This document shows positions 1-30,116 of a stretch of 30,116 bases of DNA, piece by piece. The stretch is taken from assembly GCA_045863855.1 (NCBI GenBank), contig BTVV01000074.1:1-30116 (forward strand), given 5' to 3'. The stretch's first letter is position 1. The number at the start of each line of letters is the position of its first letter. The notes beneath the pieces are model-generated. The model was not told the origin of the DNA. It did no database searches and was given only the letters and a program-made list of their open reading frames with translations. This stretch comes from Planctomycetota bacterium. Lineage in GTDB: Bacteria > Planctomycetota > SZUA-567 > H5-PLA8. The position numbers and the translations under genes were made by a program.

Positions 1-44
1 AGCGCGGTCTATACCACCTCGCGCACGTCGAGCAAAAATTCGAT

Positions 45-68
45 TCTGCTATAAATCTGCTATAAATC
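45..68. repeat. 11-bp tandem direct repeat (TCTGCTATAAA x2 plus TC)
   Basis: TCTGCTATAAA at 45-55 and 56-66 in an AT-rich non-coding patch. Confidence 0.7.
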
Positions 69-431
69 GCTGCTGCAAAGCGTATTTTTGCACGCAGGTG
101 CTTAGTGTCCGGGCGGCTATGCGCGAGGGGCTGAACGGGTGCATGTGGTGCGGGAGCCCAAAATGAGCGGCCTTCCGTGGCCTTCGGCGTCCGGCTGCGC
201 AGGGCGGTTACGCGTGTGCGTAAAAGGCCGAGGTTGTTCTGGGTTTTCCAGTTTCGGCGCGCGGGCCGAGTGCCTACCATGCGTGCGCTGGGGCGTGGTG
301 GAAGTGGGCGTATGGCGTGAGGGCGAGCGCGCGCCGGTGAGGCACGGAGCATCGCCCACGGCGTTTGATCCGTGGTACCCGGTGCCGGTCACCGGCTGAA
401 GTCACACAGAGCACTTCAAGGAGTGATCGCC

Positions 432-896
432 TTGACTGAGGACGAGCGCCAGAAGCTTGCCGTGTTGAAGAGCTCAATAAAGCTAGAATCCGATGCAGAT
501 TGGTCGGATTACATGAAGGTATGCACAGAACTTCCGATAACACCTGATCCTGAGGTTTTAGCGTCGATGCTCTCGATTCTCCGCGATACGCCAACCGGGG
601 ATCCATTATGGAACTTAATTGAAGCATGCGAAAGATTTCCTGAAGATATTTACATTAAGTGTCTGGTAAAGAGCGCATCATTGATATTCAAAAGCGCACC
701 CGAAGGGCTACGATTGATGCTATGCACTATTCTTAATGACGAAAAGCAGAACTACGCGATTCTCGCCGATGCTTTTGATGCATTAGACCAAGAAAACGTA
801 GCGTTTTTTCAGAGATACTCACCTGAATTGCTAAAAGTTTCACGCAAGTACGAAAGCACTCTAAGCAAGCTATTTTCCCGAAAGATAAATATGTGA
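432..896 (+). CDS. Imm30-like polymorphic-toxin immunity protein (orphan)
   Basis: ORF 372..896. Likely TTG start at 432, 8 nt after AAGGAG (418-423). Visibly AT-richer than its flanks. The alpha-helical segment GDPLWNLIEACERFPEDIYIKCLVKSASLIFKSAPEGLRLMLCTILN resembles the Imm30 family pattern as I recall it. Confidence 0.6.
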   Translation: MTEDERQKLAVLKSSIKLESDADWSDYMKVCTELPITPDPEVLASMLSILRDTPTGDPLWNLIEACERFPEDIYIKCLVKSASLIFKSAPEGLRLMLCTILNDEKQNYAILADAFDALDQENVAFFQRYSPELLKVSRKYESTLSKLFSRKINM

Positions 897-1177
897 TTCA
901 CTTAAACCTGCGCGAGTGGCCCAATGGGCGGGTGGCGCGGGCAGCCCATCCAACCGATCGTGAACGCGCTGCCCCTTTTGGATTTGGTGCCACGGGATGC
1001 GGACGTTCGCAACCCGTGCGATCACCACGTTTGAACGAGAGGCGCGAGAGGAGTTGCAATGCGTGGGCGACACACCTTCCGGCACTGGCTGCAAACGGCC
1101 GCAGCGCAGTGCCACTAGGTCAAAGAAGGGTACACGGAAAGGTGAGGCGTGAGCGTGCCACCCGCCGGACCAACGGC

Positions 1178-3268
1178 TTACTCCTGAAATCGGTAGGCGC
1201 GCAAGCGGCGCGGCCAGTAGTCGTCGGCTTTAAACCCATGCACCAGTTCGATGCCCAAGCGGTCGCCCACGCGCAGGTCCGAAACGTTCGCCCGCATCCC
1301 GTTCAGAAATAAGTCCGTGGCCCGGTCGATGTGCATCGTAAACGTCTGCTCGGGCGCTTGCATCCACGTTCGAAGCTGATTACGCACCCAGGTGTTTGAG
1401 CCCGCTTGCGCCATGGTCTCCTTCATCGCCGGCGAAGGATCGTTCCAGATCTCCAGGCCGATGTTTGGTTCGGACGGCGGAGGAAGCACCAGCTTAGCGG
1501 TGACCGTCGCGGACTCCGGATCGACCGCTTCGATCCGGGCGGTTGCCCAAAGCGGCGCGTGCCACGGGTTCCAGTAGGAGCCAAGGTCGTCGTTCAAGAT
1601 CACGAGGCGCGCCATTTTCTCGCCGGGTCGCTCGGGATCGCTCTGCCAGGTGACGCTCGCCGTTTGCCCGGCCGCAACGGCGGACAAGGCCACTCGCGTA
1701 TTTTTCTGGAGGATGCGCGTGTGTGCGTCCACGGAGAGGGTGACGGCTTGGCCGTCTTTGGCCGTCAGCGTAAGCGTGCCCGCGTTTGCATCGACGGCGG
1801 CAACCGGCAGCGAGTCGAGGGTCGGTGACGGCCGCCAGTCCGGAATCACCGGTTTCATGCCGGCCTTCCAGACGCCGCCCTCATCGAGCAGCGCTTTCAG
1901 GTTGCATTCGACCAACGACATCACCCGGGTAATGCGGCCGCCCAGGCCTTCCTTGGGGGGATCGAACCACATGAATTTGTGGCATTCCGGCTGGTTCCAT
2001 AAGCAGAACGAGACGGTTCCTTGGGTGTCCACGATATACACGCAGGTTTCGCCGCCGCTGTCGCCGTAGGCGTTCTGCACGCGGCATGCCGAATCGTCGA
2101 TCAGGTACGGCACGGTGACCGTCGGATACAACGCGTAGAATTTTTTCGTGTTCCAGCCGCGGTCTTCCATCGACATCGGATGATAGCTGCGCGATCCCGG
2201 GAAGGGGACGGCGCCCGGCTTCCCCGGCATGGCCCGGTCGTGGACCACGGAATAGACGAAGTAGATTTCCACCTTGTCTTTGATCGTTCGATACAACGGT
2301 TCCCATGCGGGCGCGCCGGTCCCGGACCAGGTCCACGTATCGGTGGGGTCCATGAACACCAGGATGACCGGCTTTTTGCCTTTGTGGTCCGAAAGCGTGA
2401 CGGTCTTCTCGTACGGGCACGCCCACGGCCGGACTCGGGCGCGCGGGCCCTTCGGCTTGCGTTCGGCTTCGGGGATGACTTCGTACCCGTTCATGACTTG
2501 AAGGAGCCGCGTCACCATCGCCGGCCGAAAAATGTCCAGTTCGTCAAAGGGGTCCCGGTCGGCGTACGCGGGACTGGCCCAGATTTCGCCGGCCACCGGC
2601 AGGGTGAAGTCCGGCGCGGGGGCGCCGGGCGCGAGGTACCCGCCGCGCGTCCACCCCAAGATGTAGGGAAGCCGATCGCCGGTGCAGTACCAGATGCGCG
2701 AGACCAGCATCGAACACAGACGCAATTCGTACAACTGCGCCCGTCCAAACGTGCGGTCGCCAAGGCCCGCAAACATGAGTTCGTTGCTGCGCTTCACGAT
2801 CCGGTCGCCGTACGCGGCAATATCGGGAGCGGCTTCGGGCTTGCGGCCGTTCTTGCACGCATTGTGGTAGGTGGACATCGCCTGCGCGTGATAGATGAGA
2901 AAGGTATCGTCAGCGCCGAGCGGGAATCCGGCTTCGCGCCAAGCCTTGTAACCTGCGGCGCCTTCCTGCATCCACCAAACGCGAAAGAGCTGGAGCGCCT
3001 CCCGGTACTTGGGCTCCCAGCGTTTGACGTTGCCTTCGTCTTTTCCCAGCATGGGCGCGACCGCCAGCGCCGCGCCGAGCAGGAACTTGGTTTTCTCGGG
3101 GTGCTCTTCTTCCCACTTCTTGCGCGCATCGGTCTCGGCCTTCACGACCTCGAGCCACTGCGCGGCCGTCTTCAGGTCTGCCTGGTCCGCAGGCTCTTCG
3201 GCCGCGCAACCGGCCGAGCCTAAGGCCATGAGGATGCACAAGCACGCCGCAATCGTTCTTAGATTCAT
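1178..3268 (-). CDS. Secreted/lipoprotein with central thioredoxin-fold (deiodinase/AhpC-like) domain and two C-terminal DUF5666-like OB-fold repeats
   Basis: ATG 3268 preceded by GAGGACAGG. Signal peptide MNLRTIAACLCILMALGSAGC. Motifs APAPDFTLP, TLSDHKGKKPVILVF, VEIYFVY, VPYLIDD, VYIVDTQGTV. Repeats VAAVDANAGTLTL..VDAHTRI and IEAVDPESATVT..IDRATDL..DLRVGDRL. Confidence 0.7.
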   Translation of the reverse strand: MNLRTIAACLCILMALGSAGCAAEEPADQADLKTAAQWLEVVKAETDARKKWEEEHPEKTKFLLGAALAVAPMLGKDEGNVKRWEPKYREALQLFRVWWMQEGAAGYKAWREAGFPLGADDTFLIYHAQAMSTYHNACKNGRKPEAAPDIAAYGDRIVKRSNELMFAGLGDRTFGRAQLYELRLCSMLVSRIWYCTGDRLPYILGWTRGGYLAPGAPAPDFTLPVAGEIWASPAYADRDPFDELDIFRPAMVTRLLQVMNGYEVIPEAERKPKGPRARVRPWACPYEKTVTLSDHKGKKPVILVFMDPTDTWTWSGTGAPAWEPLYRTIKDKVEIYFVYSVVHDRAMPGKPGAVPFPGSRSYHPMSMEDRGWNTKKFYALYPTVTVPYLIDDSACRVQNAYGDSGGETCVYIVDTQGTVSFCLWNQPECHKFMWFDPPKEGLGGRITRVMSLVECNLKALLDEGGVWKAGMKPVIPDWRPSPTLDSLPVAAVDANAGTLTLTAKDGQAVTLSVDAHTRILQKNTRVALSAVAAGQTASVTWQSDPERPGEKMARLVILNDDLGSYWNPWHAPLWATARIEAVDPESATVTAKLVLPPPSEPNIGLEIWNDPSPAMKETMAQAGSNTWVRNQLRTWMQAPEQTFTMHIDRATDLFLNGMRANVSDLRVGDRLGIELVHGFKADDYWPRRLRAYRFQE

Positions 3269-3632
3269 CCTGTCCTCGATCGATCCCTGTGAATGGGTAT
3301 ACACTCGTTTCGTCCGCATCGATTCGGATTCCCCGATACGTTCGAATTTTGTCTCTAAAATCCGTTGTAAATTACACGCAGGGCGCGTTGGCTGCGGAGC
3401 CGCCCCAAGGGATGTGAAGCGCTACCGGCCGTCGCGCGGGGCAGGCATAGGTAAAGTGCGCAAACCTGTGTAAAGCGTTCAAAGCGCGCCGGCGCAGGGG
3501 CCAGCGCGCGGGCGCAGCGCCGTGGGCACACGCGTTCGACTTTGATTCTGATTCAGGCCCGCGCCAATCGCCGGAATGCAGGGCCACTTATTCTATACCT
3601 TCTATACGAGTGGCGTCGGCTGCGGCATTCGG

Positions 3633-4058
3633 TCAAGCCCAGGTGCCTTCGCACAGCGGCGTGCCGGTTTCGAGCAGGGTTTTAAGGTTCTGCGAAATGA
3701 AGGGCCAGGCGTGGACCCAATTTTCGTGCAGTTCTTTGTGCGAACCGAAGCCCGAATGCTGGATGGTCAGGGTCGTGATGCGGCCGGAAGGTTCGATCGT
3801 GTAGTCGAGCTTCATGGCGGGCCAGGCGGGATCGTCTTTCTGCGAGTGGACGAGGCGTTTGTTGCGTTGAAGTTCCATTACGCGCCCGGTGGTCTTGCCG
3901 TCCCGGAAACTCCATTCTCCGCCTTTACGCAGCGCGTGCTTGTGCGGCTTGGTGTACCAGCGCGCCAGCGTCTTCGCATGGGTCAGCGCTTTCCAAACTT
4001 GGGCGGGCGTAGCGCGGACCCAAAGGCGAGTGGTAATCACGAGCGGTTTCTTGGCCAT
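3633..4058 (-). CDS. SRPBCC/AHSA1-family (START-like) protein
   Basis: ATG 4058 with upstream GGAG. Motifs ATPAQVWKALT..LARWY, GRVMELQRNKRLVHS, TTLTIQHSGF, and a C-terminal helix WPFISQNLKTLLETG. Confidence 0.85.
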   Translation of the reverse strand: MAKKPLVITTRLWVRATPAQVWKALTHAKTLARWYTKPHKHALRKGGEWSFRDGKTTGRVMELQRNKRLVHSQKDDPAWPAMKLDYTIEPSGRITTLTIQHSGFGSHKELHENWVHAWPFISQNLKTLLETGTPLCEGTWA

Positions 4059-4243
4059 GGCGGCAGGTATCTCCGTGAGGGTTCGTATGGCAGGCGGGCG
4101 GTCATTCCGATGACTGCGCTTTGGAAATGGGGCCACGGCGAAACGGCGCGAGGCCAACAACTCGGCACTAGAATCGTTTTAAGCCCAAAGGCCGACGTAC
4201 GCTGAAGTGCGTATCTTAGAAGTAAATCCACCCACTTAGAACC

Positions 4244-4273
4244 TTGCCACGTCCAACGTACATTGGTTATTAT
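4244..4273 (+). promoter_or_regulatory. Putative sigma70 promoter for the PAS kinase operon
   Basis: TTGCCA (4244-4249), 18-nt spacer, TATTAT (4268-4273), upstream of the TTG start at 4338. Confidence 0.45.
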
Positions 4274-4337
4274 TGGGGTTGAGTCATGGTATCGATGTCA
4301 GCGTATGCGTTTATAACCTGGAACGGATGAACGTCTT

Positions 4338-6095
4338 TTGAACCTCCCTTTCGAACGCCGCGACTTTCTGGAGTACCTCGTCGATTCGTGCCAGGACGCG
4401 ATCGTGGGCAAAGATCTGGACGGGACGATCGTGAGTTGGAACGCGGCAGCGGAGCGGTTGTACGGGTATGCGCGGGAGGAGGCGTTGGGGCGGCATATCT
4501 CGTTCATGGTTCCGGGCGAGTTGCGGGACGAGATCGCGGTGAACGTCGAGCGCATTCGCAGGGGCCAAGCGGTGGCGCCGTACGATACGACGCGGATTCG
4601 CAAGGACGGCCGTCCGATCGAGGTGTTGCTGGCGCTTTCGCCGGTGCGGGATGCGCAGGGCCGGGTGATCGGGGTCTCGTCGTTGGCTCGTGACGTGACA
4701 TCGATGCGGGCGAAGTTTCGCGGGCTGCTGGAGGCGGCTCCGGACGCGATGGTGGTGGTGAACCGGAGCGGCCAGATCGTGCTTTTGAACGCTCAAGCGG
4801 AGCGGTTGTTCGGGTACTCGCGGGAGGAGCTGCTGGGCAGCGACGTCGAGATTCTGGTTCCGCAGCGTTTTCAGCCGCGGCATGTGGAACACCGCACGCG
4901 TTACTTCACCGATCCTCGGGTGCGCGGGATGGGCACGGGGATGGAGTTGTACGGCCGGCGCAAGGACGGGACGGAGTTTCCGGTGGAGATCAGCTTGAGC
5001 CCGCTGGAGACGGAGGAGGGCGTGCTGGTCTCGAGCGCGATCCGGGACATCACGGAGCGGAAGAAGGCGGAGGCGAAGTTCCGCGATCTGTTGGAGTCGG
5101 CTCCGGACGCGATCGTGATCGTGAATTCGCAGGGCCGGATCGAGCTCCTGAACGCTCAGGCGGAGCGGCTTTTCGGCTACGGGCGCGCGGAGCTTCTGGG
5201 GCGGATGGTGGAGACGCTGGTGCCGGAGCGGTTCGACCGGCACGTGCAGCACCGCTCGGCTTACTTCAAGGATCCTCGCGTGCGCGGTATGGGCACGGGT
5301 ACGGAGCTTTTCGGCCGGCGCAAGGACGGGACGGAGTTTCCGGTGGAGATCAGCTTGAGCCCGCTGGAGACGGAGGACGGGATTCTGGTATCGAGCGCGA
5401 TCCGGGACATCACGGAGCGCAAGGCGGCGGAGCAGGCGCTGAAGCGGTCGCTGGACGAGAAGGAAGTGCTGCTGCGCGAGATCCATCACCGGGTGAAGAA
5501 CAACCTGCAGATCGTTTCGAGCCTGTTGAACTTGCAGGCAGAAACGGCGCCCAGTCCGCAGACGCGGGATTTGCTGCGCGAGACGCACGACCGTATCCGT
5601 TCGATGGCGTTGGTGCATGAGATGCTGTTCCGTGGCGCGAATTTGGCGGGGGTGGATCTGGCGGCGTATCTGGACAGTCTGGTGGCGTATCTCTTTCGCG
5701 CGTACAAGGCCGATCCCGCGAAGGTGCGGGCGGACGTGCATACGGCCGCGGCGCACTTGGATCTGGACACGGCGATTCCGACGGGGCTGCTGATTACGGA
5801 GCTGGTTTCGAACAGTTTGAAGCATGCGTTTCCGGGGAGCCGGTCGGGTTCGATCCGGGTGGCGATCGAGAGCGCGGCGGACGGGACGTTGACGATCCAG
5901 GTGGAAGACGACGGCGTGGGGATGCCGCCGGACGCCGATTCGAAGGGCGGTACGCTGGGCTTGAAGCTGATCGAAGGGTTGTCGATGCAGTTGAACGGCA
6001 CGCTGGAGCGTCCGCCGCGCGAGCACGGCACGGCACACCGCGTGCGTTTTCGTCCCGTGGCGAAGAAGGCCTCGCTGCACGCCTCGCATGGTTGA
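4338..6095 (+). CDS. Cytoplasmic sensor histidine kinase, 3x PAS/PAC + HisKA_2 + HATPase
   Basis: Three PAS/PAC units. H-box [11 protein letters not shown] (HisKA_2 type), N-box [12 protein letters not shown]-box VEDDGVGMP and GLKLI. No TM segment. Confidence 0.92.
4701..5420 (+). repeat. Intragenic tandem duplication of a PAS-PAC module, 360-bp period
   Basis: PAS2 and PAS3 align at exactly 360 bp offset. 66 nt are identical at 4952-5017 and 5312-5377. Outer limits are approximate. Confidence 0.85.
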
Positions 6096-6139
6096 ACCGC
6101 CGGATCACGCCGGACTGCGGCGGTATGTGGAGCCGAACC

Positions 6140-8062
6140 ATGACACACGCGAAGGTAATGGTCGTCGAAGACGAAGCGATCATATCGATGGACCTGCAGA
6201 ACCGTCTGCGCAAGCTGGGCTACGCGGTTGCCGGAACGGCGGCGCGCGGCGAGGACGTGCTGCCGCGGGCGCGCGCCTGCGGCCCCGACCTGGTGCTGAT
6301 GGACATCATGCTGGGCGGCGAGATGGACGGGATCGAGGCGGCGTCTCGGGTGCGCGGCGAGCTGGATTTGCCGGTGATATTCGTGACGGCGCACAGCGAC
6401 GAGGCGACGCTGCGCCGAGCGAAGATCACGGAGCCGTACGGGTACGTGCTCAAACCGTTCGAAGACCGCGAGATCGTGACATCGGTGGAGATCGCGCTGT
6501 ACCGGCACCGTGCGGACCGCAAGCTGCGCGGCATGGAACGCTGGCTCGCGATGACGCTAAAGAGCATCGGGGACGGGGTGATTGCGACGGACCTGGACGG
6601 TAAAGTCACGTTCCTGAACGGGGAGGCGGAGCGCCTGACGGGCTGGCCGGCGCTGGACGCGCTGGGGCAACCGTTTACGGAGGTCTTCCACGCGGTGCAT
6701 ACGCGCACGGAGGCGCCGATCGAAAATCCGGTGGCCCGGGTGCTGCGCGAGGGCCTCGCGATCGGGTTGCCCGCGGATACGACGCTGATCGGGCGAACCG
6801 GGACGCGCGTGGATGTCGAAGACTGTGCGGCGCCGATGCGCGACGAAAACGGCCGGGTGACCGGCGCGGTGCTGGTGTTCCGCGACGCCTCGAAGCAGCG
6901 CCAAGTCGAGGAGAAGCTGCGCCAGGCGGAAGAGTGGCAGGAGCAGATGCGCAAGCTGGAGTCGCTGGGCAGCCTGACGGGCGGCGTGGCTCACGATTTC
7001 AACAACCTGATGACGATCGTGATGGGCTACAGCGACATGCTGTTGAAGATGCGGGATGATGTGGACGACGAGTCCCGCCAGAAAGGCTTGCAGTCGATCC
7101 GCAACGCGGCGGAACGGGCGGCGGCGCTGACCCGTCAACTGCTTACCTTTGGCCGGCGGCACACGATCAAGCCGGAGGCGCTCAACCTGTGCGAACAGAC
7201 GGGCAAGCTGCTGGATGCGCTGCGGCGATTGATCGGGGAGCACATCGAGATCGTGACGCATTTCCCGGCGGAACCGGCCAAGACGATGATCGATCCGGTG
7301 CAATTGGACCAGATTCTGATCAACCTGGCGGCGAATGCCCGGGATGCGATGCCGAACGGCGGGACGCTCACGATCGAGACGTGCGTGCGCGCGGTCCCGG
7401 ATGAAGGCGAGTACGCGGTGCTCTCGGTCCGCGATACGGGCACGGGGATCGACGATGCGACGCGCGCGCGGATCTTCGAGCCGTTCTTTACCACGAAGAA
7501 GGTGGGCACCGGCACGGGCATCGGCCTCTCGACGGTGCATGCCATCGTGTCGCATTACGGCGGCCGGATCGAAGTGGATACGTTGCCGGGCCAGGGCAGT
7601 TGTTTCCGCGTCCTGCTGCCGCGGCACACGGAAAATGCCCAAGCCAAGGCGGCGCCCGCGGAAGGCGCGATAACGGGCGGCCGCGAGACGATCCTGGTGG
7701 TGGAGGATGACGCCGCGGTGCGAACGCTGGTCTGCGAGGTGCTGGGCACGCTGGGCTATTCGACGCTGGAAGCCGAAGGGCCGGCTCGCGCCATCGAGTT
7801 GTTGCGGCAGCACCAGCCCCACGTAGCTATGGTCATTTCAGACCTGATCATGCCCGGCATGAACGGCGTGGACCTGCTGAACGAGCTACGCTCGATCCAG
7901 CCGAACCTAGGTGCGCTTTTTATGTCCGGCTATCTGGAAAACCCACTGCATCACCGGTTGTTGTCCTCCGTTCGGACGGATTTCATCGCCAAGCCGTTTA
8001 CTCCGCGCGCGCTGGCGCTGAGCCTGCGCGGCGTGCTCGATATGCCGCAGCAGGCAAGTTGA
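6140..8062 (+). CDS. Hybrid sensor kinase REC-PAS-HisKA-HATPase-REC (CckA-like architecture)
   Basis: ATG 6140 with GGAG. Motifs VMVVEDE..DLVLMDIML..KPF, GGVAHDFNNLMT, NLAANARDAMP, RDTGTGID..FEPFFTTK..GTGIGL, and a C-terminal ILVVEDD..ISDLIMPGMNG..AKPF. Confidence 0.93.
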   Translation: MTHAKVMVVEDEAIISMDLQNRLRKLGYAVAGTAARGEDVLPRARACGPDLVLMDIMLGGEMDGIEAASRVRGELDLPVIFVTAHSDEATLRRAKITEPYGYVLKPFEDREIVTSVEIALYRHRADRKLRGMERWLAMTLKSIGDGVIATDLDGKVTFLNGEAERLTGWPALDALGQPFTEVFHAVHTRTEAPIENPVARVLREGLAIGLPADTTLIGRTGTRVDVEDCAAPMRDENGRVTGAVLVFRDASKQRQVEEKLRQAEEWQEQMRKLESLGSLTGGVAHDFNNLMTIVMGYSDMLLKMRDDVDDESRQKGLQSIRNAAERAAALTRQLLTFGRRHTIKPEALNLCEQTGKLLDALRRLIGEHIEIVTHFPAEPAKTMIDPVQLDQILINLAANARDAMPNGGTLTIETCVRAVPDEGEYAVLSVRDTGTGIDDATRARIFEPFFTTKKVGTGTGIGLSTVHAIVSHYGGRIEVDTLPGQGSCFRVLLPRHTENAQAKAAPAEGAITGGRETILVVEDDAAVRTLVCEVLGTLGYSTLEAEGPARAIELLRQHQPHVAMVISDLIMPGMNGVDLLNELRSIQPNLGALFMSGYLENPLHHRLLSSVRTDFIAKPFTPRALALSLRGVLDMPQQAS

Positions 8063-8196
8063 CGCCCGGCGCCTACCCCGCTCCATTGCGCTTCGCGATG
8101 CGGCCCGCCCCAAGCGCACCTCTATCGAGGCTTCCTGCCGGATGCGCCGAAAGCGCCTTTCGATTAGGCTGTAGTGGTCCCTTTTCTGGAGGCGCT

Positions 8197-9300
8197 ATGC
8201 GCGGGTTACTCGCGGCGGTTTGGGCGGTCTGGATCCTGGCGGCCGCGGCTTCGGCGGGCGAGGCGGCGAGCGACGTGTGGATCGTTTCGGGGCAGTCGAA
8301 CGCTTGCGGACGCGCGCCGGCTCCGGGCTACGAAGAGCATGCGCTGGTCCAGATGTCGGCGGGGAACAAGTGGGTGCCGGCGAAGGAACCGCTGCCGCTG
8401 GGCGGATCGGTCGGCCCGTGGCTGGCGGCGGCGGTGGAGACGGCGAAGGCGTCGGGCTTCGGGGTCAAGATCACGGGCTGGGCCAGCGGCGGTCAGCCGA
8501 TCACGATCTGGGAGGAAAGCGGGAGCGGCTGGCGCGCGTTGAGCGCGGCGATCAAGGCTTCGGGGAAAAACGCGGGCGTCTTTCTGTGGTATCAGGGCGA
8601 AAGCGACGCGATGAACAAGATGACGCAGGACGAGTACGAGACGCGGCTGACGGACCTGATCCGGCGCGTGCGCGCGGAAGCGGGGAATCCGGCGATGCAG
8701 GTGGCGATCGTGCAGATCTCGCGCTTCGGGAACGCCACGGCGACGTCGATGGAGATCCGCGAGGCGCAGCGGCAGGTGGTGCTGAAAGATCCGCACGCGC
8801 TGCTGGTGACGGCGATCGGCCGGAAGTGCGACGGGGTGCATTTGTATAAGGAAGGCTACTTCGAATTGGGAGCGGAACTTTCGCGCGCGCTGCTCAAGAC
8901 GCGCTACGGCAAGAAGGACACGGACTGGCCGGGGCCGGTGCTGGACGCGGCGGTGCTGGGGAGCGACGGGAAGACGGTGGGAGTGCATTTCGCGGAAGTG
9001 CGCAAGCTGGCGGGTGCGCTGGCGGCGGATTTCGGCGCGGTGGACGCCGACGGGCTGGTGAAGTGCGTGAAGGTTCAGGCCGAATCGACACGAGCGGTGC
9101 TGACCTTGGAGCGCGCGGTCAAGCTTCCGGCGAAGGCGGTGTACGGATTCGGTCAGGCTCCGGAGGCGACGCTGGTGGACGAGGCGGGGAACCGCGCGCC
9201 GGCGGTGATGCTGGAACTGTCGGGCGGCGCGTTGCCCGCGGATGCTCCGACGCAGTGCCCGAATGGCGCGGGGGCGAAGCCGGGTGCGGGGAAGAAGTAG
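8197..9300 (+). CDS. Secreted SGNH carbohydrate acetylesterase (SASA / CE6-like)
   Basis: GGAGG RBS then ATG 8197. Signal peptide. Motifs GQSNA, GG.PI, WYQGESD and DGVH, plus a C-terminal beta extension. Confidence 0.88.
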   Translation: MRGLLAAVWAVWILAAAASAGEAASDVWIVSGQSNACGRAPAPGYEEHALVQMSAGNKWVPAKEPLPLGGSVGPWLAAAVETAKASGFGVKITGWASGGQPITIWEESGSGWRALSAAIKASGKNAGVFLWYQGESDAMNKMTQDEYETRLTDLIRRVRAEAGNPAMQVAIVQISRFGNATATSMEIREAQRQVVLKDPHALLVTAIGRKCDGVHLYKEGYFELGAELSRALLKTRYGKKDTDWPGPVLDAAVLGSDGKTVGVHFAEVRKLAGALAADFGAVDADGLVKCVKVQAESTRAVLTLERAVKLPAKAVYGFGQAPEATLVDEAGNRAPAVMLELSGGALPADAPTQCPNGAGAKPGAGKK

Positions 9301-9571
9301 GGGGTCGTTCGCTTAGTATGTAAATGAGCGCGAGCATGAGGATTGCGGCAACCACGATTAGGACTAATCCGGGCCCGTACCATTCCCAATGCTCATGGAT
9401 CTCACCTGTATCTACATTATGTGTGTGCCAAGAGGCATAAATAGGAAAGGGCCAACCGTAGTATCGCTCATTCGACGAGAGTCGAATATTCAGCAGCAAC
9501 AAACCAGTTCCAGCCATGAATAGTATAAAGCGTGTACTAGTGCGTAATCCAAACTCCATCTTGTCGGCCAT
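9119..9571 (-). CDS. Small two-TM membrane protein (YGWP motif), AT-richer, 3' end running into the convergent esterase gene
   Basis: EFGLRTSTRFILFMAGTGLLLLNIR..YYGWPFPIY..GLVLIVVAAILMLALIYIL has two hydrophobic helices. 9310-9600 is AT-richer than its flanks. The frame overlaps 8197..9300 by about 180 bp, and that tail is probably spurious. Confidence 0.5.
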   Translation of the reverse strand: MADKMEFGLRTSTRFILFMAGTGLLLLNIRLSSNERYYGWPFPIYASWHTHNVDTGEIHEHWEWYGPGLVLIVVAAILMLALIYILSERPPTSSPHPASPPRHSGTASEHPRATRRPTVPASPPARGSPPRPPASPPEPDRIRTPPSPEA

Positions 9572-9679
9572 GAAATAGCCCGATAGCTTCAATTATCGCG
9601 CTGGATTCACCAGCCGAATTCAATCTATCGCACGCCGGATCGTGCAGTCTGTACGAATCTAGTAAAAGGTTGATTGCAC

Positions 9680-10585
9680 TTAGGCTCTATTTTTCCGATC
9701 CAAACGTTCCAGGAATTCGTCGAGCCAATCGGCGGCGCCGAGGTGGCGGCCGAAATGGGCGTGCGCTTCTTCGTCGCTGTGGTTATCGGTGCCGCCGACG
9801 GAGACAAGGCCGTGTTCCACGCAATAGGCGCGGTAGACGGGCGTGAATTCGGGCGGGACGCCGGGGTGCGCGCATTCGATGCCGTCGAGTTGGAGTTCGG
9901 CGCGCAGCGTATCCATGCGCGCGCGGTCGCCTTGGTCGAAATACCCGTGCGGGTGCGCGAGGGCGACGAGGACGCGGGCGGCTTTAAGCACGGGGACGAT
10001 TTCGGATGCGGGCGGATAGGGGGCGGGCTTGGTGAGCTTACGAATGCGAGCCCGCAGTTCGTCGTATCGATCTTCCGATCCGATGACGCCGCGTGCGACG
10101 AGGTACGCACGAAGGACGCCGTTTTTGATGTGCGTGGGCCCGTGCGCCGCCACGGCGTGCGCGGGGCGGTAGGTGAGCATGAGGCGGAGGCGGTCGGCTT
10201 CGGAGAACGGAAAGCCGAGGATTTCGAGGCCGCGCGAGATGGAAGCTCCGTTGGCGTGTTCCCATTTGCGTGAGGCTGCGAAGAGCGCGTCGAGCGCGGC
10301 GTGGGGGCCTTCGGGGATACCGTAGCAGAGCAGATCGACGCCGCCGATGGAGCACGAGACCGAGATTTCGGCGGCGCGGATGAGCCGGATTTCGGGGTAA
10401 GCGCGCGCGACGATCTGCAACTCGGGCCACGAGAGCAGGTGGTGATGCTCGGTGACCGCGAAAGCGCGGATTCCGAGTTCTCGGGCGCGGCGGAAGTACG
10501 TATCGGGGTGCGTGGCGGCGTCGTAGCTCCAGTAGGTGTGGTTGTGGAGGTCGAAGGGGGCGACGCTTGGGGCGAAGAAGGGCAT
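9680..10585 (-). CDS. PHP-domain metal-dependent phosphoesterase (TrpH/YciV-like)
   Basis: Motifs FDLHNHTYWSYD, AVTEHHH, AAEIS, LAHPH, LDGIECAHP, GGTDNH. RBS AGGAG. Confidence 0.85.
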   Translation of the reverse strand: MPFFAPSVAPFDLHNHTYWSYDAATHPDTYFRRARELGIRAFAVTEHHHLLSWPELQIVARAYPEIRLIRAAEISVSCSIGGVDLLCYGIPEGPHAALDALFAASRKWEHANGASISRGLEILGFPFSEADRLRLMLTYRPAHAVAAHGPTHIKNGVLRAYLVARGVIGSEDRYDELRARIRKLTKPAPYPPASEIVPVLKAARVLVALAHPHGYFDQGDRARMDTLRAELQLDGIECAHPGVPPEFTPVYRAYCVEHGLVSVGGTDNHSDEEAHAHFGRHLGAADWLDEFLERLDRKNRA

Positions 10586-10762
10586 GGGCGGGTTCTCCTG
10601 AGGTTTTCAGGATAGCGGGTGTGGAACGCGGGGCAATGCGGGAGCGGGGGTGGCCTACGCCAACGCCAAGAACCAAACAAACGGCAAGGGTCAATCGGCA
10701 AGCTGGGGCGGCGCATTGGGCGAGGGCGCGGCAGGTGATGGCCTAAAGTGAACGCAAGACTT

Positions 10763-11509
10763 TCATTGCGAGGAGGCGGCGTTGACCGCTGGCTGCCGCG
10801 CGAAGTAGGCCAGGCAGGCTTCGAGCGATTCTCCCGGAGCCTCGATATCGGCGCCGCCTCGCGTGACGATGCGCAGAATGGCACCGGCCGGACCTTGTTC
10901 ATCGTTCACGCCCCGGAGCGTGACGATGGCGGTCCAATCGCCCCTTGTGTCGGTGGCGACTACATGCCGAATGTGCCCGTTGCTTCGCACGGATTCGAAC
11001 GCGGCGGCTTGCACCAATCGAGCGGTATCCCACTGCTCTTCGTCGGCACGATAGGCCAGAAAGCTTCCATATTCGGGGTCGGTCGTTTTGCTCCTGCGTT
11101 CGTAGGTGACCAACGACTCACTGGACATCGCCAACCAGATGGTCTGATGGATCAACCCGATGCAAGCGATGCCGGCGGCGAAAAGGATCACGGTGAGCGC
11201 GGCGATGGAGGCGGTCCAGCGCGCCGGCCACGCGCGGCTTTCGCCTTTGCGCGCGGTGACTTCGCCGTATAACCAGCGCCCGAAAAGGTGGACGCCCGCG
11301 ATGAAGCCCGCCATGCAGAGTGCGAAGGTCAGGACCGCGCCGGTGTGCACGGAAACGCGGCCGGCCACCGATCCGAGAAAAGAGATCCAGCCGAAGAGCA
11401 GCGTAAACGGCACCAGGAACAGGCCGATGTCGCCTGTGAGCGCCACGAAGAGAAGCAGTACGCATACCAACAGCAACCACTTGAAAATATGACGGGCTCT
11501 ACTCGCCAT
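10763..11509 (-). CDS. Multi-pass membrane protein, hypothetical
   Basis: About four N-terminal hydrophobic helices followed by a soluble C-terminal domain. Its start overlaps the upstream gene's stop (11499-11509), suggesting translational coupling. Confidence 0.7.
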   Translation of the reverse strand: MASRARHIFKWLLLVCVLLLFVALTGDIGLFLVPFTLLFGWISFLGSVAGRVSVHTGAVLTFALCMAGFIAGVHLFGRWLYGEVTARKGESRAWPARWTASIAALTVILFAAGIACIGLIHQTIWLAMSSESLVTYERRSKTTDPEYGSFLAYRADEEQWDTARLVQAAAFESVRSNGHIRHVVATDTRGDWTAIVTLRGVNDEQGPAGAILRIVTRGGADIEAPGESLEACLAYFARQPAVNAASSQ

Positions 11510-12167
11510 CGTTTTGGGCCACCATTACCTTGAGCCTGCGGTCGATTTCGGTGGGATGCAGCGTGACGATTTCGAGATTGGTCAAGAGCACCGGGCGTTC
11601 GTCCTTGGGATTTCCCGGGGGATAAGCCAGAAGCCGCGGATGCTCGGTGTCCAGCCTCTGTCCGGCTACATAGATGAAGCGCAGGCCTTCCTGCCCGGCC
11701 CGCCATGCCGATTTCGGAATCTCTTCGACGAATTCATGCGCCGGAAACGCGCTGTCATGCGCGCTCGCGTACTTCTCGAGTTCATGAGCCAGCACGCGCA
11801 ACTGGACCTCTGCCAGCGCTTGCTGCGGCGAATGCGCGTCCTTGAGCCGATAGGTCGCTCCACGCTTTTCCCAAGCGCCGGGGGTCATCAGTTCGCGCGC
11901 GCCCGAGATCATCGTCAACACGGTCATGAACAACAGGCCGACGATCAGCGTTAGCCCCGCGGCTTTCAGGTAGGTCAGGCGAGGAAGGGAAGCAAAATCT
12001 TTCTGGAGCAGATTCCAAAGTGCCTGGACGCCCCACGCGCAAAGAGCGAACGCGAGCAGAAAGAAAGAGATCGCTTCGAGGCGCAGCTTGGGCACCTCGT
12101 TGATGACCATGATGGGCATGCCGGCCAGAAGCGGCCCGGCATAAAGAAGCTCGAAGCCCGCATGCAT
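11499..12167 (-). CDS. Conserved-looking membrane protein, hypothetical
   Basis: ATG 12167 with GGAGAA RBS. Two TM helices. Motifs RLEAISFF..LWN.L.KDF..LPRLTY and LTMISGARELMTPGAWEK. Confidence 0.75.
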   Translation of the reverse strand: MHAGFELLYAGPLLAGMPIMVINEVPKLRLEAISFFLLAFALCAWGVQALWNLLQKDFASLPRLTYLKAAGLTLIVGLLFMTVLTMISGARELMTPGAWEKRGATYRLKDAHSPQQALAEVQLRVLAHELEKYASAHDSAFPAHEFVEEIPKSAWRAGQEGLRFIYVAGQRLDTEHPRLLAYPPGNPKDERPVLLTNLEIVTLHPTEIDRRLKVMVAQNDGE

Positions 12168-12321
12168 AGGGATTCTCCAACACCTAATACGCAACTCCCA
12201 AGCAACGGTTCAGCTCGAACGCCGAAAACTCCACGAAGGTACAGACCCCATTAGTATACTTCCAATATGCATCGAAAAGGTTTCGGGGCCGTGTAAGGGT
12301 GTGAAGTAGAAACGGCCACTT

Positions 12322-12447
12322 TTACGGGTTGTTGAACAGCCACACCAGACCGGCGCCGGCGGCGCTGAGGAGGATCAGCGCCAGCAGGAGTTGGTGCCCG
12401 TTGTAGCGGAGCAGGTCTTCGAGATTCTTTTTACGGTGCCGAGGCAT
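12322..12447 (-). CDS. Small 41-aa single-TM protein (absent from the ORF track)
   Basis: My translation: MPRHRKKNLEDLLRYNGHQLLLALILLSAAGAGLVWLFNNP*. It has a basic N-terminus, one hydrophobic helix and GC-rich third positions. A promoter-like TTGCCA-16-TAGCGT (TG-extended) ends 6 nt before the ATG. Confidence 0.6.
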   Translation of the reverse strand: MPRHRKKNLEDLLRYNGHQLLLALILLSAAGAGLVWLFNNP

Positions 12448-12548
12448 ACTTGCACGCTAGCACGGCTTTTGAAGCTGGCAACGGCTAAGCGGAGCCCTCG
12501 CTTCAGAATGTTGTAACTTTAGTATCCCTCACGCATTGCGAATTAAAC

Positions 12549-14663
12549 CTACTCGCCGGCTTGCAATTCCGAGCGCTTGAGCGTGCGGTCGACGGGCGTG
12601 CTTCCGTCCACGTGATGCACGCGGATGCGGACGGTGGGGTCGGGAAGCGTGGTATCGAAATCGAGCGTCACGAAGCCCTGATCTTTGCTGTTGGCGATGC
12701 CGGACGAGACGATCTCGTGAAGCGTGTAGCCGGCGGTCTCGGCGGCGGGATGTTCGACGGTGCGGCAGTGGTGAACGTCGCCAGAAAGAAAGAGCAGGCC
12801 CCCGATCTTCTCTTCGCGGACGAACTTGAAGAGGCGGTCGCGTTCGCCGGGGTAGTTCATCCAGCAGTCGGCGGGGTTGAGGTTGAGCGTGCCGCCGGAG
12901 CAGAGCAGCTTGAAGCGGGCTTTCGACTGTTTGAGCGCGTTCGTAAGCCAGGCAAATTGCGCGGCGCCGAGTACGGTCTTCTGCTCGTCGTCGGGCGCGA
13001 AGTTGGGGCTCTTGTGGTAGCGGTTGTCGGTGACGAAGAGTTCCACGTCGCCCCACGCGAAGGTGTAAAAGACGCCGGGCGTATCGGGCAGGCCGTAGGC
13101 GGGGTTGGCGTAGAGCTCGATGAACGTACGCAGCGATTCTTCCTTGCCGGGCTCAAGGCCGCAGGAATCGTTGGGGCCGTAGTCGTGATCGTCCCAGGCG
13201 GCGATGGCGGGGATGCGCTTGAGGGCCGCGGCGTATTCGGGAACCTGGCGCTGCCAGAGGTGGCGGCGCCAGAGCGCTTCGCGGTCGGTGGTGTCGGCGT
13301 AGACGTTGTCGCCGAGCAGGAGCATAAAGGCGGGCTGCAGATCGAGCAGCTTCAGCCAGGGCGGCTGCTTGGGAAAGAGATCGGTGCGCATGCAGCTCGC
13401 GAAGGCCATGCCGAACTTCGCGGGGCTGCCGGGTTCGGGCGCGGTGCGGAAGCTGCCGGACCACGCGGTGTCGGTCTTATCGCCCTGCACGAGCCGGTAG
13501 ACGTAGGCGGTATCGGGCTTCAAGCCGGTGAGGCGCGCCTTAACGGAGTAGTCGCCGGCTCGTTCGGGGCGCATGGGCACTCGAAGCGCCGTGTCGGGTG
13601 CGGCGGCTTCGGCGCGGTATTCGGCTTCGAGCTTGGGATCGGGGCCGAGATAGGCCCAGAGCTGCGCTTCTTCGTGCATGACGGCGCCGACCATGGGCCC
13701 GACCAATCCTTCGGCCTTGGGAAATACGGGCTCGGGCGGAAGCTGGGCGAGTTCGCGGCCGTCGAGGCGCAGCGCAATGGGGCCGTGCGCGGCGACGGCG
13801 GGGAGTTCGAGCTTCAACCGTCCGCGCGCGCGGCCTTCGTGTTCGGCGAGCGGGATCTCGGCGAGCTGCGTTGCGCCTTGCGTGGCGACGAGCGGCTTGC
13901 CGAGCAGGGCCGGCGCGGCTTGGACGGTGACTTCGAGCGTGCGCGGAGCGGTGAAGACGGCGCGATAGACGGCATCGACCGGCGGGCTGGGCGCGGCGGC
14001 GAGGCGGACGCGGTGCATGTGCTGGCGGTTGCTGCTGACCCAGAGGCCCGGATACCACGCGGCGATGTGAAACGCACGCGCGGGTTCGTAGTCGTCGACG
14101 AAGATCTGCACGCCGATTTCGCGCCCCTCGGCAGGTTCGATATTCAGGTTGCTCCACGGGATGCGCGCTTCGATGCGGTAGCCGCCCTCGATTTTGGCGC
14201 GCTGGGCTTCGATGACGGGCGGTGCGGCCTTGAGCGCCGGATCCTTGCGGTAATCGCCGGGCGAGACGCGCAGCTCGGGAAACTTTTCGCCGAGACCGGG
14301 GCCGAGAAGAAACTGGACGAGCTGTTCGCCGTGGCGGCGGTCGGCTAAGTACAGTTCGACGCAATCGCGCTGCCAAAGGCGGCGCGCTTCGGGATGCTCG
14401 TGGTTCTCGTCGTCGAGGACCGTGACGAGCGCGAGAAGACCCTGGGCGTCCCAGGCAAGGCGAACGCGCGGATCGCAGTCGGCCGGCGGCTTGACGTGCT
14501 GGATGGGGCTGGCGAGGAGTTCGATGCGGAAGCCGCGTTCGCCCCAGTCGGCGGCATCCGCGTCGATGACCATGGCGTCGAGCTTGGGGATGTCGAAGAG
14601 CGGCGTTTCGTCCTGGGCGCGGATGAGGGTGCAGGAGGCGAGGAGCAGCAGAAGCAGGCGCAT
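12549..14663 (-). CDS. Secreted PhoD-family alkaline phosphatase with N-terminal CBM9/DOMON-like sugar-binding domain
   Basis: ATG 14663 with AAAGGA. Signal peptide. N-domain IDADAADW..RLAWD..DCVELYL..YRIEARIPW. Fn3-like LTGLKPDTAYVY. PhoD motifs FASC, LLLGDNVYAD, WDDHDY, DNRYHK, LSGDVH. Confidence 0.88.
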   Translation of the reverse strand: MRLLLLLLASCTLIRAQDETPLFDIPKLDAMVIDADAADWGERGFRIELLASPIQHVKPPADCDPRVRLAWDAQGLLALVTVLDDENHEHPEARRLWQRDCVELYLADRRHGEQLVQFLLGPGLGEKFPELRVSPGDYRKDPALKAAPPVIEAQRAKIEGGYRIEARIPWSNLNIEPAEGREIGVQIFVDDYEPARAFHIAAWYPGLWVSSNRQHMHRVRLAAAPSPPVDAVYRAVFTAPRTLEVTVQAAPALLGKPLVATQGATQLAEIPLAEHEGRARGRLKLELPAVAAHGPIALRLDGRELAQLPPEPVFPKAEGLVGPMVGAVMHEEAQLWAYLGPDPKLEAEYRAEAAAPDTALRVPMRPERAGDYSVKARLTGLKPDTAYVYRLVQGDKTDTAWSGSFRTAPEPGSPAKFGMAFASCMRTDLFPKQPPWLKLLDLQPAFMLLLGDNVYADTTDREALWRRHLWQRQVPEYAAALKRIPAIAAWDDHDYGPNDSCGLEPGKEESLRTFIELYANPAYGLPDTPGVFYTFAWGDVELFVTDNRYHKSPNFAPDDEQKTVLGAAQFAWLTNALKQSKARFKLLCSGGTLNLNPADCWMNYPGERDRLFKFVREEKIGGLLFLSGDVHHCRTVEHPAAETAGYTLHEIVSSGIANSKDQGFVTLDFDTTLPDPTVRIRVHHVDGSTPVDRTLKRSELQAGE

Positions 14664-14768
14664 GGTGAATTCCTTTTCAGGACAAAAGACAAACGTCAAA
14701 CTACAAGAACCAAACAAACTTCAAACTGCAAACGAATGGCACTGAGGTGCGCTGCGCGCCGTTTAGGG

Positions 14769-14804
14769 CACCTCCCCTACCCCTCCTTGGCAAGGAGGGG
14801 AAAC
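14769..14804. repeat. REP-like palindromic element, copy 1
   Basis: CACCTCCCCTACCCCTCCTTGGCAAGGAGGGGAAAC with a 9-bp stem at 14780-14788/14792-14800. It is 31/36 identical to 16729-16764. Confidence 0.75.
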
Positions 14805-14851
14805 GGCAAGGACAAAGGCAAACCTAATTTCGGAAAGAAATGCGCGCTAAA

Positions 14852-15460
14852 TCAGGCTCGGCGGCGGGCGATGAAGCGGTAAATGGGACGGCCGGCGATC
14901 ATGTATTTCGCTTCGAAGTTCGTGCGGCCTCGAGGCGCGTCGGGCCAGGGTTCGGGGTGCGGCGTGACGTCCAGTTCGGCGCGCAGGACAGGTTCGGCTT
15001 CCTCGCAATAGTCGCGGTGATCGGTGGCGAAATAGAGTACGCCCTCGGGCGCGAGCGTACGCTTGAGCTGCTGAACGAAGGCGGGCTTGATCAGGCGGCG
15101 TTTACGATGCCGCGCCTTGGGCCAGGGATCGGGAAAGTAGATGTGGTAGGCGCTGACGGAGGCGTCGGGAAAGCAGCTCGCGACAAGATCCGCACCGTCG
15201 GTGCGGACGACCTTCAGGTTCGGGAGGCGGCGCTTCGCGACGCGTTCTTTCATCGTATAGAAATAGTGTCCGGCGGTTTCGATGCCCAGCCAATCCATCT
15301 CGGGGTGGCGTTCGGCTTCTCCGATGACGAAGCGGCCGCCGCCGCTGCCGATTTCGACGCCCAGCGGCGCGCGGCGTCCGAAGATGAGCGCCCAATCGAG
15401 GGGCAACGGGAGCTGGCCGGGCAAGAGTTCGGGATCGAAGACCGCTTCAGACGCCGCCAA
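14852..15460 (-). CDS. trmB: tRNA (guanine-N7)-methyltransferase
   Basis: Motifs VEIGSGGGRF, WLGIE, YFPDPWPKARHRKRRLI, FATDHRDY, TNFEAKY. Likely TTG start at 15460 with GGAGG 8 nt upstream, overlapping the xseB stop. Confidence 0.92.
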   Translation of the reverse strand: MAASEAVFDPELLPGQLPLPLDWALIFGRRAPLGVEIGSGGGRFVIGEAERHPEMDWLGIETAGHYFYTMKERVAKRRLPNLKVVRTDGADLVASCFPDASVSAYHIYFPDPWPKARHRKRRLIKPAFVQQLKRTLAPEGVLYFATDHRDYCEEAEPVLRAELDVTPHPEPWPDAPRGRTNFEAKYMIAGRPIYRFIARRRA

Positions 15461-15869
15461 AGAGCCTGCCTCCGTCGTCTTTCGGCTTCGCGTCTTCCTT
15501 CCGGCGGCCGGCGCGATCGGCGCCGCGGCGCCCGCGGCCTCGATCGGAGGGCGGATCGGCCTCGTCTTCGGCGTCGGCATCGCCGGCTTCTTCGGGGTCC
15601 GGATCCTCGTCGTCGCCGGCGTCGAGGTCCTTCAGGACCGGCTTGCCGTCGGGACCGGTGACGAGTTCCTTGAGGCGCTTCTCGGCCTGATTGAGGATGC
15701 CGTGGCACTGCTTAAGCGCCTTCACGCCGCGTTCGTAGAGCGCGAGGCTCTCGTCGAGCGGCTTGTCGCCGGTCTCGAGCAGTCGGACGATTTCTTCGAG
15801 TTCGGCGAGCCGATCTTCGAAGGCTTCGGCCGGTTCGGATCCGGCGGGCTTGGCATTTTTCTTGCTCAT
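15447..15869 (-). CDS. xseB: Exodeoxyribonuclease VII small subunit with long acidic C-terminal tail
   Basis: FEDRLAELEEIVRLLETGDKPLDESLALYERGVKALKQCHGILNQAEKRL. Confidence 0.93.
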   Translation of the reverse strand: MSKKNAKPAGSEPAEAFEDRLAELEEIVRLLETGDKPLDESLALYERGVKALKQCHGILNQAEKRLKELVTGPDGKPVLKDLDAGDDEDPDPEEAGDADAEDEADPPSDRGRGRRGADRAGRRKEDAKPKDDGGRLFGGV

Positions 15870-15953
15870 GGCGGGGCCGTTGTACCGGAAAGTGCGCGGC
15901 GCGCAACGCGCGGGCGGGAGTTCTGATCTTGGCTGGAACGGCGGCGGTACCGT

Positions 15954-16676
15954 CTAGCCGCGCATCGCGGGTTGGCCGGCAAGTTGGCGCTCGATCTCTT
16001 CGATGGCCAGCGGGAGATGCTGCTGCGCTTGCTGCATCACGGGATAGCGATGCCCGGGCAGAAGGACACCGAAGGATTCGTCGCGCAGGCGCAGGAGCGA
16101 TTGGCGGAAGACCGCGCGATCGGCGTCGGGGTTGAGGAAGACGGTGACTTTACCGCCCCAGTAAAAGAGATCGCCGCCGGCCAGGACGCGTGCGCCGTCG
16201 AGTTCGGCGAAGAATCCGAACATATGCGCGCAGTGGCCGGGAAGGTGGATCGCGGTGAGTTCGAGTCCGGCGGCCGCGAAGGTTTCGCGGTCGGCGATGC
16301 GCACGTCCGGCGGCGTGGGATCGATGCGGTATCCGTCGGGCCGGGCATCTGGCGCGTATTGCCCTCCACGCAACATGTATTCGGCCGCGCCTTCGGGCGC
16401 GTAAATCTTCGCGCCGGTTCGTTCGCGCCAGTAGTTGGCGCCTTTGACGTGATCCCAGTGCGCGTGAGTGATCACGATGGCCTTGATCTCGTGCGGCTTC
16501 ACGCCGTCCCAAGCCAGTTGGCGTTCGATCAACTCGGGCCGCTCGCCGCAACCGGCGTCGATCATGGCGTAGCCGCCGGGTCCTCGGAGCAGGTAGACGT
16601 TGCAATCGCCGGCGGCGGTGAAGCCGGGTCCGACACTGCCGCCGCCGATCCAGTAGACCGATTCCGAAAGCCGCAT
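15954..16676 (-). CDS. MBL-fold metallo-hydrolase
   Basis: ATG 16676 with AAAGGAG. Motifs MIDAG, THAHWDH (HxHxDH), LPGHC, AGGDL, LPGH. Confidence 0.9.
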   Translation of the reverse strand: MRLSESVYWIGGGSVGPGFTAAGDCNVYLLRGPGGYAMIDAGCGERPELIERQLAWDGVKPHEIKAIVITHAHWDHVKGANYWRERTGAKIYAPEGAAEYMLRGGQYAPDARPDGYRIDPTPPDVRIADRETFAAAGLELTAIHLPGHCAHMFGFFAELDGARVLAGGDLFYWGGKVTVFLNPDADRAVFRQSLLRLRDESFGVLLPGHRYPVMQQAQQHLPLAIEEIERQLAGQPAMRG

Positions 16677-16728
16677 GGATACGCTCCTTTTAGGAATAGA
16701 GTTCGCGCTTCGCGCGGGTGGTTGCGTC

Positions 16729-16764
16729 CACCTCCCCTGCTCCGCCTTGGCCAGGAGGGGATAC
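16729..16764. repeat. REP-like palindromic element, copy 2 (degenerate)
   Basis: CACCTCCCCTGCTCCGCCTTGGCCAGGAGGGGATAC between xseA and the MBL gene, with 5 mismatches to copy 1. Confidence 0.7.
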
Positions 16765-16799
16765 GAATTATGGCGCAGGGCGCCGCGCTCCATGCTCGG

Positions 16800-18062
16800 T
16801 CAGCCACCGGGTTCGAGGCGTTCGACTTTCGAGATCACGCGCCCGTCGCGCAGGCGGGTGACGAGTTCGGTTCCTGTGGGCGCGTCGGCCAGACCTCGAA
16901 CCATGCGTCCGTCGGCGCGCTGGGTGACGGAGTAGCCGCGTTCGAGTACGCGCAGCGGCGAGAGCGCGTCGAGGCGCGCGGCGAGGGCGCCGATGCGTTC
17001 GGCGGCGTCGCGGCGCATGCGGCGTTCGCCGAGGCTCAGGCGTTCCTGGAGTTCGTCGAGGCGCTGGCGGTGCTGCTGGAGACGTTCTTCGGGATGGCGC
17101 AGGGCCCAGCTTCCGGCGAGGGCGCGGAGGCGTTCGCGGGCGCGTTCGACGCGGGCGACGAGGGCTTCGGGGAGCGCGGCTTGGAGGCGGTTCAGGTGTT
17201 CGAGCACCGCCGCGTATTCGGGCACGACAAGTTCGCCGGCCTGGCTGGGCGTGGCGGCGCGAACGTCGGCGACGAAATCGGCGATGGTGAAATCGACCTC
17301 GTGCCCCACGGCGCTGACGACGGGAATCTCGGAGTCGGCGATGGCGCGGGCGACGACTTCCTCGTTGAAGGCCCAGAGATCCTCGAGGCTGCCGCCGCCG
17401 CGGCCGACGATCATCACATCGGCGCAGCGCGCGGCGTTGACGGCGCGGATGGCGGCGGCGATTTTCGACGCCGCGCCCTCGCCCTGCACGGGGACGGGCG
17501 CGACGATGAGTTCGAGCTTCGGCCAGCGCCGCGCGATGACTTTGAACAGGTCGCGGATCGCCGCTCCGCTGGGGCTGGTGACGAGCGCGATACGGCGCGG
17601 ATAAAGCGGGAGCGGCCGTTTGCGGCCGGGATCGAAGAGGCCTTCGGCTTCGAGCTTGGCTTTGAGGGCTTCGAAGGCCGCGGCGAGCGCGCCGACGCCG
17701 GAGGCTTCCAAGCGTTCGACGACGAGCTGGTATTGCCCGCGCGGCTCGTAGACGCTCACCCGCCCCTGCGCGAGCACCTGCATCCCGTCGCGGGGTTCGA
17801 AGCGGAGTTTCGCGGCGGCGCTGCGCCAGAGGACGCACGAGAGCTGCGCGGCGGCGTCCTTGAGCGTGAAGTAGCAGTGCCCGCTGGTGTAGGTTTTGAA
17901 GTTGGAGATCTCGCCTTCGACCCAGAGCGGAGGAAGCTGGCCTTCGAGCAGGCCTTTGATGCGGCGAGTCAGGTCGGAGACGCTGAGCGCTTCGCGTTCG
18001 GGCGGATCCCCGCCGGACTTGGAGGATCTGCGGACCGGATCGAAGAGGCCGCCGTGGCGCAT
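16800..18062 (-). CDS. xseA: Exodeoxyribonuclease VII large subunit
   Basis: Motifs LWVEGEISNFK..SGHCYFTLKD, YEPRGQYQL, TSPSGAAIRD, GRGGGSLEDLWAFNEE, SAVGHEVDFTIADFVADVRAATPS, LSPLRVLERGYS. ATG 18062 chosen as start (uncertain). Confidence 0.96.
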   Translation of the reverse strand: MRHGGLFDPVRRSSKSGGDPPEREALSVSDLTRRIKGLLEGQLPPLWVEGEISNFKTYTSGHCYFTLKDAAAQLSCVLWRSAAAKLRFEPRDGMQVLAQGRVSVYEPRGQYQLVVERLEASGVGALAAAFEALKAKLEAEGLFDPGRKRPLPLYPRRIALVTSPSGAAIRDLFKVIARRWPKLELIVAPVPVQGEGAASKIAAAIRAVNAARCADVMIVGRGGGSLEDLWAFNEEVVARAIADSEIPVVSAVGHEVDFTIADFVADVRAATPSQAGELVVPEYAAVLEHLNRLQAALPEALVARVERARERLRALAGSWALRHPEERLQQHRQRLDELQERLSLGERRMRRDAAERIGALAARLDALSPLRVLERGYSVTQRADGRMVRGLADAPTGTELVTRLRDGRVISKVERLEPGG

Positions 18063-18068
18063 AAAGAG

Positions 18069-18103
18069 ACGGTAATCGGTGAACGGTGAACAGTAAACAG
18101 GAA
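18069..18103. repeat. Degenerate heptamer tandem repeat (5 units)
   Basis: ACGGTAA TCGGTGA ACGGTGA ACAGTAA ACAGGAA. Confidence 0.7.
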
Positions 18104-18205
18104 GGGCAACGACTTGCACGCGCGGGAGGGACGATCTAGCCGTGTCCGATTTTCGCGGGGAGGTTCAGGGAGCCGCTGGGTTGACAGCGTGCACCGATTA
18201 CCGAA

Positions 18206-19015
18206 TTACTCGCCGTCGTCCACGTCGCCTTCGAGCGGGACTTGGAAGCGTTCGATGCTCTCGGCTTTTCCGCTTTCGACGTTGATGCGCAGGACGACAC
18301 CGCAGGCGAGCTCGTGGCCTTCGACGACTTCGAATCGCGCGGGTACTCCGGTGGTGAGGCGGTGCAGGACGGCTTCGGCGGAGCGTCCGATGACGGAGTC
18401 GTAGGGGCCGCTCATACCCAAATCGGTGAGGTAAGCCATACCGCGCGGGAGGATGCGTTCGTCGGCGGTCTGGATGTGCGTGTGGGTACCGACCATGGCG
18501 GAGGCGCGTCCGTCGAGGTGCCAGCCCATGGCGGTCTTTTCGCTGGTCGCTTCGGCGTGGAAGTCGACGAGGATAACGCGGGTCTTGGAGCCGATCTCGT
18601 GGATGACGCGGTCCATGGCGAGGAAAGGGCATTCGAGCGCTTCCATGAAGATGCGCCCCATGACGTTGACGATGGCGATCTGGAATCCGCCGCGGGTTTC
18701 GTAGAGCCCCCAGCCGCGGCCGGGCGCGGTGGAGGGGTAGTTCGCGGGGCGGAGCACGCGGGTGTCGTTGACGACGCCGACGTATTCCTTGTTGCGGAAG
18801 AAGTGGTCGCCGCTGGTGAGCGCTTCGACACCGTAGCTGGTGAGCTTATGAAGCGTGCCGGCGGTGATGCCGCTGCCGCCGGCGGAGTTTTCGCCGTTGG
18901 CGACGATGAAGTCGGGGTCGTATTTGGCCTTGAGCTTCGGTATGGCGTGGCAGACGGCTTTGCGTCCCGGACGTCCGACGACGTCTCCGAAAAAGAGCAC
19001 GGTCACGGTGGACAA
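18206..19015 (-). CDS. ymdB: YmdB/TIGR00282-family metallophosphoesterase (2',3'-cyclic nucleotide phosphodiesterase)
   Basis: Motifs GDVVGRPGR, ANGENSAGGSGIT, LRPANYP, DFHAEATSEK, GTHTHIQTADERIL, TDLGMSGPYDSVIG. Confidence 0.93.
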   Translation of the reverse strand: MSTVTVLFFGDVVGRPGRKAVCHAIPKLKAKYDPDFIVANGENSAGGSGITAGTLHKLTSYGVEALTSGDHFFRNKEYVGVVNDTRVLRPANYPSTAPGRGWGLYETRGGFQIAIVNVMGRIFMEALECPFLAMDRVIHEIGSKTRVILVDFHAEATSEKTAMGWHLDGRASAMVGTHTHIQTADERILPRGMAYLTDLGMSGPYDSVIGRSAEAVLHRLTTGVPARFEVVEGHELACGVVLRINVESGKAESIERFQVPLEGDVDDGE

Positions 19016-19169
19016 CGGACGGCCTTTCTAAGCGGCCGCAAAGAGTCGGCGCCGGCCGCGGCGCGCGCTCTATTGTGCCGATTGGAGGCGAGCGCGCAAG
19101 CGTCAGGGCCGAGCGCATGGTCCTGCGAAGGCGCTGGCAAACTCGAAGGGCTCCGAGAAGATCGGGCGC

Positions 19170-19970
19170 ATGAATTGCGTTTTACCCTCGATGCTGTGCG
19201 TCTTAGGCCTCGCGGCGATTTGCGCGGCGGGCGAAGGAGCCGCGCCCATGAAGCTCGTCATTCTGGCCGGACAGTCGAACGTAGCGGGCTTAGGCAAATC
19301 GGATGAGCTGCCCGAAGCCTTCTCGAAGCCGCCGGCGCTGGTGCGGCTCTTCGAAAATGGCGCTTGGCGTGCGTTGGCGTATGGCCCCAAGATCGGCCCG
19401 GAGGTGGGCGCGGGGTTCGCGCTGGCGGCGGCATGGCCGCAACGCGAGATCGGACTGCTCAAGGTGGCCGCAGGAGGCACCTCGCTGCTCGATTGGTGGC
19501 CGGAAGGCGCGCCAAGGCCGGAAGGCGCCGCGCCTCAACAAGGCAAAGGTCTGTACGCGAAGCTGCTCGCGGAATTCGAAGCCGCCACGAAAGACCGGCC
19601 GTTCGAACTGGTGGCGTTTTTCTGGGGCCAAGGGCTGGCCGACGCGAAGGCCGGACTGGGACCGACGCGCGAAAAAAACATCACGCTTTTCATCGAGCGT
19701 CTGCGCAAGGACCTGGGCAAGCCGGATCTGCCCTTCGTCTTCAGCCAGATGCCGCAGGTGCTGGAATCGAAGCATCCCGACGTCAAGCTGATTCGTGCGG
19801 GCAACGAGGCGATCGCGCGGAAGGTCGCGGGCGCCGCCCTGTTTTCCACCGACGGCATCGAACTGCTGCCCGATGGCGTGCACTACACCACCGCCGGGCA
19901 GCTTCAATACGGCGCTCGCATGGCCGAGGCGCTGCTGAAGGCCGCCGGACCTGCCGCCCCCGGGAAGTAG
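19170..19970 (+). CDS. Secreted SGNH acetylesterase (SASA / CE6-like), second paralogue
   Basis: Signal peptide. Motifs LAGQSNV, GPEVG, GGTSL, WGQGLAD (variant of QGESD), DGVHY. Confidence 0.87.
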   Translation: MNCVLPSMLCVLGLAAICAAGEGAAPMKLVILAGQSNVAGLGKSDELPEAFSKPPALVRLFENGAWRALAYGPKIGPEVGAGFALAAAWPQREIGLLKVAAGGTSLLDWWPEGAPRPEGAAPQQGKGLYAKLLAEFEAATKDRPFELVAFFWGQGLADAKAGLGPTREKNITLFIERLRKDLGKPDLPFVFSQMPQVLESKHPDVKLIRAGNEAIARKVAGAALFSTDGIELLPDGVHYTTAGQLQYGARMAEALLKAAGPAAPGK

Positions 19971-20049
19971 TACCGGCGCTTGGAACCGGTTAAGCTGACT
20001 GTTCGAACGCGGCGGGCGCAAGCGCGCAGGGCCGCCGAGGGCTGCGCCG

Positions 20050-20376
20050 ATGTCCACTCCCAACGCTCCGGACCTTGTCTTCCAGACCGATTCGTTCGCT
20101 GCGTTCTGGGAGATCTTCAAATTCCGGCAGCCGGAGCTTTCGGCGCTGACCAAGGCCTGCGTCGAAGCGCGGCGCGTGCGCATCGCGGACGTAAACGGGC
20201 GGCAGATGATCTTCGAGGGGCTGGGCTGGGAGCACGCGGAGATCGCCGAGGTGCTGAAGGCCGCGGGCGCGGCGTTCAATCCGCAGTACGTGCGCAAGCC
20301 CCCCGCCGACGGAAGCACGGAGAAGGAGTACAAGCTTTCCGTGCGCTATCCGTGGGCGCAGGACCGGGTGATGTAA
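20050..20376 (+). CDS. Hypothetical protein (108 aa)
   Basis: ATG with upstream GAGGG. Globular composition and strong GC3 bias. Fills the gap between two clear genes. Confidence 0.7.
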   Translation: MSTPNAPDLVFQTDSFAAFWEIFKFRQPELSALTKACVEARRVRIADVNGRQMIFEGLGWEHAEIAEVLKAAGAAFNPQYVRKPPADGSTEKEYKLSVRYPWAQDRVM

Positions 20377-20422
20377 CTTCCGCCGGCAGGCTTCGCGGCC
20401 TTCTTTCCGAGCCCGAACTGAA

Positions 20423-21985
20423 TTACTTGGCCGCGGGCGCCGCCGGGGGCTTGGCGGCGGCGGTCTGTATGGACGGCGCGGGTTCGGGCGTCCAGGCCAG
20501 CTTGCCGCAGCGAATTGTCAGATCCTGCATCTGGGGCAGCTTTTCGCTTTCGGGCAGATCGGCCTCGAAGACGAAGGGAAGAGCGACGGCGGTTTGCTCG
20601 ATGATTTTCACTTCGCCGTCCCACTTGGGCGCTTCCTTGTAGCGGTAGATGACGGTCAATGGCGCCGCTTTCGGGTCCGCGCTGGCGGCGGCGGTGAGGG
20701 TCACCTTGTTCTTGCCGGGCATGAGGTGCGGTGCGGCCATGGCGTTATGGGAGAAGATCGTCTGCAGCAGGATTTTATGCAGCACGGCCTTGCCCTTGAG
20801 CGCTAGCTTGACCTGATAGTCGTGCCGGCCGGTGGTCGCTTTGGCCACGTCCTTGTCGAAGACGCCTTTGTACTCCTTTTTCCCCGCGTCCTTGCCGGCC
20901 AGTACGGGCGCCCAGACTTTGCCGTTGTCCACCGAGACGAAGGCCTCGACGGCATCGCCCTCGTCCACGCAGGTGGCTTCGAAGGCCAGAGCGCCGCCGG
21001 TGATGTAGAACGAGCATTTCACGGGGAAGATCCATTCGCCTTCGCCGGATAAGCCCGCTGCGCCGTGCTGGATGCCGCGCGCGGAGATCATGCCGTCCGC
21101 GTGGTCGCCGAGTTCCAGTTGAGGCGAGTAGTTGATGCGCCCGTTGGCATAGTGGCGGAAGCTGTTGGAAACGCCGCTCCAATTCTTGATCAGGTAGGGT
21201 TCCCAGAACTTAAAGAGGAACGGTTCGGCGTCGCGGTCCTTGCCTCCGCAGGTGTGCATCGGTCCGGCCTGCTTTCCGCTGAACGATCCCGGCAACGGTT
21301 TGCCTTCGGGCCACCACGAGCGCACGATCTCTTCGCCTTTGCGCAATCCGTAAGCCTTGACGTTCCAGGCGCTTTTGGCGGGCTCATAGGCCAGCACCTT
21401 GAAGCCGCCGGCGAAGGCCATGGGATCGTCGCCGCAGTGGCACAGGCCCGGCGCCGCGCGCTTTTCGGCGACGGCATCCTTGACCAGCGACGGATCCTTC
21501 TGCAATTCTTCGAAGGAGGCGATGTGCGGCTTATCGCCCCGGGTGTACACGTAAAAATTGGACATGGTATCGAAGCCGTGCCAGGCGCCGTCGTAAAAGG
21601 CTTCGTAGAAGGTGTGCGATCCGTCGGTGTGGCAGACGACGCGCGCTTTCAGCCCCGCGGCTTCGAGGAGCCCCTTCATGCAGGTTCCTTGCGAACCGCA
21701 AAGCGTGTTGCCCATCACGTTCAAGGTCTTGAGCGGGATACGGGACTCGGGCAGATTCTTGTAGTGGAAGACGCGCTGGCGGAAAAAGTGATACAACGCC
21801 AAGGCTTTCTGTTCGTCGGTCATCTCCGGCTTGATGACATCCCGAACGATGGTCTCCAGGCTGGAACAGTCCACGGTCCGGTCGGTCGTGACCCACGGTT
21901 CGGCTACTTCGGCGCCGGCGCGCGGGGCCGTCACGGCGCCCATCACGAGCCCCAACACGAATCCGGCCAACCGAATCGAGCGCAT
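20423..21985 (-). CDS. Secreted transglutaminase-like (Cys-His-Asp) protein with C-terminal beta domains
   Basis: AGGAGG RBS. Signal peptide. MTDEQKALALYHF, then triad motifs TLCGSQG, SHTFYEAFYDGAWHGFDT. Confidence 0.8.
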   Translation of the reverse strand: MRSIRLAGFVLGLVMGAVTAPRAGAEVAEPWVTTDRTVDCSSLETIVRDVIKPEMTDEQKALALYHFFRQRVFHYKNLPESRIPLKTLNVMGNTLCGSQGTCMKGLLEAAGLKARVVCHTDGSHTFYEAFYDGAWHGFDTMSNFYVYTRGDKPHIASFEELQKDPSLVKDAVAEKRAAPGLCHCGDDPMAFAGGFKVLAYEPAKSAWNVKAYGLRKGEEIVRSWWPEGKPLPGSFSGKQAGPMHTCGGKDRDAEPFLFKFWEPYLIKNWSGVSNSFRHYANGRINYSPQLELGDHADGMISARGIQHGAAGLSGEGEWIFPVKCSFYITGGALAFEATCVDEGDAVEAFVSVDNGKVWAPVLAGKDAGKKEYKGVFDKDVAKATTGRHDYQVKLALKGKAVLHKILLQTIFSHNAMAAPHLMPGKNKVTLTAAASADPKAAPLTVIYRYKEAPKWDGEVKIIEQTAVALPFVFEADLPESEKLPQMQDLTIRCGKLAWTPEPAPSIQTAAAKPPAAPAAK

Positions 21986-22084
21986 GCGGACCTCCTAAAG
22001 AAGGCAAGAAACGAGTGCGCCGCCGGTGATGCCCGGCGCCATCCTTGTATACGCCGGCGCCGGACGCTCGAATGCGCGGTTTTT

Positions 22085-22107
22085 TTATCTGTCCTTATCT
22101 GTATTCT
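22085..22107 (+). promoter_or_regulatory. Direct-repeat operator candidate overlapping a -10 box in a divergent promoter region
   Basis: TTATCTGT at 22085-22092 and 22095-22102 (10-bp period). TATTCT at 22102-22107, 6 nt before ATG 22114. Confidence 0.5.
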
Positions 22108-22113
22108 ATATTC

Positions 22114-23277
22114 ATGGGCACGACCTCCCGCGCTACCCAAGCGCCCGCCGACGGCGTCCGGCCCCAGCCCCCACGCGGGCGGCCGGTATCGGCGAAAGCG
22201 GCTTGGCGGCGCCTGGCCGCGCTGCTGCGCCGGCGGCTGTCGGACGGGACTTGGCCGGCAGGCACGGTGCTGCCGTCGGTGCGGGCGCTGGCGCGGGAGT
22301 TCGGTACCGGAAAGCAGGCGGCGGCGCTGGCCGTTCGAGCGCTTCAGCAAGAAGGCCGGATCGGCGGGCAGGAGCGCCGGCGGCTGATCGCCCTGCAGCC
22401 CGAAGATGCTTGCACGCTGACCGGGAAGCTGGTGCTGCTGGCATCCGGAAACCCGCTGGGTCTGCAGCACGAGGATGGCTGGGCCAGCGAGATCTACCGC
22501 GGGATCTTCAACGCCGCGGGGCGCAGCGGCACTCCGCTGATCGTCGCGCACGGCGTGGATCTGCGCACCCGGCTGCCGCTGGAACTGGAAGAGCTTCCGC
22601 TGCAAGGCGTGCTGCTTTTCGGGCAGATGCGCATCCCGCTGCTGCGGCGCTACGCGCAGCTGGGCATCCCGGTGGTGCTGGTGGACCGTCCGCTCGAGAA
22701 CGTACGCATCCACAGCGTGAGCCTGGATAACGTCCACGCGGCGGCCGACGCCACCGCGCGCCTGATCGCGCTGGGGCACCGCCGCATTGCGTTCCTGCGT
22801 TTCATTCAGATGGGCCTGCTGGACGTGGACGCCGATGCGAAGGAACGGCAACGCGGTTATCAGCGCGCGTTGCGGGAAGCGGGGCTGGAAGCCCGGCCGC
22901 CACGGCAATCGAAGGCCGAGGAGCAAGGCACGGTCTTTAACATCTTCCCCACCGACCGCCCCGGGGCATGCCCGGGCATCGATGCGCTGCTGGCCGCGCG
23001 CCCGCGCTTCAGCGCCGTGGTCTGCTACAGCACCGCGCCGATCCCGCTGCTGCGGCATGCGGCGGAACGGGCAAACGTCAAGCTCCCGCGCGATCTGAGC
23101 GTCGTGGCGTTCCAGGCCGCGTGGAATGCCGATCCGTTCTTCGCCGGCCCGCGCGCGGATTTCGAGCGGCTTGGCCGCAAGGCGCTCGAACTGCTGCAAG
23201 CGCCGAGGCGCCCTGTGCAGCAGCTCCGGCATCCGACCGTCTGGCACGACGGCCCTTCGATCGCTCCGCCGGGGTAG
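22114..23277 (+). CDS. GntR-HTH + LacI-type sugar-binding domain regulator (AraR-like architecture)
   Basis: N-terminal WPAGTVLPSVRALAREFGT..AVRALQQEGRI. C-terminal GIPVVLVDR, VSLDNVHAA..LIALGHRRIAF, ERQRGYQRAL, LPRDLSVVAF. Confidence 0.88.
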   Translation: MGTTSRATQAPADGVRPQPPRGRPVSAKAAWRRLAALLRRRLSDGTWPAGTVLPSVRALAREFGTGKQAAALAVRALQQEGRIGGQERRRLIALQPEDACTLTGKLVLLASGNPLGLQHEDGWASEIYRGIFNAAGRSGTPLIVAHGVDLRTRLPLELEELPLQGVLLFGQMRIPLLRRYAQLGIPVVLVDRPLENVRIHSVSLDNVHAAADATARLIALGHRRIAFLRFIQMGLLDVDADAKERQRGYQRALREAGLEARPPRQSKAEEQGTVFNIFPTDRPGACPGIDALLAARPRFSAVVCYSTAPIPLLRHAAERANVKLPRDLSVVAFQAAWNADPFFAGPRADFERLGRKALELLQAPRRPVQQLRHPTVWHDGPSIAPPG

Positions 23278-23328
23278 AACCGCCTCCCCATCGGCGCATG
23301 GACGTGGTTCACGGCACGCCTAAACAAT

Positions 23329-23364
23329 AAAAAAGCGCGCGACCCACCGGAGTGGACCGCGCGC
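23329..23364 (-). terminator. Rho-independent terminator of the sugar-phosphate isomerase gene
   Basis: Minus strand GCGCGCGGUCCAC-UCCG-GUGGGUCGCGCGC (13-bp stem with two G-U pairs) followed by UUUUUU. Confidence 0.85.
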
Positions 23365-23387
23365 CGTGGTCGAGTTCCGAAACCGGA

Positions 23388-24233
23388 TCAGAGGCCGGCT
23401 TGGGCGTAAGCCTTGTCGAGCGCGTCCTTGGTGGCTTTGACGGCGTCGCGGACGTTCATCTCTCGGACCTTCTGGTTAAAGGGTTCGACGGTGACGGGTC
23501 CGTCGTAGCCGATCTTCTTGAGCGCCTTGAGGAATCCGGCGATGTCGATCACGCCAGTGGCGGCAGGAAGTTCGCGGATGTTGTCGAGGAGTTCGTCGGT
23601 GGCGGGACTTTTGGGCGCGTCGTTGAGGTGCACGTAAACGACGTCGCTCTTATCGAGCTGCTCCAGGTCCGTCACGGTGCTCTTGGCGGTATGCCAGTGC
23701 CAGCAATCAAGGAGCAGTCCGGCGTTCTCGCCGATGAAAGCGCAGGCCGTGCGCATGCCGTCCATCGTATGCAGGAAGCCGTAGGGCTTGCCCTTGCGCA
23801 AGGTATGCGGCCCGATGAATTCGAGCCCGACGGAGATGCCGTAGGATTCGCAGATGGCCGCGGCGGGCTTGATGCGCTCGACGAAGCGTTCCAGGCTCTG
23901 GCGGAAGGAGTAGATCGTGGACCACGACGGCACCCAGGTGGCGCAGCGAGTGCAGCCGATCTCGGCGGCGATTTCGCAGTCTTGCGCGAGGCGGCCCATG
24001 CTCTGCGCCCAGGCCTTCTCGGTATCGGCTTCGCGGAAGGCGATGCCGAAACCGAAGCTTCCGGCCTTGAGTCCGTGGTCGGCGAGGAGTTTGCGCGTAT
24101 GCGCCGCGCCTTTTTCCTTCGCGTAGCCCAAGTCGAGGTCCACACCGCCGAATCCGAATTCGCGCGCCAGCGCCACTTGATCTTCGAAGCCGGCCTTTTG
24201 GCCAATGGCTCCGCAATTGAGGTTCTGGAACAT
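23388..24233 (-). CDS. Sugar phosphate isomerase/epimerase (xylose-isomerase-like TIM barrel, AP_endonuc_2)
   Basis: Metal motifs VGLEFIG, GLLLDCWHW, VHLNDAP, RELPAATGVID, GYDGPVTVEPF. RBS GGAG. Confidence 0.9.
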   Translation of the reverse strand: MFQNLNCGAIGQKAGFEDQVALAREFGFGGVDLDLGYAKEKGAAHTRKLLADHGLKAGSFGFGIAFREADTEKAWAQSMGRLAQDCEIAAEIGCTRCATWVPSWSTIYSFRQSLERFVERIKPAAAICESYGISVGLEFIGPHTLRKGKPYGFLHTMDGMRTACAFIGENAGLLLDCWHWHTAKSTVTDLEQLDKSDVVYVHLNDAPKSPATDELLDNIRELPAATGVIDIAGFLKALKKIGYDGPVTVEPFNQKVREMNVRDAVKATKDALDKAYAQAGL

Positions 24234-24382
24234 GCTTAAGCTCCCTGGGTTCTGGTGGAAGTACGGTCTTCCGGTTTCCTCAACGGCTTACCGGTTCGGG
24301 CGCGAAAGGGAAGTGCGATTTAGCGCGGAGGCGGGCAAGTCGCGGAGAAGGGCAACGGCAAAGATCGAAAGAGGGATGGCCT

Positions 24383-24434
24383 GCGGGCGAGACGCCCGCG
24401 ATACCTAAAGGCGGGCGGGACGTTCGCGATACCT
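24383..24434. repeat. Two tandem REP-like units
   Basis: GCGGGCGAGACGCCCGCGATACCT (24383-24406) and GCGGGCGGGACGTTCGCGATACCT (24411-24434). Confidence 0.7.
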
Positions 24435-24435
24435 G

Positions 24436-24467
24436 AAACCGGCGGGACGCTCGAGGCGTCCCGCCGG
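24436..24467 (-). terminator. Strong hairpin downstream of rny, possible terminator
   Basis: 12-bp perfect stem CCGGCGGGACGC (24439-24450)/GCGTCCCGCCGG (24456-24467). Only UUU follows on the minus strand. Confidence 0.5.
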
Positions 24468-24507
24468 GATCGGTGGTCTCTGCGTACTCCGCGCCTCCGC
24501 GGTGAAA

Positions 24508-26067
24508 CTATCGGGCGTACTCGATAAAGCGCGATTCTCGGATCATGGTGACCTTGACTTCGCCGGGGTAGCTGAGTTCGCTCTCGATCTGCTTGGCGAT
24601 GGCGCGCGCGGCGGCGTGGCAGGCCTTATCGTCAAGTTCGTCGGCTTTGGCGAGGACGCGGACTTCGCGGCCGGCCTGGATGGCGAAGGCTTTCTCGACG
24701 CCCTGGCGCTGGGTGGCGATTTCCTCGAGCTTCTTCATGCGCTGGATGTACTTCTCGAGGCTCTCGCGCCGCGCACCGGGCCGCGCGGCGCTGATGGCGT
24801 CGGAGACCTGGACGAGAATCGGGTAGAGGCTGTGGATCTCGATATCGCCGTGGTGCCCGCCGATGGCTTCCCAGACTTCGGTGCGTTCGCCCACTTCCTT
24901 GGCGATGTCCATGCCGATCTGCGGGTGGGTGCCTTCCATCTCCTGGTCGAGCGCCTTGCCGCAGTCGTGGAGCAGGCCGCAGCGCTTGGCGAGCTGGATG
25001 TCGAGCTTCAGTTCGGCGGCCAGGAGCGAGCAGATGTTGGCAACTTCCTTGACGTGGTTGAGGACGTTCTGGCCGTAGCTGGTGCGGTAGCGCAGCCGTC
25101 CCAGGAGGTCGCGCAGGCGCGGGTGCAGATCGTGGCAGCCGTACTCGATGGCAACTTCGCGGCCGGTCTTCTCGATCTGGGCTTCGACTTCTTTCTTGGC
25201 CTTGTCGACGGCTTCCTCGATGCGCGTGGGATGGATGCGGCCGTCGACGACGAGCTTCTCCATGGCCAGGCGGGCGACTTCGCGCCGGACCGGTTCGAAG
25301 CAGCTCAGGACCACCACGCCGGGCGTATCGTCGACGATCACGTCGACGCCGGTGGCTTTCTCGAAGGCGCGGATGTTGCGTCCTTCGCGACCGATGATGC
25401 GGCCCTTCATGTCGTCGTTGGTGAGGTCGATGGTGGCGACGGTATTCTCGGCGACGGTCTCGCTGGCGAGGCGCTGGATGCTGTTAAGGATCATCTTGCG
25501 CGCATCGTTCTCGACGTTTTCCTTGGCTCGGTTGAGGGCGCGGATGGTCAGTTCGTTGGCTTCGACGGCGATATCGGCCTCGACGCGCTGCATGAGCATC
25601 TGCTTGGCCTGTTCGGGCGTCAGCCCGCTGATTTTCTCGAGCTTGTGGCGCTCTTCCTTGTACATCTCTTCAAGTTCGGCGGCGCGCTTGTCGGCCTGTT
25701 CGGCGGCCTGCTTGCGGCGCTGCTCGAGGCGTTCGAGATCCTGTTCCTTGCGTTCGAGCTGCCCGAGCTTCTTGTCGAGCAGATTCTCGCGGCCCTGGAG
25801 GCGCTTCTCGGAGTTGCGAATCTCTTCGGTGGACTCCTTGAACTCCTTCTCCATATCTTTGCGTTGCTTGAGCAGGTTTTCGGTTTCCTCGGCACGCATG
25901 CGGGCAAGCTCGGAGCGGCTTTCGTCGAGCAGGCGCTGCTTGGTGCGTTCGGCTTCCTGGCGGGCTTCGGCGATCAGCTTATCGCGGTTGCCGCGGGCGC
26001 TCATCATGCCGGCGAAACCGCCGACGATCAGACCGGCTATGCCTACTCCTATGGTGACGGGTTCCAT
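24508..26067 (-). CDS. rny: Ribonuclease Y
   Basis: ATG 26067 with AGGGG RBS. N-terminal TM anchor, coiled coil, KH motif MKGRIIGREGRNIRAFE, DGRIHPTRIEE, RYRTSYGQNVL, HD motif GLLHDCGK, DAISAARPGARRE, AIQAGREVRV, YPGEVKVTMIRE. Confidence 0.97.
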   Translation of the reverse strand: MEPVTIGVGIAGLIVGGFAGMMSARGNRDKLIAEARQEAERTKQRLLDESRSELARMRAEETENLLKQRKDMEKEFKESTEEIRNSEKRLQGRENLLDKKLGQLERKEQDLERLEQRRKQAAEQADKRAAELEEMYKEERHKLEKISGLTPEQAKQMLMQRVEADIAVEANELTIRALNRAKENVENDARKMILNSIQRLASETVAENTVATIDLTNDDMKGRIIGREGRNIRAFEKATGVDVIVDDTPGVVVLSCFEPVRREVARLAMEKLVVDGRIHPTRIEEAVDKAKKEVEAQIEKTGREVAIEYGCHDLHPRLRDLLGRLRYRTSYGQNVLNHVKEVANICSLLAAELKLDIQLAKRCGLLHDCGKALDQEMEGTHPQIGMDIAKEVGERTEVWEAIGGHHGDIEIHSLYPILVQVSDAISAARPGARRESLEKYIQRMKKLEEIATQRQGVEKAFAIQAGREVRVLAKADELDDKACHAAARAIAKQIESELSYPGEVKVTMIRESRFIEYAR

Positions 26068-26215
26068 GGTGCATCCCCTTATGGCATCGGCGAACGCCGC
26101 AGACCGGAAGCCGGGGGCGGGTGGAACGGCAAGCTGGGGCGCACCCAAACCGTCGGGGCGCTCACGCGGGCCTTGCCGCAGCCGTGCCTCCGCTGCGCGC
26201 TCGATCGCTTGTAGG

Positions 26216-26746
26216 GTGGGCTTCAGCAGACGGAAACGCCGGGGATGCGGATTCGCTTACGCGAATCCCTTTACACAAGGCGCGAGGACGCACGAGCCAC
26301 GGTTCGCTGTACCGTGGTTTAAGGCCCAACTCCCGGGCATGCGGTCCAACGGGCCCCGCCTGCCCCCAACCGGGGACGCAAAATGCGTCTGGCGTCTGGA
26401 GTTACGATTACAGCCGCCAAGTCCTGACCCTCGGATTAACCGGTACCCCCTGCGGGAAACCGGCCCGGCCCGTTGCCGCGATGCTTATCCGGCGGTCGCT
26501 CAGGACCGCTCCCCGGCCTAACGTGAGACCGCAGTCTCGGGGCCGGGGGGCGACGGATTTCAGGCGCTGTGGCGTTTCATGCCCTGACGCCTTGCACGCT
26601 TTGCATAGGCCGTATTCGTACGGCGCTCGACGATTTAGTCCTTGCTTAAAGCAATGGGGTCACCCACCCCATTCGGCTCCCAAACGAAGCGTTCTCGAGG
26701 CTGCAACAGAGTGCATGTTCATTCACGCACTCTTAATAGCCCACGT
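26216..26746 (-). ncRNA. Candidate large (~530 nt) highly structured non-coding RNA upstream of rny
   Basis: No credible ORF. Strong promoter directly upstream. 5' GUGGGCU (26744-26738) is complementary to 3' AGCCCAC (26222-26216). More than 10 local hairpins and at least two nested long-range helices are visible by eye. Confidence 0.7.
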
Positions 26747-26752
26747 GTACGC

Positions 26753-26781
26753 ATTCTATGCACGGCGGGCATTTACGTCAA
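26753..26781 (-). promoter_or_regulatory. Near-consensus sigma70 promoter driving the ncRNA/rny transcript
   Basis: TTGACG (26781-26776), 17-nt spacer, TAGAAT (26758-26753). Predicted TSS near 26746, 2 nt before the 5' closing strand. Confidence 0.85.
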
Positions 26782-26841
26782 GCTACGTACAGAGCGGGAT
26801 GCGCAACGATTAACATGTTAGGGTGATGGACGGATATACGG

Positions 26842-27273
26842 TCAAGCGTCGGCTTGGCGCTTAAGCAGTTCGATGAGCTTCGGCGCTTCGTGCTTCTCGC
26901 CCACTCCGATACCGGGACAACGCTGCTTTTCCTTCTCCCACGCCGCCCAGCTCTTGAGCACTTCGGGCCAAAAGGGATAGTCGCGGCACTGCTGCGGGCG
27001 AACCGGATAGACCCCGCAGCCGCCGTCGCCGAGGAGCACGCAGTCGCCGTTCTTGCGCTCCCGCAGGGATTTCTGCCCGCGGTAAACCTCGCGGACATGC
27101 AGCCGCTCGAACTCGTCGGGCGGGAGCTTCATGAAACCGGCAATCTGCGCGATCTCCAGTTCGGTAACCCAAACATAACCGGGCTCGCCGCCGCAGCAGC
27201 GCGTGCAGCCGCTCTGACAGGAAAACTGCACACCGGACTTGTACCAAGGCGACGATGCGAACGCGGCGCTCAT
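26842..27273 (-). CDS. YkgJ-family cysteine-cluster (CxxxCxxCC) Fe-S/Zn protein
   Basis: MSAAFASSPWYKSGVQFSCQSGCTRCCGG..DCVLL..CGVYPVRPQQCRDYPFW..CPGIG. ATG 27273 overlaps the pssA stop (ATGA). Confidence 0.9.
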   Translation of the reverse strand: MSAAFASSPWYKSGVQFSCQSGCTRCCGGEPGYVWVTELEIAQIAGFMKLPPDEFERLHVREVYRGQKSLRERKNGDCVLLGDGGCGVYPVRPQQCRDYPFWPEVLKSWAAWEKEKQRCPGIGVGEKHEAPKLIELLKRQADA

Positions 27274-28334
27274 GCGGGGGGCGCTTCCTCGTTGGCGGGC
27301 TGGGAGTGGGTACCGGATTCGGGCGCTTCGGTGCGCAGCGGCGCGGCCGCGAGTTCGGCGGCCGGCACCTGGCTTTCGCTTTCGGCCTGGACGCTGGCGA
27401 CCCATTCGGGCGGGCGCTGGCTGGGAAAGAGCTGGTAGCGGATCTCGTTCAGGACGCCCATCAGCATGAAGCCATTGAAGCCGGCGGCGAGGACGATCTC
27501 GTGCTGCATCACAGTGAGCACGATGCCCAGGCCGATGATGAGCAGGTGCATGAACGAGCGCTTGCCGCTGAGCAGCTTGTCGCCGACGTGGATGTAGTGG
27601 ACGCGGCTGATCATCAGGACGCCGATCAGGAGCATGACAAAGGGCATGGCGAGGAGGATCAGGTGCGAGATTTCGGAGGAACAGATCCAGCGCAGAAGCG
27701 GATTGGCCAAAAGATCGGGCGAAGCGGGAGCGACGGCTCCGGTCACGCCGTTGGCGGCCGGCGCCAGGAGGACCATGATCCCGGCCACGCAGCCGGCGGC
27801 GGCGGGCGAAGGGATGCCGAAGAAGAAGTCGCGGTGCCCGCTTTCGGATTCGACGTTGTAACGCGCCAGACGCAACGCGGCGCAACAAACGTACACGGCG
27901 AGCATGGGCCAGACGTAACGGTCGAGCAGCACCACGGGCATGTCGGGGGCGAAATGATCGATTGCGGCTTTCACCAGCACGGCCGGAGCGACGCCGAAGC
28001 TGACGACATCGCAGAGGCTGTCCATTTCCATGCCGAACTTGGAGGTCGATTTGGTCCAGCGCGCGACGCGCCCGTCGAGCGCGTCGAAGATCATGGCGAG
28101 GAAGATCAGGAGGCCGGAGTAGTAGACGCAATCGGCGGCGGAGATGACGCGGAAGGTCTGGGGCGGGTTGTGAATGCGCATCGCCAGCACGATCGAGGCG
28201 AATCCGCAGAGCAGATTGCCAAGAGTGACGAGCGTCGGAACCACCGCGACGCCCATGAGAAAGCGCCGCTTGAGTTTTTCCTTCCGTGCGCCTTTGCGCG
28301 CATTGCGGAAGCCTTTAAAGCGCAAACTCACCAT
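27270..28334 (-). CDS. pssA: CDP-diacylglycerol--serine O-phosphatidyltransferase
   Basis: PTLVTLGNLLCG, CDP-alcohol phosphotransferase motif DALDGRVARW..S.FGMEMDSLCDVVSFGVAP, LRLARYN, FFGIPSPAAAG. Directly downstream of psd. Start uncertain (28334 or 28256). Confidence 0.9.
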   Translation of the reverse strand: MVSLRFKGFRNARKGARKEKLKRRFLMGVAVVPTLVTLGNLLCGFASIVLAMRIHNPPQTFRVISAADCVYYSGLLIFLAMIFDALDGRVARWTKSTSKFGMEMDSLCDVVSFGVAPAVLVKAAIDHFAPDMPVVLLDRYVWPMLAVYVCCAALRLARYNVESESGHRDFFFGIPSPAAAGCVAGIMVLLAPAANGVTGAVAPASPDLLANPLLRWICSSEISHLILLAMPFVMLLIGVLMISRVHYIHVGDKLLSGKRSFMHLLIIGLGIVLTVMQHEIVLAAGFNGFMLMGVLNEIRYQLFPSQRPPEWVASVQAESESQVPAAELAAAPLRTEAPESGTHSQPANEEAPPA

Positions 28335-28354
28335 CCGCCCGCATCCCCGAAAGT

Positions 28355-29104
28355 CTAAGTATCGGCCCGTTCGACCGACGACGTGACCGCTCCTGCCGGC
28401 GAGACCGTCCATTCCGGCGCGGCCGCCGGTTGAGGCACGTGGCGCACCAGGACCGTTTCGCCGCCCACCACCTTCTGGCCCAGCTGCGCCATGATTTCGT
28501 AGCCGCCGTCGGCGCGGACGTACAGTTCGGTCCGCGAGCCGAACTTGATCATCCCGTAGCGCTCGCCGCGCAAGAAGGACCGCCCGCGCTGAACGGGACA
28601 GACGATCCGCCGCGCCAGGACGCCGGTGATCTGCTTGACCAGGATGCGCTCGCCGCCGGGCGTAAGCAGACCCATCTCGAAAGCCTCGTTGCGCGTCGGC
28701 GCCGCGGCGTTGTAGGCGGGGAGAAATTCGCCGGGGCAGTAGCGCAAGTACTCCGCCGTCCCCGCGCACGGGACGCGATTGACGTGCACATTAAACGGCG
28801 AGAGGAAGATGCCGACGCGCCACGCGCGCGCGTTCAGGAAGCGCGGTTCGTCCAGGAGTTCGATGTCGGTGACCGTGCCGTCGGCGGGCGCGACGAGCAG
28901 CCCGGCCTCTTGCGGCGAGACGCGGTCGGGGTCGCGGAAGAAGTAGACGACAATCAGCCAAGGCGGAAGGGCCACGAGGGCCAGCGCCGGGTGCACCAGA
29001 CTCCCCAGCGCCCACGCCAACGCGGTGCAGGCGAGAGATACGAGGAAGAGTTCGTCCCCGCCCCACTCGGCCATGCCGAAGAATCGCAGCAAGCGCTTAC
29101 CCAT
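28355..29104 (-). CDS. psd: Phosphatidylserine decarboxylase proenzyme
   Basis: YFFRDPDR, APADGTV, IFLSPFNVHVNRVP, QITGVLARRIVC, and self-cleavage motif GMIKFGSRTE. Confidence 0.95.
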   Translation of the reverse strand: MGKRLLRFFGMAEWGGDELFLVSLACTALAWALGSLVHPALALVALPPWLIVVYFFRDPDRVSPQEAGLLVAPADGTVTDIELLDEPRFLNARAWRVGIFLSPFNVHVNRVPCAGTAEYLRYCPGEFLPAYNAAAPTRNEAFEMGLLTPGGERILVKQITGVLARRIVCPVQRGRSFLRGERYGMIKFGSRTELYVRADGGYEIMAQLGQKVVGGETVLVRHVPQPAAAPEWTVSPAGAVTSSVERADT

Positions 29105-29232
29105 GCCGAGATTATGCCAGAAACCGGACGACTAGGGAAGCAGGACGAAGGCAAGAATGGGGTGCGATGCGGCATCCCCTTATTAAGGAAGGAAAAGCCG
29201 CATCGCAGGATGCCAAACTCCGAGCCCGCACG

Positions 29233-30081
29233 TCAACGTGCCCACGGCGCGGCCTGAAGCCGGAAGGCATGCGGCGATACGCCGACACTCCGTTTGAAGA
29301 TCCGGCTGAAGGTGTACGGATCTCCGATGCCCACGCGCGCACCGATCTCTTTGACGCTGAGGTCGGTATCGCTGAGCAACTGGCGCGCGGCGTCGCAGCG
29401 CAAGGTGGTCAGGTAATGCGCCGGCGCTTGCCCGGTGATTTTGCGCATGGTCTGGCGCAGCGTGGAATAGCTCATCGCATGCTCCGAAGCGAGGGCCTCG
29501 AAGTCCACTTCCTGGCGGTAATTCCGGCGGCAGTACTCCAGCACGGCTTCCATGGATTTGCTCGGCGTCTGCGCCTGCCGCAACGCTTCGCGGCTGTAGT
29601 ACATCTCGACGAGGAGCCGTTCGGCCATGAGGACCGCGCGATCGGCGTCGCCGGGCCCGGCGCGCTTTACGACACGAAGGAGTTCGCGAATGCCTTCCAC
29701 GATCGGGGCCACGTTGACGAGCTGGTGCACGCGGCCGTCGGCGGGAAAAACACCGCAGTCGATAAGGCGCTTCAAGCCCGGGCCGCTGACGCCGAAGTGG
29801 TATTCGCACCACGCGGTATGCGGCGTCGGGCCGTAATGGAAGACCGGCCCGGGATAGACGGGGAAAAGGCAACCGGGCTCGACGTTCTGCACCGGTCCGT
29901 CGTCGACTTGAAAGGAGCCGCGTCCTGAGGTCACGAGGCCGACCGCGTAATCGTTGAAGCGGTGGTTGACCCAGCCGACCTTGGCGGGCGCACAGCCGGC
30001 GAGAATGACGGTGAGTTCGCGGATCATCGCGGGGCGCATGATCGGGCGCATGAAGATGGTGGGGTCGGCGGCGGGCGGCAT
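29233..30081 (-). CDS. AraC-family transcriptional regulator
   Basis: N-terminal cupin-like AraC-binding domain and C-terminal double HTH (LASEHAMSYSTLRQTMRKITG..ARQLLSDTDLSVKEIGARVGIGDPYTFSRIFKRSVGVSP). Start uncertain (ORF open to 30102). Confidence 0.92.
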   Translation of the reverse strand: MPPAADPTIFMRPIMRPAMIRELTVILAGCAPAKVGWVNHRFNDYAVGLVTSGRGSFQVDDGPVQNVEPGCLFPVYPGPVFHYGPTPHTAWCEYHFGVSGPGLKRLIDCGVFPADGRVHQLVNVAPIVEGIRELLRVVKRAGPGDADRAVLMAERLLVEMYYSREALRQAQTPSKSMEAVLEYCRRNYRQEVDFEALASEHAMSYSTLRQTMRKITGQAPAHYLTTLRCDAARQLLSDTDLSVKEIGARVGIGDPYTFSRIFKRSVGVSPHAFRLQAAPWAR

Positions 30082-30116
30082 AGCCTTTGTCAAAACGTCC
30101 ATCTCCTTTGTCAGCC

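What the first reader, a model, noticed from the sequence alone, without database searches (positions are those of the whole stretch)
26216..26746. Candidate large 'ornate' structured ncRNA (~530 nt) with its own strong promoter, upstream of RNase Y
SEEN: 774 bp between ykgJ and rny lack a credible ORF. A TTGACG-17-TAGAAT promoter places the TSS near 26746. The 5' GUGGGCU pairs with AGCCCAC about 520 nt later (26222-26216), closing the whole region. Local hairpins (plus-strand coordinates) lie at 26708-17/26724-33 (10 bp), 26653-60/26666-73 (8 bp), 26609-24, 26511-18/26541-48 (8 bp, with an inner GAGAC/GTCTC hairpin), 26492-97/26504-09, 26297-303/26311-17 and 26249-68 (8 bp, GUAA GNRA loop on the minus strand). 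Nested long-range helices occur at 26467-75/26347-55 (9 bp, extended by GCGG/CCGC, GCAU/AUGC and CCGG/CCGG) and 26588-96/26274-82 (extended by GCAUGA/UCGUGC). Several mismatches become G-U pairs on the minus strand, supporting that orientation. KNOWLEDGE: large multi-stem bacterial ncRNAs of this size include OLE, ROOL and GOLLD, and the region lacks RNase P, tmRNA and intron hallmarks. INFERENCE: this is a functional large RNA, possibly an undescribed class.
Basis: partly seen in the sequence, partly recalled or inferred. Interest (0 to 1): 0.92.

Follow-up and report, generated by a model that had tools for sequence, protein, structure and literature searches.

The report
Giant folded leader RNA before RNase Y
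The gene-free stretch in front of the RNase Y gene is a real, conserved, heavily folded RNA of about 680 bases that is the front end of the RNase Y messenger in one family of Planctomycetes and most likely controls how much of this RNA-cutting enzyme is made.

Summary

The RNA is real and under selection. A 78-nt three-way junction (window 26563-26486, minus strand) shows strong covariation: 94% of cells paired and 20 of 24 pairs changed on both sides, with 0 of 500 shuffles reaching this. It occurs once per genome, always upstream of rny, in 16 of 17 genomes of one uncultured Planctomycetota family. There was no clear hit elsewhere in the class.

No Rfam family matches.

It is not a free-standing 530-nt RNA. 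Metatranscriptome contigs begin at 26734-26737 and run on into the rny coding sequence. The RNA follows rny even where the upstream gene differs.

Best reading: a roughly 680-nt structured 5' leader of rny that acts in cis, probably as an RNase Y feedback or stability device. Mechanism is inferred only.

Earlier notes of this scan describe rny leaders on other Planctomycetes DNA. This is a new RNA family and a new variant of a known kind.

The parts
26753..26781 (-). Sigma-70-type promoter TTGACG-17-TAGAAT. The predicted transcription start is near 26746.
   Evidence: One search found one site against 0.3 expected. A TTGAC(G)-N17-19-TAnnnT promoter lies 220-302 nt upstream of hairpin B in the related leaders. 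RNA contigs of two studies end at 26734 and 26737, which is a weak hint.
26068..26746 (-). Whole rny leader (5' UTR), 679 nt, 64.5% G+C.
   Evidence: Identity to G002 is 653 of 679. In rny, 57 of 60 differences between the same genomes fall on third codon positions (57 per 520 codons), so the leader changes about three times more slowly than those positions.
26736..26742 (-). 5' strand of the closing helix (GUGGGCU), two to eight bases into the transcript.
   Evidence: Present in the fold. Pairing probability is 0.94-1.0 in G002 and 0.90-0.99 in G001. Other genera carry other sequences, each with its own complement.
26216..26222 (-). 3' strand of the closing helix (AGCCCAC), 148 nt upstream of the rny ATG.
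   Evidence: A second possible partner for the 5' end (GGCCCGCGUG, about 26171-26162) was seen and not resolved.
26708..26733 (-). First hairpin (10 bp) directly after the closing-helix strand and an A/U-rich linker.
   Evidence: A long hairpin stands at this place in the other leaders folded alone.
26653..26673 (-). Second hairpin (8 bp), preceded by the conserved GUUUGGGA motif.
   Evidence: The motif is visible in the alignments. In folds of relatives GGGA pairs with UCCC just upstream of the closing 3' strand.
26486..26563 (-). Conserved three-way-junction core. P1 is 26558-54/26491-87. Hairpin A is 26548-41/26518-11 with inner 26538-34/26529-25. Hairpin B is 26509-04/26497-92 with loop C-U-G-N-G-N.
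   Evidence: On 7 sequences 13 of 24 pairs changed on both sides. On 24 rows it was 20 of 24, with 94.0% paired, 0 of 500 shuffles as high and 32-45% paired in slid controls. Models R1 and R2 hit once per genome.
26249..26268 (-). 8-bp hairpin with a GUAA loop.
   Evidence: It carries the one double compensatory change between G000 and G002 (U-A to C-G at 26265/26252).
26275..26595 (-).
   Evidence: Found only in the window's own minimum-free-energy fold. They were not testable across genera. A competing family-style extension of P1 is possible but inconclusive.
26241..26248 (-). GCAUCCCC, perfectly complementary to the ribosome-binding region GGGGAUGC at 26078-26071. A candidate anti-Shine-Dalgarno strand.
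   Evidence: It is the best of all 14-nt windows of the leader against the Shine-Dalgarno region, -21.3 kcal/mol, and is paired with it in the fold. It is weakened in G002, so this is speculative.
24508..26067 (-). rny (RNase Y, 519 aa: N-terminal region, KH and HD domains), the gene the leader precedes.
   Evidence: RNA contigs bridge the leader and this gene.

Best explanation
The stretch is the ~680-nt 5' untranslated leader of the rny mRNA, transcribed from its own strong promoter.

It folds into a large domain of about 530 nt. The first bases of the transcript pair with a segment 148 nt upstream of the start codon, and inside sit several hairpins and a conserved three-way junction.

Most likely it acts in cis to set RNase Y production, in two steps. 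First, the base-paired 5' end shields the message from 5'-end-dependent decay. Second, exposed A/U-rich linkers and the conserved junction serve as the place where free RNase Y, or a partner protein, recognises and cuts or destabilises its own message. Enzyme level would then feed back on its synthesis.

A further, more speculative step: loss of the G-rich 5' strands would free C-rich strands to mask the ribosome-binding site.

Shown: the RNA exists, is transcribed together with rny, and has a conserved structure linked to rny. Inferred: every regulatory step.
For: 1. Structure under selection.
- The core has 94.0% of cells paired and 20 of 24 pairs changed on both sides. 0 of 500 shuffles reached this, and slid controls gave 32-45% paired. 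On the hand-checked 7-sequence alignment the figures were 13 of 24 pairs and 0 of 500.
- The closing helix is kept by at least six different sequence pairs in different genera.
- The 5' end matches its own 3' region better than those of other leaders. Shuffled pairings reached the observed mean in 0 of 20000 trials and in 14 of 20000 with a wider target.
- The leader diverges 3.8% between G000 and G002, against 57 third-position differences per 520 rny codons.

2. Linkage to rny.
- Model R2 hits once per genome in 16 of 17 family genomes. The seventeenth also lacks a detectable rny.
- Every hit in the rny loci lies 306-516 nt upstream of the rny ATG and on its strand.
- 11 of 11 metagenome relatives with enough upstream sequence have it.
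- The upstream ykgJ-like gene is kept in only 10 of 16 loci.

3. Leader status.
- An RNA contig of 1676 nt covers 25065-26737. Contigs of 742 and 746 nt cover 25998-26734 and 25947-26690, so all three cross the ATG at 26067.
- None of the pieces listed crosses 26738-26807.
- No terminator-like site and only one promoter-like site were found in 25800-27100.

4. Precedent.
- B. subtilis RNase Y controls its own mRNA by cutting in its 164-nt 5' UTR and in the first ~100 nt of the ORF (PMC10303841; abstract and passages read).

5. Breadth.
- Other Planctomycetota carry other long, conserved rny leaders behind strong promoters. This suggests a general need to control this gene through its leader.
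Against: - No experiment or read-level data bear on regulation. The RNA evidence is contigs only, which cannot give strand, true ends or relative levels. The runs were also selected for holding this stretch.
- The leader is G+C-rich (64.5%) and tightly paired. This is unlike the A/U-rich B. subtilis leader that RNase Y cuts.
- The anti-Shine-Dalgarno idea is not conserved. The closing 3' strand ranks among the best 2% of anti-SD windows in only 7 of 16 leaders, and not in the window (fraction 0.24). The window's 8-bp anti-SD is weakened in the sister genome G002.
- The closing helix is unclear in roughly half of the family: 11 of 23 leaders reach a helix score of 8 or more.
- 8 of 27 substitutions between G000 and G002 break pairs of the window's predicted fold, so that full fold is not reliable in detail.
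- The strictly conserved hairpin-B loop suggests a specific partner, which need not be RNase Y.
Confidence: 0.58

Rival explanations
1. It is a long non-coding RNA in its own right. It is either made as a separate molecule or cut out of the rny transcript, accumulates, and acts in trans, for instance as a decoy or scaffold for RNase Y or another protein.
For: The closed, multi-stem, 5'-3'-paired architecture is typical of stable RNAs. The hairpin-B loop is strictly conserved, as a binding site would be. In two RNA runs the contig holding the leader has a higher depth figure than the rny-body contigs: 30.9 against 2.8-7.9, and 23.6 against 2.2-7.5. This is only a weak hint, because contig depth cannot rank parts of a gene.
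Against: The high-depth contigs do not stop at the end of the structure (26216). They run 70-120 nt into the rny ORF, and in a third run one contig covers the leader and 1 kb of rny at one depth. No terminator was found. The family is never found away from rny and occurs once per genome. It is confined to one family, unlike OLE, ROOL or GOLLD (distribution of those recalled, not tested).
Confidence: 0.15
2. It is a cis-regulatory leader that senses something other than RNase Y. The three-way junction with its conserved loop would bind a small molecule or a different protein and alter translation or stability of rny.
For: Three-way junctions with conserved unpaired bases are common in riboswitch aptamers and protein-binding leaders (established knowledge). 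The core is the best conserved part, and its distance from the promoter is narrow (220-302 nt) while its distance to the ATG varies (306-516 nt).
Against: No match to any riboswitch or leader family in Rfam 15, even at E up to 10. No terminator or conserved expression platform was found. The conserved bases sit in a hairpin loop rather than in the junction. A ligand-sensing role for an RNase gene has no precedent that I know of (recalled).
Confidence: 0.15
3. It is only a passive stabiliser. A paired 5' end and dense structure lengthen the life of the rny mRNA, with no sensing or feedback.
For: The 5'-terminal pairing is the most widely kept long-range feature. 5'-terminal structure is known to protect mRNAs in bacteria that use RNase Y and RNase J (established knowledge; a related case is in the listing of PMC5737220, abstract start only).
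Against: A simple 5' hairpin would suffice for protection. A 530-nt domain with a covarying junction and an invariant loop is more than protection needs. Other lineages keep equally long but different leaders on the same gene.
Confidence: 0.1
4. It is a spacer without function, whose apparent structure is what any G+C-rich sequence gives.
For: The opposite strand folds almost as well, z -4.3 against -4.4. Duplex tests in this G+C-rich material are noisy.
Against: Compensatory changes occur in 20 of 24 core pairs. The element is present once per genome in 16 of 17 family genomes. Divergence is about three times slower than at third codon positions of rny. It is transcribed in four RNA runs.
Confidence: 0.02

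Closest known systems
5' UTR of Bacillus subtilis rny (RNase Y autoregulation; PMC10303841, abstract and passages read)
   Same: Both are leaders of the same gene, transcribed from the gene's own promoter. The enzyme acts on its own message in the 5' UTR and in the first ~100 nt of the ORF. Here the contigs that hold the leader end 70-120 nt inside the ORF, which is a coincidence worth testing.
   Different: The B. subtilis leader is 164 nt and A/U-rich at its 5' end with a single stem-loop. This one is 679 nt, 64.5% G+C, closed by a 5'-3' helix and built around a covarying three-way junction. There is no sequence relation, and regulation is untested here.
5' UTR of Escherichia coli rne (RNase E autoregulation; Rfam holds an rne 5' UTR family)
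   Same: Both are long structured leaders of the cell's main decay-initiating endoribonuclease. In E. coli a conserved stem-loop is recognised by the enzyme to speed decay of its own mRNA (as summarised in PMC10303841, passage). This is the closest analogy in how the present leader may work.
   Different: The enzyme family and phylum differ. No Rfam family matched the window at gathering score, nor its 1-kb region at E up to 10 apart from one 12-nt chance match. The rne leader is not closed by a 5'-3' helix (recalled).
OLE, ROOL and GOLLD large bacterial non-coding RNAs
   Same: Similar size class (around 500-800 nt) and many stems. Like them it was found by its structure rather than by a known function.
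   Different: None matched in Rfam 15. Those RNAs are independent genes found across many lineages (recalled). This one is continuous with an mRNA, always precedes one gene, and is confined to one family.
Other long rny leaders of Planctomycetota seen here (a ~380-nt type in L052, L057, L061, L063, L070, L077, L088 and a ~650-nt type in L034, L036), and the rny leaders in earlier notes of this scan
   Same: Same gene. A strong promoter lies 400-660 nt upstream. There are conserved blocks and long-range helices that bring the 5' part next to the ribosome-binding region. Earlier notes reached the same reading on other genomes.
   Different: There is no detectable sequence or core homology. R1 gave no hit in those loci at E up to 1. 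Whether they share ancestry or only function is open.

Membership tests
Any described RNA family (Rfam 15, 4227 models, including OLE, ROOL, GOLLD, RNase P, tmRNA, 6S, introns, riboswitches and the rne 5' UTR) | A match to the family's covariance model at or near its gathering score. | tested here: not met
   There were 0 matches at gathering score in the whole window. On 25950-26950 at E up to 10 the only match was a 12-nt SAM-SAH fragment at E=7 inside rny.
Autoregulatory leader of an endoribonuclease gene (rne 5' UTR / B. subtilis rny 5' UTR kind) | It lies in the 5' UTR of the enzyme's own mRNA and is co-transcribed with it. | tested here: met
   There is a single promoter and no terminator. 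RNA contigs from three studies cross the start codon. The element is always upstream of rny.
Autoregulatory leader of an endoribonuclease gene (rne 5' UTR / B. subtilis rny 5' UTR kind) | Expression of the gene responds to the enzyme's own level through the leader. | not testable with these tools
   This needs reporter fusions or RNase Y depletion. The organisms are uncultured, metagenome-assembled genomes.
B. subtilis-type rny 5' UTR | A short (164 nt) leader with an A/U-rich 5' part that RNase Y cuts. | tested here: not met
   The leader is 679 nt and 64.5% G+C, against the description in PMC10303841. Cleavage itself is not testable.
Stand-alone large ncRNA (OLE, ROOL, GOLLD kind) | An independent transcription unit with its own 3' end, not tied to one downstream gene. 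| tested here: not met
   No terminator-like site was found. Contigs continue into rny. The element is strictly linked to rny. Read-level 3' ends were not available, so a processed form is not excluded.
Riboswitch or attenuator leader | A conserved aptamer joined to a terminator/antiterminator or a conserved sequestering helix over the ribosome-binding site. | tested here: inconclusive
   A conserved three-way junction exists, but there is no terminator. An 8-bp anti-SD pairing exists in the window but is not conserved: it appears in 7 of 16 leaders by one measure and is weakened in G002.

The most novel reading that the evidence does not exclude
The leader is a nuclease-operated switch and, after cutting, a stable RNA of its own. 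Free RNase Y would cut at an exposed linker or early in the ORF. The G-rich 5' strands (GUGGGCU, GGGA) would then no longer hold the C-rich strands (AGCCCAC, AUCCCC), which would close over the ribosome-binding site. The released closed domain of about 0.7 kb would persist at high level and bind RNase Y or a partner through the invariant hairpin-B loop. That would make it a large regulatory RNA class born from an mRNA leader, with sister classes in front of rny across Planctomycetota.
Probability: 0.15. Interest if true: 0.8.

Novelty: new variant of a known kind. Interest (0 to 1): 0.6.

Why it matters
RNase Y is the main decay-initiating endoribonuclease in many bacteria. How cells set its level is known only for B. 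subtilis (PMC10303841).

Here an uncultured Planctomycetota family puts a 680-nt, evolutionarily maintained, 5'-3'-closed structure in front of rny. Other lineages of the phylum carry different but equally long leaders on the same gene. This suggests that leader-based control of RNase Y is widespread and structurally far more elaborate than the known case.

The finding also supplies an uncatalogued RNA family with a small, well-defined covarying core. That core can be searched for, probed and mutated.

I found no description of it in print. Full-text searches for Planctomycetes, structured RNA and RNase Y, and for rny leader phrases, returned nothing on it (listings and abstract starts only). 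Subscription journals are outside the library searched.

Tried and rejected
- DNA similarity search of relatives found only the sister genome: 2 of 41 genomes including G000. Homologues had to be reached through rny and a covariance model.
- A first alignment with L002 failed because the locus was in the opposite orientation.
- mafft-qinsi could not run because MXSCARNA is absent.
- A MAFFT alignment of 13 whole leaders did not put the 3' strands of the closing helix in register. The count of structure pairs therefore could not be used on that helix, and scripts were used instead.
- RNAduplex-type energies barely separate cognate from non-cognate partners in this G+C-rich material, -21.5 against -19.9.
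- A family-style extension of P1 (segment -130..-52 pairing with +19..+75 around hairpin B) appears in many local folds but is statistically inconclusive. Mean z was -1.1 and the window's z was +0.86. At most 5 of 200 shuffles were as good in 7 of 23 leaders.
- The anti-Shine-Dalgarno role of the closing 3' strand is supported in 7 of 16 leaders and not in the window.
- A protein-coding reading was rejected.
- R1 gave no hit in 10 non-family Planctomycetota and 5 Firmicutes rny loci.
- Two marginal R2 hits in G028 (E about 0.0095) were not followed and are probably chance.
- RNA runs: parts of the stretch without contig cover (26738-26807, and much of ykgJ in X18 and X19) are not evidence of absence. 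Contig depth differences are only a hint.
- A search for papers linking OLE RNA with RNase Y found none.
- Look-ups of earlier notes by place and by sequence found nothing. A second look-up by words returned only unrelated phage leaders.

Full report
**What is there**

The window comes from a 6.9-Mb metagenome-assembled genome of Planctomycetota. On the minus strand a 143-aa ykgJ-like CxxCxxCC protein ends at 26842. rny, which encodes RNase Y with its N-terminal, KH and HD domains, starts at 26067.

Between the two genes the only promoter-like site is TTGACG-17-TAGAAT at 26781..26753. No terminator-like site was found.

The 551-nt stretch folds at -259.2 kcal/mol, against -226.6 +/- 7.4 for shuffles (z -4.4). 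The opposite strand gives z -4.3, so energy alone does not prove an RNA or give its strand.

**Not a known family, and not coding**

Rfam 15 gave no match at gathering score in the window. On the 1-kb region at E up to 10 it gave only a 12-nt chance match.

Translations of the leaders of relatives match each other in all six frames and switch frame between the two closest genomes. Those two genomes also differ by a 5-base indel. This is the signature of nucleotide conservation, not of protein conservation.

**Relatives**

DNA similarity found only the sister genome G002, at 95% identity. I therefore collected rny loci:
- 16 of 17 genomes of the family have rny.
- Further loci came from genome and metagenome collections.
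- After removing duplicates this gave 24 distinct leaders.

All 24 carry a TTGAC(G)-type promoter 220-302 nt upstream of a conserved hairpin. That hairpin lies 306-516 nt upstream of the rny ATG.

The upstream ykgJ-like gene is present in only 10 of 16 loci. The element therefore travels with rny and not with its upstream neighbour.

**The core**

Around that hairpin lies a three-way junction, at window 26563-26486. It consists of:
- a 5-bp closing stem (P1);
- hairpin A, an 8-bp stem with an inner hairpin in the window's closer relatives;
- hairpin B, a 6-bp stem with the loop C-U-G-N-G-N.

On a MAFFT alignment of 7 sequences, 93.4% of cells pair and 13 of 24 pairs show changes on both sides. 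0 of 500 shuffles reached this, and versions with partners slid by 1-3 columns paired at only 32-49%.

I built model R1 from that alignment and aligned 23 leaders plus one spurious 18-nt row. On this alignment 94.0% of cells pair and 20 of 24 pairs change on both sides. Again 0 of 500 shuffles reached this, and slid controls paired at 32-45%. This second alignment is fitted to the model and so leans towards it. The first alignment does not have that problem.

Many pairs are G-U on the minus strand and would be A-C on the plus strand. All hits lie on the strand of rny. This settles the orientation.

**Distribution**

Model R2 was run on 62 genomes of the class.
- It hit 16 of 17 family genomes, one hit each. 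The miss, G011, also lacks a detectable rny.
- Outside the family it gave only two marginal hits in one genome, at E about 0.0095.
- R1 found nothing in 10 rny loci of other Planctomycetota or in 5 of Firmicutes.

**The closing helix**

I folded each leader alone. In most of them the first bases of the transcript are predicted, with probability 0.5-1.0, to pair with a segment 38-150 nt upstream of the ATG.

The sequences differ between genera but stay complementary:

| 5' strand | 3' strand |
|---|---|
| GUGGGCU | AGCCCAC |
| AUGUGGGCUUGGC | GCCAGGCCCCGCAU |
| GGGCCUGGGA | UCUCAGGCCC |
| AGUCGAAACGGGU | GUCCGUUUCGACU |
| GGUUGGACCG | CGGUUCAACC |
| AUGAGGGUUU | AAACCCUCGU |

I then compared each 5' end with its own 3' region and with those of the other 22 leaders. 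Random re-pairings reached the mean score of the true pairs in 0 of 20000 trials, and in 14 of 20000 with a wider target.

The helix is convincing in about half of the family. 11 of 23 leaders reach a helix score of 8 or more, against 16% of non-cognate pairs from other clades. That half includes the window's relatives. In the more distant subclade it is unclear.

The two inner long-range helices are supported only by the window's own fold. Of the 27 substitutions between G000 and G002:
- 12 fall in unpaired bases;
- 7 keep a pair, including one double compensatory change in the 26268-26249 hairpin;
- 8 break a predicted pair.

A competing arrangement extends P1 and is seen in local folds of many genera. 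It is statistically inconclusive.

**Selection**

Between G000 and G002 the leader is 653/679 identical. rny is 1500/1560 identical, with 57 of its 60 differences at third codon positions, which is 57 per 520 codons. The leader therefore changes about three times more slowly than largely silent sites.

**Transcription**

Six RNA runs hold part of the stretch. I laid four of them, from four studies. All are contigs, which give no strand, no true ends and only one depth figure per contig.

| Run | Contig length | Window cover |
|---|---|---|
| X17 | 1676 nt | 25065-26737 |
| X15 | 742 nt | 25998-26734 |
| X18 | 746 nt | 25947-26690 |
| X19 | 358 nt | 26357-26714 |

Three of these contigs cross the start codon at 26067. 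None of the listed pieces crosses 26738-26807. Two studies stop within 3 nt of each other, about 10 nt inside the start predicted from the promoter. This is a weak hint for that start.

In X15 and X18 the leader-bearing contig has a higher depth figure than the contigs of the rny body: 30.9 against 2.8-7.9, and 23.6 against 2.2-7.5. Those contigs end 70-120 nt inside the ORF. This is suggestive but not evidence, because contig depth cannot rank parts of a gene and the runs were chosen for holding this stretch.

**How it probably works**

The structure is part of the rny mRNA, so a cis role is the economical reading.

In B. subtilis, RNase Y limits its own synthesis by cutting its 164-nt leader and the first ~100 nt of its ORF. 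[quoted passage not shown]

By analogy I propose two functions. The paired 5' end protects the message. The exposed A/U-rich linkers and the conserved junction are where free RNase Y, or a partner, acts. This would give feedback.

A further idea is that C-rich 3' strands are held by G-rich 5' strands and could otherwise mask the ribosome-binding site. In the window, GCAUCCCC at 26248-41 is an 8-bp match to GGGGAUGC at 26078-71. The idea fits 7 of 16 leaders and is weakened in G002. I give it as a hypothesis only.

The rivals cannot be excluded without read-level RNA data and genetics. They are a processed stable RNA acting in trans, a sensor of another ligand or protein, and a passive stabiliser.

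**Wider context**

Other Planctomycetota carry different long rny leaders behind strong promoters:
- A ~380-nt type occurs in seven loci. Its consensus fold has 95 pairs, 20 of them with compensatory changes, and its long-range helices bring the 5' part next to the ribosome-binding site.
- A ~650-nt type occurs in two loci.
- Neither type matches Rfam.

Earlier notes of this scan (e1-6938228, e1-7671232, e1-2362313) describe structured rny leaders on other genomes and reach the same reading. They are unchecked AI notes and I do not count them as independent evidence.

**Verdict**

This is a real, conserved, uncatalogued structured RNA. It is the leader of rny rather than a stand-alone ornate ncRNA, and is a new variant of the known kind "autoregulatory leader of an endoribonuclease gene". 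Its function is inferred, not shown.

Noticed in passing
L052, L057, L061, L063, L070, L077, L088 (upstream of rny; e.g. L061:1934-2335): A second, unrelated type of rny leader (~380 nt) occurs in other Planctomycetota. It has a TTGAC...TACGAT-like promoter 412-440 nt upstream of the extrapolated start and strongly conserved blocks. Its consensus fold has 95 pairs, 20 of them with compensatory changes, and a C-rich block just before a GCCCGG hairpin and the AAGGGGG ribosome-binding site. It has no Rfam match.
   Followed up: partly
L034 and L036, about 650-660 nt upstream of rny: A third leader type with a perfect TTGACA-17-TATAAT promoter. A UCCCCCUC segment faces GAGGGGGU at the ribosome-binding site, which looks like an anti-Shine-Dalgarno pairing. 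It has no Rfam match (only L034 was scanned).
   Followed up: partly
window 26162-26171 (minus strand): A second possible partner (GGCCCGCGUG) for the first 10 bases of the transcript lies 95 nt upstream of the ATG. It could be an alternative to the AGCCCAC closing strand, making a possible two-state arrangement.
   Followed up: no
window 26842-28131 (minus strand): The 429-aa ORF listed here is an over-extension typical of G+C-rich DNA. Only its last 143 aa, starting at 27273, match the CxxCxxCC (YkgJ-type) family and relatives.
   Followed up: yes
window 25947-26067 (first 70-120 nt of rny): The two leader-bearing RNA contigs with high depth figures end here, in two different studies. In B. 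subtilis the first ~100 nt of the rny ORF are where RNase Y cuts its own message. This may be coincidence or a contig break at strain variation.
   Followed up: no
L011:4162-4179 and L121:4259-4276: An isolated hairpin downstream of rny resembles hairpin B (GCGGCC-UUGUGC-GGCCGC) and scores weakly with the model. It is probably chance.
   Followed up: no
Leaders of L008, L009, L010, L016 (5' ends): In the more distant subclade the transcript starts with a conserved GAGGGYUUARUG. This resembles the ribosome-binding sequence of the same mRNAs (GAGGGGGU or GGGAGGGAU), so it could be a Shine-Dalgarno mimic at the 5' end.
   Followed up: partly
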